From contig OZ243927.1 of NCBI GenBank assembly GCA_965213925.1, positions 3,328,001 to 3,392,000 of the forward strand: a stretch of DNA of 64,000 nt, written 5' to 3'. The position numbers and the translations under genes are program-made. Shown piece after piece: positions 1-64,000 of the stretch. The notes under the pieces are model-generated. The model worked only from the letters and a program-made list of their open reading frames with translations. It was not told the origin of the DNA and did no database searches. This stretch comes from Trueperaceae bacterium. Lineage in GTDB: Bacteria > Deinococcota > Deinococci > Deinococcales > Trueperaceae. The stretch's first letter is position 1. The number at the start of each line of letters is the position of its first letter.

Positions 1-298
1 CAGCGTGACGGACTTGCACGGCGGCTACCCAGCGCTCACCCCTCTGGACTCTCCCGCGCTTCAAGCGGCGAGTCGAGCGCTCAAAGAGGTCTACGACAAG
101 GACCCCATCTACGCCCGCACGGGCGGCACAATTCCGGTAGTCAGCACCTTTCAGCAGCTTCTAGGCGCGGAGGTCGTGTTGGTCGGCTTCGGCTTAGAGA
201 ATGACCGGATGCATTCGCCCAACGAGAAGTTCGACCTGGTCAATTACTACAGAGGTATCGAGACGAGCGCGGCGCTCCTCAAAGCGTTTGCTGATTAG
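1..298 (+). CDS. M20/M25/M40 family metallopeptidase (dipeptidase), C-terminal part; begins before the window
   Basis: GGTIP...GFGL...HSPNEKF C-terminal motifs of M20 peptidases. Confidence 0.85.
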   Translation, partial: SVTDLHGGYPALTPLDSPALQAASRALKEVYDKDPIYARTGGTIPVVSTFQQLLGAEVVLVGFGLENDRMHSPNEKFDLVNYYRGIETSAALLKAFAD

Positions 299-313
299 CG
301 CGTGTATAACGCA

Positions 314-342
314 GTAGAGACGGGTTTGAAACCCGCCTCTAC
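314..342. repeat. GTAG-type REP-like palindrome between convergent genes
   Basis: GTAGAGACGGGTTTGAAACCCGCCTCTAC imperfect palindrome; a related copy lies at 8482-8509. Confidence 0.7.
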
Positions 343-369
343 GCAATTTTTCTGTGGACAGGTTGACAA

Positions 370-1182
370 CTAGTTGAACGCTACGGCGTCTTCGTCGTAC
401 TCCTCGAGTTCTTCTTCGTACTCATATTCTAAGTCGAGGGTTTGCTCGCGCGCGACCGAATAGACGAGGAAGCTAAAGCCTGCTTTGGCGAGCCAGTCCG
501 CGACCATGTAACCGAGCTGCACGCCGACCTCCGTGGAGGAGCCTCCGAGCCCTAAAAAGGGCACCATGTAGATGACCGGGAAAAAGCCCCACGACCCCAA
601 GAGCAAGAGCACCGAGTTGGTGACGAGGCGGCTAGCGTCTTCGTTAAGCTCCGCGAGCGCGTCGTTGAGCATCCCGTAGAGCACCCAGAGGATGTAGAGG
701 AAAGGCAGCGTGCTGATGGTACCCCAAATCACGCGCGTCTGCGTATCAACGGAAATTTCGCCGGGATAACCGAGCGCGATCATGGCGACTGTCGCAACCG
801 TCAAGCGGACGCCGAGCGAGCGCGCTTTCTGCCGAGAGAAGTCGAGCACGTTGACGAGCGAGAGGAGGAGGAGCGGCACGGTGGGGAGCCAGTAGACGTA
901 GCGGTAGAGCGCAAACGGCAAAGCGCCCTCGGTCGGCACGTAGAGCCCCTCTTGGAGCGCGTAGACGCCGCGCCACTGGGTGAAGAGGAAGAGGTAGTGC
1001 AAGGCGGACAACCCGACGATGGTCGCGACCATCCAGAGCGCGGGGCGGTAGGACTCGTCGAGCTTGCGCCGCGACATGACGAAAAAGGCGGCGAGCGAGA
1101 TCATCAGCAGCGCCGTCGCGACGAACGCGACCAGAACGGCCGTGTACTGCGCCGGTGAAAGCGCACTTAAAAAGTTGAGCAT
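370..1182 (-). CDS. Microbial rhodopsin, xanthorhodopsin/Gloeobacter-rhodopsin-like, with atypical helix-C motif (Y-T-S)
   Basis: Seven hydrophobic segments; HY in helix B, RYVYWLPTVPLL, LGYPGE, WGTISTLPF, WGFFP and DWLAK (Schiff-base Lys); ATG at 1182 preceded by a GGAGAA RBS. Confidence 0.9.
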   Translation of the reverse strand: MLNFLSALSPAQYTAVLVAFVATALLMISLAAFFVMSRRKLDESYRPALWMVATIVGLSALHYLFLFTQWRGVYALQEGLYVPTEGALPFALYRYVYWLPTVPLLLLSLVNVLDFSRQKARSLGVRLTVATVAMIALGYPGEISVDTQTRVIWGTISTLPFLYILWVLYGMLNDALAELNEDASRLVTNSVLLLLGSWGFFPVIYMVPFLGLGGSSTEVGVQLGYMVADWLAKAGFSFLVYSVAREQTLDLEYEYEEELEEYDEDAVAFN

Positions 1183-1662
1183 AGTTCTCCTTTGCGGTGA
1201 GACGACGAAACATAACGTCAAAATTTTTTCTGACCGCACTAGAGCCGACGCTCTAAGAACTGTCAGTGACTTGTGTATCGTATGGGAGAGATCACGCCGA
1301 AAGGGTCAGATTTTTCATCTTTTTCAGAATGTGAATACTGGCAGATGTGGCACTCGAGTACCCATCAATTTCCTCGAAAAAAGCGTAAGAAGAGCGTGCC
1401 AGAAAGCATAAATACTTCTTAGCTCACCTTAACAAAAGTACTAGATTTTCGTGACTCCTCGAGTAAAAGAGGGAAAAGTCACATACTTGCAAGTCAGCGT
1501 TAAGCACTTAGGGTTTGGGTCTCGGGGCTCGAGCCTAAAGCCTAACTTCATCGTTCTTTCAGCCATATTCATAAACAGGGGCTTAGGGAAAACGAGGTGG
1601 TATACTTTCTTACAGGTAGTCAATACCTTACATAGCGAAGCGACATCACCTCAGGAGGAACC

Positions 1663-2772
1663 ATGCGCACATTCATCTTAGCTTCTCTTCTTTTAGCCTT
1701 GCCCTTAGCGGCTGCACAAGATTACGTCTTCGGCATCACCTACGACGCGGGCGGCAAGTTCGACGGCTCGTTCAACGAGGGCACGTGGAACGGTCTGCGC
1801 GACGCCGTGACCGACCTGGAGGACGAGGGTCTCCTCATCGACATCTTGGAGTTCGAAGGCACCCCCGACACCGCCGCGCAAGGTCAGCGCCAAATCGCCA
1901 GTCAGGGCGCAGAACTCATCCTCGCGCCGGGCTTTTTGCAAGCGGACGCGGTCGCGGCTGCCTCGCAGGAATTCCCCGAGACGAGCTTTGTCTTAATCGA
2001 CGCCGTCGCGGAGAACCCTAACGTTCGCAGCGTGCTCTTCAAAGAACACGAAGGCAGCTACTTGGTCGGCTACATCGCGGGCTCGCTCACCCAAACGGGT
2101 ACGGTCGGCTTCGTCGGCGGGATGGATATTCCGCTCATCCGCGCCTTCGACTTGGGCTATGAAGAGGGCGTCAAGGCGGCGTGCCCCGAGTGCGAGGTCA
2201 TCTCGAACTACGTCGGCGTGACCCCAGCCGCTTGGAACGACCCAGCGCGCGCCAAGGAACTCGCTACCACGCAGCAGGCGCAGGGCGCGGACATCATCTA
2301 CGCGGCGGCGGGCGCGTCGGGCAACGGCGTGATCGACTTCGTGAACCAGACCATGTGCTTTGAAGGCGGTGCAAACCGCGAGTCGCCGCTCGCGTCACAG
2401 ATAGAAAGCGTCGAAAAGAGCGACGCCTACGCCAGCAACTGCGAGGGTCAAAACCCCCTCTTCTTCATCGGCGTAGACTCGAACCAGAACCCACGCGGCG
2501 ACACCGACGGCAATCCCGAGACCTTGAACCACGGCTTGACGAGTATGCTCAAGCGTGTAGACACGGCTGCGTACAACGCCGCGATGGACGTCGCTAACGG
2601 CGAATTCGAGGGTGGCACGGAGAGCTTAGGTTTAGCCGAGGACGGCGTGGGCTACGCGGTGGACGAGTATAACGGCGCGCTCATCCCCGAGAGCTTAGTC
2701 ACCGAGTTGGAGTCCGTCCGGCAGCAGATTATCGACGGTGAAATTATGGTAACGGACTACCGCGAGCAGTAA
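1663..2772 (+). CDS. BMP family ABC transporter substrate-binding protein (nucleoside-binding type)
   Basis: Signal peptide; GGKFDGSFNE, GFVGGMDIP, IGVDSNQ, TSMLKRVD motifs; AGGAGG RBS. Confidence 0.9.
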   Translation: MRTFILASLLLALPLAAAQDYVFGITYDAGGKFDGSFNEGTWNGLRDAVTDLEDEGLLIDILEFEGTPDTAAQGQRQIASQGAELILAPGFLQADAVAAASQEFPETSFVLIDAVAENPNVRSVLFKEHEGSYLVGYIAGSLTQTGTVGFVGGMDIPLIRAFDLGYEEGVKAACPECEVISNYVGVTPAAWNDPARAKELATTQQAQGADIIYAAAGASGNGVIDFVNQTMCFEGGANRESPLASQIESVEKSDAYASNCEGQNPLFFIGVDSNQNPRGDTDGNPETLNHGLTSMLKRVDTAAYNAAMDVANGEFEGGTESLGLAEDGVGYAVDEYNGALIPESLVTELESVRQQIIDGEIMVTDYREQ

Positions 2773-2795
2773 GCCTCAGCACGAACCGTACAATG

Positions 2796-2822
2796 GGAGC
2801 CTCCGAACTGGGGGCTCCTTTT
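2796..2822 (+). terminator. Intrinsic terminator after the BMP gene
   Basis: GGAGCCTCC-GAACT-GGGGGCTCC hairpin followed by TTTT. Confidence 0.75.
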
Positions 2823-2907
2823 CGTTGTATAAGTTTCGTGTATAGGTTCCGCCGTTGTCGACATCCATGCAGGACGCCGACACAGCTTCGCAGGCTATAA
2901 TTGGTGA

Positions 2908-4911
<2,004 letters not shown>

Positions 4912-4944
4912 ACGCACGCTCGGTTCTCTCAGTCTCTGGAGGTT

Positions 4945-5208
4945 ATGAAGATGGAACTACACGAAGACCTAACGCCTAAACGCTTCAATATCGGTCCGAG
5001 CAGCGCCGCGCCGCTCAGGGTCGCCGCGCTCGCGGTGGGTGCACAGGCGGTGGGCGCGTTCGCCATCAGTCGGCTCGCGGTGCGCCGCCTTAACATGAAA
5101 GAGGCTCGCATTGAAACGCTCGAGCTAGGCGAACTCCGGGTGAGAACGCTTAAAGTAGCGCGCCTCGAAGTGACCGACGACCTCGCCTTGCCGAACGAAG
5201 AGGGCTGA
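4945..5208 (+). CDS. Small hypothetical protein (A/G-rich hydrophobic stretch followed by short repeated beta-like motifs)
   Basis: GGAGG RBS; fills the gap between ligA and glycerate kinase in the same orientation. Confidence 0.6.
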   Translation: MKMELHEDLTPKRFNIGPSSAAPLRVAALAVGAQAVGAFAISRLAVRRLNMKEARIETLELGELRVRTLKVARLEVTDDLALPNEEG

Positions 5209-5212
5209 GCCG

Positions 5213-6472
5213 GTGCGCCCCCTCGAGCTGTTACGCACCGCCTTCGATAAGGCGGTAGACGCCGCGCACCCGGCGACCAACCTCGCGCGACACCTCCCCG
5301 AGTTGCCGAGCGGCCGCCTCGTCGTGGTCGGCGCGGGCAAGGCGGCGTCGGCGATGGCGCAGGCGGTCGAAGCGCACTATCCGCTGGACAGATTGGAGGG
5401 CTTCGTCATCACGCGCTATGGTCACAAGTTGCCCACCGAGCGCATCGAGGTGGTCGAAGCCTCCCACCCCGTGCCCGACGAAGCGGGCTACGAGGCGACG
5501 CAGCGGACCTTGGACCTGCTCGAGACGCTAACCGAAGAGGACCTCGTCATCTGCCTCCTCTCGGGCGGCGGCTCGGCGCTGCTCACCGCGCCCGAGGGCA
5601 TGACTCTGGAGCAAAAAGCCGCGCTGACCCAAGCGCTGCTCCGCTCCGGCGCGACTATCCAAGAGATAAACGCGGTCCGCAAGCACCTCTCGTCGGTCAA
5701 AGGCGGCGGGCTCGCCCGCGCCGCCGCGCCCGCCCGCGTCCACAGCTTCATCCTCTCGGACGTGGTGGGGGACGACCTCTCGAGCATCGCCTCCGGTCCG
5801 ACCAGCCCCGACTGGACGACGTTCGAGGACGCGCTCAAGGTATTGGAGCGTTACGACATCGAAGCGCCCGAAGCGCGGCAACATTTCGAACGAGGGCTCC
5901 GGGGAGAGGCAGAAGAGACGCCAGAACCCGGCTCGGATACGTTCGCGAAGGTGAACAACACCATCATTGCCAGCAATCAGAAGAGCTTGGAGGCGGTCGC
6001 GGACTTCTTCCGGGACGAAGGTGTAGCCGCGCACATCTTGAGCAGCACGGTAGAGGGCGAGGCGCAAGAGGTCGCCAAGATGCACGCGGCGATGGCCCAG
6101 CAAGTCGCCGCTCACGCTCAGCCGTTCGAACGACCCTGCGCGCTCATCAGCGGCGGCGAAACGACGGTGAGCGTCCAGGGAGACGCGGGCAAGGGCGGAC
6201 GCAACAGCGAGTTCGCGCTCTCGCTGGCGCTAGCGCTCAGCGGTTTAGAAAACGTCTACGCGCTCGCCGCGGACACCGACGGCATCGACGGCAGCGAGGA
6301 CAACGCGGGGGTCTTCGTGACGCCGGACCTTCTTAACGGCGCGGAACGAGACGCCAGAGCGTATCTGACCGCCCACGACAGCTATAGCTTTTTCGAAGCG
6401 CAAGAGATGCTCTTGGTGACAGGCGCGACGAATACGAACGTCAACGACTTACGAATTGTGCTTGTGCTTTAA
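5213..6472 (+). CDS. Glycerate 2-kinase (TtuD/MOFRL family)
   Basis: GAGKAA, SHPVPD, LSGGGSAL, SDVVGD, GGETTV, GGRNSE, DTDGIDG, TNVND motifs. Confidence 0.92.
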   Translation: MRPLELLRTAFDKAVDAAHPATNLARHLPELPSGRLVVVGAGKAASAMAQAVEAHYPLDRLEGFVITRYGHKLPTERIEVVEASHPVPDEAGYEATQRTLDLLETLTEEDLVICLLSGGGSALLTAPEGMTLEQKAALTQALLRSGATIQEINAVRKHLSSVKGGGLARAAAPARVHSFILSDVVGDDLSSIASGPTSPDWTTFEDALKVLERYDIEAPEARQHFERGLRGEAEETPEPGSDTFAKVNNTIIASNQKSLEAVADFFRDEGVAAHILSSTVEGEAQEVAKMHAAMAQQVAAHAQPFERPCALISGGETTVSVQGDAGKGGRNSEFALSLALALSGLENVYALAADTDGIDGSEDNAGVFVTPDLLNGAERDARAYLTAHDSYSFFEAQEMLLVTGATNTNVNDLRIVLVL

Positions 6473-6623
6473 TCGTGAAATGCCGCGTAACGGTTACGAT
6501 GTCCGCCTATTTAGACCGGACCCGAGGGTGAATTTACAAGGGTTGTATCAAAAGAAAGGGAGCAGAAGATTTTGCGGAAGTAGCATAAAAGACAGCAATG
6601 AGTACCGAGCAATGAGCAATGAG

Positions 6624-6805
6624 TACACCGTCAACTAAGTTTTGCTACTTATTAGTATGTCACCCTGAGCCGAAGGCGTAAGGGTCTCGTCTCATAATCT
6701 CTGTTAGAGGAGTCAGCAAGGTCAGAGATTCTTACGCTCCACGGAGCCTGCCCTGGTGAGGGTTCCGCTCAGAATGACATGTCTCATCTTTTAGTTGACA
6801 GTGTA
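6624..6805. mobile_element. Non-autonomous MITE-like element, copy 1, inserted into a GCAATGA-repeat palindrome
   Basis: 15-bp terminal inverted repeats TACACCGTCAACTAA / TTAGTTGACAGTGTA (14/15), ATGAG direct repeat on both flanks, internal sequence shared with 13928-14142. Confidence 0.7.
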
Positions 6806-7280
6806 ATGAGTCTAAAGATTTTTACTCATTGCTCATTGCTTTCAACTCATTGCTCTTTACAGAAAATAGCGTGCAGTAACAGAACAAAGTGACTCCAAGT
6901 AGCACAAATAAGGAAACACCCTCTACCTTTTCTCGCTCTGTGGGTTCTTCCGCACCAAACTGAATAGTGGGACAGATACGCGCTCGAGCCTCTAGTGGTA
7001 AAGGGTGTCTCGCTGTGAGGATTGATCTTGATCCTTATCTATAAAAGGTCCTCCTTATCGCTAACTTGAGGCTAGTGTAACCCTTTAGGTACAACTAATG
7101 AAGGGTGACAAGTCCTAATTGGCAGGCGCGCGTCGTGCTATAGTTATAAGTTGGGGCTGAAAACTTATAATCTTATGGCAAGTTGCGACTTGCATATCAG
7201 GGTTTCAGATGGAGAACTCGAGCCTCGCATTCTAGGCAACTTCATAGTTTCGCGCCGCTCTCTAACCTTAGAGTAGCGGC

Positions 7281-7931
7281 ATGAACGTTTTTTTCAGGAT
7301 CAAGCCAGCAAGCCAACTAGCCACGCTTCTTACCATCCTTTTACTCTCCCTTGGGATACTCGCAAGTTGCGGACCCGTTAATCAAAATAACAGTGCGACA
7401 GACGGCGAGACGGCGACGGTAGATGGCGACGTCGAGGAGGGTGCAAGCGGCGAACCCGTTTTTGAGGCGAACGACAGCGACAACGACAGCATGATGAGAG
7501 ACGCCACCCAGAACGAGAACAGGGGCACCTCGGCGGAGAGCGATATCGCTTCGGGCGCGAACGCAGCGGACGTGAACGTCAGCATGACGGCGGACGGCAA
7601 CGAGGCGTGGGTCGTGACGAACGTCGAAAACGCGCCGAACCTCGCCGAAGAAGACACACCTAACCCGACGATGACCCTGACGACGGGGCAGCGCTACCGC
7701 TTCAACAACCCGCTCTACGACACGCACGTTCTACAGTTTCGCAACGGCTCGGGCGATGTTTTAGTCGGTCAGGGCTCTTCGGGCGGGTCCTTCGCGGACG
7801 ACGAAGAGGTCGATGCGGTGATTAGCGACAACGCCGTTACCTTTACCCTCACCGAAGCTTTAGCGCAAGAACTCGCGGACTACTACTGCGCGGCGCACCA
7901 GGGCATGACGGGCGCGGTGCAAATTCAGTGA
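7281..7931 (+). CDS. Lipoprotein with C-terminal cupredoxin-like (type-1 copper) domain
   Basis: Lipobox LASC; acidic linker; His upstream of YYCAAHQGM copper-ligand pattern. Confidence 0.7.
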   Translation: MNVFFRIKPASQLATLLTILLLSLGILASCGPVNQNNSATDGETATVDGDVEEGASGEPVFEANDSDNDSMMRDATQNENRGTSAESDIASGANAADVNVSMTADGNEAWVVTNVENAPNLAEEDTPNPTMTLTTGQRYRFNNPLYDTHVLQFRNGSGDVLVGQGSSGGSFADDEEVDAVISDNAVTFTLTEALAQELADYYCAAHQGMTGAVQIQ

Positions 7932-8011
7932 CGGCGCGCGTCTGGAATACCTTAACATCAGGACAAAAAGCCCTTGCCGTCCGGTGTGCGTCCGCGCTTA
8001 TAATGAGCCTT

Positions 8012-8290
8012 ATGAAACTAACCGGACGTTTCCTCGGTCTCACGCTGCTTTTAAGCCTCGCCCTCGTTCTCAGCGGGTGCGGACCCGACACGCAGCAAGG
8101 ACCCACCACCGACTCGTCTCTCAACGTGGACTACGTCGGCGTCGGCAACATCGTGCCGCCCGAAGATTTGCGCAGCGACACGCCCGACGTGTTCGCCGCC
8201 AAAAACCGCGTGCCGCACCAATACAAAGACCTCAACCCGTACAATTTCTTCGCGGTCTTCAACAACCTCAATCCGGGACTGAACCGGTAG
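8012..8290 (+). CDS. Small lipoprotein, hypothetical (probably leaderless)
   Basis: MKLTGRF...LSGC lipobox; TTGCCG and TATAAT (7999-8004) immediately upstream of the ATG. Confidence 0.65.
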   Translation: MKLTGRFLGLTLLLSLALVLSGCGPDTQQGPTTDSSLNVDYVGVGNIVPPEDLRSDTPDVFAAKNRVPHQYKDLNPYNFFAVFNNLNPGLNR

Positions 8291-8306
8291 TAGACCTGAT
8301 TTTTTG

Positions 8307-8337
8307 GAAGAGGCTCGAGTTTGACTCGAGCCTCTTC
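8307..8337 (+). terminator. Hairpin/terminator
   Basis: GAAGAGGCTCGAGT-TTG-ACTCGAGCCTCTTC perfect 14-bp stem. Confidence 0.65.
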
Positions 8338-8481
8338 TTATTAGTCGAACCTCCAAGCTCTACTTTCCAGATTTTAGCAAGTCCCTGTTACAGCAACTTT
8401 CGGACCTGCAAATAGTGCTCAACCTCTTTGAACGCACAACTATCTTTCTCGGCAAGAGAGTGTGTGACATAGACGAAATGG

Positions 8482-8509
8482 GTGGGGCAGGTTTGAAACC
8501 TGCCCCTAC
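8482..8509. repeat. GTAG-type REP-like palindrome, second copy
   Basis: GTGGGGCAGGTTTGAAACCTGCCCCTAC, same GGTTTGAAACC core as 314-342. Confidence 0.7.
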
Positions 8510-8651
8510 ACCATTTGCCTCTTTCTATGACGTTTCCAGCGTGGTCTACCAACAGCTACAAAGGTGACGTAAGGCTCCTTGCTATACTCAGCCTTATGAC
8601 ATACCTCTTGAGTCACATCGGGATAGGGCGGGGTCGGGGCTCTTCCCTATC

Positions 8652-10061
8652 ATGAACCTCTTTATCATCTTCGCCGTTATCGTGCTGCTGCTCGCCGCCA
8701 ACGCGCTCTACGTCGCGGCGGAGTTCGCGGCGGTCAGCGCGCGGCGCACGCGGATTCAAGAGCGCGCCGCTGAAGGCAGCCGCGTCGCAAAGTCGCTCTT
8801 AGGCGTCCTGGAAAATAGGGAGGAACTCGACCGCTACATCGCGGCGTGTCAGATAGGGATCACCTTGTCGAGCCTCGTCATCGGCTTTTATGGTCAGGCG
8901 CAGTTAGGACCCTATCTGAGCCCGCTCTTCGTGAACTTCGGCGGCTTGCAAGAGGCGGCGGCGTATTCGGTTTCAGCCATCGTCGTGCTGCTCCTCCTCA
9001 CGACCTTTCAGGTGATCTTAGGCGAACTCATGCCCAAATCCGTCGCGGTGCGCTATCCCGAACGTTTGGCGCTCATCACCACGCCGCCTATGCGCGTGTC
9101 GCTCTGGATTTTGCGCCCCTTTATCTGGCTCCTAAACGGCTCGGCGCTGGCGCTCCTCAAGTCGTTTGGCGCTGAGACGTCGCTCGAGGAGGGGCACGTC
9201 CACTCGCCCGAGGAGTTGGAACGGCTCGTCAAGGAGAGCGCGCAAGGCGGGCTCATCGACGCAGGCGAAAGGGAGATGTTAGAGAACGTCCTGCGCATCG
9301 AAACCCTCGTGGCGCGGCAGATCATGATTCCGCGCACGCGCATGGTGGTGGCGTCCGTAGAGGATGCGCCGTCAGACCTCTTGGTAAAGCTCGTGGACTC
9401 CCCGCACATGCGCTTTCCGGCGGTCGAGGACAACGTGGACAAGGTCGTCGGCATGATCCACCTGCGCGACCTCTTCGCGTTTTCGCAAGATAACCCGAGG
9501 GGCGACCTTAAAGAGATCGTCCGCGAGTTGCCGCTCTTCCCCGAATCCATCACCGTGAGCGACCTCTGGGACGCGCTCCGACTTGAGGGGCGTTACATGG
9601 CGGTCCTGTTCGACGAGCACGGCGGTACGGCGGGGCTCGTGACCTTGGAGGACATCATCGAAGAGGTCGTGGGCGAGCTGCAAGACGAGTTCGACCAGGA
9701 GACCGAAGCGGTGCGCTACGCGGACGACGGGCGCGTCTATCTGCGCGGCGACTTGCTCGTCGGGGCGGTGAACGACAGGCTGCTCTTAAATTTACCGACC
9801 AGTGAAGCGGATACGATAGGCGGACTCGTTGTAGAGCGGCTCGAGCACGTCCCCCGACAGGGCGAAGAGGTGCGCGTGGGCGGCGTCTCCCTCCGCGCCG
9901 AAAAGGTGGAAGAACGCGCCGTAACCGAGGTGAGTTTGGCGACGCCGACGGAGACGGACCCACTAAGTAAACAGGATGGGCAAACTGACGTCAAGGTGGT
10001 TGACGGCACATCTCCTGAGCCAGCAGCGGACGAGACAACCGAGCAGAAGGTACAGACATGA
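8652..10061 (+). CDS. Hemolysin-family CNNM (DUF21)-CBS-CorC protein
   Basis: NALYVAAEFA, CQIGIT, GELMPK, CBS pair, DEHGGTAGLVTLED, CorC-type C-terminus. Confidence 0.92.
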   Translation: MNLFIIFAVIVLLLAANALYVAAEFAAVSARRTRIQERAAEGSRVAKSLLGVLENREELDRYIAACQIGITLSSLVIGFYGQAQLGPYLSPLFVNFGGLQEAAAYSVSAIVVLLLLTTFQVILGELMPKSVAVRYPERLALITTPPMRVSLWILRPFIWLLNGSALALLKSFGAETSLEEGHVHSPEELERLVKESAQGGLIDAGEREMLENVLRIETLVARQIMIPRTRMVVASVEDAPSDLLVKLVDSPHMRFPAVEDNVDKVVGMIHLRDLFAFSQDNPRGDLKEIVRELPLFPESITVSDLWDALRLEGRYMAVLFDEHGGTAGLVTLEDIIEEVVGELQDEFDQETEAVRYADDGRVYLRGDLLVGAVNDRLLLNLPTSEADTIGGLVVERLEHVPRQGEEVRVGGVSLRAEKVEERAVTEVSLATPTETDPLSKQDGQTDVKVVDGTSPEPAADETTEQKVQT

Positions 10062-11389
10062 TGAGCGTTCTTCTCCCCATCCTCGTGATCATCGTCCTCA
10101 TTATCTTAAACGGGCTCTTCGTCGCGGCGGAGTTTGCGATCGTGGGCTCGAGGCGCACCCGCGTCGACAAGTACGCCGAAGAGGGCAGCGCGGCGGCGCG
10201 CTACGTGCAGCGCGTGCTCTCGAGCCCCGAGAACCAAGACCGCTACATCGCCATCGCGCAGTTGGGCATCACCTTGGCGAGCATCGGCTTAGGCATGTAC
10301 GGCGAGCAGTCCATCGCGGGCTGGCTCTACGGACCCTTAGAGCAATATGGCGGCTTAGGCTACGCCGCGTCGCACACGGTCGGAACCATCGTTGCGGTAG
10401 CGTTCCTGACCTATTTTCACGTCGTCATCGGTGAGATGATTCCCAAGGCGTTAGCGCTTCAATCGCCGGAAAAGACCTCGTTTCGCGTGGCGAGACCCAT
10501 GCGCATTATGGGAACCGTCTTTCGCCCAGCAGTGTGGGCGCTCAACGGCGCGGGCACGCTGCTCCTCAAAGCGATGCGCATCCCCGAGCCCGACGCGAAA
10601 AGCCGCGTCTACACGCCGCAGGAGCTTGAGCTTGTCGTCAGCGAATCGAGCGAAGCGGGCGCGCTGGAGAGCGAGCAACAAGAACTCATCGCCAACATCT
10701 TCGACTTCAGCGAGCGCGACGTGGGGCAACTCATGACGCCGCGTCCGCGTGTAATCGGGCTACCCGTAGATAGCACCAAAGAGGATTTAGTCGCGCTCAT
10801 CCGCGAGGGTCAGCACAGCCGTTTTCCGGTTTTTGAAGGAGACTTAGACCACATCGTCGGGCTCTTACACATCAAGGACTTTATCCGCCAGCAGACGCAA
10901 GCAGAAACGCAGCCTTTCAATCTGCGCTCGCTCATCCGCCGCGCGCCGCGCGTGCCCGAGGGGATGGCAGCGGAGAATCTGCTCGAGTCCTTCAAACGCC
11001 TTAAAATCCACATGGCGGTGGTGATGGACGAGTTCGGCGGCACGGCGGGCATCGTCACGCTAGAAGACCTCTTGGAAGAGGTCGTCGGCGAGGTGCAAGA
11101 CGAGTTCGATCACGAGACCCCGCCCGTGCAGAGAGTTGATAACAACGTGCTCTTGGTGCGGGGTGACGTACTTTTGGACGACCTCAACGAACATCACGGC
11201 TTCGACCTCTCTTCGGAGACATCAGACACCGTCGCGGGACTTCTGTTAGACGAGTTAGGGCGTCCGCCTGAAGTCGGGGATGAAGCGGAGATACAAGGGG
11301 TTCACTTGGGGGCGGAAGAGGTCGAGGGGTTAGTGATCCGGAAGGTTCGCTTGACGCAGACGAGCGAACAGGTAGAGGAAGTTTCCTAA
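10058..11389 (+). CDS. Hemolysin-family CNNM (DUF21)-CBS-CorC protein, tandem paralog
   Basis: NGLFVAAEFA, QLGIT, GEMIPK, DEFGGTAGIVTLED; ATGA overlap with the previous gene. Confidence 0.92.
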   Translation: MMSVLLPILVIIVLIILNGLFVAAEFAIVGSRRTRVDKYAEEGSAAARYVQRVLSSPENQDRYIAIAQLGITLASIGLGMYGEQSIAGWLYGPLEQYGGLGYAASHTVGTIVAVAFLTYFHVVIGEMIPKALALQSPEKTSFRVARPMRIMGTVFRPAVWALNGAGTLLLKAMRIPEPDAKSRVYTPQELELVVSESSEAGALESEQQELIANIFDFSERDVGQLMTPRPRVIGLPVDSTKEDLVALIREGQHSRFPVFEGDLDHIVGLLHIKDFIRQQTQAETQPFNLRSLIRRAPRVPEGMAAENLLESFKRLKIHMAVVMDEFGGTAGIVTLEDLLEEVVGEVQDEFDHETPPVQRVDNNVLLVRGDVLLDDLNEHHGFDLSSETSDTVAGLLLDELGRPPEVGDEAEIQGVHLGAEEVEGLVIRKVRLTQTSEQVEEVS

Positions 11390-11686
11390 ACCCTTTCAAC
11401 TCACAAGCGAATATCTATGAGGGTGTGGGCGATCTACCAAGAATATACATACCCTCCTACACGAGTGACATATCTCAGTAATAACGGAAGACGACGCTGT
11501 GCAAGGGAGGGTCTAGCCTCCACCTCTGTCCGACACCCCCGTGTGAGATAATGCACATCTCGAGAAAATCCGGTACTATCAGGGTAGCGGTAAAAAGAGA
11601 GCGGGCATCTTCTGTGATGACGTCGTAGACGGTCTATCTGCCAAGGATATTCAGAGTCAGACGTAACCTGCCTCGAAAGGAGCACT

Positions 11687-12811
11687 ATGGCTTTGAAAGT
11701 TCCCTCCTTAACAGTAGGCATCGAAGAGGAATACCAGATCGTCGACCCCGAGACGCGCGAGCTGAAAAGCTACATCACGCAGTTTTTAGAGGGCGACCAC
11801 AGCGTCTTGCGCGAGCTGGAGATTCAGCCTGAGCTGCACCAGAGCATGGTGGAAATCGGCACGTCGGTCTGTGACAACGTGCAGAGTGCTCGAGACGAAC
11901 TCATCGACTTGCGCTGCAAAGTGAGTGAACTCGCCAGCAGCCGGGGCGCGCGCATCGCGGCGGCGGGCACGCACCCCTTCTCGACCTGGGAGTCGCAGGA
12001 GATCACGCCCTTCGAGCGCTACGAAGGACTCCTAGAGGACATGCAGGTCTTGGCGCGGCAGCTCCTGATCTTCGGGATGCACGTGCATATCGGCATCGAA
12101 GACAAGGGCTTCGCGGTGGACGCGATGAACACGCTGCGCTACTTTACGCCGCACGTCCTGGCGCTCTCGTCCTCGTCGCCCTTCTGGGAAGGTCGCAACA
12201 CCGGGCTCCACAGCTACCGCAGCGCGATCTTCAAGCACTTCCCGCGAACAGGGTTGCCGATCGAATTCAACTCTAGAGCCGAATACGACGACTTCATCAA
12301 CGTCTTGGTGCAGACCAACTGCATCCCAGACGGCTCGAAAATCTACTGGGACTTGCGCCCGCACCACAAGTACTCGACCTTGGAGTTTCGCATCTGCGAC
12401 CTCTGCACGCATGTGGACGACGCGATTTGCTGCGCAGCCATCTTTCAAGCTCTAGTTTTGAAACACTACAAGATGCGCGCGGACAACGTCACCTTCCGCA
12501 AATACCCCTTGCACCTCATCGAGGAGAACAAGTGGCGGGCGGTGCGCTACGGCATTCAGGGCAAACTCGTGGACTTCGGCAAGCGCGAAGAGGTCTCGAC
12601 GAAGGATTTACTCCACGAACTCGTCGAATTTGTGGACGATGTTTTAGATGAACTCGGCACGCGCAAAGAGGTCGAGCACGTCTTTACAATTTTGGAGCGC
12701 GGCTCTTCAGCCGACCGACAGCTCGAGATTTTCGAGGAGACGGGCGATCCGAAAAAGGTCGTGGACTGGCTTATTGAGGAGACGCTCAAGGGGTGTGAGC
12801 TGCCGGATTGA
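11687..12811 (+). CDS. ybdK: Carboxylate-amine ligase (YbdK / glutamate-cysteine ligase 2 family)
   Basis: GIEEEYQ, FGMHVHIG, SSPFW, YWDLRP, EFRICD, ENKWRA motifs. Confidence 0.9.
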   Translation: MALKVPSLTVGIEEEYQIVDPETRELKSYITQFLEGDHSVLRELEIQPELHQSMVEIGTSVCDNVQSARDELIDLRCKVSELASSRGARIAAAGTHPFSTWESQEITPFERYEGLLEDMQVLARQLLIFGMHVHIGIEDKGFAVDAMNTLRYFTPHVLALSSSSPFWEGRNTGLHSYRSAIFKHFPRTGLPIEFNSRAEYDDFINVLVQTNCIPDGSKIYWDLRPHHKYSTLEFRICDLCTHVDDAICCAAIFQALVLKHYKMRADNVTFRKYPLHLIEENKWRAVRYGIQGKLVDFGKREEVSTKDLLHELVEFVDDVLDELGTRKEVEHVFTILERGSSADRQLEIFEETGDPKKVVDWLIEETLKGCELPD

Positions 12812-12953
12812 GGAATGATTCAGAGGTTGAAAGACTATAAGAGGGGAAAAGTAGGAAAACAACCTCTTATTATCTCTTCGCTCTTCTTCATCCCGGTTTC
12901 TTCCGTAAGACACGCCACTCGTTTCTCCTTCGATTTGAGCGAAGCTAGACAGT

Positions 12954-13802
12954 GTGGATGAATTCAACTGGCTCGCCACCCAAGTGAACGGGCGCTCCGT
13001 CAGCTACGTGCGCGTGGGGCAGGGACAACCTCTTGTACTTTTGCACGGATTCACGCTCGGGCATAGCACGCTGACCTATGGTCCCAGCATCGAACCTCTC
13101 TCTAAACATTTCGAGGTGATCGCGCCGGACTTGCCGGGGTACGGCTCGAGTGACCCCCTCCCTGAGCCCTATGGCACGGAGAGTTACATCGACTTTTTGG
13201 AGGGCTTTTTAGACGCTCTTGGCTTAGAAGAAACCTATCTGGTCGGTTTTTCTAAGGGTGGCGGTATCGCGCTCGGCTTCGCCTTGCAGCATCCCGAGCG
13301 CGTCTCTAAACTCGTCCTGGTCAGCTCGTACGCGCTTAGCGGCGCGGTGCAGATACCCTTTCTCCCTTACCTTGCGTTACGTACGCCTGGTCTCGCTAAA
13401 ATCGTCTGGCGCAGCTTGCGCAGTGTCCGAGGGCTCTTACCTCTTTACCTGAAAAATCTCGTCTTCGGAAACGCGGATAATGTGACGGATGAAATCATCG
13501 CGGAGATACGCGAACCGCTCAGCGAAGCAGGCAGCGAACGCGCCTTTATGACCTGGCTGCGCGGCGAGATGGGACCCCTACGCCTCAAGACGAGCTACGC
13601 TGATAGGCTCACCGAGCTGCGCGTGCCGACGCTTCTACTGCACGGCACCAAAGACCTCGTCGTCCCGGCGAGACGCGCGAAACATGCCGCCAACCTCATC
13701 CCGAATGTGGACTTAGAGCTTTTGCGCGGCTGCGGACATTGGGTGCCGCGCGAGATGCCGGAGAGGTTCGTGAAGATGCTCCGCGCCTTTCTAGCGCGCT
13801 AA
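12954..13802 (+). CDS. Alpha/beta fold hydrolase
   Basis: LLHG, PDLPGYGSS, GFSKGG nucleophile elbow, HGTKD, GCGH. Confidence 0.88.
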   Translation: MDEFNWLATQVNGRSVSYVRVGQGQPLVLLHGFTLGHSTLTYGPSIEPLSKHFEVIAPDLPGYGSSDPLPEPYGTESYIDFLEGFLDALGLEETYLVGFSKGGGIALGFALQHPERVSKLVLVSSYALSGAVQIPFLPYLALRTPGLAKIVWRSLRSVRGLLPLYLKNLVFGNADNVTDEIIAEIREPLSEAGSERAFMTWLRGEMGPLRLKTSYADRLTELRVPTLLLHGTKDLVVPARRAKHAANLIPNVDLELLRGCGHWVPREMPERFVKMLRAFLAR

Positions 13803-13927
13803 TTCCGCTCGAGCTGATGCGCGCGCCCTTACAATTTCATACACTAGGGTTATGCGCCGTCAACATCCGAGACAAACTCCGTCAGGTTCCATCTCTCGAT
13901 GTACATGCTAAACTACGCATCACTTAC

Positions 13928-14142
13928 TGCATCGTCAACTAAGTTCTGTTGCATGAACCTCTTACTTGTCACCTCGAGCCCTACGGTGAACGTAGGATAG
14001 ACTCCGCGAGGGGTCTCGTTTGGCAATAGCCAAAACTTTGTAACTTTCAATCTCAGTCAGAGGAGTCAGCAAGGTCAGAGATTCTTCACACCACTAGCGT
14101 TGCGTTCAGAATGACACGACTTATTTTTTACTTAACGCTGTA
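13928..14142. mobile_element. Non-autonomous MITE-like element, copy 2 (more degenerate)
   Basis: Ends TGCATCGTCAACTAA / TTACTTAACGCTGTA; flanks CTTAC/CCTAC; shares AGAGGAGTCAGCAAGGTCAGAGATTCTT and CAGAATGACA with copy 1. Confidence 0.65.
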
Positions 14143-14362
14143 CCTACAGAGAGCGTTTCAAACTAGATGGCTATAGCATTTTCAAAACATATTGAGACGA
14201 ATAGACGCAGATTTCAGCTCGCAGAGCTAATGGAACCTCATCTCATAACGTGCGTGCTAAACATGCTTGTTACAGTGAGAGTGTTTCAAACCAGATGAAG
14301 TCGCGTGGTCCCGCTGTCACGCGTGGCGCGTTCCCGCTAGCCGCTAGACCTGCTACTACTCC

Positions 14363-14809
14363 ATGATCTGGCAGTATCAAACCCTCATCAGCACCCAACT
14401 CTTCGGCTGGAGCGCGCTGAGCGTCTTCGGCGGTTTGGGGATGCTGCTGCTGCTTGACGACCCGTTCTGGAGAGGTATAGGCTTGCAGGGCGTCGTTTGG
14501 GGCGTCATCGACGCGGGCATCGCCTTTTTCGGTCAACTCGGGATGCGCCGCAAGCTCGCCCGCACCGTCGAGCCGGACGCTTTTCGCGTGCAGCTTGAGG
14601 AGGCGCGGCGGCTGCGGCGCTTGCTCTACATCAACGCGGGGCTGGACGTGCTCTATATCGCGGCGGGCGTCGGGCTCGTGATGACGCTCGGCGTGGACGA
14701 CGCCTTCGTGAGAGGGAACGGCGTCGGCGTCGTTATTCAAGGAGCATTTTTGCTCCTCTTTGACCTCGCTCACGGCTGGCGGACGAGTGGGGTTATCGCG
14801 GAGCTTTAG
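14363..14809 (+). CDS. Small multi-pass membrane protein, conserved hypothetical
   Basis: Four hydrophobic segments; WGVIDA, INAGLDVLYI, QGAFLLLFD. Confidence 0.7.
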   Translation: MIWQYQTLISTQLFGWSALSVFGGLGMLLLLDDPFWRGIGLQGVVWGVIDAGIAFFGQLGMRRKLARTVEPDAFRVQLEEARRLRRLLYINAGLDVLYIAAGVGLVMTLGVDDAFVRGNGVGVVIQGAFLLLFDLAHGWRTSGVIAEL

Positions 14810-14829
14810 ATGGAGCGTGGCTAGCTCGA

Positions 14830-15492
14830 CTAACCCATTAAACAGTGTAGGAGGTTCACGACCTCTTTTGCGCCCACCTTCTCTTCCGCCAATATTCGAA
14901 GTCGTCCTGTTTGGTAGAGCCTCTCCCCTACCCGGGTAGCATTAGGAAGCTTACGGCGGTAGACCTCGAGAAACTGCGGGTTGACTTTGGGCGTGTTTCT
15001 GCGTAAGTGCGACTCGATCTGCAGCGCGATCAGCGCGCGCTCGAGTTCCACCGACTGAGGCGGAACACCCCTCATATTCTTCCCTTTCAGATACGGCACC
15101 TGCTCCGTCATCGCGCTGCAACCCGCCCAGGGGTCACGCGAGGCGAAGTGAAAGGTCCGCACGCCTGCCATGCGAATCGCGCCCATGCACAGCGGGCACG
15201 GCTCGGTGGAGGTGTAGAGAACGCTGGTATACGGGTTGTGCTGCGCGTAGTCAAAACTCACGAGCGCGTTCATCTCGGCGTGAGCGAGGCGGTGTCCGGC
15301 TAAGTGGGGTGGTGAGGCAGGTTCGTGAATGCGGTTGCGTCCGCTCGAGACGACTTGCCCCTCCTCATTCACGATAACCGAGGCGATAGGCAACGAGCCC
15401 GCGCAGTACGCCTCCCACGCGAGTTCGGCGCAAACGCGCCAGGGCTCGGGGAGCGACGCCCACAAATTCACACTTGAACCCGCAGCGTTCAT
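14830..15492 (-). CDS. Zn-dependent nucleoside/nucleobase deaminase (cytidine deaminase-like, TadA/GuaD superfamily)
   Basis: HAE and PCPLC zinc-binding motifs; start overlaps the stop of the upstream GGDEF-RHH gene (ATGA). Confidence 0.88.
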   Translation of the reverse strand: MNAAGSSVNLWASLPEPWRVCAELAWEAYCAGSLPIASVIVNEEGQVVSSGRNRIHEPASPPHLAGHRLAHAEMNALVSFDYAQHNPYTSVLYTSTEPCPLCMGAIRMAGVRTFHFASRDPWAGCSAMTEQVPYLKGKNMRGVPPQSVELERALIALQIESHLRRNTPKVNPQFLEVYRRKLPNATRVGERLYQTGRLRILAEEKVGAKEVVNLLHCLMG

Positions 15493-16094
15493 AAAGCTTC
15501 CCCACGTTTGACAAAGAGGTCATCTAACGCTTCACGCAGCAAGCTCGCCTCGGTGCGGTTCAAGGCGTCCGAGAGCTTGGAGAGCCGCTCTAAACTCGCT
15601 TTGGAGTAGTAGTTGCTCTTTAGCGTCATCTTTGATTCGACGTAGATGGCGACGCGCCCGCGTCCTTCTGTCTTGGCACGATATAGGGCTTCGTCGGCGG
15701 CTCGCAAGAGGTCAGGGATACTCTTAGCGTGCGGCGGGCGGCTGGCGATGCCTACCGAGAGGTGGACTTTGCGCGGAATCTGAGGGCTGGGCGTGCGGCT
15801 CGAGAAATGCGTGCGGACCTCCTCGAGCAAAATCAGCGCGTTCTCAGCGGGCAAACCTGGCAACGCCACGGCGTACTCGTCGCCACCTAAGCGTGCAAGG
15901 AGAGCGTCAGCGGGCAAGCTGCCCTGCAACACCCCCTCCAGATGACGCAGCACCGCGTCGCCCGTTTCACGTCCGTAATCCTCGTTGATCTGCATGAAGT
16001 GGTCGAGGTCCGTCATCGCGAGACTTACCAGCATATCTTCGGGAAGTTCGTTAATCGCAGCTTCGAAGTCGGGGCGGGTGTGTAGCTCGAGCAT
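15489..16094 (-). CDS. GGDEF-domain protein fused to a C-terminal ribbon-helix-helix domain
   Basis: DLDHF, GDAVL, RLGGDEY, ADEALYRAK motifs; C-terminal KSNYY...LERLSKLS...TEASLLREALDDL strand-helix-helix pattern; GGAGG RBS. Confidence 0.8.
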   Translation of the reverse strand: MLELHTRPDFEAAINELPEDMLVSLAMTDLDHFMQINEDYGRETGDAVLRHLEGVLQGSLPADALLARLGGDEYAVALPGLPAENALILLEEVRTHFSSRTPSPQIPRKVHLSVGIASRPPHAKSIPDLLRAADEALYRAKTEGRGRVAIYVESKMTLKSNYYSKASLERLSKLSDALNRTEASLLREALDDLFVKRGEAL

Positions 16095-16265
16095 TATCAT
16101 ACCTCCTACAGCTTTATATTGATATATATACGTTGTAAGCAATATACGAAGAGGTGAAAAAGGTCACACTCGAGGTGGGTGAACCTTCGAGGTACATCTC
16201 CTGAATTCAACCGAAAAGCGCCCTGGCGCGTTGTTTGAATAGGTATTTGAGTACATAGTAGGACT

Positions 16266-17753
16266 ATGGAAGGAAAAATTCTCGTTACGGGGGCAACAGG
16301 TTATATCGGTGGGCGGCTCGTCCCGCGCCTTTTAGAAGACGGGCGCGACGTGCGCTGCTTAGTGCGCGACGCGGAGCGTTTCAAGGTGCGCTCGTACCAT
16401 ACCGAGGTCGAGGTCGTCGAGGGCGACGTACTAGAGCCGGAGAGCTTGGAGGGTAAATTCGACGGCGTTCACACCGCCTACTACCTCATCCACTCGATGG
16501 GCGCGTCCGAGCGCGGCTTCGAAAACCGCGACCGCACGGCGGCGGAGAACTTCGCGCAGGCGGCGAAGAAGGCGGGCGTGGAGCACATCATCTACCTGGG
16601 CGGTCTCGGCTCGGACGACAAGGGGATGTCGAAACACCTTCACTCGCGCCAAGAGACCGGACGCGGTTTAGCCGCGGCGGGCGTCCCCGTCACCGAGTTC
16701 CGCGCCGCTATCATCGTCGGCTCGGGCAGCATCTCCTTCGAGATGATTCGCTACCTGACGGAGCGTCTTCCTATCATGGTGACGCCCAAGTGGGTGGATA
16801 CGAAAGTGCAGCCCATTGCCATCCGCGACGTGCTCTCCTATCTGCAGAGCGCGCCCGAACATCAGGCTGAAGGTCATCAGATCGTCGAGATCGGCGGGCC
16901 GGAGGTTTTGACGTACAAAGACATGCTCTTTAGTTACGCCGAGGTGCGCGGTCTCAAGCGCACGATGTTCTCGACGCCGGTGCTGAGCCCCAAGCTCTCG
17001 TCATACTGGATCAACGTCGTCACGCCGATTCCCGCCTCGATTGCCAGACCTCTCGTCGAAGGGCTCACAAGTGAAGTTATCGTCGATAACCCCGAGCCCG
17101 CCAAAGCGTACAAAGTCCGCCCCATCTCGTATGAAACCGCTGTTAAGCTCGCGCTCAACCGCGCCAGCCAAGGTGCCGTCGAGACGCTCTGGAGCGGCTC
17201 GCTCTCCTCGGTGCCGCGCGGCACGCCGAGCCAAGAGAAGCTCAGGGACGCCGAGGGGATGCTCTCGGACAGGCGCTCGAGGCACTTCGACGTGCGTAAA
17301 GAGAACGCCTTCGAAGCCATCGTCAGTATCGGCGGCGAAGAGGGCTGGTACACCTTCGACTGGCTCTGGCAGATTCGCGGCGTGTTGGACAGGCTCTGGG
17401 GCGGCGTGGGGATGCGGCGCGGCAGGCGCGACCCGCACAACCTCATGCCCGGCGACGCTTTAGACTTTTGGCGCGTCGAGAGCGTCGAGGACAACGACCA
17501 CTTGCAGCTCCGCGCCGAGATGAAGGTGCCGGGGCGGGCGTGGCTGCGCTTCGACGTGCGCGAGGACGACGACGGCAAGACCGAGATTCAGCAGACCGCC
17601 TACTTCGAGCCGAAAGGACTCTTCGGATTTCTCTACTGGTACGCTATGTACCCGGCGCACCTCTTTATCTTCCCCTCGATGATCAACGCGATCGGTGAAC
17701 GCGCCAAGGAGTTCGAGAAGGGAACCTCTAGCGCGTCGCCTGAGCCTGCTTGA
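16266..17753 (+). CDS. NAD(P)-binding atypical SDR with C-terminal DUF2867 (YbjT-like)
   Basis: GATGYIG Rossmann motif, YYLIHSM, GDALDFWRV, AEMKVPGRAWL, PKGLFG. Confidence 0.88.
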   Translation: MEGKILVTGATGYIGGRLVPRLLEDGRDVRCLVRDAERFKVRSYHTEVEVVEGDVLEPESLEGKFDGVHTAYYLIHSMGASERGFENRDRTAAENFAQAAKKAGVEHIIYLGGLGSDDKGMSKHLHSRQETGRGLAAAGVPVTEFRAAIIVGSGSISFEMIRYLTERLPIMVTPKWVDTKVQPIAIRDVLSYLQSAPEHQAEGHQIVEIGGPEVLTYKDMLFSYAEVRGLKRTMFSTPVLSPKLSSYWINVVTPIPASIARPLVEGLTSEVIVDNPEPAKAYKVRPISYETAVKLALNRASQGAVETLWSGSLSSVPRGTPSQEKLRDAEGMLSDRRSRHFDVRKENAFEAIVSIGGEEGWYTFDWLWQIRGVLDRLWGGVGMRRGRRDPHNLMPGDALDFWRVESVEDNDHLQLRAEMKVPGRAWLRFDVREDDDGKTEIQQTAYFEPKGLFGFLYWYAMYPAHLFIFPSMINAIGERAKEFEKGTSSASPEPA

Positions 17754-17764
17754 GTTGGCAGGGT

Positions 17765-18709
17765 CTAACTGATTCGGTCTCGCTCCCTCGACGCTAGCGC
17801 TTTAAGCGCGTCCTTAGCAGGAGCGTCGGGGAATACCTCTAAAGCTTCCGTCGCCCGCGTCGTCTCCTGCACGATGCGGGCTCTCGCTTCTGCGTCCGCG
17901 CCACGCTGAATGATGAGGTCTCGCACCCTCGCTATGTCCCCCTCGCCGCTCGCGTGACGCCTCAGCACGCTGCGCACCTCGCTGACCTCATCGACGAGCG
18001 TCAACACCGCGTACGTCGCCTTGCCCTCGCGCAAGTCGCCGCCGACGGGTTTGCCGAGCGTCACGGCGTCGCCCAAGAGGTCCAGGTAGTCGTCGCGCAT
18101 CTGGAAGGCGTAGCCGTAGGAGAGCCCGAACTGTTTAAGTGCACGTTGTTCTGCCTCGCTCGCGCCGCTCAGCATCGCCACGCCTTCTAGCGCCGCCGCG
18201 AAGAGCACCGCCGTTTTTCCTTCAATGATGGCGAAGTAGTTTTCTAAGGAGTACGTCTCGAGCGTCGCCATTTGAAACTGCAACACCTCCGCCTCGCAGA
18301 TGCGCGCGGCGGTCTCCGACATGAGCGCGGTGAATTCGGAGCTTTGTGAGCGCGCTAAAAGACCTAAAACTCGGGCTAGCATAAAGTCGCCCGACATCAC
18401 GCTCACCACGTTGCCGTAGCGCCGGAACGCCGCTTCGTGACCGCGCCGCGTGTCGGCGTCGTCGATGAGGTCATCGTGTAAGAGTGAGGCGGAGTGCAGC
18501 AACTCGGTAGCGAGCGCGACGCGCATGGTGGCGTCTGGGTCGGCGTGGAGCAGCTTGCCTGCCAAAAACGCGAGGCTCGGTCTGAGGCGCTTACCGCCCG
18601 CGCTCACCAAGTCTTCGCCGATGGCTTCGATGAACGCCACCGAGGAGCGCAGTTCGGCGGCGAGCTGCGTTTCGAAGCGGTCTAAGTCGTCTTGGATGAG
18701 GTCGAACAC
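17765..18709 (-). CDS. Long-chain polyprenyl diphosphate synthase
   Basis: GGKRLRP, LLHDDLIDDADTRRG, KTA, FQMRDDYLD, GKPVGGDLREGK. Confidence 0.93.
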   Translation of the reverse strand: MFDLIQDDLDRFETQLAAELRSSVAFIEAIGEDLVSAGGKRLRPSLAFLAGKLLHADPDATMRVALATELLHSASLLHDDLIDDADTRRGHEAAFRRYGNVVSVMSGDFMLARVLGLLARSQSSEFTALMSETAARICEAEVLQFQMATLETYSLENYFAIIEGKTAVLFAAALEGVAMLSGASEAEQRALKQFGLSYGYAFQMRDDYLDLLGDAVTLGKPVGGDLREGKATYAVLTLVDEVSEVRSVLRRHASGEGDIARVRDLIIQRGADAEARARIVQETTRATEALEVFPDAPAKDALKALASRERDRIS

Positions 18710-18757
18710 AATAAGGCTTAGTATACGGGTTTAGGGCGGCACGTTTGGGAATGACGC

Positions 18758-18792
18758 AAAGGGAATCCCCTCGAGAGGCTCGAGGGGATTCC
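18758..18792 (-). terminator. Intrinsic terminator after the Ig-like lipoprotein gene
   Basis: GGAATCCCCTCGAG-AGG-CTCGAGGGGATTCC stem with A-runs on both sides. Confidence 0.7.
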
Positions 18793-18813
18793 AAACTGCG
18801 CCAACTTTAATTT

Positions 18814-20679
18814 TTATTCTTCGTCGCTTTTAGCGCTGATCACGATTGAGTTGGTGAGGTATACATCGCCTTCTTCTGTCGTTATCTGCGTGACGAAGGT
18901 GTAGCTTCCTTCCTCATCCAAGCCTGTGCCGTAAGCGCTACTCTCGGTTCCTACAATCAGCGGTCTGAAGAAAAATCCTTCGTCGCTTGGCGTTCTGACG
19001 AGGTGGTCGAAGGTTGCACCGGCTGGCGCACCGGAGACTTCGAAGGACACACCTGTATTGACAGGCACGGTACTCATAATGTCACCGTATCCCGTGATAT
19101 TGCCGTCTTCGTCGCGAATGGGTTCACGGGGACCCGTTTGCGCCATGAAGTATGAGGCGTCTTGCCCTCTTGTCCGGTCAAGGTTGACTTTGAGGTCTTG
19201 GAAAGAGCGGTTGCCCTCGCCATCTTGCGAGATGACTCTAGCGGTGTATTCTGCGTTGCCCAAGTAGGGGTTCGCGTTGTAGTTGAGGGGTAACGAGACC
19301 TTCTCGGCAACTCTGTCGTCAGAGTAGTAGACGAAGCGTGATGGCGTTGCGTCTTGCTCTGGATCGCCTTCGTACATTCTCACTTCGATAAAGTCCAAAC
19401 CGCCGTTATCGGTCACTTGCACCGATATGTAAGCGTTCGTAGGGTCTTTGATCGTCTTGACGGCACCGAGGTCTTCATCGGTGGGCGAAAGAATCAGCAC
19501 AGAGGGTGCGACGCGGCTCCGGTTGTTAGTGTCGATGATGATGCTGCGCACAAGCCTGACAGCAATATCATCTTCCGTATAGAGAGCGGGCAAGCTTACG
19601 CTGAGCGTATAGGTATCGTTCGCATACTGAATTGTATCAACCGCATCTCTGACAATGTAGCTACCACTTTCGGTAGAGTCTACGTCAACGCTTGCGGACT
19701 CGTCGTTGATATAGAACTCTTCAACGACGCTTCCGGTGAAGTCGATAAGCTCGACGTGGAATCCCTCTTCGCCGTCTACCGAACCGTTTTGATTTAAGTC
19801 GAGGGTATAGCCGCTGTCCGAGAGCTGGCTCACCGAGACGCCAACGTTTAGGAGACCGGCAACGTCACTCTCGCCCGAAGGCGCAGTGATTGCAAGCACG
19901 GGCGGAGGCGCAGGATTGAAAACCGTCAGAGAAACATCGTTCGAGGTGCCGACACCGTTGTCTTCTGTAGTAGCCTTAGCCGAAAGCGTGAGCACATCGT
20001 TGTTTGGATAAATGGTCGTGTCGATGTCGAAGCGAGCCGGGAAGTCTGTCAGTCGCTTCGTCGAGGTCCCTGAGACTTCGCTATCAATCGTTAGGATGAC
20101 CTCTTTGAGGTCGTTTCCGACAGGTGCGGCGGCGCGAACCAAAACGTTGATGGTGCCGGCGAAGCAGCCGGTATCCGTATTGTCCTTACAACCGGAGGGC
20201 TTGGGCGTAAGAGCACTTGGCTCAATAAACGTAGGGTCGATGCTTACCACCGGGCTCGCTCCGGGTACAGCCGTGTTTGGATTAGAAGAAACGGGTCCAG
20301 CCACTGTGAGCGTGACCTCTTTCATCTCGCTCGTGCGGCCAAAGCCATTCGTCGCTTTGGCTCGAAGCTTGAGCGAGGCTCCGCTAGTAGCACCCATAGA
20401 ATCTAAGGAGTATTCGAGCGTTTCCGAGCCGCGGCTCACTTCATCTTCTGGGACCGTCTTGGTCGCAAGGCTTTCACCGTTGCCGTTAAAGAGTTCGATA
20501 GACTTGATGCCGCTTTGACTGTCGCTCGCAGTTACCTTGACTGTGGTAGAGCTTTGAACGCTCCCCGTATCAGGCGAAATCGATACGCTCGGCTTCGACG
20601 TATCTATGAGATAGTTACAACCCGCCAGCAACGCCACGAGCATCGCCGCAAGCAGTAACTCAACCTTAAACCTCTTCAT
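18814..20679 (-). CDS. Large lipoprotein with tandem Ig-like (Big) beta domains
   Basis: MKRFK...LLAGC lipobox, AGGAGG RBS, repeated P-x-V-x-I-x-x-P domain starts, acidic and beta-rich. Confidence 0.75.
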   Translation of the reverse strand: MKRFKVELLLAAMLVALLAGCNYLIDTSKPSVSISPDTGSVQSSTTVKVTASDSQSGIKSIELFNGNGESLATKTVPEDEVSRGSETLEYSLDSMGATSGASLKLRAKATNGFGRTSEMKEVTLTVAGPVSSNPNTAVPGASPVVSIDPTFIEPSALTPKPSGCKDNTDTGCFAGTINVLVRAAAPVGNDLKEVILTIDSEVSGTSTKRLTDFPARFDIDTTIYPNNDVLTLSAKATTEDNGVGTSNDVSLTVFNPAPPPVLAITAPSGESDVAGLLNVGVSVSQLSDSGYTLDLNQNGSVDGEEGFHVELIDFTGSVVEEFYINDESASVDVDSTESGSYIVRDAVDTIQYANDTYTLSVSLPALYTEDDIAVRLVRSIIIDTNNRSRVAPSVLILSPTDEDLGAVKTIKDPTNAYISVQVTDNGGLDFIEVRMYEGDPEQDATPSRFVYYSDDRVAEKVSLPLNYNANPYLGNAEYTARVISQDGEGNRSFQDLKVNLDRTRGQDASYFMAQTGPREPIRDEDGNITGYGDIMSTVPVNTGVSFEVSGAPAGATFDHLVRTPSDEGFFFRPLIVGTESSAYGTGLDEEGSYTFVTQITTEEGDVYLTNSIVISAKSDEE

Positions 20680-21028
20680 GCATTCCTCCTTAGGATAGAC
20701 CTTCAAAACAGGTTTCAGGATAGGCAAAAAGCCGCTGCCGACCTGCAAAAAAGCCCACAGGCGCAGTGAGGGATTTTTGACGTTTAAGCCCGAAACGCTT
20801 TTCGCCAGCTCATCTGTCATAAGGTTTGTCATAAGGAACGAGTACGACGAAGCGCACTCGAGACGCGCAACGACCAACCTGATACGAAATTTGCTGCGCT
20901 AAACGAGTTAGCTGAAGCGTTTCTAAAGTAACGCCAAGGCGCGTTAGGGTTCAGTCTCAGGGTTCAATTACGGCCTGCTTGTGACTCATCGACCCGTCGT
21001 TTCACCCTTTTTGCGTTAAGGTAGCGCT

Positions 21029-22213
21029 ATGCGTACCATCGACCAGACCGTGAACGTCACCTTTCGCTATCCCGTCCTTTTCACCGAAGGTCTCTTCTCC
21101 CCGGACAACCCGCTTTTGGCCCGCACGCTCGCCCCCGAAGGGGTCAAGCGCGTGCTCTTTGTGGTGGACGAAGGCGTCGCTGAGTATCACCCCAAGCTCG
21201 TGGGCGACATCGAGCGCTACTGTGAAGTGTGGGCGGGGCTCGAGCCCGCCACCTCGCCCCTCGTCGTTCAGGGCGGCGAAGCCACCAAGAACAACCCTGC
21301 CAACGTCGAAGCTGTGCAGCGCGCGATTCATGAACACGGCGTAGACCGTCACGCTTACGTCGTCGCCGTCGGCGGCGGCGCGGTGATCGACATGGTAGGC
21401 TACGCCGCCGCGACCTCGCACCGGGGCGTGCGCCTCGTGCGCGTGCCGACCACCGTGCTCTCGCAAAACGACTCGGCGGTGGGCGTCAAGAACAGCGTGA
21501 ACGCTTTTGGCAAGAAGAACTTCTTAGGCACGTTCGCGCCACCTTTTGCTGTACTCAACGATCCGAACTTTTTAGCGACCCTGCAGCAGCGCGACTGGTT
21601 GGGCGGCGTCTCCGAGGCGGTTAAAGTCGCGCTCCTCAAAGACGCGCGCTTTTTTAAGTTTTTAGAGCAGAACGCCGAGGTGCTCGTCAGCCGTGACCTC
21701 AGAATGATGAACTACGCTGTCTACCGCTGCGCCGAGTTGCACCTGCACCACATCGCGACCTCCGGCGACCCCTTCGAGTTCGGCTCGTCGCGCCCCCTGG
21801 ACTTCGGGCACTGGGCGGCGCACAAGTTAGAAGCGATGACGGGCTATTCGCTCAGGCACGGCGAAGCGGTCGCTATAGGCATCGCTTTAGACTCGACCTA
21901 CGCCTACCTCAAAGGGATGCTCTCTAAGACGAGTTGGCAGCGCATCCTCACGCTCCTCGAGCGGCTCGACCTCGCCGTCTACACGCCCGAACTCGGCGAT
22001 ACCGCCAGCATCTTGGGCGGCTTAGACGAGTTTCGCGAGCATCTGGGCGGACGCCTCACCATCATGCTCTTAGAAGGCGTGGGTCAGGGTGCAGAAGTTC
22101 ACGAGATGGAGCCGCAAATTATCGTACAAAGTATTGACCTCTTGCGCCGTGCGCAGAGTCCTCGAGCAGCCCAGAAAGGAACCCCGTGGAAACAGCCGAC
22201 ACTTGCCCCCTGA
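21029..22213 (+). CDS. eboD: 3-dehydroquinate synthase-like sugar phosphate cyclase (EboD-type)
   Basis: [55 protein letters not shown]; ebo context. Confidence 0.82.
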
Positions 22214-22536
22214 GCCAACAGCGGCTCATTGACGAGTTCTTCATCGAGCACCGCACCAAAATTTTAGACATCGCGGGCTTTTTAGACCGCCTCGACCGCA
22301 GCGTAGACAAAAACGGCGAGGACGACTTTCGGCTCCGCGCCTTCCGTAGCGCGCTCAGCATCCTCTCCGAAGGCGACGCGGGACGCGCCGAGCGGGTGCA
22401 GCTGGCGCTCAGCGACCTCGACACGGAACTCCTAGAGGAACGCGACCAGCAAGCGGCGTTCGGAGCCTCCAAAAGGGAATCCAAAGGAGAACGAGGGGAA
22501 CAAGAAGAACAAGGAGTGCACCGTGAAATATATTGA
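22186..22536 (+). CDS. Small conserved hypothetical protein within the ebo cluster
   Basis: [20 protein letters not shown] motif; overlaps both neighbours. Confidence 0.7.
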
Positions 22537-23380
22537 CCTGCACGCTCATATGGTTTCGCGCACCACCGACGACTATCAGAGGATGGCGATGACGGGCTGC
22601 GTCGCGTTGAGCGAGCCCGCATTCTGGGCGGGCTATGACCGCCGCAGCGCGGACGTGTTCGCGGACTACTTCGAGCATTTGACCGTGTTCGAGCCGAGTC
22701 GCGCCGCGCAGTACGGCATTCAGCACTACACCTGGCTCTGCTTGAACCCGAAAGAGGGCGAAGATAGGGAGCTGACCAAAGAGGTCTTAGAGATCATCCC
22801 CGAGTTTTTGGACTGCCCGAACGTGCTGGGCATCGGCGAAATCGGTCTCAACCGCGTGACGCGCAACGAACTCGCTTCGTTCAAAGACCACGTCGAACTC
22901 GCCTTGGAGCACGACCAGCTCATCCACATCCACACGCCGCACCTAGAGGATAAGTACAAAGGCACGAAGGTCATCGTCGAGACTTTGGCGGCGGATTCGC
23001 GCATTACGCCGGGACGCGTGATGGTGGACCACGCCGAAGAGCACACGCTCGGCATGATATTAGACAACGGCTTCTGGACGGGCATGACGCTCTATCCTAA
23101 GACGAAATCCTCACCAGGACGAGCCATCGACATGCTCGAGATGCACGGCTCCGAGCGCCTTTGTGTCGCGTCCGCCTGCGACTGGGGCGAGAGCGACCCC
23201 CTCGCGGTGCCGCAGTTCGTCTTGGAGATGCGCCGCCGAGGACATAGCGAAGCGCTTATTGACAAGGTCGTCATGGAGAACCCCGCGTCGTTCTTAGGAC
23301 AGTCGCCTAAGTTCAAGCTGACGAACCCCGATAGCATTATGAAAGAGGAAACCCCGCTCGTCACCCATGCACCTGAGTAA
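22523..23380 (+). CDS. eboB: TatD-family metal-dependent hydrolase (EboB-type)
   Basis: [46 protein letters not shown]. Confidence 0.85.
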
Positions 23381-24560
23381 GCAGCATTTCACCTACTGCA
23401 CGAACATTCACCCGAGCCAAGGTTTGCAAGAGGTTACGGCGAGTTTGGAGCGCTACGCCGTCCCTCTCAAGGCAGAATTCGCGCCGAATCAACCCTTCGG
23501 TATCGGGTTGAGGTTGTCGGGGCAGGAGAGCTGCGAAGTGCTGGAAGGGGAGAATTTAGCGCGTTTCAAGACCTTTTTGGACGAGCGCGGGCTCTACGTC
23601 TTCACTATGAACGGCTTTCCTTACGGTCCCTTCCACAGACAAGCCGTTAAAGCGAACGTTCACGCACCCGACTGGCGTGATGAAGAGCGGGTGCGCTATA
23701 CCTTACGGCTCATTCGGATTTTAGAACACCTCTTGCCCAGTGGCGTGACGGGCGGCATCTCGACGAGCCCGCTCTCTTACAAAGCGTGGGTAGGTAGCAG
23801 CAACGCGACGTGGGAAACGCTGACGGATAACATCGTGCGCGTCGCGGAGGAACTCTACTACGTAAAAGCGCGCGGCAAGACGATTCACCTAGACCTCGAG
23901 CCCGAGCCCGACGGACTTTTGGAAAACAGCGAAGAGGTCGTGCGCTTTTATCAGGACTGGCTCTTAGGCTACGGCGCGAAGCGGTTGGCGGCGCGGTTGA
24001 ATATCGCCGAGGAGGACGCTCGAGAGGGTCTCCTGGCGCACATCCAAATCTGCTTCGACACCTGTCACATCGCTCTAGCTTATGAGGAACCTGCAGACGT
24101 GTTGGCGCGGTTCAGCGAGGTCGGCATCAAGGTAGGCAAAGTTCAGATCAGTTCGGCGCTTAAAGTTGACTTGCCCCGAGATGAAGCTGAGCGCGGCGAG
24201 GTGGCAGACGCCCTGCAAGCCTTCGTCGAACCCACCTATCTCCACCAGGTTTTACAACGGAACGACGACGGTTCGCTCACGCAGTACCCCGACCTTTCGG
24301 GTGCACTCCCGCACATTCAAGATGCACAGGCGAAGGAGTGGCGCGTCCATTTTCACGTACCTATTTTTACAGAGCATTTCGGCGAGCTGAGTTCGACGCA
24401 AGAGGGGATTGTGAAGACGCTCGAGCTGCTTAAAAAAGAACCCTTTACCGAGCACTTGGAGATCGAGACCTACACTTGGGAAGTCTTGCCGGAAGAACTC
24501 AAGGTAGATTTATTGGGGTCTATCGGACGCGAGTATAGGTGGGCGCTCAATGTCTGCTAA
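23367..24560 (+). CDS. eboE: EboE, xylose isomerase-like TIM-barrel protein
   Basis: [61 protein letters not shown]. Confidence 0.9.
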
Positions 24561-25431
24561 GCCAGGGTCCTCTAACGCGGCGCAGACGAACTGGGGGACG
24601 CTCAAAGACCACCTGGCTTTAGCGCGCATCTCGAACAGCCCGACGGTCGTGAGCAACGTGCTAGCAGGCGCGGCGCTAGGGGGTGGTCTGAGCCAACCAG
24701 GTACGGTGCTCGTACTTGCGGTGGCGCTCGTCCTTTTTTATACGGCGGGGATGGTTCTCAACGACCTCTTCGACTACGAGCACGACATCGAGATGCAGCC
24801 CGAGCGACCTCTCGCAGCAGGGCGCGTGTCCAAAGACGCCGCGCTCACCGTCACGGTGGCGCTTTTCGGCGTAGGCGGCTTTCTACTCGCTTTCATGGGC
24901 ATGGCGTCGCTGGTGTGCGGCGTCATCCTCGTTGGTTTGATCGTGCTTTACGACGCTTGGCACAAGACGAACCCGCTCAGCCCGCTACTCATGGCGAGCA
25001 CACGAGTAATGGTTTACGTCACTGCGTTTGTAGCTTTTTCTTCGCCAATTTCAGCGTCAATCATCCTCTGGTCTCTTCTACTCGCGCTCTATATCATCGG
25101 CTTAACCTATCTCGCTAAGATGGAGTCACGACCCGGCTTCGCGCGGTACTGGCCTGCGTTGGCGCTCGTCCTTCCCGCAATCTACGCCGCGCTATACGTC
25201 AACACGTGGGGACTGCTCCTCTTGCTGCTCTTCGTCGGCTGGGTGAGCTTTTGCCTCTATCTCGTCTACGTGAGACGCAGCTTTGGCGCGGCGATCGGTT
25301 CACTCATCGCGGGCGTTGCGCTCTTAGACGCGCTCGTTCTTGCGGTGATGGGCTCTGCGGTGGGCGTCGTTTTAGCGCTACTTGCGTTTGGTCTGACGCT
25401 ATTTTTTCAGCGGTACGTCAAGGGAACATGA
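24550..25431 (+). CDS. eboC: UbiA-family prenyltransferase (EboC-type)
   Basis: [16 protein letters not shown]...RPL, YDAWHK, multiple TM helices. Confidence 0.85.
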
Positions 25432-25471
25432 AGCGAGGTAATACTCTTAGAAGATTAAATTAGGAAGATAG

Positions 25472-25765
25472 ATGGCGTCTGAAAACCTTCTTCAAAGTTG
25501 GGCTATAACTGCGAATCATCTTATAGATGCGAGAAATAATCTGTCTTCGCCCTCCAACTCTAGTAACGCCGAATTATACGCACACTTCATCGCGGAGTTT
25601 GAGGGTTACCTTGAGCATAATGAGCTTGAACTTGCTCTTGACGCGCTGGAAGAAGCTTCGGATTATACTCAGCCACGACTCAACTTCTGGCAGAATATGA
25701 TTCTTGCCGCAGAAAACATGAAACTTGTTTCTAAGACTGCGCGGTTTCGCGAACGTGTCGAATAA
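25472..25765 (+). CDS. Small AT-richer hypothetical protein, resembling polymorphic-toxin immunity proteins
   Basis: YLEHNELELALDAL...FW...AAENM helical pattern; visibly lower GC than the flanking genes. Confidence 0.55.
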   Translation: MASENLLQSWAITANHLIDARNNLSSPSNSSNAELYAHFIAEFEGYLEHNELELALDALEEASDYTQPRLNFWQNMILAAENMKLVSKTARFRERVE

Positions 25766-25827
25766 AGAAACTTGCAGAGTTCACCGCTTAATTTGTTCAC
25801 TACCCTCGAGATAGGAGCCGCTAACCC

Positions 25828-27231
25828 ATGAACCGAACCGCCGTCATCAACGTCGTCGGGCTCACGCCCGAACTCATCGGCGAGCACACGCCTAAACTCA
25901 AAGCTTTCGTGGAGCGCGGCTCGCTCGCGCACGTCAAAGAGGCGCTGCCCGCTGTAACCTGCACGGCTCTAGCAACGTATACAACTGGGAAGACACCTCG
26001 TGACCACGGCGTCGTCGGTAACGGCTGGTACGCCCGCGACGCCTGCGAGGTCAAGTTCTGGCACCGCTCGGACGGCATGGTGCAAGCGCCGAAGCTGTGG
26101 GAGGTCGCCAAACAGCGAGACCCGAGTTTCACCTGCGCGAACCTCTTCTGGCGCTACGCGACCTACTCGTCAGCGGACTACACCGTGATCGAGCGTCCTA
26201 TGTATCCCGCTGACGGCCGCAAAATCCCCGATATTTACACCTGGCCGCACGCGCTTCGCCCCGCTTTGCAGAGCGACTTAGGTCAGTTTCCCCTGTTCAA
26301 CTTTTGGGGACCGAACTCGGCGGTGGTCTCGAGCCAGTGGATCGCCGACGCCGCTAAATGGATCGAGGAGCGCCACAGCCCGACCCTCTCCCTCGTCTAT
26401 CTGCCCCACCTCGACTACGGCTTGCAGCGACACGGTCCCGACTTAGCGAAAGTCTCACAGGACTTGCGCGAGATCGACGACGTGACGGGCGACCTCATCG
26501 AATTTTTCGAAGCGAAGGGCGTTCAGGTCGTTCTCGTGTCCGAATACGGCATCGACCACGCCGACAAGCCCATTCACCTCAACCGAATTTTCCGCGAGAA
26601 GGGCCTCATTCACGTGCGCGAGGAGTTGGGCTTAGAGCACCTGAACTACGGAATGAGCCCCGCCTTCGCTGTTGCCGACCATCAGATCGCGCACGTGTAC
26701 GTGCAAGATAGAAGTCGCATGGACGAGGTGCGCGGGATTTTAGAGTCCACGGACGGGGTGGCAGAAGTTTTGGACGACGCGGGCAAAAGGCGCTACAACC
26801 TGGATCATCCGCGCTCCGGCGATTTCGTTGTGCTAGCCGAGCGGGGTGCTTGGTTCACCTATTACTACTGGTTAGACGACGCCAAAGCGCCCGACTTTGC
26901 CCGCACCGTTGCGATTCACGACAAACCTGGCTACGATCCGGCGGAACTCTTCGTCAATCCAGCGTTCAAAAGCCCCAAGCTCAAAGTGGGCGGCGTGCTG
27001 CTCAAGAAGAAGCTGGGTTTTCGTTACATGATGGACGTGATCGGACTGGACGCGACGCTCGTGAAAGGCTCACACGGCTTGCGGAGCGAAACGCCCGCGA
27101 AAAGGCCTCTCTTCGTGACGCAGCAGAAGTTGGAGCAGACCTCTTTCGAGGCGGCAGACGTGTTTGGGCTCATTTTGCAGCATCTTGGCGTGGAACCAGA
27201 AGAGACAGAAGTAAACGCGCCGACTTTATAG
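25828..27231 (+). CDS. eboF: Alkaline phosphatase / nucleotide pyrophosphatase family protein (EboF-type)
   Basis: VINVVGL, PAVTC, HGVVGNGWY, YLPHLDY, SEYG, DHQIAHVY, KPGYDP, VKGSHG. Confidence 0.88.
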   Translation: MNRTAVINVVGLTPELIGEHTPKLKAFVERGSLAHVKEALPAVTCTALATYTTGKTPRDHGVVGNGWYARDACEVKFWHRSDGMVQAPKLWEVAKQRDPSFTCANLFWRYATYSSADYTVIERPMYPADGRKIPDIYTWPHALRPALQSDLGQFPLFNFWGPNSAVVSSQWIADAAKWIEERHSPTLSLVYLPHLDYGLQRHGPDLAKVSQDLREIDDVTGDLIEFFEAKGVQVVLVSEYGIDHADKPIHLNRIFREKGLIHVREELGLEHLNYGMSPAFAVADHQIAHVYVQDRSRMDEVRGILESTDGVAEVLDDAGKRRYNLDHPRSGDFVVLAERGAWFTYYYWLDDAKAPDFARTVAIHDKPGYDPAELFVNPAFKSPKLKVGGVLLKKKLGFRYMMDVIGLDATLVKGSHGLRSETPAKRPLFVTQQKLEQTSFEAADVFGLILQHLGVEPEETEVNAPTL

Positions 27232-27277
27232 GCGCGTTCACGAACTTGACCGTGTTGACGTGACAGACTAAGGGGTC

Positions 27278-27997
27278 TTGAAATCCTCTCCGGCTATCTT
27301 CACCCAACCGCTAAGGCTCGAGGACGGCATCTACCGCGCCTTGGAGACGCGCCCGAGCGTCCCCCTCGCCCAAGCGAGCAACTTCTTGCCGCTCACCGCG
27401 GCGCTCTACGAACCGCTCTGGCGCAAGCGCTCGCTCTCCATCATCACAGGTGGCGACTTCGACGTGACGCGCGAGCTTGAGCTGATGCTCAAGTGGCTGG
27501 ACCCGCAACCCGGTCAGATCGCGCTAGACGCGGCGTGTTCGGCGGGGCTCTACGCGCGCACGCTGCTCCATCACGAGAGCGAGCTAGAGGTCCACGCGGT
27601 GGACTTTAGCGTACCGTTTCTGGAGAAGGCGAAGGAATACGCGGACAAGGAAGGGGTCACTATGACGCTCGTCCACGCCGACGTGCTGAAGCTGCCGTAT
27701 GAGGACTCGAGCTTCGACACGGTCGTTTGCGGCGCGTCGCTCAATGAGTTCGTCAACCTCCCCCGAGCCATATCCGAGTTCAGCCGCGTGCTCAAGCCGG
27801 GCGGACTGATGTGGCAGATGTACGTGTCCAAAGCCGAAGCCTGGTACGGGCGACTCTTCCAGAGCTTCTTCAGGCTTTCGGGGGTTCGCTTTATCGACCC
27901 CGCTCTCTTAGAGGATGAAGCTAAAAAGGTCGGGCTGAGGCTGCGAAAGGCGCAGCACCGAAAACGGATTACGCTGGCACTCTTCGAGAAGCTTTAG
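27278..27997 (+). CDS. Class I SAM-dependent methyltransferase
   Basis: LDAACSAG motif I, VDFS, LPYEDSSFD, RVLKPGG; start codon uncertain. Confidence 0.82.
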   Translation: MKSSPAIFTQPLRLEDGIYRALETRPSVPLAQASNFLPLTAALYEPLWRKRSLSIITGGDFDVTRELELMLKWLDPQPGQIALDAACSAGLYARTLLHHESELEVHAVDFSVPFLEKAKEYADKEGVTMTLVHADVLKLPYEDSSFDTVVCGASLNEFVNLPRAISEFSRVLKPGGLMWQMYVSKAEAWYGRLFQSFFRLSGVRFIDPALLEDEAKKVGLRLRKAQHRKRITLALFEKL

Positions 27998-28965
27998 GGT
28001 TTTACCTGTAGCGCCTCGAGCTTAGCTTGTTCTCGAGCATTTCGCCGCTGTAACCGCTCGACGTGCGACTCTACGCCCGTTAATCCTTGCGCGTCTACCT
28101 CTTCGGGCGGCTCGCTGTCAAAATCCGTGATAACTCTTATTTTCTCAGCCTGCCCCTGGTAGCGAATGTCGTCGACGAGCGTGCGCGTTTCAGCGGGAGC
28201 AATGTCGCCGTCCCAACCTTGACTGAGGTCAAGAAAGGTCCAGTTCAGCGGAAGATCATCGGCGTCTAGCAGGATAGTGGTTGCGTCGGTGACGTATCCT
28301 ATCTGGCTGCCCTCGTTCTCAACGTTCACGGACAATTCCTGGTTCATGCTCACGGCGTAGCGCTGCGGAATCACGCGAATGTCAGGAGCGGCTGGCGGGC
28401 TGGAACTGACCTCTATTCCACCAATCTCGACGGCGTCCAGGTCGCTATAGATGGGTGCGTTATCATCGAGCTGAATTCCTAGAATGTAGCCCGTTTCTGC
28501 AGGCGCAAGGCAGGTGCTGGTGTAGATAGAAGATGGGAGCGCGCCAACGCTGCCGTCCACGAACTGACTATCCTCCGCAGAGAGAACGCCACCGTCGCTA
28601 TCTCGGAAGGTGATATCAACTACTTTGACGAAGCAGCGCGTCTCGTCACCAACGTTGGTGAGGGGCAAAATCCAGAAGACCGAATCGGTCTCGAGCCTCG
28701 GTCTCGAGGCGTAAAACGTCCCTAACTCGAAGTCTGCGCTGGGCGACATCAAGGTGACGTCCACCTCTTTACGCAGCGCCTGAACGTCCGCTTCGTCACT
28801 GCCGAGCGCCGCGCCCGAAAGCGTGGCGGCGTTGTTGCCCGCAATGTCGGGTTGTTCGGTAGGTGAGTCGGTATCAGGACCACTCTCCACGCTGCAAGCT
28901 ATAAGAAATAAGAGGGCGAAAACGATCGGCGTCCATCTAGATAATACCCGTTTGGATAGCATCAT
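27994..28965 (-). CDS. Hypothetical lipoprotein
   Basis: LIAC lipobox, AAGGAG RBS, acidic beta-rich mature part. Confidence 0.65.
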   Translation of the reverse strand: MMLSKRVLSRWTPIVFALLFLIACSVESGPDTDSPTEQPDIAGNNAATLSGAALGSDEADVQALRKEVDVTLMSPSADFELGTFYASRPRLETDSVFWILPLTNVGDETRCFVKVVDITFRDSDGGVLSAEDSQFVDGSVGALPSSIYTSTCLAPAETGYILGIQLDDNAPIYSDLDAVEIGGIEVSSSPPAAPDIRVIPQRYAVSMNQELSVNVENEGSQIGYVTDATTILLDADDLPLNWTFLDLSQGWDGDIAPAETRTLVDDIRYQGQAEKIRVITDFDSEPPEEVDAQGLTGVESHVERLQRRNAREQAKLEALQVKP

Positions 28966-29033
28966 AGGGTGCTCCTTTAGAGGTAGAGCGTACCAGAACG
29001 GCTCAGCGCGACTCAAGCGTTTTCTAGTCGGCG

Positions 29034-29951
29034 TTAATGAAGGGTTAAATGGCTCTTGATGTCGCCCTCGACCTTGCGCCGCTTCACCCGGTACATCGCC
29101 CCGTCAGCGACTTGAAGCAGCTCGTCGGTGCTTCGGCCGTCCTGCGGGTAGAGCGCCAGACCCAAACTCGCGTTCATGCGCACCTCTTGACCTTGAATCA
29201 TGAAAGGCAGGTGGAAGGCGTCTAGCAGGGTCTCCGCCACGCGCTTGACACCGCGAACGTCTCTAAGCCCCGTCGCAATAATCGTAAATTCGTCGCCGCC
29301 CATACGGGCTAAGGTGTCGCTTTCGCGGCGGCGTCCTCTTAAACGCTCGGCGATCTGTTGCAGCAGCTCGTCACCGGCGGCGTGTCCTAAGGTGTCGTTG
29401 ACCGCTTTGAAGCCGTTCAGGTCGAGAAAGCAAACCGCGACAATTTCGCCGCTACGCTTCGCCTGGACGACGGCCTGCTCTAAGCGGTCGATGAAGAGTG
29501 AGCGATTGGGCAAGCCTGTCAGCACATCGTGTTGCGCCAGGTGGAGGAGCTGCGCCTGCTTCTCGAGCAACGCTTTCTTCTGTTTATGAAGTTGCACGCG
29601 CACGTCGCGCAGATAGCCGACGACGCCGCCGAGGAAAAGAACAGCGACGTGACCTGCGCCGTCCTGATGATAGAGCACAGCGCCCCAACCGCCCGAAGCG
29701 GGGTCTACGAGGTTGAATAAAAGGGTGTTGACAACGAAGCTAAATGCACCCGCAAAGAGGCCGGCATATAATCCCCAGAGCCAAGCGCTGAGCGCGACGG
29801 GCAGGAGCGCCAACGCCCCCATCTGCGCTCCGAACGTGTCGAAGCTGAACATAAATAGGGCGATATAGAAGCCCCAACCCGCAAGCGCGACGAGAAGCTT
29901 GAGGGTGCGCGGCTTAAAGGTACGTCGTAGTAGAGAGAGAGCCTCACGCAT
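29034..29951 (-). CDS. Membrane-anchored diguanylate cyclase
   Basis: N-terminal TM helices; HDVLTGLPNR, DLNGFK, RMGGDEF. Confidence 0.9.
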   Translation of the reverse strand: MREALSLLRRTFKPRTLKLLVALAGWGFYIALFMFSFDTFGAQMGALALLPVALSAWLWGLYAGLFAGAFSFVVNTLLFNLVDPASGGWGAVLYHQDGAGHVAVLFLGGVVGYLRDVRVQLHKQKKALLEKQAQLLHLAQHDVLTGLPNRSLFIDRLEQAVVQAKRSGEIVAVCFLDLNGFKAVNDTLGHAAGDELLQQIAERLRGRRRESDTLARMGGDEFTIIATGLRDVRGVKRVAETLLDAFHLPFMIQGQEVRMNASLGLALYPQDGRSTDELLQVADGAMYRVKRRKVEGDIKSHLTLH

Positions 29952-30248
29952 TAGATTGTCACTCTATAAGTCTACGTCTGACAAGAGTCTGACCGGGGCG
30001 CATCTGCACATCAAGGCGAGGTTCATGAAAAGGATAAACTAGGGGTATGTCGGTATCATGTTATTTATTTACTTTTGGATCAACTCGAGCAAACTTAGTA
30101 AAATGGGTAGCATTTCAGCATTTCAGCAGGTCAGCAGGTCAGGAAAAACTGCTTTACGATATGCGCGTAGGGAGCGTTTCCCTGCACGCATTCCTCGAGA
30201 AACTCGTTTCTTCAGGCAACGGTCGCGCCTCATCCAAACAACCCTTTT

Positions 30249-32813
30249 ATGCCTGACAAACCGAACCAAACACCGCTCCTCCAAAGTGACGCGCTTAAAA
30301 AGGCTAACGGTCACAAGATCGTCATCATCGACGGTCACGCGCTAGCCTTTCGCTCCTACTACGCGATTCGCGAGCTGTCGAACAGCAAGGGCGAAGCGAC
30401 GAACGCGGTGTACGGCTTTCTGCGCTCGCTGCTGCGCATCTTGCAAGAGGAGGGCGAGTTCGACGCGACGGTCGTCACTTTCGACGCGCCCGCTAAGACC
30501 TTTCGCCACGAGCAGTACGAGGACTACAAGGCGGGGCGCAAAGAGATACCCGAAGACTTGCCCGGACAGATCAGGACCATTAAAAAGGTCGTCGAGCTGT
30601 TGGGGCTCTACCAGATCGAGCAGGCGGGCTTAGAGGCGGACGACCTCATCGGCACCATCGCCAAGCGCTGTGAAGCGAAGGGATACAGCGTCGAAATCGT
30701 CACGAGCGACCGCGACGCCTACCAGCTCGTGTCGGAGCGGGTGTGCGTGCGCGGGCTCACCAAGGCAGAGCGCTTCGGACCCGACGAAGTCTTCGAAAAG
30801 TTCGGCGTGCGCGTGGACCAGTGGATCGACTACCGAGCGCTGACCGGCGACTCATCCGACAACATTCCGGGGGCCAAAGGTATCGGACCCAAAACGGCGG
30901 CGAAGTTGTTGCAGAGCTACGACACGCTCGACTATATTTTGGAGCACGTCGACGAGCTAGAGCCGGTCTCCGCCGCGAAAAAGGTCAAGGCGAGCTTGGG
31001 GGACGTCAAGTTCTCCAAAATGCTCTCGAAAATCGTCACCGACGCCGACATAGGCATCGACCCGGAAGGCTGGGCGAAGCGGGAGATGGCGCGCGAAGAC
31101 CTCCAGGAGGTGTTGGCGGGGCTCGAGTTCGGCTCTATCATTAACGAGCTTGGTTTGGGTAGCGCGGCGCAGTCCGGCGCGAGCCATACGTACCAAAAGA
31201 TTTCTTCGGCGGATATCTTTTTCGGCGGCAGCTTCGGTTACGTTTTGTCCGACGCCAACCCCATGAACGCGGAGCTAAGTGAACTCTCCGTCGCGTCAGC
31301 CGGAACCGTGGCGAACATCGCGGAGCGGTGGCGAGGCGACATCTTGCGCACGGAGGGCGAGTTAAATGCTTGTGATGCTAAAGCGCTTAGCGTCTACGCG
31401 CGGCGCGAAGGCTTGGACTGTAAGCCGGGCGATGATCCGCTTCTCATGGCGTATGTCTTAGACCCGAACGTAACCGAGCCCGAAACGGTCGCGCGGCGCT
31501 ACGGGGCGGGCGAGTGGGGCGCGGACAGCACCTCCCGCGCGACCGTCACCGCCGAGCTGCTCGACCTCTTGCCGGAGAAGTTGACGGGTAAACTCGGAGA
31601 CCTCTACGAAGAAATCGAAAAACCCCTCGCGGACGTTCTTGCCGAGATGGAATACACGGGCGTGCGGCTCGACGTACCCTTTTTGGAGGCGCAGTCGGCG
31701 GCGATGAACGAGACCTTGACGCGGCTCGAGACAGAGGTCCGCGAGATCGCCCAAAACCCCGAGCTGAACCTCAACTCGCGCGATCAATTGGCGGAGCTTT
31801 TGTACGAGAAGCTCGAGCTGCAACCCGGCAAAAAGACCTCCACGGGCAAACGCTCCACGGCGGTGAGCGCCTTAGAGCCGCTTCGCGACGCGCATCCCGT
31901 CGTGGGCCTTATCCTGGAATACCGCGAGCTGTCGAAGCTCAAGAGCACGTACTTAGACCCGCTGCCGCGCCTCGTCAACGAGCGAACGGGGCGGATTCAC
32001 ACGACCTTTAACCAGACCGTCACGGCGACGGGGCGGTTATCCAGCGCCAACCCGAACCTGCAAAACATCCCCGTGCGCACCGAAATCGGGCGACAGATTC
32101 GGCGCGGTTTCGTCGCCGCCGAGGGGGCTAAACTGCTGGTCGCGGACTACTCGCAGATCGAGCTGCGCATCTTAGCGCACATCACAGGCGAGGAGGCGCT
32201 CATCGAGACGTTTCAGAAGGGCGAGGACATCCACCGCCGCACCGCCGCGCAGATTCATGAGGTCGCTTTAGAAGACGCCACACCCGACATGCGCCGCGTG
32301 GCGAAGATCATCAACTTCGGCGTGTTGTACGGTATGTCGGCACACCGCCTCACGAACGAGTTGGGCATCAGCTACAAGGAGGCGGACGCCTTTATTACGA
32401 CCTATTTCGAGCGTTACCCTAAGGTGCAAGGGTATATCGACGACACGCTCACCTTCGCCCGCAAAGAGGGTTACGTCGAGACGCTTCTGGGGCGGCGGCG
32501 CATGATCCCCGACATCAACACGAAAAACCGCAACCTGCGCGAGTACGCCGAGCGCACCGCCTACAACATGCCGATCCAGGGAACGCAGGCGGACATCGTG
32601 AAGCTAGCCATGCTCCAGCTGGCCCCCAAACTGCGCGAGCAGGGCGCGAAGCTGCTCCTCCAAGTTCACGACGAGTTGGTCATCGAAGCGCCCGAAGATC
32701 GTGTTCAAGAGGTCGCGCAAGAGGTTCAAACGACGATGGAGGGCGCGTTCGAGATGCGCGTGCCGCTCGTCGCGGAGGTCGGGGTGGGCGAGAATTGGCT
32801 CGAGGCGAAGTAG
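30249..32813 (+). CDS. polA: DNA polymerase I
   Basis: 5'-3' exonuclease (IDGH, EADD, GDSSDNIPG), TGRLSS, DYSQIELR, KIINFGVLYG, QVHDE. Confidence 0.97.
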   Translation: MPDKPNQTPLLQSDALKKANGHKIVIIDGHALAFRSYYAIRELSNSKGEATNAVYGFLRSLLRILQEEGEFDATVVTFDAPAKTFRHEQYEDYKAGRKEIPEDLPGQIRTIKKVVELLGLYQIEQAGLEADDLIGTIAKRCEAKGYSVEIVTSDRDAYQLVSERVCVRGLTKAERFGPDEVFEKFGVRVDQWIDYRALTGDSSDNIPGAKGIGPKTAAKLLQSYDTLDYILEHVDELEPVSAAKKVKASLGDVKFSKMLSKIVTDADIGIDPEGWAKREMAREDLQEVLAGLEFGSIINELGLGSAAQSGASHTYQKISSADIFFGGSFGYVLSDANPMNAELSELSVASAGTVANIAERWRGDILRTEGELNACDAKALSVYARREGLDCKPGDDPLLMAYVLDPNVTEPETVARRYGAGEWGADSTSRATVTAELLDLLPEKLTGKLGDLYEEIEKPLADVLAEMEYTGVRLDVPFLEAQSAAMNETLTRLETEVREIAQNPELNLNSRDQLAELLYEKLELQPGKKTSTGKRSTAVSALEPLRDAHPVVGLILEYRELSKLKSTYLDPLPRLVNERTGRIHTTFNQTVTATGRLSSANPNLQNIPVRTEIGRQIRRGFVAAEGAKLLVADYSQIELRILAHITGEEALIETFQKGEDIHRRTAAQIHEVALEDATPDMRRVAKIINFGVLYGMSAHRLTNELGISYKEADAFITTYFERYPKVQGYIDDTLTFARKEGYVETLLGRRRMIPDINTKNRNLREYAERTAYNMPIQGTQADIVKLAMLQLAPKLREQGAKLLLQVHDELVIEAPEDRVQEVAQEVQTTMEGAFEMRVPLVAEVGVGENWLEAK

Positions 32814-32832
32814 CCCCGAGCCTCCTGATTTC

Positions 32833-35800
32833 TCAGTTCACGCGGACTAGCTCGAGCTTATCCAAGCGCGTCCCGTCTTCACGCATGTAGATCGTGAGCG
32901 TATGTTCACCCACGTCTAAGTCGAATGTAAAGGGGGAGCGGCCGCGCCGCGCGGCGTCTTGCGGCTCGAAGCTGCTGTTGCGCGGCGTGTCCCAGCGTTC
33001 ATTCTTGATATCACTATCCACGCCGAGGAAGAACGAATCGCTGCTCCTCGAGCCCTGCACCCAACCTCTTACCTTATAGCGCCCTGGTTCGGTCACATTT
33101 ACGCAGTACTCGGCACGGTTAGCGGGATTGATACCCTTCTGGTGACCGACGCCGTCCGGCGTGTCAATGTAGCGTCCGCCGCTCGCGGACGCGCCGTCCG
33201 CGACGCGGAACGCGCCAAAAAGCTCGCCCGCTTCCGCTTCCTGGGTTAAAGGCCCGCAGGTGCTCGCCGTATTGACCCTTTCTAAGGCGACCTTGTCGAG
33301 TTTCGTGCCGTCCTCGCGCATGTAGACCGAGACGGTGTGTTCACCCGCGTCCAGGTCGAAGGTGTAGGCGGGCTGTCTGCGCCGCGCGGCGATCTGGGGT
33401 TCGAAGCTCCGGTTGCGCGGCGTATCCCAACGTCCGCCGCCCGCGCCGTCCACCGCGACGAAGAACGAATCGCTGCCGCTCGAGCCCTGGACCCAGCCCT
33501 TCAGGGTGTACTGACCTGGCTCGGTGACGGTCATGCAGTAGTCGGCACGGTGAGCGCGGTTAGGCGTTCCCTTCTGATGTCCGAAACCGTCCGGCGTGTC
33601 GATGTAACGTCCGCCGCTCGCCGAGGCGCGGTTCGCGGCGCGGAACGCGCCGAAAAGCTCGCCCGCTTCCGCCTCTTGGGTGAGGGACCCGCACGCTGGC
33701 TTAGACGGTGCGTAGGTTGCGACGAGAGTTCGCGGCTCGCTCTGAACCGTGATGTCGTGGATGCGCTCGCCGCTGTCGGACCAGCTCACGAAGTCCAGCC
33801 CCTCCTGCTCCTTTAAGGCGCTCAGTTGCTGGCGGGCGTTCACGTTCGTCGTGACGGTAAAGGGCGTTGTGCGCTCCACCCCTTCCCAGCTCAGCGTCAG
33901 ACCGCTCGGCTCAGTGTCGAGCGTGTATTCCACCGTGTTCAAGGTGAGCGTCACGCAGCTCGGGTCGCTCTTGTTGCCGTTTTGCATGACGCGCAAGCAA
34001 AGCTCTAGCGAGGTGTTGTCGCCGTGGTCGGGCACCGTGAACGCGCCGTCTTCGCCCATCGTGGGAGGCAACTCGTCGAAGTGTTGGTGCTCGTTATGGT
34101 TGAGCTTCAAAGACCAGGAGAAGTCCTCACCGCGCAGCGTCTCGCCCTGGTCCGACGCGAGGAAAGGAACCTGGTTGCCGACGGTGAAGGTCGCGCCGTC
34201 TTGGGGCGAGAGGATGACCGCGACGGGCTGGGTCGTACCCGCTTCGACAAGGACGGTGTCCGTGTTGCTCGCGCCCGCTGTGTCCGTCACCGTCAAGCGG
34301 GCGCGGTAGAGGCTGACCTCTTCATAGGTGTGGGTCGGGTTCGCTTCAGTCGAGGTGTTGCCGTCGCCGAAGTCCCACGAATAGCTGAGCGTGTCGCCGT
34401 CGTCATCTGTGCTGTCACCGCCCGTAAAGCGCACCGTTAAGGGAACGGAGCCTGACGCGCCCGACGCGCTCGCTTGCGCCACAGGCGGCGTGTTGCCCGC
34501 CGCTGTATAGCGCAGCCGCTTGAGCTTACCCTCTCGAATATTCATGAGGTAGAGGTCGCCCCCTGGACGCGCCACCATCTGCACCACGCCCTGCTCGGTG
34601 CCAAAGTTCACGTCCGTCACGCGACCGTCGGCCCCGAAGGTGAGCGTGCGAATCCAGCGCTGGTTGTAGTCGGTGATGAAGAGTGCGCCCCGGTACTCGT
34701 CCGGGTAGCGCGTGCCCGTGTAGAAGTCGCCGACTTGAACCGAGGCGCTCGTCCCGCTGCGCGTGTAGCTATAGAGCGGCGGCGTGACGCGCCCGTTTTC
34801 GTAGAAGTCTTGACAGAACTCCAGCGCTCTAAAGCCGCCTTGCTGCAAGCTCTCGCCGTTTCCGCCCTCGTAGCAGGGCCAGCCGAAATTTGCGCCCTCG
34901 CCCGTATTGACCTCTTCCCAGGTGCCCCGCCCTACGTCGCCGATGAAGGGCTCGCCCGTCGCGGGATGAACCGCGAAGCGGAAGGGGTTGCGTAGGCCCG
35001 AGCTGTAGACCTTCGAGCGGTTGCTGTCCGGGTCGCCGTCATAGAAGGGATTGTCTGGATAGCCTCGCCCCGTCGCCGGGTCTATGCGCATCACTTTGCC
35101 CGCGAGGCTGTCCAAACTGAGCGCGCGCGTCGTGTAGGGCTCGGTCTTCGTATAGTTCGCGCCGTCGCCGTTGCTGACGAAGAGCGAGCCGTCCGTGCCG
35201 AAGCGCACCGTGCCGATGGTGTGCGACTGCTCGTCGGCGGGCAAGCAGTCGCGGACGTACACGCCGTTCTCCTCACAGGAGGGGGGACCGTTGCGCTCCT
35301 CCGGATTGCCGATATTCGCGTACGTGCTGTTCGTTCCTAAAAGGACCCGCTCGCTGCCCGGCACCGCGACGTTATAGCCCTGCGCCTCGTCCGCGGTGAC
35401 GCGCACCAGGCGCGAAACCCGCGCGCCGTTGCCGTCGGGTCCGCCCGTCGCTGTGCCTGAGAGTTCCGGCGGGTCATAGGTGAAGAGCACGTAGACGTAA
35501 GGCTGCGCGGGAAAGTCGGGGTGCACCGCGAGCCCCAACATCCCCCGGTCGTGGCGGCTATTGACCTGCGCCGAGAGGTCGATAAAGGGGGCACCTTTCA
35601 GCGACCCGTTCTCAAACACACGTACAGCGCCGCCCTTCTCCCCGATAAAAATGCGCCCGTCGGACGCGAAGTCGAAGACGACACCTTGGTTGAGACCTGT
35701 GACCACATCCTCTAACACGAAGCCGCTCGGCACCGCCTGCGCGGTGAGGGCAGCGTCTCGGTCCACCGACCTGAGGGCGCGCACACGTATGGTGACGCGG

Positions 35801-36360
35801 CCCTCAGCTGCACTGCTCTTGAGCTGGAGGTGGTTGAGGGTAACCCTGTGGGTATCACTTTGGACGGTTTCTTCTGAAGCGCGTTCAGTGTCTAAGTAGA
35901 AATGCTCTGTACCATCGGCGAGGATAAGATAAACCTCGAGCATCTCCGGTGCGCCCGCACCGTCCACCTGTCCGGGCAGGTCGATGTGGAGGCGTTTACG
36001 CGCCGCAAAGGTGTCCGCCGAACCGTCGAGCGCCGCGTAGGGCAACGTGAGCGTGACGCTCGGCCCTATAGCTTCGACTGAGCCGGCATAGTCCGGGGGT
36101 GCGTCTGTCGGCGCGGGCTGCGGCGCGGCGCTCGAGGCGAGCGTTACGCGCGCTTCCTGGGAGAAAAACCCCTCCTCGAACGTAGCTTGCGCGCCGTTCT
36201 CTAAACGAACGCTCCCGGCGTCCGCCCCGAGCGTGGCGGTCACTTCGTCCTCTAAACGCGCCTCTCGAGTCTGCTGACAGGCAAAAAGCAAGAAGATTAG
36301 CCCGACGCTGCCAACCAATAAACCTAGCCTCCGCGTTTCTACCTTGCGCCATCTGTTCAT
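32833..36360 (-). CDS. Lipoprotein with glucose/sorbosone (PQQ-dependent sugar) dehydrogenase beta-propeller, PKD domain and two C-terminal carbohydrate-binding-like repeats
   Basis: LFAC lipobox; DRGMLGLAVHPDF, GLRNPFR, NFGWPCYEG; SWDFGDG PKD motif; duplicated EAEAGELFGAF...MREDGT-LDK repeats. Confidence 0.85.
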   Translation of the reverse strand: MNRWRKVETRRLGLLVGSVGLIFLLFACQQTREARLEDEVTATLGADAGSVRLENGAQATFEEGFFSQEARVTLASSAAPQPAPTDAPPDYAGSVEAIGPSVTLTLPYAALDGSADTFAARKRLHIDLPGQVDGAGAPEMLEVYLILADGTEHFYLDTERASEETVQSDTHRVTLNHLQLKSSAAEGRVTIRVRALRSVDRDAALTAQAVPSGFVLEDVVTGLNQGVVFDFASDGRIFIGEKGGAVRVFENGSLKGAPFIDLSAQVNSRHDRGMLGLAVHPDFPAQPYVYVLFTYDPPELSGTATGGPDGNGARVSRLVRVTADEAQGYNVAVPGSERVLLGTNSTYANIGNPEERNGPPSCEENGVYVRDCLPADEQSHTIGTVRFGTDGSLFVSNGDGANYTKTEPYTTRALSLDSLAGKVMRIDPATGRGYPDNPFYDGDPDSNRSKVYSSGLRNPFRFAVHPATGEPFIGDVGRGTWEEVNTGEGANFGWPCYEGGNGESLQQGGFRALEFCQDFYENGRVTPPLYSYTRSGTSASVQVGDFYTGTRYPDEYRGALFITDYNQRWIRTLTFGADGRVTDVNFGTEQGVVQMVARPGGDLYLMNIREGKLKRLRYTAAGNTPPVAQASASGASGSVPLTVRFTGGDSTDDDGDTLSYSWDFGDGNTSTEANPTHTYEEVSLYRARLTVTDTAGASNTDTVLVEAGTTQPVAVILSPQDGATFTVGNQVPFLASDQGETLRGEDFSWSLKLNHNEHQHFDELPPTMGEDGAFTVPDHGDNTSLELCLRVMQNGNKSDPSCVTLTLNTVEYTLDTEPSGLTLSWEGVERTTPFTVTTNVNARQQLSALKEQEGLDFVSWSDSGERIHDITVQSEPRTLVATYAPSKPACGSLTQEAEAGELFGAFRAANRASASGGRYIDTPDGFGHQKGTPNRAHRADYCMTVTEPGQYTLKGWVQGSSGSDSFFVAVDGAGGGRWDTPRNRSFEPQIAARRRQPAYTFDLDAGEHTVSVYMREDGTKLDKVALERVNTASTCGPLTQEAEAGELFGAFRVADGASASGGRYIDTPDGVGHQKGINPANRAEYCVNVTEPGRYKVRGWVQGSRSSDSFFLGVDSDIKNERWDTPRNSSFEPQDAARRGRSPFTFDLDVGEHTLTIYMREDGTRLDKLELVRVN

Positions 36361-36775
36361 AAGTATCCCCTAAAGAGCAATCTGGTCCATATCGGCGTCA
36401 CGGCAAAGGAAGTAGAAAAGAAATAGACCCTCTAAGTGTTAAGTTTTTAACACTGCGTTAAGTTTCTCACACTATACCGAGCACACACAATACATAAAGT
36501 ATTAATTAAGCTCTCATTTTTTGAGTTTGTCAGGGTGGGTGGTCTCGCTAAGGTGCGTCTCCGAACGCGAGGTCATACGGACTGGTTCTAAACCGGAGCT
36601 TTTCTAACCATCTTTACACCTTGGCGGGTCATAATCTTTAGAGACTTATGAGTACCCACCACGAACCACTCCACATCATGAACGCCCCTATAGAGATGGC
36701 TATACATCACCTACCCCCTCCACATGCGTACAATCGCACGTCGCCTGTGGGCTTTCTCACGCTAGAATAGTCCCG

Positions 36776-38107
36776 ATGACGACACGACACTATTTCGGAA
36801 CCGACGGCATCCGTGGGGTCGCGGGCGAGGACCCGCTCACCGCCGCTTTCGCCTTTCAAGTCGGCGTAGCCGCCGCCGAAGCCCTCAGAGACGCGGGCAA
36901 ACATGCGCCCACCGTTCTTATCGGCACGGACACGCGCCGCTCCGGCCCGATGCTCGCTAACGCGCTTTCAGCCGGGCTCGCCTCGAGGGGCGCTGAAGCG
37001 GTGGGCTTAGGCGTGATGCCGACCCCCGGCGTTTCGCATCTCGCCCGCGTCTTGGGCGCGGACGCGGGCGTCGTGATAAGCGCGTCGCACAACCCGTTCG
37101 CGGATAACGGCATCAAGTTTTTCGACCACAAAGGGGAAAAGCTCTCGGACAAGATCGAGGCGGAGATCGAGCGTTACTTAGACAAAATTGACGCGCTAGA
37201 GCCCGTCACGGGCGAGAGCGTTGGCACGGTCCGGCGGCATAACCGCGCAGAAAACAGCGACTACTTCGACTTTCTAGTCGCCAACGGTCCTGACCTCAGC
37301 GGCCGCACCATCGGCTTAGACTGCGCTAACGGCGCGAGCTACAGGCTCGCGCCCGAGGTCTTCCGGGCGCTCGGCGCAGACGTCAAGGTCATCTGCGACG
37401 ACCCCGACGGCATAAACATCAACACAAACTGCGGCTCGACGCACCCGGGCGTGATTCAATCCTACGTGGTAGAAAATAGTCTCGACTTAGGCGTGACCTT
37501 CGACGGCGACGCCGACCGAGTTCTGCTCGTGGACCGCCAGGGTCGGCTCGTGTCGGGCGACCACATGTTGGCGATCTGCGCCCTGCACCGGGGCGAACAA
37601 GCGGTCGTCTCGACGGTGATGGGCAACCTGGGTTTAGAGCATTACTTGGGCAAGCACGGCGTCACGCTGCTGCGCTCCGCCGTAGGCGACCGCTACGTCC
37701 ACGAACTGCTCAACCGCGAGGACCTCACTTTGGGCGGCGAACAGTCAGGACATCTGCTCTTCTTGGATAAAGCGCCTACGGGCGACGGCATCTTTAGCGC
37801 GTTGCAGACCTTGGCGGCTGCGCAGGCGCTAGGCAAACCTTTAGATGCCTGGGTGGACGAGATCGTCATGTACCCGCAAACGCTCCTCAACGTGCGCGTG
37901 GAGCCGGCGCTTAAAGCGAGCGTGGCGGAGCACGAAGAGGTGCGCCAAGCGGTCGAGGCGGCGGCGCTGCGGCTCGAGGGGCAGGGCCGCATCAACCTGC
38001 GCCCGAGCGGGACGGAACCCCTGGTACGCGTAATGGTCGAAGGGCAGGACGAAGCGCTCATCGAAGCCGTCGCCAACGACGTCGCCTCGGTCGTCAAAGC
38101 AATCTAA
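36776..38107 (+). CDS. glmM: Phosphoglucosamine mutase
   Basis: FGTDGIRG, ISASHNP, DGDADR, GGEQSGH, RPSGTEP. Confidence 0.95.
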   Translation: MTTRHYFGTDGIRGVAGEDPLTAAFAFQVGVAAAEALRDAGKHAPTVLIGTDTRRSGPMLANALSAGLASRGAEAVGLGVMPTPGVSHLARVLGADAGVVISASHNPFADNGIKFFDHKGEKLSDKIEAEIERYLDKIDALEPVTGESVGTVRRHNRAENSDYFDFLVANGPDLSGRTIGLDCANGASYRLAPEVFRALGADVKVICDDPDGININTNCGSTHPGVIQSYVVENSLDLGVTFDGDADRVLLVDRQGRLVSGDHMLAICALHRGEQAVVSTVMGNLGLEHYLGKHGVTLLRSAVGDRYVHELLNREDLTLGGEQSGHLLFLDKAPTGDGIFSALQTLAAAQALGKPLDAWVDEIVMYPQTLLNVRVEPALKASVAEHEEVRQAVEAAALRLEGQGRINLRPSGTEPLVRVMVEGQDEALIEAVANDVASVVKAI

Positions 38108-38111
38108 GCCT

Positions 38112-39746
38112 TCAAGATTCGAAAAGTTCGGTGAACGCGAAGCGCGTTCCGTCGAAGAGCCCCCGGTCGCTGAGCTTGAGGTCGGGGATGACCAGCAGCG
38201 CCATAAACGAGAGGGTCATGTAAGGCGCGTGGAGCGCCGAGCCCAGCGCCTTCGCACGCTCACTCAGCTCGCTGTAGTGCGCCGCCACCTCGAACCCGTC
38301 CCGGTCGCTCATCAGACCTGCGATGGGGAGCGCCAGACACACCTTTTCGTCTCCGTCCACCAGCGAGAGACCGCCGCGCCCCTCGAGCACGAGGTTGACC
38401 GCCGCGCAGAGCGCGTCGTCCGAGGTGCCTACAGCGATGACGTTATGCGAGTCGTGCGCCACCGACGAGGCGATCGCGCCGCGTTTCAAACCGAAACCCT
38501 TGACAAAGGCGGCAGCGCAGGGCGCGTCTTCGTAGCGGTTCACGACACTCAGCTTGAGCACGTCGTTCTCTACATCTGGAAGGACCTCGCCCGCCTCGAC
38601 GCGCGCGCGGACGACCTCTCGTTTCGTGACCAGTTGCCCGTCCGACGCGGCGATGACGTTGAGGCGTCCCGGCTGAGCAGCGACGCGAAAGTCCGCGGGC
38701 GTCTTGAGCGCCGCCGCAAAGCGGTTGGGCGTGGCGACGCGCCGACTAGGAAGGTGCGTTGCGCCCCTTTCAGCCACCCGCTGACCTCGTAGATAGGTCG
38801 CTAAAACATCTATAGTCTCGAGGTCATCCACCACGATAAAATCCGCCGCGTCACCTTCGCGCAACAAGCCGATATCCAGCGCGTAGTGCTCGGTGGGCGT
38901 GACGCAAGCGGCGCGTAGCAGCGTCATGAGGTCTAGCCCTTTAGCTAGCCCCCGCTTCACGATGAGGTTGATATGTCCCGCTTCTAAGTCGTCGGGGTGG
39001 AGGTCGTCGGTGCAAAGCATGAGTTTGCCGGGGTAGTCGCGTAGCAGCGGCCAGAGCGACTCGAAGTTCTTCGCCGCCGAGCCCTCGCGGATCGCGAGTT
39101 TAAGCCCCGCCGCCAGCTTCTCCTCTCCCTCCTCGAGGCGCACGCTCTCGTGGTCGGTGGTGATGCCCGCTCTGGCGTAGCGCGCGAGCGGCTCGCCGCG
39201 CAGCCCCGGCGCGTGACCGTCGACGGGTTTGCCGAGCGACGTCGCCGCCGCCATCTTCGCTAGGAGCGCCTCGTCGCCCGCTAACACGCCAGGCACGTTC
39301 ATGACCTCGCTCAAGTAGCCGATTCTAGGGTCTCGCAGCAGCGCGCGCACCTCCTCCAAGCCGAGGCTCGAGCCCGCCGTTTCAAAGCTCGTCGCGGGCA
39401 CGCAAGGCGGCGCACCGAAGCACATCGTTAGGGGGCTCGCGTCCGCGTCGTCCAGCATGAAGCGCACGCCTTTGGCACCCAACACGTTGCCGATCTCGTG
39501 CGGGTCGCTCACTGTGGCGACCGTGCCGTGGCGCACCGCGAGCCGTGCGAACTCGCTCGGGGGCAACATCGAACTTTCGATGTGGACGTGGGCGTCTACG
39601 AAACCGGGCATGAGGTAGTGCTCGAAAGGTCCGTCCTCGCGCGTGATGCGGGTGATGACGCCGCCGGACAGCTCGAGCCGCGCCGGGTAGACCTCCTGGG
39701 CGTGAACGTCAACGAGGTTGCCGGTGAGAAAAGTAGGGCGTTCCAT
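38112..39746 (-). CDS. ade: Adenine deaminase
   Basis: PGFVDAHVHIESS, DPHEIGNV, DGHAPG, IREGSAAKN, CTDDLHP, AHDSHN, LLVIP. Confidence 0.94.
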   Translation of the reverse strand: MERPTFLTGNLVDVHAQEVYPARLELSGGVITRITREDGPFEHYLMPGFVDAHVHIESSMLPPSEFARLAVRHGTVATVSDPHEIGNVLGAKGVRFMLDDADASPLTMCFGAPPCVPATSFETAGSSLGLEEVRALLRDPRIGYLSEVMNVPGVLAGDEALLAKMAAATSLGKPVDGHAPGLRGEPLARYARAGITTDHESVRLEEGEEKLAAGLKLAIREGSAAKNFESLWPLLRDYPGKLMLCTDDLHPDDLEAGHINLIVKRGLAKGLDLMTLLRAACVTPTEHYALDIGLLREGDAADFIVVDDLETIDVLATYLRGQRVAERGATHLPSRRVATPNRFAAALKTPADFRVAAQPGRLNVIAASDGQLVTKREVVRARVEAGEVLPDVENDVLKLSVVNRYEDAPCAAAFVKGFGLKRGAIASSVAHDSHNVIAVGTSDDALCAAVNLVLEGRGGLSLVDGDEKVCLALPIAGLMSDRDGFEVAAHYSELSERAKALGSALHAPYMTLSFMALLVIPDLKLSDRGLFDGTRFAFTELFES

Positions 39747-39768
39747 CCGTTAGTATAGAGGTTTTGAT

Positions 39769-39859
39769 GAAGGTGTTCCGTTTTGTGTGTACGCGGATGC
39801 TAGACAACCTCCCTTACGAGCTTCGCGCAACTCTATACACAAAACGTGGTACACCGCCC
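39769..39859. mobile_element. 91-bp mini-IS/MITE with IS256-like ends
   Basis: Imperfect inverted ends GGTGTTCCGTTTTGTGTGTA / TATACACAAAACGTGGTACACC; TTTGAT repeated on both flanks (39763-39768, 39860-39865). Confidence 0.55.
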
Positions 39860-39885
39860 TTTGATAGGGGTTCGAGGTGGGAGCG

Positions 39886-40074
39886 CTAAGCCAAACATTC
39901 TAAAATGCTTTGGTAGTTCCTTCTCGCACTTTCCGTGTGAGCGTGGTTGTCGCCCAAGCTCGTGCTAAAAACTTCGACTGCCTGCCGACAAAGCGGCTCC
40001 GCCTCCTCGCAACGCCCCATATCTTTAAGCAAATTGGCGAGGTTGTCCAGATGTCTACCGTGCCCTGGACGCAC
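39886..40074 (-). pseudogene. C-terminal fragment of a tetratricopeptide-repeat protein
   Basis: LDNLANLLKDMGR.EEAEPL.RQA.....LGDNH.HT TPR pattern without a credible N-terminus. Confidence 0.6.
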
Positions 40075-40398
40075 CTCGCCAAACGTCTGCTTGTCAATCT
40101 CTATAACTTTTCGGTAAAGCGGTTCAGCTTCCCTATATCGCTCTGTGTCATGAAAAATTATACGGACTCCGTTATCACCGGAATCCGTACCTGTTTCTAC
40201 TCGCTCAGGAGTCTTCAGCCGAAGGTATCATCTTCACATTTGCGCGCGTTGTCGTTGAGCTTGCCAGCAGCGGCTGAAGGCTCTTCCTCGGGACTAAACA
40301 CGCGATAAAGTCGCATGTTTAACCGGAAAGGGTATCATTTTTCGCTTAACGCTGTGCTAAGCGTAGCATTTATTTGGGCGTCCATGATAAGAAGAGCC

Positions 40399-41589
40399 TC
40401 AAGCTGGTGGCGCGTAGGTGTGCCCTCGTGCCCCGCAGTAGGCCGAACTCGGGCGAATCAGCTCATCCTCGTCTATCTGCTCTAGGATATGCGCGGTCCA
40501 TCCGCCGGCGCGTGCGAGCGCGAAGACAGAGGAGAAAAGCGGGGCGCTTAGACCTACGCCGTGCAGTACGAGCGCCGTGTAAAACTCCACGTTGGTTTGC
40601 AAACTGCGACCCGGTTTATGTGCGTTGAGTAGTCGCAGCGCGGCCGCTTCGACCGCTTTCGCGTCGTCGTAAAGCTGGGTATCTTTCTCCGTGAAGAGCG
40701 CGTTTGCCGCTTTGCCAAGCACGTCGGCGCGGGGATCGCGCACGCGGTAGACCCGGTGCCCGAAGCCCATGATGCGCTCTCCTTGCGCCAGCCTCTCCCG
40801 CACCCAGGCTTCAGCCTCTTCCGCGACGCTCCGCCCCAACGCCTCGGCGCGCCGCCTAATCTCGAAAACCATGTCCATCGCGGGTCCGGGCGCGCCGCCA
40901 TGCAAAGGACCTTTAAGCGCGCCGACCGCGCCCACGACCGCTGAGACCATATCCGAACGGGTGCTGGCGATGACCCGCGCGGTAAAGGTCGAGTTGTTCA
41001 CGCCGTGGTCGATAACCGTGTTGAAGTACGTTTCCAGGGCTCGAGCCGCCTCCGGATGGGGTTCCTCACCGTGCAGCGTCGCGAGGAAGTTCGCGGCGTG
41101 GCTCAGGGTTGCTTGCGGCGGGACGGGCTCGAGGCCCTGCAGCAAGCGCCAATACGCAGCGAGTACGTTAGGCAGCGCGGCGACTAAGTGCATGGCGCGG
41201 CGCAAGTTGGCGGGTCTTGAGAGGTCGTTCGGTTCCTCGTCTGCGAGGCTCAGCGTATCCACGCCGACGCGTAGCGCGTCCATCGGCGGTAGCTTGTGCT
41301 TAGCAGCGTGCCGCAGCACGGTGAGGGTCACCTCGGGAAGCGCGCGCCGCGCCACCAGCTCGCGTCTCAGCTCCGAAAGTTCCTCCTGGTTAGGCAAGCG
41401 GTCGTGCCAGAGCAGGTGAAGAACCTCCTCAAAGCTCGCCTTTGGCGCAAGCTCCTCAACCGCGAAGCCGCCGATGACGAGCTTTCCCGCCTGACCATCG
41501 ACCGCGCTGAGCCGTGTTTCGGTGAAGATGACGCCTCGAAGACCGCGCGCAATCTCTTGCTCACTCGCGCTTTTATCCGTATGGGTCAT
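40399..41589 (-). CDS. Citrate synthase / methylcitrate synthase family protein
   Basis: DHGVNNSTFTAR, GALKGPLHGGA, GFGHRVY...DPR, NVEFY. Confidence 0.92.
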   Translation of the reverse strand: MTHTDKSASEQEIARGLRGVIFTETRLSAVDGQAGKLVIGGFAVEELAPKASFEEVLHLLWHDRLPNQEELSELRRELVARRALPEVTLTVLRHAAKHKLPPMDALRVGVDTLSLADEEPNDLSRPANLRRAMHLVAALPNVLAAYWRLLQGLEPVPPQATLSHAANFLATLHGEEPHPEAARALETYFNTVIDHGVNNSTFTARVIASTRSDMVSAVVGAVGALKGPLHGGAPGPAMDMVFEIRRRAEALGRSVAEEAEAWVRERLAQGERIMGFGHRVYRVRDPRADVLGKAANALFTEKDTQLYDDAKAVEAAALRLLNAHKPGRSLQTNVEFYTALVLHGVGLSAPLFSSVFALARAGGWTAHILEQIDEDELIRPSSAYCGARGHTYAPPA

Positions 41590-41597
41590 GTCGCTCC

Positions 41598-42227
41598 TTA
41601 ATCCGCACCAGCGGGGAAGTCGTAGGTGTTAGGCCATACCGGGGTATTGGGCGGGCGTCGGACGGTCGCCGCGCTTTGTAAGGACTCGAGCAGCGCAGGC
41701 GCGACGAGCGTCGCGGCGTAAGCTTGGCTCCGGTAAGAGGTCGGCGTAACGGGCACAAACGTCAGCGTCTCGCCAAAAAGCGCCTCGGCTCTCCTCGCGA
41801 GCGAAAGCGCTTGCGCCGCGTCACCCGCGAGCACTGCGATGTGCGGCGCTGTCGGCGCGACCTCTCTATTCGCGACGTGCGCGCCGATGAGCTGAAGCGT
41901 GTCGTCCGCTGTCAAACCTAGGTCGTATACGCGCTCGGCTACCTCCGCACTGAGGTGAGCGGCGAGCATCTCTTGCGCGCTCACGGGTGGCTCGGCGGCG
42001 ACCCTCGTCCCCGCCCGCCGCCGCTGCACGAGATAGCCCTGCGCTTCCAACGCTCGGTAGGCAGCCGCAACCGTGTTGTAGTTCGTATCCGTCGCTGCTG
42101 CCAAGGCGTGAACAGTCGGCAGAAGTTCACCGGGCGTAAGCGTACCCGTAATGATGAGAAGGCGAATTTGGGCTTGAAGTTGGTTGCCTAAAGGAACCGG
42201 GCTGCGCTTATCGAGGTTGATATCCAT
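41598..42227 (-). CDS. GntR-family transcriptional regulator (YtrA-like N-terminus)
   Basis: QL..QI...I..G.L.PG..LPTV..LA....NYNTV..AY..L...G wHTH pattern. Confidence 0.88.
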   Translation of the reverse strand: MDINLDKRSPVPLGNQLQAQIRLLIITGTLTPGELLPTVHALAAATDTNYNTVAAAYRALEAQGYLVQRRRAGTRVAAEPPVSAQEMLAAHLSAEVAERVYDLGLTADDTLQLIGAHVANREVAPTAPHIAVLAGDAAQALSLARRAEALFGETLTFVPVTPTSYRSQAYAATLVAPALLESLQSAATVRRPPNTPVWPNTYDFPAGAD

Positions 42228-42230
42228 GAG

Positions 42231-42261
42231 TGATTTTAACTAAACAATTAGTTAAAATCAA
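42231..42261 (-). promoter_or_regulatory. Leaderless promoter of the GntR gene overlapped by a perfect 13-bp inverted repeat (candidate operator)
   Basis: Minus strand TTGATT-N17-TAAAAT-N5-ATG; TGATTTTAACTAA-ACAA-TTAGTTAAAATCA palindrome. Confidence 0.75.
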
Positions 42262-42431
42262 TAGGCATCTTTTTAGTTTGCAGAATACTGAACTTTAGAG
42301 AAGAAGTTTTTCCTAGAATGGCGTTTCTCTTATAAATAGTTCTTTATTTCAAAAAGTGAAATATGCCTTGCTCTGTAGGTTCTGGCTCGAGTCAAAAATA
42401 CTACAACGTTGCAAAAAACGCTAATGAGTGC

Positions 42432-42461
42432 TTGACATGGACTCAGGTACTCCGTTATAGT
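42432..42461 (+). promoter_or_regulatory. Sigma70-type promoter of tRNA-Ala
   Basis: TTGACA-N18-TATAGT, 16 nt upstream of the tRNA. Confidence 0.65.
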
Positions 42462-42477
42462 TCTCTTTGCATTTCGC

Positions 42478-42550
42478 GGGGCTTTAGCTCAGCTGGGAGA
42501 GCACCTGCTTTGCAAGCAGGGGGTCATCAGTTCGAATCTGATAAGCTCCA
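42478..42550 (+). tRNA. tRNA-Ala (anticodon TGC); CCA not encoded in this copy
   Basis: Cloverleaf GGGGCTT/AAGCTCC with G3-U70, D arm GCTC/GAGC, anticodon loop TTTGCAA, T arm ATCAG-TTCGAAT-CTGAT. Confidence 0.96.
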
Positions 42551-42899
42551 TACCGAGAAACAGCGTCAGGGACGTAAAGAAAGCACCTCACTTAAAACGG
42601 GGTGCTTCTCTTTTGCCCTAAAATACAGCCAGAATACAGCCACGGGGTATTAAGACCTCTTCATACAGCCACAGGTACAGCCAGCGTGACAGACGCCAAA
42701 GGTTAAGTTTTGTCCAGATGCCCCGGCTAAAGAAGAAGGGTGAGACCGTCGTGCGGTTCGTTCGGTAGTCACGCTCAAAAGCCACGCGCTGAGAGCCCCG
42801 CTACGGGCTTAGAGCGACCTCTTGAGGGTGAAGATACCTAACGGAAAAAGCCCCTACCCCGTGTAAGGGTAGAGGCTCGAGGGAGTGCGCCGCGTGCGG

Positions 42900-43589
42900 T
42901 TAGCTGAGCGTAAGTCCCTCTTTGCTCATGGCGGGCTTGCTGTCCCAAATCACGTACGCTTCGAGCGCTTGCTTGAGGTCTTGGCGGGCGTCATTAAGGC
43001 GCGTGGCGGCGGCTAAGCTGTTCACACCCTCCTCTGAGAGCACCGTACCCATAAGCGGGGCTTTACGCTCATCGTATAAGGCTGTCAGGCTCGCACGCCC
43101 GATAGAGGTTAAGTAGCGCCCTGGAAACGGTGTCAGTAGCATCAGGTGACGCATAGCCTCATCCTCATCTTTCGCAAGGTTGAGCATGGCGTCGAGTACC
43201 TTTTCGGGCTCTACGCTGTTGAGAATCATTTGTGCGTCGGCGCGTGCGTTCATCTGTGCGCCCTGGTCGGGTGCGCCCTGGTCGCTCAGGATGCGCTTGA
43301 GTTTGCTCAGATACGTCTCGGTGTTGGTTCCCCAAACACTCTCAATGCTGCTAAGGCGCTGACTCACATCCGCGTTAAGAGGTGTGAACCGCTCGCCCTT
43401 GCCCGCCTCTGTCAAGCGGTGGTCGTTTAAGATGTCCCTTGCTTGCGCGTCGTGGCTGTCTAGCGTGGCGAAAAAGTTCTCCGTATGCCCGTGATAGCTC
43501 GAGGGGCTTGCGGGCGGCATGGGCGCGTTCTGAGCGGCGTTGATAACGGCGGTGAGGTGTTCTCCGAAGGTTTGCTGTGCGATGTTCAT
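42900..43589 (-). CDS. Hypothetical helical protein of the integrated element
   Basis: 229-aa ORF with AAGGAG RBS and a downstream hairpin plus T-run (42845-42877); no recognisable motif. Confidence 0.7.
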   Translation of the reverse strand: MNIAQQTFGEHLTAVINAAQNAPMPPASPSSYHGHTENFFATLDSHDAQARDILNDHRLTEAGKGERFTPLNADVSQRLSSIESVWGTNTETYLSKLKRILSDQGAPDQGAQMNARADAQMILNSVEPEKVLDAMLNLAKDEDEAMRHLMLLTPFPGRYLTSIGRASLTALYDERKAPLMGTVLSEEGVNSLAAATRLNDARQDLKQALEAYVIWDSKPAMSKEGLTLS

Positions 43590-43769
43590 GTGTTCACTCC
43601 TTTAGTGAGGTTGGATTGTAGGGCGTTTCTTCCCTTACTATATCTATTCTACCATGTCAAGCGTTTACGTTACACTTTCGGGAATATCGGGAGAGGAACG
43701 CCAAAGGAAACACCCCCTTGCTAGAGAAGAGGGTGAGGGACGTGCTAACGGGTCCATCTTTGGATTGGT

Positions 43770-44075
43770 CTACTCTAACAGCTTGTGCCATTGTGGGGTG
43801 ATAGCTTGCGCCTCTGCGTAGTCCCTGAGTGCTTCACGGGTATAGCGCGGGTGTGCGCCTTCGTACTGGACAGCCTCGAGCTTACCCGTTTGACGTAGGT
43901 ACTTGAGCGCGTCCGTGTTGATGCCTAAGACCCGTGCGGCGTCTCCAGGGGTGAGGAGCGGCGGCACATGGCGCGGTATGCCCTTCGACGCTGCCAAGTC
44001 CTCTAGGGCGCGGCGGTAGCCCTCCTCAAAGGCTCGAGCCTCACTGCCTGTGTAGTCGGTCTGTAGGTCACTCAT
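43770..44075 (-). CDS. Small HTH DNA-binding protein (MerR/HTH_17-like)
   Basis: LLTPGDAARVLGI...L.YLR..G.L......RY pattern; ATGA overlap with the rep gene. Confidence 0.75.
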   Translation of the reverse strand: MSDLQTDYTGSEARAFEEGYRRALEDLAASKGIPRHVPPLLTPGDAARVLGINTDALKYLRQTGKLEAVQYEGAHPRYTREALRDYAEAQAITPQWHKLLE

Positions 44076-44956
44076 GCTGCCCTCTGTAAAGCGGGTGTGG
44101 CGGGCGCGTTGACCTCAAAGCCTAGCAGCGCGGCGGCGTCATTCGCCTCGAGCCGCCTCTCGAGCCAGGGCTGGAGATTCATAAGCCCCACACCGTCATC
44201 ACGGTAGCCTCTCACGCCGTCGTACTTGCGGGCGCGGATGTCAGCGCGTACCGCGTCCAGAGCCGCACTAGAGGGTGAGGTGAGGGCGATGATATTGACC
44301 CCACCTGCTACGCTGTCACTCTCTACAGCGCTGTCATCCTCCGCGTCCTCCACACCTTCCTTCTTAGCCGGGACTGAGGTAGGCGCGTGTGCCTTTGCAT
44401 CATCCCTTTCTTTATCTTTCTTTAGACACTCGTGAACCTCGTCACTGACAGCGTTTCTAGCGTTTGGGCGGGTTCTTTTTGACCCCACCCCTGGGTTCTT
44501 TTTGACCCCACCTAAACGACGCTCCACACCTTCTTTGAGCACGCGATAAGCGTAGGATTTTTGATGGTTTACGGTGGCTCTAGTCCGTCCGATTAACCCA
44601 GCCTTTCGCAGACTTCTCAGGGCACGCTTAACACTACTCTTTGACTTACCCGTAGCCTCCACTAGGTCGTTCTGACTCATGGCGACCTCTTCACGATGCC
44701 ACCCGGTTGTGTTGCGCGTGAGGGCTACCATGACGGCGTACTCGCTTGCTGTGAGCCCCTTGAGCGCGGCTATGAGGTCATTATCCATCTTGGTAAAACC
44801 CTTCTTCTTAGCGCGTCTCTTAGGAGCTTCGGCGGGCGCGGCGGGCGCGGCGGGCGGCTCGGTGGCGGCGGCGGGCTTAGCGGCTTGCGCGGCTTTACGC
44901 TTAGCCCTGTTCGCTCTCACACGCTCGAGCATGTTGTCTACAGCTTTCTCGCTCAC
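44072..44956 (-). CDS. Phage replication initiator O-like (winged-helix) protein
   Basis: GFTKMDNDLI, L.R.TTGW, MSQNDL.EATG.SKSSVKRAL..L...G.I pattern; internal 20-bp direct repeats. Confidence 0.72.
   Translation of the reverse strand: MSEKAVDNMLERVRANRAKRKAAQAAKPAAATEPPAAPAAPAEAPKRRAKKKGFTKMDNDLIAALKGLTASEYAVMVALTRNTTGWHREEVAMSQNDLVEATGKSKSSVKRALRSLRKAGLIGRTRATVNHQKSYAYRVLKEGVERRLGGVKKNPGVGSKRTRPNARNAVSDEVHECLKKDKERDDAKAHAPTSVPAKKEGVEDAEDDSAVESDSVAGGVNIIALTSPSSAALDAVRADIRARKYDGVRGYRDDGVGLMNLQPWLERRLEANDAAALLGFEVNAPATPALQRAA
44470..44512. repeat. Two iteron-like 20-bp direct repeats inside the replication gene
   Basis: GGGTTCTTTTTGACCCCACC at 44470-44489 and 44493-44512. Confidence 0.7.
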
Positions 44957-45162
44957 GCTGCCACCCCTAACGCGGTCTCACGCTCAATAAAGCCCGTGAC
45001 CTCCGAAGAGGGGATGAGTATCTTGCGCCCGACCTTGAGGTGTTTGATACGGTTAGCCCGCAAGAGGTCATAGACGGAGTTGCGCCCTATCGCGCCTTGC
45101 ATCTGCGCTAGGAACTCGTCAACGGTTAGAAGGGGCTTAGGTGCGGCGTCTTGTAAAATCAT
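44953..45162 (-). CDS. Excisionase-like HTH_17 protein
   Basis: LLTVDE....IGRNSVYDLL....I.H.KVGRKILIP. Confidence 0.82.
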   Translation of the reverse strand: MILQDAAPKPLLTVDEFLAQMQGAIGRNSVYDLLRANRIKHLKVGRKILIPSSEVTGFIERETALGVAA

Positions 45163-45350
45163 CGTGTTACCTTCCGTTCTCTGTAGTCTGTCATGACACT
45201 AAGCGTGTGTCATATATGCTTTATTGTAGTTGTTGACTGAGAAGCAAGCAGGGGATTTTACACAACGAAAAGGGACGACGCGGTATGTCGTCCCTCATCA
45301 AAAGTTAATGTCTGTAAACTGTCGCCCTAAGCAGAATTAGCGGGTACGTG

Positions 45351-45746
45351 CTAGGTGTTCACCTCATGGCGCAACGCTTCTAGTTCATCCTGTGCCTCTG
45401 AGAGCCCTTGAGTTAGTTGACCTACTAGCGTCTCGAGCTTCTTGACGCGACGGCGCGTTTCGGCGGTCTGTGCGTCCTTCTGCGTTTGCTTTACGCCTAC
45501 TTCCCCCCACCCAAAGAGGTAGTACATAAAGGTTTGCAAGTCCATCCCGTACACCTCACCTATAGCCCTAGAGGACTTCATAGTTAAGGAGTTCACGTCA
45601 GCCTTACCCGTCTCCAAACGCCCGATATAGGAATACGACACCGCGCCGTCTGTCATCTCCTCCACATCGCGCATAGTGAGACCGTTGTGTAGTCGGAGGC
45701 TTCTTAACCGCTCATGGGGTTGCTTGTTTTTGTCGTCTTCGCGCAT
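45351..45746 (-). CDS. XRE-family HTH repressor with C-terminal coiled coil
   Basis: RLRSLR...GLTMRDV......SYSYIGRLETG; 11-bp palindrome TATGAGTAAAC/GTTTACTCATA at 45746-45779 adjacent to its start. Confidence 0.82.
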   Translation of the reverse strand: MREDDKNKQPHERLRSLRLHNGLTMRDVEEMTDGAVSYSYIGRLETGKADVNSLTMKSSRAIGEVYGMDLQTFMYYLFGWGEVGVKQTQKDAQTAETRRRVKKLETLVGQLTQGLSEAQDELEALRHEVNT

Positions 45747-45794
45747 ATGAGTAAACTACTATGGATTTGTTTACTCATAAGGTGATATGTCACG

Positions 45795-46100
45795 TTAGTC
45801 GTGAGCAGTAGCCGACCTCACGCCCGCGCCTGCACCCTCTACCTCTTGCGCTGTCGCCTTCTTCTCTACCTCGAGTGAGTCGCCTATGCGGTTTAGCTGC
45901 TCCAGGATTGCGCCCAAACCTAAGAAAAGCATTCCACTAAACAGCGATGAGCAAAATATTGAGATGCCATAAAGCGCGGTTAGTTGAAACGCCTGAGCCG
46001 ACGTTGAACCCTGGAGCCCGAAGATGGTTAGAGCCGTTGCGATTGTGCCCAAGATGAGTGTCACTCTACCTAAAGATTTCAGATTAGCTGCAATTTTCAT
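45795..46100 (-). CDS. Small two-TM membrane protein (cargo)
   Basis: Two hydrophobic helices followed by LGAILEQL..I; lies between the integrase and repressor genes. Confidence 0.65.
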   Translation of the reverse strand: MKIAANLKSLGRVTLILGTIATALTIFGLQGSTSAQAFQLTALYGISIFCSSLFSGMLFLGLGAILEQLNRIGDSLEVEKKATAQEVEGAGAGVRSATAHD

Positions 46101-46174
46101 GCAGACAGCGTAGCGCCTGCGCACTGAGAGCGCTGTGAAGCGTTTGGCACACCCCCCCGGCTAAAGAGAAGGGG

Positions 46175-47299
46175 TTAGGCGTCCTCCGGCTCGAGGGACG
46201 GCACAGTAAACACCTCATCATCCCGAAACGCCGTGTAGATGTCTAGCGTAGTGCTAGGGCGGCTGTGACCTAAGAGGCTCGAGGCGGTGCGCAGCTTGAC
46301 ACCTGAGTAATGCAGGTTCGTAGCGAAGGCGTGACGGAGGTCGTGAACGGTGGCGCGGGGTAGGTTCGGCGTGTTCGCTTGCAGCTTATAAAAGTCGCGC
46401 CTAAAGTTTTCGTGGCTGATAGGGGTATTGACCTGTGAGACGAACACGAGCCCCCCGTGTGACCACTCAGCCCCGATGAACGCTAACGCCTCAACTTGCT
46501 TAACCCTGTGCGCGTCCAGCACCTCTACAGCCTTGGCGGGTAGTCCTACCTTACGCACGCTCGAGGCGGTCTTGAGCGGCGCTACCGTGCCGTCTCTGCC
46601 TACCTGTTGCCTCACGCTTAACACGCCGTCCTCCATATCCACCCAGCGCACCCCTAGAAGCTCACCTAAGCGTAAGCCCGTGCTCGCTGCTAGATAGAAC
46701 GCGGCATATAGCCTGTGGTCCTTCGCGGTCTCTAGGAAGCGTGTGCGCTGTTCGGGCGTCCAGATGACCTTAGTGCGCGGCGTCTCTGCTACGGGCTCTA
46801 CAGCCTTGACGGGGTTGCGGTGCAATAGCTCGAGCCTCACAGCCTCCTCTAGCGCCCCGTGTAAGTAGGTGCGCGATTGGTTCGCACTCCTAGCCCCCAC
46901 CTTGCGCCCCGTGTCGCGTATTGCCCTCTTCACGTCGGCGGGTTTGAGCTTAGCAAGCTGTATGTGACCTATACGGCGCTGTACGTGCCCTAGAGCGCGT
47001 TTGTAGGTCTCGAGCGTGCGCGGTCTCACCTCTCCAGTCTTATCCTTTAGCCAGGACTGGAGGTAGTCGCCTAGCGTCTGCCTGTCATCGCTGTACGTGC
47101 CTAAGCCGACCTCACGCTTGATAGCCTCGAGCTTAGCTAACGCCTCAGCTTGCGTATTGCCTGTGACCTCTTTGCGCTTGCGCTTGCCTTCTGGACTGTA
47201 CCCGAGGGTGATAGAGCCGACCCATTTACCCGTTGACGCACGCCTGTAAACGCTGCCTTCATTGTTTGCCCGTTTGGAGGATTTCTTAGCTCGTGCCAT
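46175..47299 (-). CDS. Tyrosine recombinase / site-specific integrase
   Basis: N-terminal KRANNEGSVYRR arm-binding domain, TGLRLGELLG, HDLRH, LLGH..P.TT.DIY. Confidence 0.95.
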   Translation of the reverse strand: MARAKKSSKRANNEGSVYRRASTGKWVGSITLGYSPEGKRKRKEVTGNTQAEALAKLEAIKREVGLGTYSDDRQTLGDYLQSWLKDKTGEVRPRTLETYKRALGHVQRRIGHIQLAKLKPADVKRAIRDTGRKVGARSANQSRTYLHGALEEAVRLELLHRNPVKAVEPVAETPRTKVIWTPEQRTRFLETAKDHRLYAAFYLAASTGLRLGELLGVRWVDMEDGVLSVRQQVGRDGTVAPLKTASSVRKVGLPAKAVEVLDAHRVKQVEALAFIGAEWSHGGLVFVSQVNTPISHENFRRDFYKLQANTPNLPRATVHDLRHAFATNLHYSGVKLRTASSLLGHSRPSTTLDIYTAFRDDEVFTVPSLEPEDA

Positions 47300-47463
47300 A
47301 CAGCCAGCGTAGCAGAAATACAGCCACAATACAGCCACGGTTTTCACATGAGACGGGATGAGCCGGGATAGAGCCTGTGAGATATTTCGAATAAAGCGCG
47401 TGAGGGACGCATAGAAAGGAGTTCTGTAAAGTACGGTAATTTCCGGCGGTACACTCCCGGTAG

Positions 47464-47510
47464 GCTTTGCAAGCAGGGGGTCATCAGTTCGAATCTGATA
47501 AGCTCCACCA
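47464..47510 (+). repeat. attR: duplicated tRNA-Ala 3' part, here followed by CCA
   Basis: GCTTTGCAAGCAGGGGGTCATCAGTTCGAATCTGATAAGCTCCA identical to 42507-42550. Confidence 0.93.
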
Positions 47511-47641
47511 TCAGAAAAGTGCGTGCAGGACGTAAGAAACCGAGATGCTTAAACGGCGTCTCGGTTCTCTTTTTGCTTAGTGGCACCTTAAAGGCACCTA
47601 CAGGGTTTTTCAGGGGTGCACTGTGAGCGGCGCGGCGTCCG

Positions 47642-47673
47642 TTCCACCCCCTGCTACTGATAGGGGGGTGGAA
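47642..47673 (+). other. Candidate rolling-circle nick site (dso/oriT, MOB_T/pT181-like hairpin)
   Basis: TTCCACCCCC-TGCTACTGATAG-GGGGGTGGAA hairpin overlapping the 5' end of the Rep_trans gene. Confidence 0.7.
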
Positions 47674-48648
47674 GTTACACACAAAATCGACTTTTTGACG
47701 TGTACGACGCAGAAACCCCTACTTGATACCGTCGCAGCTTTGAGCGACTTTATGAACGCGGACTTTGAGCACAAGCCGTATGGGTTCAATGGCTACCAAC
47801 AGCACTACGCAGGCATGAACGGTGTGACGGTTAGCTTTACCCCTGGACGCGCTGACATCTCGGTTTCAATCCCTGGTACAGCCTGCACTCAGTTGGGGAC
47901 ACTGAACCTCATCGGCATCACGGACGAACTAGAAGCGATGCCGACGCGGGTTGACTACGCTTACGACCATTGCAACTTCACGCCTAAGACCTTCGACAGA
48001 GCTTGGGAGAAGGGCAACGTGAACACCCGTGTGAGGCGTTCTGGTGACTCCTATCTGTACATGAGAAATGGGGAGGGCAACGAGACCGTGTACATGGGCG
48101 CGGCGTCCTCTGAAAGCCGTCTGGTGTGCTACAACAAGCGCGGGTATACCCGCCTCGAGATGAGGCTGAAAAAAGAGCGGGCGGCGAAGTTCTGGGCGAT
48201 GGTCTGCGCTGCACCTGAAGACCTCGGAGAGGTTGGCGCGGGAGTGATTGTTGCACACGTTGACTTCGTGAAGCGATCCAAGACGGACAGCAATGTGAGC
48301 CGTGCCCCTCGGTTGCGCTGGTGGGCTAAGTTTCTCAAAGATGCTGAGAAGATACGCTTATCCGACCCTGAGCCCGAACCAACAGTAGAGCGGGCTAAAA
48401 AGTTCGTGAACAACGCGGCGGGGATGATTGAAACGGTTTTTCAGATTGCAGAGCAGCGCGGTGTGGATGAGCGGACCCTACTAAACACGCTCCGAACGCG
48501 CGGTAAGCGTCTCATGCGAGACCGACACCGCAGCATCCTTGCAATGGCTGTGATGCGCCCTGAGCCGCCTGTAGAGCCTGAGCCGATACAGCGGAGTCTC
48601 TTTACAGTAGGCGAACCCGTGCGACAATTTCATAGCGGAGCGAGATAG
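47668..48648 (+). CDS. Rep_trans-family replication initiator / MOB_T-like relaxase
   Basis: IDFLT, TRVDYAYD, TVYMG..SS, CYNK, RLE motifs; start uncertain (47623 or 47668). Confidence 0.85.
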   Translation: MEVTHKIDFLTCTTQKPLLDTVAALSDFMNADFEHKPYGFNGYQQHYAGMNGVTVSFTPGRADISVSIPGTACTQLGTLNLIGITDELEAMPTRVDYAYDHCNFTPKTFDRAWEKGNVNTRVRRSGDSYLYMRNGEGNETVYMGAASSESRLVCYNKRGYTRLEMRLKKERAAKFWAMVCAAPEDLGEVGAGVIVAHVDFVKRSKTDSNVSRAPRLRWWAKFLKDAEKIRLSDPEPEPTVERAKKFVNNAAGMIETVFQIAEQRGVDERTLLNTLRTRGKRLMRDRHRSILAMAVMRPEPPVEPEPIQRSLFTVGEPVRQFHSGAR

Positions 48649-48796
48649 TTACGGAGCGCAGCGGAGTAACGCCCCTCGCACCCTAACCGCTATCCTCTTT
48701 TGTTTCAGAAGGTTGCTAACGCGGGTTTTTGGACTGGTTCTACCATAAGAGAAGCGCTAGCACGTAACATCTAGCTATCTTTACGGAGGCCAGAAC

Positions 48797-49756
48797 ATGT
48801 CAGATGAAGCTGAGCCAACTCATGCAGAATTAACAGATGAAAACAAAGCATTGAAAGATGAGATTGAAACGCTAAAAAATGAGCTTGCCCATCACAAGCG
48901 CACGATTGCAACAGGAAAATGGACCCTAAAGAATCTCATTGTATTCGGTAAGAAACTCTTCCTCGGCCCAAGCCTTGATAGCAGAATTAAGAAATAGCTC
49001 GAAGCTGTAAAGGGCGGTAACCTTCTACCTACCGATGAAACGGCGAATGTTGTAGCAGCCATCATTAGGCGAAGGATGGGCTTCTATATTTTCGCTATTA
49101 TCGGCACCCTAGGTGCGATCTCCACTACGGGGCTATTGGTATGGCAAAATACTCTATTCCAGCGACAGATCAGGCAGCAAGCGGAGCAAGATACACTAAC
49201 CCGCCGCGCCCAGTTGATTCAGGTTCTCTACGATGCAACTTGTGAAGAGGAGATTCAGCGGCGCGATACGGCTGATGGAGCGACAGAAGAGGTAACTGTA
49301 GAGACATGCACACCAGTTTCAGATGAACGGTCAAGAGCAGAGGCGGCGAAAGTTTTCCTGTCTATAGAACGCAGGGCTGGTGTGACTGAACCAGACTTAT
49401 CAAGAAGCCGTCTTGAGAATACAGACCTCAGTGGCGCAAACCTTAGAGGCGCAGACCTCATGGCTACAGAACTCAGCGGTACAAGGCTCAGTGGCGCAGA
49501 TCTCAGAGGCGCAAATCTCAGTCCTGCAGACTTCAGTGGCGCATTCCTCTTCGGCGCAGACCTCAGAGGTGCAGACCTCATTGAAGCAAATCTCAATGAC
49601 GCAGACCTCTCCACAAACTTCTTACTATTCCATACCAGTCAAACCGTGTACGATTCAGCAACACATTTTCCGCCTGCTTTCGAAATACCAGATAGCATGT
49701 GTCTTTATGAAAATGGCGATCCAAATGGTTGTTTTCGGTCTCGCACTGTAGATTAG
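48797..49756 (+). pseudogene. Membrane-anchored pentapeptide-repeat protein interrupted by one in-frame TAG (48995-48997)
   Basis: ORFs 48797-48997 and 49076-49756 are in the same frame, separated only by the TAG and 26 open codons; A(D/N)L(S/R)G repeats. Confidence 0.75.
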
Positions 49757-49912
49757 CTTTCCCTACCATTCACTTAGCGCTATCTGTACTTTTATGAAAA
49801 GTAGAGCAAGCAACGGGAAAGCGGTCTAAAGTGTTTCGACTCTGAACTCGTCACTAAGGTCAAGGGCTTGGGCCGAAGGGCTGCGAAGTGGAGCGCAGCA
49901 CCCTTGGCCGTG

Positions 49913-50285
49913 CTAACTGCGGCTAAGGGTGACGGCGTGACCTACGCTCGAGGTCTCCCAGAGGGAGAGCACGAAAAGCGTGTGCTCTCCCTCTGGGTTG
50001 GCTTGCGCTGAGCGTTCTTCCTGTTCGCTTTCTTCTTCCTCGTTAGAGTCCTCTCCTGACTCGATCCCTATTAAATTTGTAACCTTGTGCATCTCTTCGA
50101 AAGCTTCCCACATCATCTCTTTGAAGTCCTTCCTCTCTAGAGGAATGTAATCACCTGCGTCAGCACCTATGAATAATCCTGCGGTGAACTGCATCTGAGC
50201 ATCAATTTCTTTGCCTACTGCCTGCATCAAGTCGGTGAAGATGTCCTCGAGCTTTTCGACTGGTATGGACTTGAGTAGGTCTAAC
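49913..50285 (-). pseudogene. Acidic hypothetical protein truncated at its 5' end by ISL3
   Basis: The reading frame runs into the ISL3 left inverted repeat at 50286. Confidence 0.5.
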
Positions 50286-52012
50286 GGCTCTTCCAACGAG
50301 TGCGTGGTTAGAAAGGGCTTGTTCTCAGCGCTTAGAACGCTCAGCCTAGAGCATGAACTGTTTTGGGTTATTTCCAGGTTGTGAAGTCGGTAGAGTCGAA
50401 CATTCAGAAACGGGGCTGACGCTTTTCCTTCACGCGCGCAAGCGAAGCTCATATTGCCCGAGCTGTGCCCTAGGTTCGAAGCGAGTCCACAGTTACCACA
50501 CGCGCTCCATCAGGGACACGGCGCTCAGCGAAAGGGCTGTTCATCTGCGTTTCAGGGTACGCCGCTTCTACTGTCTAAACGTGGGCTGCCAGCGGCGCAC
50601 GTTTACAGAGAGGTTGAAGTTGTTTGCGCCTCACGCGAGGCGCACCTTTCGGCTCATCAACCTGCAAACTACGGTGGGGACGTTTCTCGGTGGTGAAGCT
50701 GGCTCGCGTCTGCTCGGGAGACTGCAGATGCCTCTATGCGGGGCTGCCTTGTTGCAGAGCATCCGCACACAAATGGCGGAGCATAACCCCACCCCGCGCG
50801 TCTTAGGCGTGGACGACTGGGCGATCAAAAAGGGGCGCAGCTACGGCACGGTCCTCGTCGATCTCGAGAAACACAAGGTCGTGGACTTGCTCTCTGAGTG
50901 CAGCGCGGCGGCGCTCGAGCTATGGCTTAGGAATAGCCCAGGCGTTGAAATCATTGTGCGGGACAGGTCTTATGATTACATGATGGGAGCTAATGCAGGT
51001 GCACCAGAGGCAACTCAGGTTGCCGATCGCTGGCACCTGCTCCATAACCTTCAGGAGATGCTCGAGCGGTGGCTTGCCACCGTGTACGCAATCTTGCGGC
51101 ACCTACCGGTTGCGCCCGAACTTCAGCCTGAGGTCGAAACGCTCATGTCGCGGCGACACCGCACCTCTAGACCGACTCGGGCAGCCAAAGAAGCAGGTGA
51201 GGTTAACCGTGCTAAACGTTTAGCGCGCTTCAACAAGGTGAAAACGCTCTATACATCAGGAATGTCGCTGCTAACGATTAGTAAAAAGCTCGGAATGGAC
51301 CGGAAAACGGTGCGGGCTTACGCCTACGCCGAGAGCTTCCCTGAAAGAGCACCTTTCCCCTACGTCCCCAATGTGCTCACGCCTTACCTCGACTACTTGG
51401 AGAAACGCCACGCTGAGGGATGCGAGAACGCCTCACAGCTCTACAGGGAGATTTACGCCCAAGGCTACCGGAGCACGAAGTGGCATGTCCTATGGTGGAT
51501 GCAGCCGAGACGCCGTACCCCTTCGGAGCACACCCCCAATAAAAAGAGGAAACCTTCGGGCGACAAGCACACGAATAAACCCGTCGCCAAACTCGCGTTG
51601 CCTTCAGCGCCGCAACTTTCATGGCTGATGGTGCGCGATGGGGATACACTTAAAGATGAGGAAGCGCTCGTCCTCAAGCACCTCTCACAGCACCAAGCGT
51701 TCCTCTTCATGCGTGAGCACGCCAAAGCGTTTCAGAAGATGATCTGCCAGCGTGAGGCAGATGAATTCGATGCCTGGCTGGAGACTTCCCTTAGAAGTGG
51801 CGTTCTGCAGCTAAAGACGTTCGCCGAGGGACTCAAACGCGACTACGCTGAGGTAAGAGCCGCCCTAGAACTGCCCTGGAGTAATGGACAGACGGAAGGT
51901 CAGGTCAACAAGCTCAAATTGATTAAGCGGCAGATGTATGGGCGGGCGAACTTCGATCTACTACGCCAGAGGGTGCTACTCGCTGCCTGACCACGCACTC
52001 GTTGGAAGAGCC
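50286..52012 (+). mobile_element. ISL3-family insertion sequence
   Basis: Perfect 23-bp terminal inverted repeats GGCTCTTCCAACGAGTGCGTGGT; no target duplication in the flanks. Confidence 0.93.
50353..51990 (+). CDS. ISL3-family transposase
   Basis: CPSC...C...C zinc finger, LGVDDWA, RDRS, ADRWHL, WSNGQTEGQVNKLKLIKRQMYGR. Confidence 0.95.
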   Translation: MNCFGLFPGCEVGRVEHSETGLTLFLHARKRSSYCPSCALGSKRVHSYHTRSIRDTALSERAVHLRFRVRRFYCLNVGCQRRTFTERLKLFAPHARRTFRLINLQTTVGTFLGGEAGSRLLGRLQMPLCGAALLQSIRTQMAEHNPTPRVLGVDDWAIKKGRSYGTVLVDLEKHKVVDLLSECSAAALELWLRNSPGVEIIVRDRSYDYMMGANAGAPEATQVADRWHLLHNLQEMLERWLATVYAILRHLPVAPELQPEVETLMSRRHRTSRPTRAAKEAGEVNRAKRLARFNKVKTLYTSGMSLLTISKKLGMDRKTVRAYAYAESFPERAPFPYVPNVLTPYLDYLEKRHAEGCENASQLYREIYAQGYRSTKWHVLWWMQPRRRTPSEHTPNKKRKPSGDKHTNKPVAKLALPSAPQLSWLMVRDGDTLKDEEALVLKHLSQHQAFLFMREHAKAFQKMICQREADEFDAWLETSLRSGVLQLKTFAEGLKRDYAEVRAALELPWSNGQTEGQVNKLKLIKRQMYGRANFDLLRQRVLLAA

Positions 52013-52134
52013 CTTACCAACTCCAGGGTCACCTGTGTCAAAAGGCGCAAGTGAGTACTTCACGTTGAGGCGCACCAAGCTCGCGCCCTCACCCACCCTC
52101 TATAATCGCCTTCTCATAACGAGAGGAGAACCTT

Positions 52135-53010
52135 ATGCGCAAGTTGGTCTTCACCCTGTGCCTGTTCGCTCTACTGAGCCTGTCTACTGCTCTAGCGAGC
52201 ACCCTCGTGTCGGTGCAGTTTGAGTCTGAGGTGCTGGGGCGCGACTGGAACTACACGGTCTACCTGCCGTCAGGCTACGACTATTCAGGACTCAGCTACC
52301 CCGTCGTCTATCTCCTGCACGGCAACGGCGGCGACGAGAACAGTTGGGCTACCCAAGGCAACGTCCAGGAGGTCGCCGACACACTGGTCAGCGAGGAGCG
52401 TATCCCGCCCGTCATTATCGTGATGCCCGAAGCGAATACGACCTGGTACGTAGACCGCAAAGAGAACATGGAGAGCGCGGTCATCGAAGAACTTATCCCC
52501 GAAATCGAGAACCAGTTCCGAACCATACCGACCCGAGAAGGGCGCGTCATCGCTGGGCTTTCGATGGGCGGTTACGGGGCACTGCGCTTTGCGCTGCTCT
52601 ACCCTGAGATGTTCGCAGCGGCGGGACTCCTCAGTCCTGCTATCTATGTCCCCGAACCCCCCGAAGACTCCTCAGCGCGTCGTGTCGGCGTCTTCGGTGC
52701 AGATGAGTATGACCCCGAGGTGTGGATAGAACTCAACTACCCTAACTACTTGGGCGCTTTCTTAGCCCAAAACCTCGACGTGCCCATGTACATCAACTCG
52801 GGTGACGACGACGAGTTCTTTATCGAGCGGCACGCCACTGAGCTTTACAACCTTCTCCGTAAAGCGGGCGAGCCCGCCGAGCTGCGCATTGTGGACGGGG
52901 CGCACGAGTGGCCGGTGTGGGCAGGGACAATTGGGGAGGCGCTCGAGTACACCTTAGCTAATGTGAGCCGTCCGAGGCTGGAGTTGGAAGCGGCGACGGG
53001 TAGGAATTAG
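52135..53010 (+). CDS. Secreted esterase (Fes/antigen 85-like alpha/beta hydrolase)
   Basis: Signal peptide; VYLP, YPVVYLLHG, GLSMGG, GAHEW. Confidence 0.88.
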   Translation: MRKLVFTLCLFALLSLSTALASTLVSVQFESEVLGRDWNYTVYLPSGYDYSGLSYPVVYLLHGNGGDENSWATQGNVQEVADTLVSEERIPPVIIVMPEANTTWYVDRKENMESAVIEELIPEIENQFRTIPTREGRVIAGLSMGGYGALRFALLYPEMFAAAGLLSPAIYVPEPPEDSSARRVGVFGADEYDPEVWIELNYPNYLGAFLAQNLDVPMYINSGDDDEFFIERHATELYNLLRKAGEPAELRIVDGAHEWPVWAGTIGEALEYTLANVSRPRLELEAATGRN

Positions 53011-53087
53011 TACCGCCAGCCTTTCAGCACTGCTACACAACTCTATCCACACTCCAAGTCACGCTCTTCAAGCCGAAAGGGGTAAAT

Positions 53088-53852
53088 ATGGCACTACTCG
53101 AGAACAAAGTCGCACTCATCACCGGAGCCGCCAGCGGCATCGGGCGCGAGATCGCGCTTCTCTACGCCGAGCACGGCGCACACATCGTCGTCGCCGACCT
53201 TCAGGCGAAACCGCGCCAGGACGCGGAGCCGACCCACGAACTCTGCGAGCAGAAGGGCGTTCAAGCCCGCTACGTCGAGTGTGACGTGACCAAGCGCGAG
53301 AACCTCGAGAACGCAGTCGGCGCAGCCGAGGAGCTGGGCGGCGTGGACATCATGGTGAACAACGCAGGCATCTTCCGGCAGCACAACTTTTTGGAGGCGA
53401 GCGAAGACGACTTCGAGCAGATGATGGCGATCAACGTCAAGGGTGTGTACTTCGGCGCTCAGGCGGCGGCGAAGCGCATGGCGGGGAAGGGAGAGGGCGT
53501 GATTATCAACCTCTCGAGCGTTGCCGGACTCCAAGGCACGGGCGGCTTTACGACCTACTGCGCCTCAAAGGGGGCGGTGCGGCTCTTCACCTACGCTTTG
53601 GCGCAGGAACTTGGGCCGCAAGGGATTCGCGTCATCGCCTTGCATCCGGGTCTTATCGCTACCGACATGACCACTGAGGACGTGCCGATTATCGGCACGG
53701 ATGCGGGTGAGGGCTACTTAGCGCAGATTCCTATGAACCGCTGGGGTCAGCCCGAGGACGTGGCGAAGACGGCGCTCTACGCGGCGAGCGACCTAGCGGC
53801 GTACGTCACGGGCGCGTCGCTACTGATTGACGGGGGGATGTTGCGAGTCTAA
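53088..53852 (+). CDS. Short-chain dehydrogenase/reductase
   Basis: TGAASGIG, NNAG, YCASK, PG.I.T motifs. Confidence 0.92.
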   Translation: MALLENKVALITGAASGIGREIALLYAEHGAHIVVADLQAKPRQDAEPTHELCEQKGVQARYVECDVTKRENLENAVGAAEELGGVDIMVNNAGIFRQHNFLEASEDDFEQMMAINVKGVYFGAQAAAKRMAGKGEGVIINLSSVAGLQGTGGFTTYCASKGAVRLFTYALAQELGPQGIRVIALHPGLIATDMTTEDVPIIGTDAGEGYLAQIPMNRWGQPEDVAKTALYAASDLAAYVTGASLLIDGGMLRV

Positions 53853-54003
53853 GGCAGAAGGATACGACGCTGATGTGTTCATATTCAAAAATATTCTCAC
53901 CACTTTCGAAAGCCAAAACGTTTGCTTAACCCTGGCACGAGCAAACGACAACTCAACTTTAATTGATGCGTAGATTTCATCTATTTAATCTGGGAGGTTA
54001 CCG

Positions 54004-55302
54004 ATGATGCTTTCCTGTTGGCTTCACCTGCTCGTTCAAAAGGACTCGTGTACATATGTGCGCGCTGTTGCCCGAGTCACAGCGCTCTTACTGATACTCA
54101 CCTTAGGCATCGCTACGCCGAGCGCCCACGCGCAAGACGACCCCTCCATTTGGCTCTACACCTGGACTGCCAGCCCCATGTCCCCTCCGCAAGGCTTAGC
54201 CGTCCCACCGGGGCTTTACAACGAGACGGTGCGCCAGAAGGTCTTCCTGAGCGAGGGTGGCGAGCGCCTCAGGGTTGAACTCTCCAACGAGTTCGGCGCG
54301 GTGCCGGTAACGGTTACAACGGCGAGTGTCGCGGTCGCTGCGGAGGACGCCTCGTTCCAGCCTGGTACCTACCGCCCCCTGACCTTCAGCGGCGACAGGT
54401 CCGTAACACTCATACCGGGGACGCCGATGCTGAGTGACCCGGTGAACCTCACCGCTCAACCGCTCTCCGAACTCGCCATCAGCCTCTACTTCGAGGACTT
54501 CACCGAGATCGCTACGGTGCACGAGCTGGGCGTGGCGACCGCTTACATCTCAGCCGATGGCAACTTCACGGACGACACCGAGCTGCCGGTGCGCCAGACG
54601 ACGACCGCCCGCCTCTTCATCACGGGCGTCGTCGTGGAAGCTGCCGAGGACGCCCGCACCATCGTCGCGTTCGGTGACTCCATCACGGACGGCTACAACT
54701 CCACCGTGGACGCCAACCGCCGCTGGCCCAACGTCCTCGCGCGTCGTCTCGCTGACGCGCCTGGCTTCGAAAACGTCTCCGTGGTCAACGGGGGTATCAG
54801 CGGTAACCGTGTGCTGCGCAACGGCGCGGGCATGAGCGCGCTCGCCCGCTTCGAGCGCGACGTCTTGAGCCTGCCCAACGTCTCGCACGTGGTGATCTTG
54901 GAGGGCATCAACGACATCGGCTGGCCCGACACCTTCCTGACGGGCGACGAGTCCCCCACGCCCGAGCAGCTCATCGGCGGATATCAGCAGCTCATCGACC
55001 GTGCTCACTTGCACGGCATCACGGTGGTCGGCGCGACGCTGACGCCCTTTGAGGACACCTTCGAAGGCGAACCGCTCGCTGACTACTACACGCCGAGCAA
55101 GGAGACCACGAGGCTGCGGGTCAACGAGTGGATTCGCAATTCGGGTGCGTTCGACGCGGTTATCGACTTCGACGCGGTGCTGCGTGACCCCGAGAACCCG
55201 TCGCGCCTCAGAGCCGAGTACGACAGCGGCGACCATCTGCATCCGAACGACGCGGGGTATGAAGCGATGGCGGAGGCGGTGGACTTGGAGGTGTTGAGGT
55301 AG
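54004..55302 (+). CDS. Secreted SGNH/GDSL hydrolase
   Basis: FGDSITDG, GISGN, EGIND, DHLHP; start uncertain. Confidence 0.88.
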   Translation: MMLSCWLHLLVQKDSCTYVRAVARVTALLLILTLGIATPSAHAQDDPSIWLYTWTASPMSPPQGLAVPPGLYNETVRQKVFLSEGGERLRVELSNEFGAVPVTVTTASVAVAAEDASFQPGTYRPLTFSGDRSVTLIPGTPMLSDPVNLTAQPLSELAISLYFEDFTEIATVHELGVATAYISADGNFTDDTELPVRQTTTARLFITGVVVEAAEDARTIVAFGDSITDGYNSTVDANRRWPNVLARRLADAPGFENVSVVNGGISGNRVLRNGAGMSALARFERDVLSLPNVSHVVILEGINDIGWPDTFLTGDESPTPEQLIGGYQQLIDRAHLHGITVVGATLTPFEDTFEGEPLADYYTPSKETTRLRVNEWIRNSGAFDAVIDFDAVLRDPENPSRLRAEYDSGDHLHPNDAGYEAMAEAVDLEVLR

Positions 55303-55343
55303 GTTGGTGGACCTGGTTTCAGACTTGAGCTATCAAGCAACTG

Positions 55344-56065
55344 TCAAGCCACTTGCCCTTCGGCATCGTCTTTACGAAGTAGCGGGTCGTTCGTCTCCCG
55401 CATCCAGCGCTCGAGTCGCTCCCAAAAGCCTCGAGCCGTCTCAGCCCGGCTCTCAGCGAGGTTGCTCTGCTCATAGGGGTCGGTCTCCAAATCGTAAAGC
55501 TCCTCGGCGGCGCTCGGCAAGTAAGGGCGCTCGCCGAGAAGCGCGTTCGCTGAAGGGCTCTGGGCAACATCATCGGGCAAGTAGACCTGCGGTTCTGCCT
55601 CAAAATGCTGAATATATTTCCAACGCTCAGTTCGGATGCCGCGCACCGGCGCGTAATGGTCGTGCCAGGTCATCTCGCACATAAATTGGTCGCGAACCTC
55701 TTGCGCCTCGCCCCGCAGCAGCGGCAGAAAGCTCCGCCCATCCAGCGTTGTGTCCTCGTTACCGCCAGCCACCTCGAGCAAGGTTGGTAGCAAATCGATG
55801 TTGCAAAGAAGGTCGGCGCAGCGTGAGGCGCGAAGCTCCTCCGCCCAGCGGATGACACAGGCTGTCTCTAAACCTGCCCTAGCGCGTCGTCGGCAGCGCG
55901 AATCATGCCGTTAAAGGCAGCGACGTCGCGCCGCACCTCCGGCGTATCTGGGAGGTAGAAGGGCACGGAAACTGCCTCGGGGTCCTCCGGGATGTACGCG
56001 CCTTCTGCGAGATCGAAGGGGCGGTGCGCCTCGAAGAAGCCGAGCGATACGAAAAACGGCGATGG
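55344..56065 (-). pseudogene. Sulfatase remnant (middle and C-terminal parts, internal deletion, N-terminus missing)
   Basis: PFFVSLGFFEAHRPF, VPFYLPDTP and AFNGMIRAADDALG in one frame, then AGLETA..., IDLLPTL, RGIRTERWKYI and ELYDL..DPYE..NL in another. Confidence 0.75.
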
Positions 56066-57092
56066 TCGGGCTTAAACTTCCCTCTACGGCGCGGTACTTC
56101 TGACTCTCTAAAGAGGTGAGAAAGAGGGCTACATCAGCGGCGACCTCGACATTTTGACTGTACTTGGAGACCGCGAGCTGTGCGCCGCCTAGCGTCGCTG
56201 TAGGCTCGCCGCCCTCGGCACTGCCCGCAGGGAGCGGCGCGACCTCGAAGTTGCCCGCGATGGCGCTGTCCGCGGCGTTGCCTAAGCTGTACGCATAGGG
56301 CCAGTTGCGCATAAAGGCGGCGTTGCCCGCCTGGAAGAAGTTGCGGGCGTCCTCCTCAGCGAAGCCCGTGACGCCTGTGGGCGAAATTGCGCCGATCCAA
56401 CCTGCCACACGCTCGAGAATTTCGGCGGCGTCTGGGTTGTCGATGGTGATGACGCCGTCGGTACTGATGATGAGCCCGCCGCCATTAGAGTGTATCCACT
56501 CGAGCGCGTCACAGGTGAGCCCTTCGTAGGCGTTGCCCTGCCAAACGAAGCCCGCGAAGTCGGGGTTATCCTGCCGCTCGCCCTCTTGAATGGTACGCGC
56601 CATCGCCTCGAGTTCTTCCCACGTTTGGGGTGGACCGTCATAACCGTATTCCTCTAAGAGATCGGTGCGGTAGTAGAGCAGCCCTGCGCCGATCTGCAAA
56701 GGCATTGCGGTGAGTGCGCCGTCAACCAGGTTGTTTTCAATGAACGCCTCAAAGTGCTGGTCAATGACCTCATCTGCGCCGTAGGGGTTGAGGTCAACTA
56801 CGTGCGGCGCGAGGATGCCTGTTCAGATCACATCCGTCTGGACGATATCGACTTCATTCGACTGCGCTTCGAAGTACTGCAAGTACAAGGCGAGGCGGTC
56901 ATCGGCTTGGTCGGGGGTCTGTACCAGGTTGATCGTCACACCTGGATTCTCCTCCATGTAACGTTCAGCCAGCGTCTGTGTGATCTCGAACTCTTCGCCG
57001 ACGGTGACGATGGCAACCGTGATGGTGGCGTCGTCTTGCGCCCAGGTAGCGCTCACGAATAGAAAAAGAACGAGAAGGATAAAGCGGACCAT
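56060..57092 (-). pseudogene. Sugar ABC transporter substrate-binding protein (trehalose/maltose type), nonsense-interrupted and 3'-truncated
   Basis: Signal peptide; DVI-TGA(56823-56825) in frame with LLYYRTDLL, YEGLTCD, FMRNWPY, LGG..LAV; joins sulfatase sequence near 56060. Confidence 0.8.
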
Positions 57093-58454
57093 AGTGACCT
57101 CTTTTCAGTGCTCTGAGTTGTGTGTTCGGGTCTAGCATAGCCTGAATAGGGGTGCATACGCCACGTTCACCCTCGACGCTCAGCAATTCCAAATAAGGAA
57201 TAGCAAGGGAAAAGATGCAAGACTGTAGCTATACAGGGAAAGCTCAGCTTAACTTCGATAGTTGAATATTTAGCCAGCGTTTTTGATGCTCAGCAAGATA
57301 ACAGAAGAACAGCGCGCTGCAAGTATGAGATAAGCGACGCAGGTTTAGCAGCGTTCTCGGTTTTTTTCACGTAGAGCGCCTCATTTTTAGAGTATCAACG
57401 TGATTTGCAGCGGCGTAAAGGAAAAAGCAACGTAAGTAGCGTGTTCGGGTTGGCGGAAATACCGACAGACCCGCATATCAGGAACTTGCTTGATGGTGTC
57501 AACGCGGACGACTTAGCGGTGGTGTACAGACATCTTGTACAGGCTTTGGCTCAGATGAAGGTGTTAGAGCCGTTCCGGGTTGGACGTTACTACCTGCTAG
57601 CGATGGATGGCACGCACTACTTTTCGTCGGAGAAGATTCATTGCCAAAGTTGCACAAGGCGTGTCTCTAAAGGCAAAACTCGCCATAGCCATAGTGTCAT
57701 ACCCCCTGTGCTCGTCGCGCCTGGGCAGCGTGAGGTCATCAGCTTAGAGCCTGAGTTTATCTTGCCTCAAGATGGCGACGAAGAGCAGGACTGTGAACGC
57801 AAAGCTGCTAAACGCTGGCTCATGAGCAAAGCGCAGCACTATCCTTTAGAACACGTCGTGGTGCTAGGCGATGACCTGTACTGCTGTCAATCTCACTGCG
57901 AAGCGGTTCTAGCTAGAAACTGGCACTTTCTCTTTGTGTGCAAGCCTGAGTCGCATCAGACCCTCTATGAATATCTAGCGCTACAGCCCCTGCGCAGTTT
58001 CACGCGACGTCGTTGGAATGGTCGATTCACCGAAATCCATCATTACCGTTTCGCGACGGAGCTACCCTTGAGAGATAGTGATAGTCCCGATGCGCTTAGC
58101 GTCAACTGGTGTGAGCTGAGCATCCGTAGAGAAGAGGATCAGGGGTTGCTCTACCGCAACAGCTTTGCAACTAGTCTGCCCCTACATGAGTACAACCTAG
58201 CTAAGGTGATCTCGTGGGGGCGCTCACGCTGGAAAACCGAAAACGAAAACAACAATGTTCTCAAAACTAAAGGCTACAACTTTGAGCATAACTACGGTCA
58301 CGGCAAAAAGCACTTGTCCACTGTTCTCCTCAGCTTGCTCCTACTTGCCTTTCTCACGCACACCATCTTCGCGCTGACCGACAGCCTGTACAACGCCCTT
58401 CGGCAAGAACTAGGCAGCCGCAAAACGGTCTTTAGTGACGTTCGTGCCCTCTTA

Positions 58455-59583
58455 TACCAACCTGAATAAACTGTGACACAATAGCGAGATGCGACGGGAT
58501 TACGAGACACTAATCAAAGAGAGCGAAGCTGAGCTAAAGGCGCTGGAGGCGAAGCACCGCAACAGCGTGATTGGGACCCGCTTGAGACTGCTGCGCATCC
58601 TCAAAACAGAAGAAGTCACGAGCGTTGAGCGAGCGGCGCAGAAGGTCCACTACAGCCGCCGCCACTGCCAAAGGTGGCTGCGGCGCTACTACGACTCAGG
58701 GCTAGACGCACTGCTGGAGAAACCCGGTCAGTCAACAGGTGCGCCTGAACGGATGACGGCTAAGGCGTGGCAAGCGCTTGATGAAGCTTTGCGCCAAGGA
58801 GATATAGCGACCTATCCGCAAGCGCGTGAGCTAGTGGCTGAGCACGGTGTCGTGTACTGCGACGATAGCAGTCTGCTCAAACTCTTCAAGCGTCACCAGA
58901 TCAAAGCCAAAGTAGGCAGACCCCGCCACGAGAAGGCGGATACTTTAGTTCAAAACGAGTTCAAAAAAACTTCGCTGAGCGGCTAAACGCGCACCTTCCC
59001 AAGCATAAGGAGGCGTACGCCCACGTCAGGGTTTTTGCAATGGACGAGGCCCGCTTCGGATTGATCAACTGGCACAAACGTCGCTACTGTCCTCGTGGGG
59101 TGAGACCCCCTTGCACTGTGCAGCGCAAGTACGAATGGAGCTGGTTTTACACCGCTGTTGAGCCTATGACCGGCGAAAGTTGCAGTCTTTATCTCCCAAG
59201 ACTTGATGGCGACTGTTACGAAGTCTTCTTGGGCGAACTCAGCCAAACCTACCCCGATGACTTGATCCTCTTACTAAGGGACAACGCTCCTGCGCACATT
59301 AAACATGACCTCGATGTGCCTGACAACATCATCCCAGTAGCTCTACCTCCTTTTAGCCCCGAACTCAATCCCGTCGAGCGCTGGTTCTTAGAATTCCGCC
59401 GCCTACTCGCCAACCGATGTTTCGATACCATTGACACTTTGCACGAGGCACTGACGCAGGTGCTCATGCAATTCACTACTGACAAGGAACGTTTAGAACT
59501 CCTCACCAACTTCCCTTGGTGGCACTTCGGTATCTCGCAACTCGGTGAGCTATTGAATGTGACATGATTCTTTCAGGTTGGTA
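58455..59583 (+). mobile_element. IS630-family insertion sequence
   Basis: TIR TACCAACCTGAA / TTCAGGTTGGTA, TTA on both flanks. Confidence 0.88.
58489..59567 (+). CDS. IS630 transposase, two ORFs joined by a probable -1 frameshift at A7 (58963-58969)
   Basis: HTH ORF 58489-58986 ending FKK; catalytic ORF with DEARFG, DNAPAH, LPPFSPELNPVE in the -1 frame. Confidence 0.88.
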
Positions 59584-60304
59584 TTACGTTAACAGCTTTT
59601 TCCTTCTTGGAATCATCTGCTCCTCTTTATGGCTCACTCGCTCGAACGCGACTTCGACTCTAGCTAAGGTTCATTTGGAATTGCTGCTCGACGCTACTCC
59701 CTTTGCTCTAAGGAACCGTGCATCCTTGACCTCTATAGCAAGTATCATTTGGTTTGAGCCAATCCGAGAAGAGGGAACGCAGTCTAGCGCGCACGTTTGG
59801 AAATGATACTTGCGTGATTCAAGCTCAGTGCTTATGTGAACTGCTATAGCAGCTCGAGCCCGCCTAGCAGTGCCCAGCCGCTGGCGCTCCACTAGGGGAA
59901 CGGCGCTCAGGTCATGACATAAGTGACCTCGGCAAGGTTGCAGCCAGAGACCATATCAGTGTACGAACTTGGTCTCCGTCCATTGCAGGATGGTCGCACG
60001 GGGGCGGCGAGGCGCTGCTGGGTTGAGCTAAACCTTACGCCCTAGAGCGCTCAGCTATCATTTTGCCTCCAGCGTTGTGGCGGCTCGGGTCGCGGGCACA
60101 CCGTTTATGCGGGCGATAAAAGGTCGCGGGTCGAATGTCCGCACCTTCCTGTAGATGGGGTTTGGTATGACTGACGCACCTCTACAAGGAAGCTTCCATG
60201 GGAGTCGCTCGCGTTCCTTATGCAGCGAACGGCCCGTAAAGTTACTCAACTCGCTTGTCTAAAGCCAAACTATGAAGATTATGGTCAGAGCAAGCAACAA
60301 ACTA

Positions 60305-61285
60305 CTATCCCGTTGCAAAAAACGTTAGGGGCGGTGCCGTTTTACGAAGATTCTGCGCCACCTCTAGCGCGACGGTAGGACGAGTCTCCTCGAGCGCGAG
60401 CAGGGTCGCACCGACGACAGGCTCTACGGAAGCGCGAACCACTTCGGCTTCAGGCAATTCGCTACGCACCTGCGCGACTAAGGCGTCTTGCAGCAGACTC
60501 GAGGCGTGGCGGAAGACGCCGCCCGTAAGAACGAGCGGAAAGGCGTCGGCGGCTCCCAAGCCGACCTTACGCGCCGCGACGAGGGCGTAGCCGCCGAGCG
60601 CCGCGCCCTGCTGCGTCACAATTCCTTCAGCGACGGCGTCACGCGCCGCCTCGTCCAAAAGTAGCGGGGCCAACTCGCTTGAGCGTCCCAGTAGTGTTCG
60701 GCTCCTAGCGGTAAAGGCGTGCAGTAGGGCTTCGGTGTTCTCTAGGCCGAAATGTGAGAGCACCCTCTCCGTCAGGCGCGTCGGGGGCACGAGACCGAGG
60801 TGCGACAGGTAGATAGCCCGGAGCGCACGCTCGCCCAGCTCAAAGCCTCCGCCCGTGAGTTGCCAGAATGACGAGTGCCATGCCCCCCTCATCCCCCGCG
60901 CCCCCACCGCCGCGCCCGTACCGCAGGCTACCGCGACGCCGAAGTGAGGCGAGCCGCTCCGGAGCGCCCCGAGCGCGTCGTTGACGACCACAGGCGGGTA
61001 CTCAAAGTCCCAGGTGCCGAGTTCGCGCCGCCAAAAGGCGAAGTCTTCAGGCCAGTCCGCACCGACCAAGCTGAAGCAGCTCGCGCTGACATTCCGGACG
61101 CCCACCTCCGCCCTCGCCAGAGCCGCGTCCACCGCGCGGCGCACCTCCTGGACCGCGCGTGTCTCCGAGCCGTAGATGTCGCCCGCGCCGCCGCGCCCCC
61201 AGCCGAGGACTTCGCCGTCTTCTGAAGCAACTAACGCGACGGTTTTCGTGTTTCCCGCGTCCACGCCTAAAACGGTGGTGCTCAT
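60305..61285 (-). CDS. BadF/BadG/BcrA/BcrD-type sugar (N-acetylglucosamine-like) kinase
   Basis: LGVDAGNTKT, GAD, VVND, CGTG, GGVF motifs. Confidence 0.88.
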   Translation of the reverse strand: MSTTVLGVDAGNTKTVALVASEDGEVLGWGRGGAGDIYGSETRAVQEVRRAVDAALARAEVGVRNVSASCFSLVGADWPEDFAFWRRELGTWDFEYPPVVVNDALGALRSGSPHFGVAVACGTGAAVGARGMRGAWHSSFWQLTGGGFELGERALRAIYLSHLGLVPPTRLTERVLSHFGLENTEALLHAFTARSRTLLGRSSELAPLLLDEAARDAVAEGIVTQQGAALGGYALVAARKVGLGAADAFPLVLTGGVFRHASSLLQDALVAQVRSELPEAEVVRASVEPVVGATLLALEETRPTVALEVAQNLRKTAPPLTFFATG

Positions 61286-61300
61286 AGGACCATGTCCGCG

Positions 61301-62047
61301 TCAGGTAGCCCGCGTAGGCCAGGCGGCGCGGTCCACGACGACGGTGACGTTTCTGTTCTGCAGATAGGACGCGGGCAGCTCGGGGGTCACCGGTCCTTGC
61401 AAGGCGCGCCGCAGCACCTCGCGCTTGTGCCCGCCCGAGACGAGGAGAAGCGTCCTTCTCGCGCCTAGCAGCGTGGACATGCCGCAGGTCAGGGCGAGGC
61501 GCGGGACCTCGCCCTCCCAGTAGGCCGCGTTGCTGCGCAGGCTCGCCTCGGACAGCGTAACTTGACGGGTCGGGGCGTCGGCGGCGGAGGGAGGCTCGTT
61601 GAACCCTAAGTGACCGTTCGGCCCGAGACCCAGAACCGCGAGGTCCACCCCGCCGCACCCTGTTACCTCGTGGTCATAGATACGGCAGGCGGCCTCTGTG
61701 TCCTCGGCGTCGCCGCGCAGCCGTACGACCTGGGTGACGCCGAGCGGCTCCACGAAGACCTTCCTCATCCAGCCGTAGAGCGAGCGTGGGTCGTCCTCGC
61801 TCACCCCAACGTATTCGTCGAGCTGGAGGGCGGTGAGGTGGCGCGTCTCCAGACCTGTCCCGCGCCGCCAGGCGAGCTTCTCGTACGTCCGCAGGGGCGT
61901 GTTGCCCGTCGCAACCAGAACGCTTAGCGTGGGCTTCTCGCGGATAGCGGCGGCGATGAGGTCTGCGGCCCGTTCGCTCATCGCCTCGAGGTCGTCCTCG
62001 ACGAACAGGTTCAGGTTCGGTGCGCTGGGCACTCCCTCGGACGTCAC
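61301..62047 (-). CDS. nagB: Glucosamine-6-phosphate deaminase
   Basis: ATGNTP, LDEYVG, LGLGPNGHLGFNEP, T.GM; GTG start overlaps the GH4 stop. Confidence 0.88.
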   Translation of the reverse strand: MTSEGVPSAPNLNLFVEDDLEAMSERAADLIAAAIREKPTLSVLVATGNTPLRTYEKLAWRRGTGLETRHLTALQLDEYVGVSEDDPRSLYGWMRKVFVEPLGVTQVVRLRGDAEDTEAACRIYDHEVTGCGGVDLAVLGLGPNGHLGFNEPPSAADAPTRQVTLSEASLRSNAAYWEGEVPRLALTCGMSTLLGARRTLLLVSGGHKREVLRRALQGPVTPELPASYLQNRNVTVVVDRAAWPTRAT

Positions 62048-63342
62048 GCTAAGTACCTCTCGGGGAGCCACGCGCGTTGCGCGTGGGCCATCTCGTCGTA
62101 GAGCCGTTCGGCTAGGGGCAGCGAGAGTACCAGCGGGTGGCTCGTGAGAGCCCGCACCGCTTCCCGACGTGCGCCTCCCCACGCCGCGTCCGCCGCGAGC
62201 CGCTGGTACTCGCCGAGAGAGGTGACGAGGCCCCGCACGTGTCCCGGCAGGCGGCCCGAGGCGAGCGGCGTCGCGCCCTGACGGTTCACCACGGCGGGCA
62301 CCTCCACCACCAGGTCGTCTGGGAAGTCGGGGAGCGCGCCCCGGTTGGGCACGTTCAGCGTCCAGACCTCCTCCAGTTCGTTAAAGACCGCATTCATCAC
62401 GTCGAAAGCTAGCTCGAGTTCGAAGATGCCGCCCCTCGAGCGCGCCGGGTCGAGCTTAGGCGAAGGCGCGTGGCGTTGCTCGCGGTAGTGCTGCCAGTAG
62501 CCCTCTGCCGCCGCCATGATGTCTTGCGCCCGCGTCCTCGGCTTCGCCTGAAGCTCGCGCAGCACCTCGTCCTTGAAGTAGTAGTACTGAAAATAGGCTG
62601 CGGGCACGCGCCCCATCACCGAGGCGAGGTGGAGCATCCGCTTAGCGTGAGGCTCCACCTTCGGGTCGTTTCGCTTGCGTTTGTAAGCGTCCCGGACGAG
62701 CGGTATGAGGTCGCCGCCGTCGTAGCGGTGCCGCACGCTCCAGCAGGCGTGGTTGAGACCTATCATAACGGTATCGAGCTTGCCCGGCTCCAGGTCTGCC
62801 GCCGCCGCCAGCTCCTGCGGGAAGACGATGGGACCTTCGCACAGCGAGATGGTCTGGATGGGGCTGTGCCGCGTCACCGCGTCCGCGACGACGTTCACGG
62901 GGTTCGTGTAGTTGAGCAAGAGCGCGTCCGGGCAGACCTCTTCCATCTCCCTCACGAGGTCTTTAATGACCGCCAGCGCCCGCAGCGCCATGAAGAGCCC
63001 GCCGGGTCCCTGAGTCTCCTGCCCGATGACGCCGTGCTTTAGGGGGATCGACTCGTCTAAATGTCGCGCCTCAAAGCCGCCGGGTCTAAAGGAGGAGAGC
63101 ACCGCGTCGCAGTCCGTTAGAGCCGCTCTGCGCTCGGTCGTGCAGCTCACGGAGAGGTCCAGCCCCTGCGCCTCAGCCATGCGGCGCGTGAGCGCTGCGA
63201 CCAGCTCCAAACGTTCCTCGTCCAGGTCCACGAGCACGACCTCCGACCCGGAGAAGCGCTCCCCCTGCTCGATAAACGCCGCCATCGTCCCCGGTGCGCG
63301 GGTGCTGCCGCCGCCGATGTAAGCCCATTTAATGCGTGCGAT
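62044..63342 (-). CDS. Family 4 glycoside hydrolase (6-phospho-glucosidase-like); apparent start codon is ATC
   Basis: YIGGGSTR, RPGG, DE.IP, GQETQGPGG, NYTNP, LCE, GLNH motifs; GGAGG 5 nt before ATC-GCA-CGC-ATT-AAA. Confidence 0.88.
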   Translation of the reverse strand: MARIKWAYIGGGSTRAPGTMAAFIEQGERFSGSEVVLVDLDEERLELVAALTRRMAEAQGLDLSVSCTTERRAALTDCDAVLSSFRPGGFEARHLDESIPLKHGVIGQETQGPGGLFMALRALAVIKDLVREMEEVCPDALLLNYTNPVNVVADAVTRHSPIQTISLCEGPIVFPQELAAAADLEPGKLDTVMIGLNHACWSVRHRYDGGDLIPLVRDAYKRKRNDPKVEPHAKRMLHLASVMGRVPAAYFQYYYFKDEVLRELQAKPRTRAQDIMAAAEGYWQHYREQRHAPSPKLDPARSRGGIFELELAFDVMNAVFNELEEVWTLNVPNRGALPDFPDDLVVEVPAVVNRQGATPLASGRLPGHVRGLVTSLGEYQRLAADAAWGGARREAVRALTSHPLVLSLPLAERLYDEMAHAQRAWLPERYLA

Positions 63343-63529
63343 AAGTGCCTCCCGATGTGGCTAACTTGCGCCTGATGCCATAACCTCATCCAATTTTACC
63401 TCTTCGGGCTCGAGAGAAAAGGTTGGTCATTAGGTATGGCGTCACACCTTGCTCTACCCAACACCTTGCTGTACCCAGCGCGAAATCTACCCAGCAACGT
63501 CTTGTAGAATAGATCATCAAGTTGTCCCT

Positions 63530-64000
63530 CTAAGCGAGCACCTCGAGCCTGTCCCCCACCCGCACCGCGCCCGGCGCACGCGGCGCGAGGTGAATCCCGA
63601 AGGTGACGCCAGCAGGCGAGCGGCGCAAGTGGGCGAGGGTCGCTAAGGTCTCCTTACTGTACGCACCCGAGCGCTGGTCGAGGTTGACCATCACGCAGCG
63701 CACACAGGGCTCTAACACGTCCAAGATCACATCGCCGAGTTTCACCACGCGCCAGCCATCCTCAGCGTAGGGTATGTCACCTTCCACCACCAGGTTAGGC
63801 CGGAAACGCTCGGCTCCTACAGGTATCTCCAGGTATCCGTTGAGGTGCGCCAAGGACGCCGTGGTGACGAGGTGCAGCGGGTTGCCGTCGGTCAGCGCGA
63901 GCGGGACGTCCGAAGCCGCGCCGGAGGGAAGCAGCTTGGGGCGCGCCGTTCCCACGGGCATCCCGGCGAGCCGGTAGGGTGCGCCGAACCGCTCGGCCAG
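63530..64000 (-). CDS. MOSC domain protein, C-terminal part; begins beyond the window
   Basis: RFRPNLVV, EDGW, PCVRC, FG...G.VRVGD. Confidence 0.85.
   Translation of the reverse strand: MAERFGAPYRLAGMPVGTARPKLLPSGAASDVPLALTDGNPLHLVTTASLAHLNGYLEIPVGAERFRPNLVVEGDIPYAEDGWRVVKLGDVILDVLEPCVRCVMVNLDQRSGAYSKETLATLAHLRRSPAGVTFGIHLAPRAPGAVRVGDRLEVLA

Follow-up and report, generated by a model that had tools for sequence, protein, structure and literature searches.

The gene described here encodes an intact type-1 rhodopsin of the xanthorhodopsin fold and family in which both helix-C carboxylates, the proton acceptor Asp and the proton donor Glu, are replaced by Tyr97 and Ser108, giving a YTS motif in place of DTE. 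It belongs to a small, rare, monophyletic offshoot of that family and is under purifying selection. Judged by its residues the protein is very probably not an outward proton pump, and the reading we tentatively prefer is that of a photosensor. The gene lies near the start of the window, the 64,000-nucleotide stretch of DNA that was analysed (Table 1). A stop-to-stop scan carries the open reading frame upstream to a GTG at 1239; we placed the start at the ATG at 1180-1182, which yields the Met-Leu-Asn N-terminus common to all orthologues, and the block AGGAGAACTATG at the Shine-Dalgarno region is also kept in the alignment with one of the orthologue genomes (G023). The product matched PF01036 (Bac_rhodopsin) over residues 19-245 with 119.2 bits against a cut-off of 24.6, and sequence matches to solved xanthorhodopsin-type rhodopsins had E values of 6e-59 to 1e-48. 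An AlphaFold2 model (pLDDT 87.7) contains seven helices, with helix G running helical to residue 262, and its best Foldseek matches were psXR, GR, TR and XR (TM 0.82-0.84 normalised to the query, identity 38-46%). Pfam, HMMER alignments and Foldseek agree on the xanthorhodopsin-family membership proposed by the initial annotation, which had been made from the DNA letters alone.

Table 1. Positions of the rhodopsin gene, its key codons and the flanking elements in the window
Feature	Position	Strand	Remarks
YTS rhodopsin CDS	370..1182	-	270 aa + stop by translation; stop codon 370-372
Tyr97 codon	892-894	-	GTA on + strand = TAC on coding strand
Thr101 codon	880-882	-	
Ser108 codon	859-861	-	TCG
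Asp229 codon	496-498	-	
Lys233 codon	484-486	-	
Shine-Dalgarno-like AAGGAG	1187..1192	-	4-nt spacer to ATG 1180-1182
AT-rich divergent intergenic region	1240..1662		between rhodopsin and Bmp lipoprotein genes
Near-perfect 13-bp hairpin	314..342		between convergent M20 peptidase and rhodopsin genes

Helix C of the protein reads RYVYWLPTVPLLLLSL, and HMMER alignments to Gloeobacter rhodopsin (GR, 6nwd) and xanthorhodopsin (XR, 3ddl) set Tyr97, Thr101 and Ser108 opposite the D, T and E of RYVDWLLTVPLLxxE; DTE is thus broken at Y97 and S108. The same alignments pair ADWLAK with ADVLAK and WGFFP with WGVYP/WGFYP, and FND ahead of RY becomes PFAL, one residue longer. The initial annotation had claimed that both carboxylates were replaced, that FND had gone and that WGFYP read WGFFP, and the alignments bear it out on each point, as they do on its claim that the retinal Lys, the helix-B His and the fenestration Gly are retained. 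Kept residues comprise His62, Arg94, Asp229, Lys233 and Trp153-Gly154. The Schiff-base K233 stands opposite the Lys of ADVLAK and does not vary in any of the 23 clade members or the 154 relatives, while Gly154 aligns, by a hand count, with Gly178 of GR and has G156 as its XR counterpart. The retinal-pocket residues W98, W198, P202, Y205 and L105 are conserved. The His-Asp counterion complex (His62-Asp96 in XR) is absent in the 3ddl alignment, His62 being kept and its Asp partner being Tyr. From these residues we infer that the protein binds retinal and that it lacks the capacity for an outward proton cycle of the xanthorhodopsin/Gloeobacter type, since acceptor and donor are both missing.

The homologue search and phylogeny for which the initial annotation had called gathered the YTS relatives into one clade of about 25 protein clusters. 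In a profile search 25 clusters scored at least 353 bits and everything else at most 297 bits, and 24 of the 36 best aligned matches carried the clade signature, 23 with Tyr and one with Leu at position 97. The clade is monophyletic (SH-aLRT 100, stem 0.51), retains an SH-aLRT of 98 once its 15 diagnostic columns are removed, and nests among DTE sequences of the xanthorhodopsin family, the weakly resolved backbone of the tree limiting the identification of its exact sister group. The host genome also carries a canonical DTE xanthorhodopsin; this paralogue falls in a separate Trueperaceae DTE group, which rules out a recent duplicate of the host pump. Across the 23 aligned members 65 columns are invariant. 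Orthologues were found in three Trueperaceae species of one genus. A contig scan of genomes gave one locus, the orthologue in genome G022, and a metagenome scan, in which one of the two search patterns was general to the family, placed one of 80 loci (L035) in the clade. Close relatives are present in one marine and one biofilm metagenome, and the ESM Atlas returned generic rhodopsin clusters only. One clade member, P0008, together with its cluster mate P0274, has Leu for Tyr97 and Thr for Asp229, with the Lys kept.

Among the three orthologues dN/dS, likewise proposed by the initial annotation, is 0.10-0.13, which indicates purifying selection and not relaxed decay. Against an omega of 0.027 for the DTE pump of the same genome the clade has 0.107, a roughly fourfold faster evolution. 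At the Tyr codon, whose re-reading had also been advised, Logan contigs from two runs of one sample agree with the assembly, covering 676-901 with 0 differences; because this sample may be the genome's own source, we do not count the agreement as independent support, which comes from the orthologues and from relatives in metagenomes, where these residues recur. The Tyr codon itself varies synonymously (TAC, TAC, TAT, TAC). The co-occurring changes had been held to speak against a single sequencing error, and the conservation of the motif in a monophyletic clade under purifying selection confirms this; the shared motif, the contig agreement and the synonymous variation together rule such an error out. 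Nor did we find any paper naming a YTS-type rhodopsin motif by full-text searches, which leave most subscription journals outside their coverage, in line with the earlier remark that YTS was not recognisable among described motifs. A literature search on the mutants D85Y, D97Y and D121Y, poorly designed for the purpose, yielded general papers only. In a passage of a paper on cyanobacterial-mat microbiomes, rhodopsin homologues without DTE are also without the lysine, and Trueperaceae are not mentioned there.

Altogether 15 positions separate the 23 clade members from 154 DTE relatives, all of which (154/154) keep the acceptor Asp and the donor Glu. Beyond Asp to Tyr and Glu to Ser, 13 more positions differ, including Ala to Ser59 (Ser in 22/23 members versus 0/154, Ala in 154/154 relatives), Arg to Phe65 (Arg in 153/154), Leu to Pro100 (Leu in 148/154), Tyr to Phe201 (Tyr in 154/154), Lys to Gln247 (Lys in 154/154), Val to Trp230, Ala to Thr131 and F238. 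Ser59, Phe65, Pro100, Phe201 and Trp230 lie at or near the Schiff base, the depth of F65 and W230 being assigned from AlphaFold2 helix boundaries and not from a solved structure. Clade-specific residues on the cytoplasmic side include R121/S122 in the C-D loop and Q247, and among the invariant residues of the clade the cytoplasmic half has neither a carboxylate nor a His. Gly154 at the carotenoid fenestration is kept in 16/23 members and is F or L in 7/23; it is lost in 6/154 DTE relatives.

Around the rhodopsin gene the host genome encodes an M20 peptidase, a Bmp lipoprotein, LigA and a glycerate-kinase-like protein, and one copy of the retinal-synthesis gene blh is present in this genome; blh also occurs in the orthologue genomes G022 and G023, which lends indirect support to retinal binding. 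Across the loci compared we found no conserved neighbour or operon partner, the divergent Bmp gene being shared by the host and G022 only. No transducer gene is adjacent at the YTS locus, and a screen of 8000 candidates, weak evidence by its own rating, turned up no fused longer YTS forms. A homologue of ASRT (PF07100, 191 bits) lies at 1.696 Mb in the host, 1.6 Mb from the rhodopsin at 3.328 Mb, and none was found in the orthologue-bearing G022. Within the family ASRT is present in 13 of 128 genomes in no pattern specific to the YTS gene, and some genomes that carry it have no rhodopsin match at all (in genus g18, for instance, 5 of 12); for lack of specific co-occurrence we rejected it as a specific partner. 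At the metagenomic locus L035 the rhodopsin neighbours are PEGA, P450 and TPR genes. We rejected a link between this P450 and the P450 beside ASRT in the host, as the two align only locally, at 29% identity.

The 520 nt upstream of the rhodopsin ATG, which mostly overlap the divergent intergenic region, have a GC content of 0.44 compared with 0.59 for the window. Blocks kept there at all three orthologous loci include TA(C/A)GAT and, 21 nt away, a hexamer resembling TTGACC (the host has CTGACC), and we consider these two a putative promoter; a sigma-70 promoter consensus scan gave 0 hits, and positions 1-3000 of the window contained no Rfam elements. The hairpin downstream of the gene (-25.3 kcal/mol, z = -4.3) is unique in the window and is followed by a T-run on the + strand only; a terminator consensus scan gave 0 hits, leaving the hairpin unflagged. 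There was no RNA dataset for the rhodopsin among the matching datasets listed.

Our preferred reading, held tentatively and well short of an even chance, is that the YTS rhodopsin is a slow-cycling, single-counterion photosensor signalling through a clade-specific cytoplasmic surface. A neutral Tyr97 would leave D229 as the sole carboxylate counterion, which would give the Schiff-base region a net charge of +1, as in Anabaena sensory rhodopsin, xenorhodopsins and schizorhodopsins. In the predicted structure the extra aromatics F65, Y97 and W230 would sit at or extracellular to the Schiff base, while a hydroxyl has gone from position 201 (Tyr to Phe) and Ser59 has brought one in; taken together this points to an extracellular half-channel that is re-wired and in part plugged. 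Ser108 would provide no internal donor for rapid reprotonation, and a long-lived deprotonated or conformationally switched state could act as the signalling state. The signal might then pass by way of R121/S122, Q247 and the long helix-G extension with its conserved tail Tyr to a partner that would be encoded away from the rhodopsin locus. The loss of Gly154 in 7/23 members, the rarity of the clade, its faster evolution, its cytoplasmic clade-specific residues, the helix G modelled as helical to residue 262 and a donor-position Ser as in Anabaena sensory rhodopsin are hints of a sensor rather than an energy-harvesting pump. However, the gene has no transducer beside it and its neighbours differ among loci, the host ASRT is unlinked and without specific co-occurrence, and a fused signalling domain was not found among the 8000 candidates, weak evidence as this is. 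A stand-alone rhodopsin with a co-occurring proton pump is, moreover, typical of ion pumps of other specificity, such as those of Nonlabens and Parvularcula.

A light-driven inward proton pump that arose independently within the xanthorhodopsin family seems somewhat unlikely to us. Here Tyr97, being aromatic, would close off the acceptor route on the extracellular side, like Phe in schizorhodopsins, the Schiff-base proton would exit to the cytoplasm, and reprotonation would proceed from the extracellular side via D229, H62 and Y97. The aromatic acceptor position, the kept helix-G Asp and helix-C Arg, and the retention of His62 beside Tyr97 are all consistent with such a cycle, and the pairing of a stand-alone gene with an outward pump in one genome resembles the case of the xenorhodopsin of Parvularcula oceani. 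In contrast, a donor-position Glu is essential to schizorhodopsins and a His-Asp pair on the cytoplasmic side serves xenorhodopsins, whereas the invariant residues of the clade hold no carboxylate or His in that half; the protein also nests in the xanthorhodopsin family, with no sequence kinship to either group. The parallel at the acceptor position comes from a schizorhodopsin preprint, which describes Phe at the counterion position as removing the extracellular acceptor, consistent with inward pumping.

We regard as unlikely a light-driven inward pump for Cl- or another anion, in which the anion would serve as second counterion at a hydroxyl-rich site formed by S59/Y97/T101 together with R94 and the protonated Schiff base. 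Such a pump would account for the clade-specific Ser59 (22/23 versus 0/154), and for P0008/P0274, whose loss of both Tyr97 and Asp229 with the Lys kept would be easiest to understand if an anion were the counterion. The neutral acceptor position, the kept Thr and the non-carboxylate donor position recall the TSA, NTQ and TSD motifs, and both the occurrence of close relatives in marine and biofilm metagenomes and a gene alone beside a proton pump would fit. Known anion pumps, however, have a small polar T, N or S at the acceptor position; with W230 and F65 added, a bulky Tyr would occupy an anion site instead of opening it, and the extracellular Arg65 of 153/154 relatives is lost.

An outward proton pump with another acceptor, either D229 or a tyrosinate Tyr97 with His62 and Arg94, and with slow reprotonation from the bulk, is improbable. 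D229, R94, H62, T101 and the entire retinal pocket are conserved, the pKa of D229 could be higher without the hydroxyl of Tyr201, and some pumps, of the DTG and DTK types, do without a carboxylate donor; against this, the Asp acceptor and Glu donor are present in 154/154 DTE relatives, the host already has a DTE pump, and the concerted shift of 15 positions speaks for a change in function. That the gene is a non-functional relic or a sequencing or assembly artefact is hardly credible, and the artefact part is already refuted: although the D-to-Y change needs a single base and omega is above that of the DTE paralogue, the frame is open in three genomes and about 25 clusters including metagenomic sequences, dN/dS is low, the Tyr codon varies synonymously, the contigs agree on it, and the 65 invariant columns extend across 23 members.

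Whether tyrosine, with His62 and Arg94, replaces the Asp counterion and so defines a new functional class of rhodopsin within the xanthorhodopsin family is a question on which we lean only slightly towards no. If it does, the family would contain a transport or signalling mode so far unknown in it, for example anion pumping by a hydroxyl-lined protein, independently evolved inward proton pumping, or photosensing with a tyrosine or tyrosinate as the partner of the Schiff base. As far as is known, each of the earlier conserved changes of the helix-C motif (NDQ, NTQ, TSD, FSE, DTL/DTS) has gone with a new direction of transport or a new ion specificity, and several such rhodopsins became optogenetic tools. 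In the xanthorhodopsin family, to our knowledge, every member characterised pumps protons outward. This offshoot has an aromatic hydroxyl at the counterion position, a second helix-C proline and, next to the helix-G Asp, an exchanged Tyr/Phe pair; it is therefore an experiment supplied by nature on the way in which the counterion complex determines function. It would also mean that halotolerant Trueperaceae put light to a use besides proton pumping. The protein is small and stand-alone, and E. coli is a routine expression host for its close relatives; the function of the protein is therefore directly testable.

Compared with known systems, schizorhodopsins (FSE) form an unrelated branch of the superfamily, with Ser where this protein has Thr and an essential Glu donor in place of Ser108. 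They share with it an aromatic residue, ionisable weakly or not at all, at the counterion position and the helix-G Asp as the remaining carboxylate. The Y-T-S motif and the nesting in the xanthorhodopsin family set the present protein outside the schizorhodopsin/heliorhodopsin-side branch. Anabaena sensory rhodopsin (DTS) likewise has Ser at the donor position and one carboxylate counterion, and slow, non-pumping photochemistry is plausible here; Anabaena sensory rhodopsin keeps the helix-C Asp and has Pro at the helix-G Asp position, whereas the YTS protein shows the reverse, and it is co-transcribed with its transducer ASRT, which is unlinked in the YTS host. The NTQ, TSA and TSD anion pumps resemble the protein in a neutral acceptor, a hydroxyl one turn below, the lack of a Glu donor, and the Arg and helix-G Asp, but they carry a small polar residue in place of the bulky Tyr97; the structures of the anion-pumping rhodopsins NmHR and ClR rank below the XR group in Foldseek, with 23-24% identity to the YTS protein. 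With XR, GR, psXR and thermophilic rhodopsin it shares His62, Arg94, Thr101, Asp229, Lys233 and Gly154 as well as the GYPGE loop and the B-C beta hairpin. These relatives pump protons outward by means of DTE, and some of them carry a carotenoid antenna; the YTS protein differs from them by Tyr and Ser at the acceptor and donor positions, by the replacement of FND with one added residue, and by seven further changes at 59, 65, 100, 131, 201, 230 and 247.

In HMMER alignments, Tyr97, Thr101 and Ser108 lie opposite D, T and E of RYVDWLLTVPLLxxE, ADWLAK opposite ADVLAK and WGFFP opposite WG(V/F)YP, and FND is changed to PFAL with one extra residue. Together with the codons (TAC for Tyr97, with GTA at 892-894 on the plus strand; TCG for Ser108), this confirms the initial annotation that both helix-C carboxylates are replaced, that FND is lost and that WGFYP has become WGFFP. 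The features described there as retained are all present, namely Asp229 and Lys233 of the Schiff-base DxxAK, His62 of helix B and, next to Trp153, the fenestration residue Gly154, which corresponds by residue count on the HMMER alignment to Gly178 of Gloeobacter rhodopsin; Arg94 is also kept. The frame reaches upstream to a GTG at 1239 in a stop-to-stop scan; the ATG at 1180-1182 has AAGGAG 4 nt ahead of it, and Met-Leu-Asn is the common N-terminus of all YTS orthologues. The protein matches Pfam Bac_rhodopsin with 119 bits (cut-off 24.6). Its closest solved relatives by sequence (HMMER) are psXR (9wfa, E 6e-59) and Gloeobacter rhodopsin (6nwd, 2e-55), with xanthorhodopsin (3ddl, 2e-50), thermophilic rhodopsin (5azd) and Kin4B8 as further relatives, all of them xanthorhodopsin-type outward proton pumps. 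The same five structures headed a Foldseek search (TM 0.82-0.84 normalised to the query) with the AlphaFold2 model (pLDDT 87.7, pTM 0.83), which contains seven helices, the last of them (G) running to residue 262, and a beta hairpin between B and C.

Of 8000 candidates scored in a word-indexed search of 5.8 billion proteins, 2522 matched at E <= 1e-10. When 36 of the best matches were aligned, the top 24 carried the signature RY-x-Y-W-(L/T)-P-T-V-P-x-L-L-x-S, WGFFP and AD-W-x-AK, and the other 12 the canonical DTE pattern. A search with the clade profile recovered 25 clusters at 353 bits or more and everything else at 297 bits or less. We then inferred a maximum-likelihood tree with 83 rows (quick LG+G4 search) from 23 clade members, 20 close DTE matches, 50%-identity representatives and nine Trueperaceae rhodopsins, with NDQ, NTQ, STQ and DTK rhodopsins as outgroups and the truncated P0006 and P0007 excluded. 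The clade forms one side of a branch of length 0.51 with an SH-aLRT support of 100, and of 98 without 15 diagnostic columns. Because the surrounding backbone is weak (82-88), the sister group of the clade is unsettled. The clade has two variants: P0287 reads Y-T-A, and P0008 (cluster mate P0274) reads L-T-S with Thr replacing Asp229. The latter two, ENA metagenome proteins encoded on 359-kb and 12-kb contigs, have LATWVGK in helix G, with zero carboxylates beside the Schiff-base Lys, and still carry the Lys, Arg, His and remaining clade signature. Odd helix-C motifs (VTE, HTQ, STQ, ETA, EGA) were also seen in the alignment of other xanthorhodopsin-like proteins among the 50%-identity representatives (P0124, P0141, P0190, P0232, P0242 and P0261).

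Setting 23 members of the clade against 154 close relatives with DTE, and counting as fixed a state present in 85% or more of the clade and nearly absent in the relatives, gave fifteen diagnostic positions (table). According to the helix limits of the model, S59, F65, Y97, P100, F201 and W230 are level with or extracellular of Lys233, whereas S108, R121, F238, Q247 and Y253 are on the cytoplasmic side. In bacteriorhodopsin numbering, we take Tyr97 to be D85, Phe201 Y185, Thr131 D115, Asp229 D212 and, probably, Ser59 Y57. On these putative equivalences, the hydrogen-bond donors around the helix-G Asp have been exchanged, not just lost. At the sequence level, the change in the clade is coordinated and conserved.

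Locations of the features and of the clade-diagnostic positions
Feature	Location	Strand or clade state	Remarks or state in DTE relatives
YTS rhodopsin open frame	window 370-1182	-	270 codons, translation
Hairpin region (palindrome)	window 300-345		
Conserved upstream blocks	window 1240-1662 and orthologous regions of L006, L004		three species, alignment
ASRT gene, G000	L115 (G000:C1:1694620-1697970), ORF 1489-1866	-	
DTE xanthorhodopsin, G000	C1:152,7xx		
DTE paralogue, G022	L032 (C2:1070764-1074261)		
Lactate permease, G022	L004 8925-10710		
D-T-A rhodopsin, G125	L030 (C8:1353729-1357469)		
NDQ and DTE genes, G088	L018/L033 (C422)		
Diagnostic residue	24	Ala	differ
Diagnostic residue	55	Ile	differ
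Diagnostic residue	59	Ser	Ala 154/154
Diagnostic residue	65	Phe	Arg 153/154
Diagnostic residue	92	one-residue insertion	absent
Diagnostic residue	97	Tyr	Asp 154/154
Diagnostic residue	100	Pro	Leu 148/154
Diagnostic residue	108	Ser	Glu 154/154
Diagnostic residue	121	Arg	differ
Diagnostic residue	131	Thr	Ala/Ser
Diagnostic residue	201	Phe	Tyr 154/154
Diagnostic residue	230	Trp	Val/Ile
Diagnostic residue	238	Phe	differ
Diagnostic residue	247	Gln	Lys 154/154
Diagnostic residue	253 (tail)	Tyr	differ

Rhodopsin matches at E <= 1e-20 occur in 22 of the 128 species genomes of Trueperaceae. Motif typing of 115 ORF matches from 114 loci, plus the query, gave 106 DTE, 2 NDQ, 1 DTA and 7 YTS rows; the last (six ORF matches and the query) represent four distinct genes, found in the genome of the window (G000), in two other species of its genus (G023 and G022) and on a metagenome contig (L035). 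Among the species representatives of the family, the YTS gene is limited to this genus, where all three species have it, and a genome_contigs search gave one match, a Trueperaceae MAG with the same locus as G022. For the P450 gene adjoining the L035 rhodopsin, identity reaches 74-75% with genes in three Trueperaceae genomes, 66% or below in the rest of the family and at most 57% outside it (301 genomes of the phylum searched), so this one gene indicates that the second YTS subclade is probably Trueperaceae too. Among other Trueperaceae, G125 has a D-T-A rhodopsin (RYADWIGTVPLILAATM) besides its DTE gene, and G088 has an NDQ (sodium-pump-type) gene ~1 kb from a DTE gene on one contig.

G000 contains two rhodopsin genes, the YTS gene and a canonical DTE xanthorhodopsin (RYIDWLLTVPLLLTE, WGVYP, ADVLAK), and one blh (BCD) gene (179.5 bits). 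blh was also found in G022 and G023; the DTE paralogue is present in G023 and interrupted in the G022 assembly. As frame breaks split the lactate permease of that assembly too, both interruptions may be assembly indels and not real pseudogenes. The YTS gene is monocistronic, with a convergent M20 peptidase across a 13-bp hairpin and a divergent Bmp lipoprotein gene across ~420 bp of AT-rich DNA; G000 and G022 have only the Bmp side in common, and the L035 neighbours are unrelated. No Rfam elements, consensus promoters or terminators were found around the gene by Rfam search and consensus scans. The three conserved upstream blocks are ATGAAAAAT(C/T)TGACC, TA(C/A)GATA 21 nt later and then GTCAC(T/C)GAC(A/G)GTT; the 21-nt spacing between the TTGACC-like hexamer and TA(C/A)GAT is unusual and exceeds that of a standard sigma-70 promoter. 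Summed Logan contig depth rises ~70-fold over the hairpin (~1400 vs ~20 over the gene, runs X1 and X4) and many contigs end at 311-347, which suggests that this palindrome, or a similar one, recurs in other contexts; no second copy was found within the 64-kb window.

The acceptor Asp and the donor Glu used in the xanthorhodopsin cycle are both missing, and the Lys, helix-G Asp, Arg and His are retained. We infer that the protein would form a pigment in which the outward proton cycle could not run; the YTS observation is real, and the hedged interpretation of the initial annotation (retinal binding, with outward pumping unlikely) stands. With a neutral Tyr97, Asp229 would be the only carboxylate counterion, a charge pattern also present in Anabaena sensory rhodopsin, xenorhodopsins and schizorhodopsins. 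We tentatively place first a slow-cycling photosensor, since the internal donor is absent, the extracellular side has gained aromatic bulk, the cytoplasmic surface has clade-specific residues with an extended helix G, the antenna Gly of WGFFP is replaced in 7-8 of 23 scored clade members vs 6 of 154 DTE relatives, and the clade is rare and evolves faster than the co-resident pump. The main argument against a sensor is that no linked transducer was found. The Anabaena sensory rhodopsin transducer (ASRT, PF07100) homologue of G000 (191 bits) lies 1.6 Mb from the YTS gene, and the two MCP genes are also unlinked; ASRT is present in 13 of the 128 Trueperaceae genomes, unrelated to YTS gene occurrence, and was not found in G022. 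In G000 it immediately follows a cytochrome P450 gene and is far from both rhodopsin genes, and it also occurs in genera without a rhodopsin match.

An inward proton pump ranks second and is doubtful. A schizorhodopsin preprint describes Phe at the acceptor position as removing the extracellular acceptor, which fits inward pumping; the weak point for the YTS protein is that a cytoplasmic acceptor is not conserved. Somewhat less likely again is an anion pump, for which the hydroxyl-rich site and the P0008 variant, without any carboxylate near the Schiff base, would speak, although Tyr is bulky. Outward pumping through an alternative acceptor seems improbable. The recurrence of the motif across the clade, a dN/dS of 0.107, 0.130 and 0.102 among the three orthologues (0.027 for the DTE paralogue, G000 vs G023) and synonymous variation of the Tyr codon (TAC in G000, G023 and L035, TAT in G022) rule out a sequencing error, as first argued from the co-occurring changes, and leave a relic gene next to no chance. 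Logan contigs from two runs of one sample, which may be the source, span 676-901, including the Tyr97 codon, with zero differences; a contig from a marine-metagenome run has 55 differences across 363-1001.

A full-text search of a literature collection with few subscription journals found no paper on a YTS rhodopsin motif, which may already be listed in some large motif catalogue. Fold, sequence and tree position put the YTS rhodopsin in the xanthorhodopsin family. Two functional hallmarks of that family are missing from it, the DTE motif and the His-Asp complex. With schizorhodopsins the protein has in common only an aromatic residue at the counterion position, with Anabaena sensory rhodopsin only the donor-position Ser, and with anion pumps only the general layout of a neutral residue, a hydroxyl residue and an absent donor.
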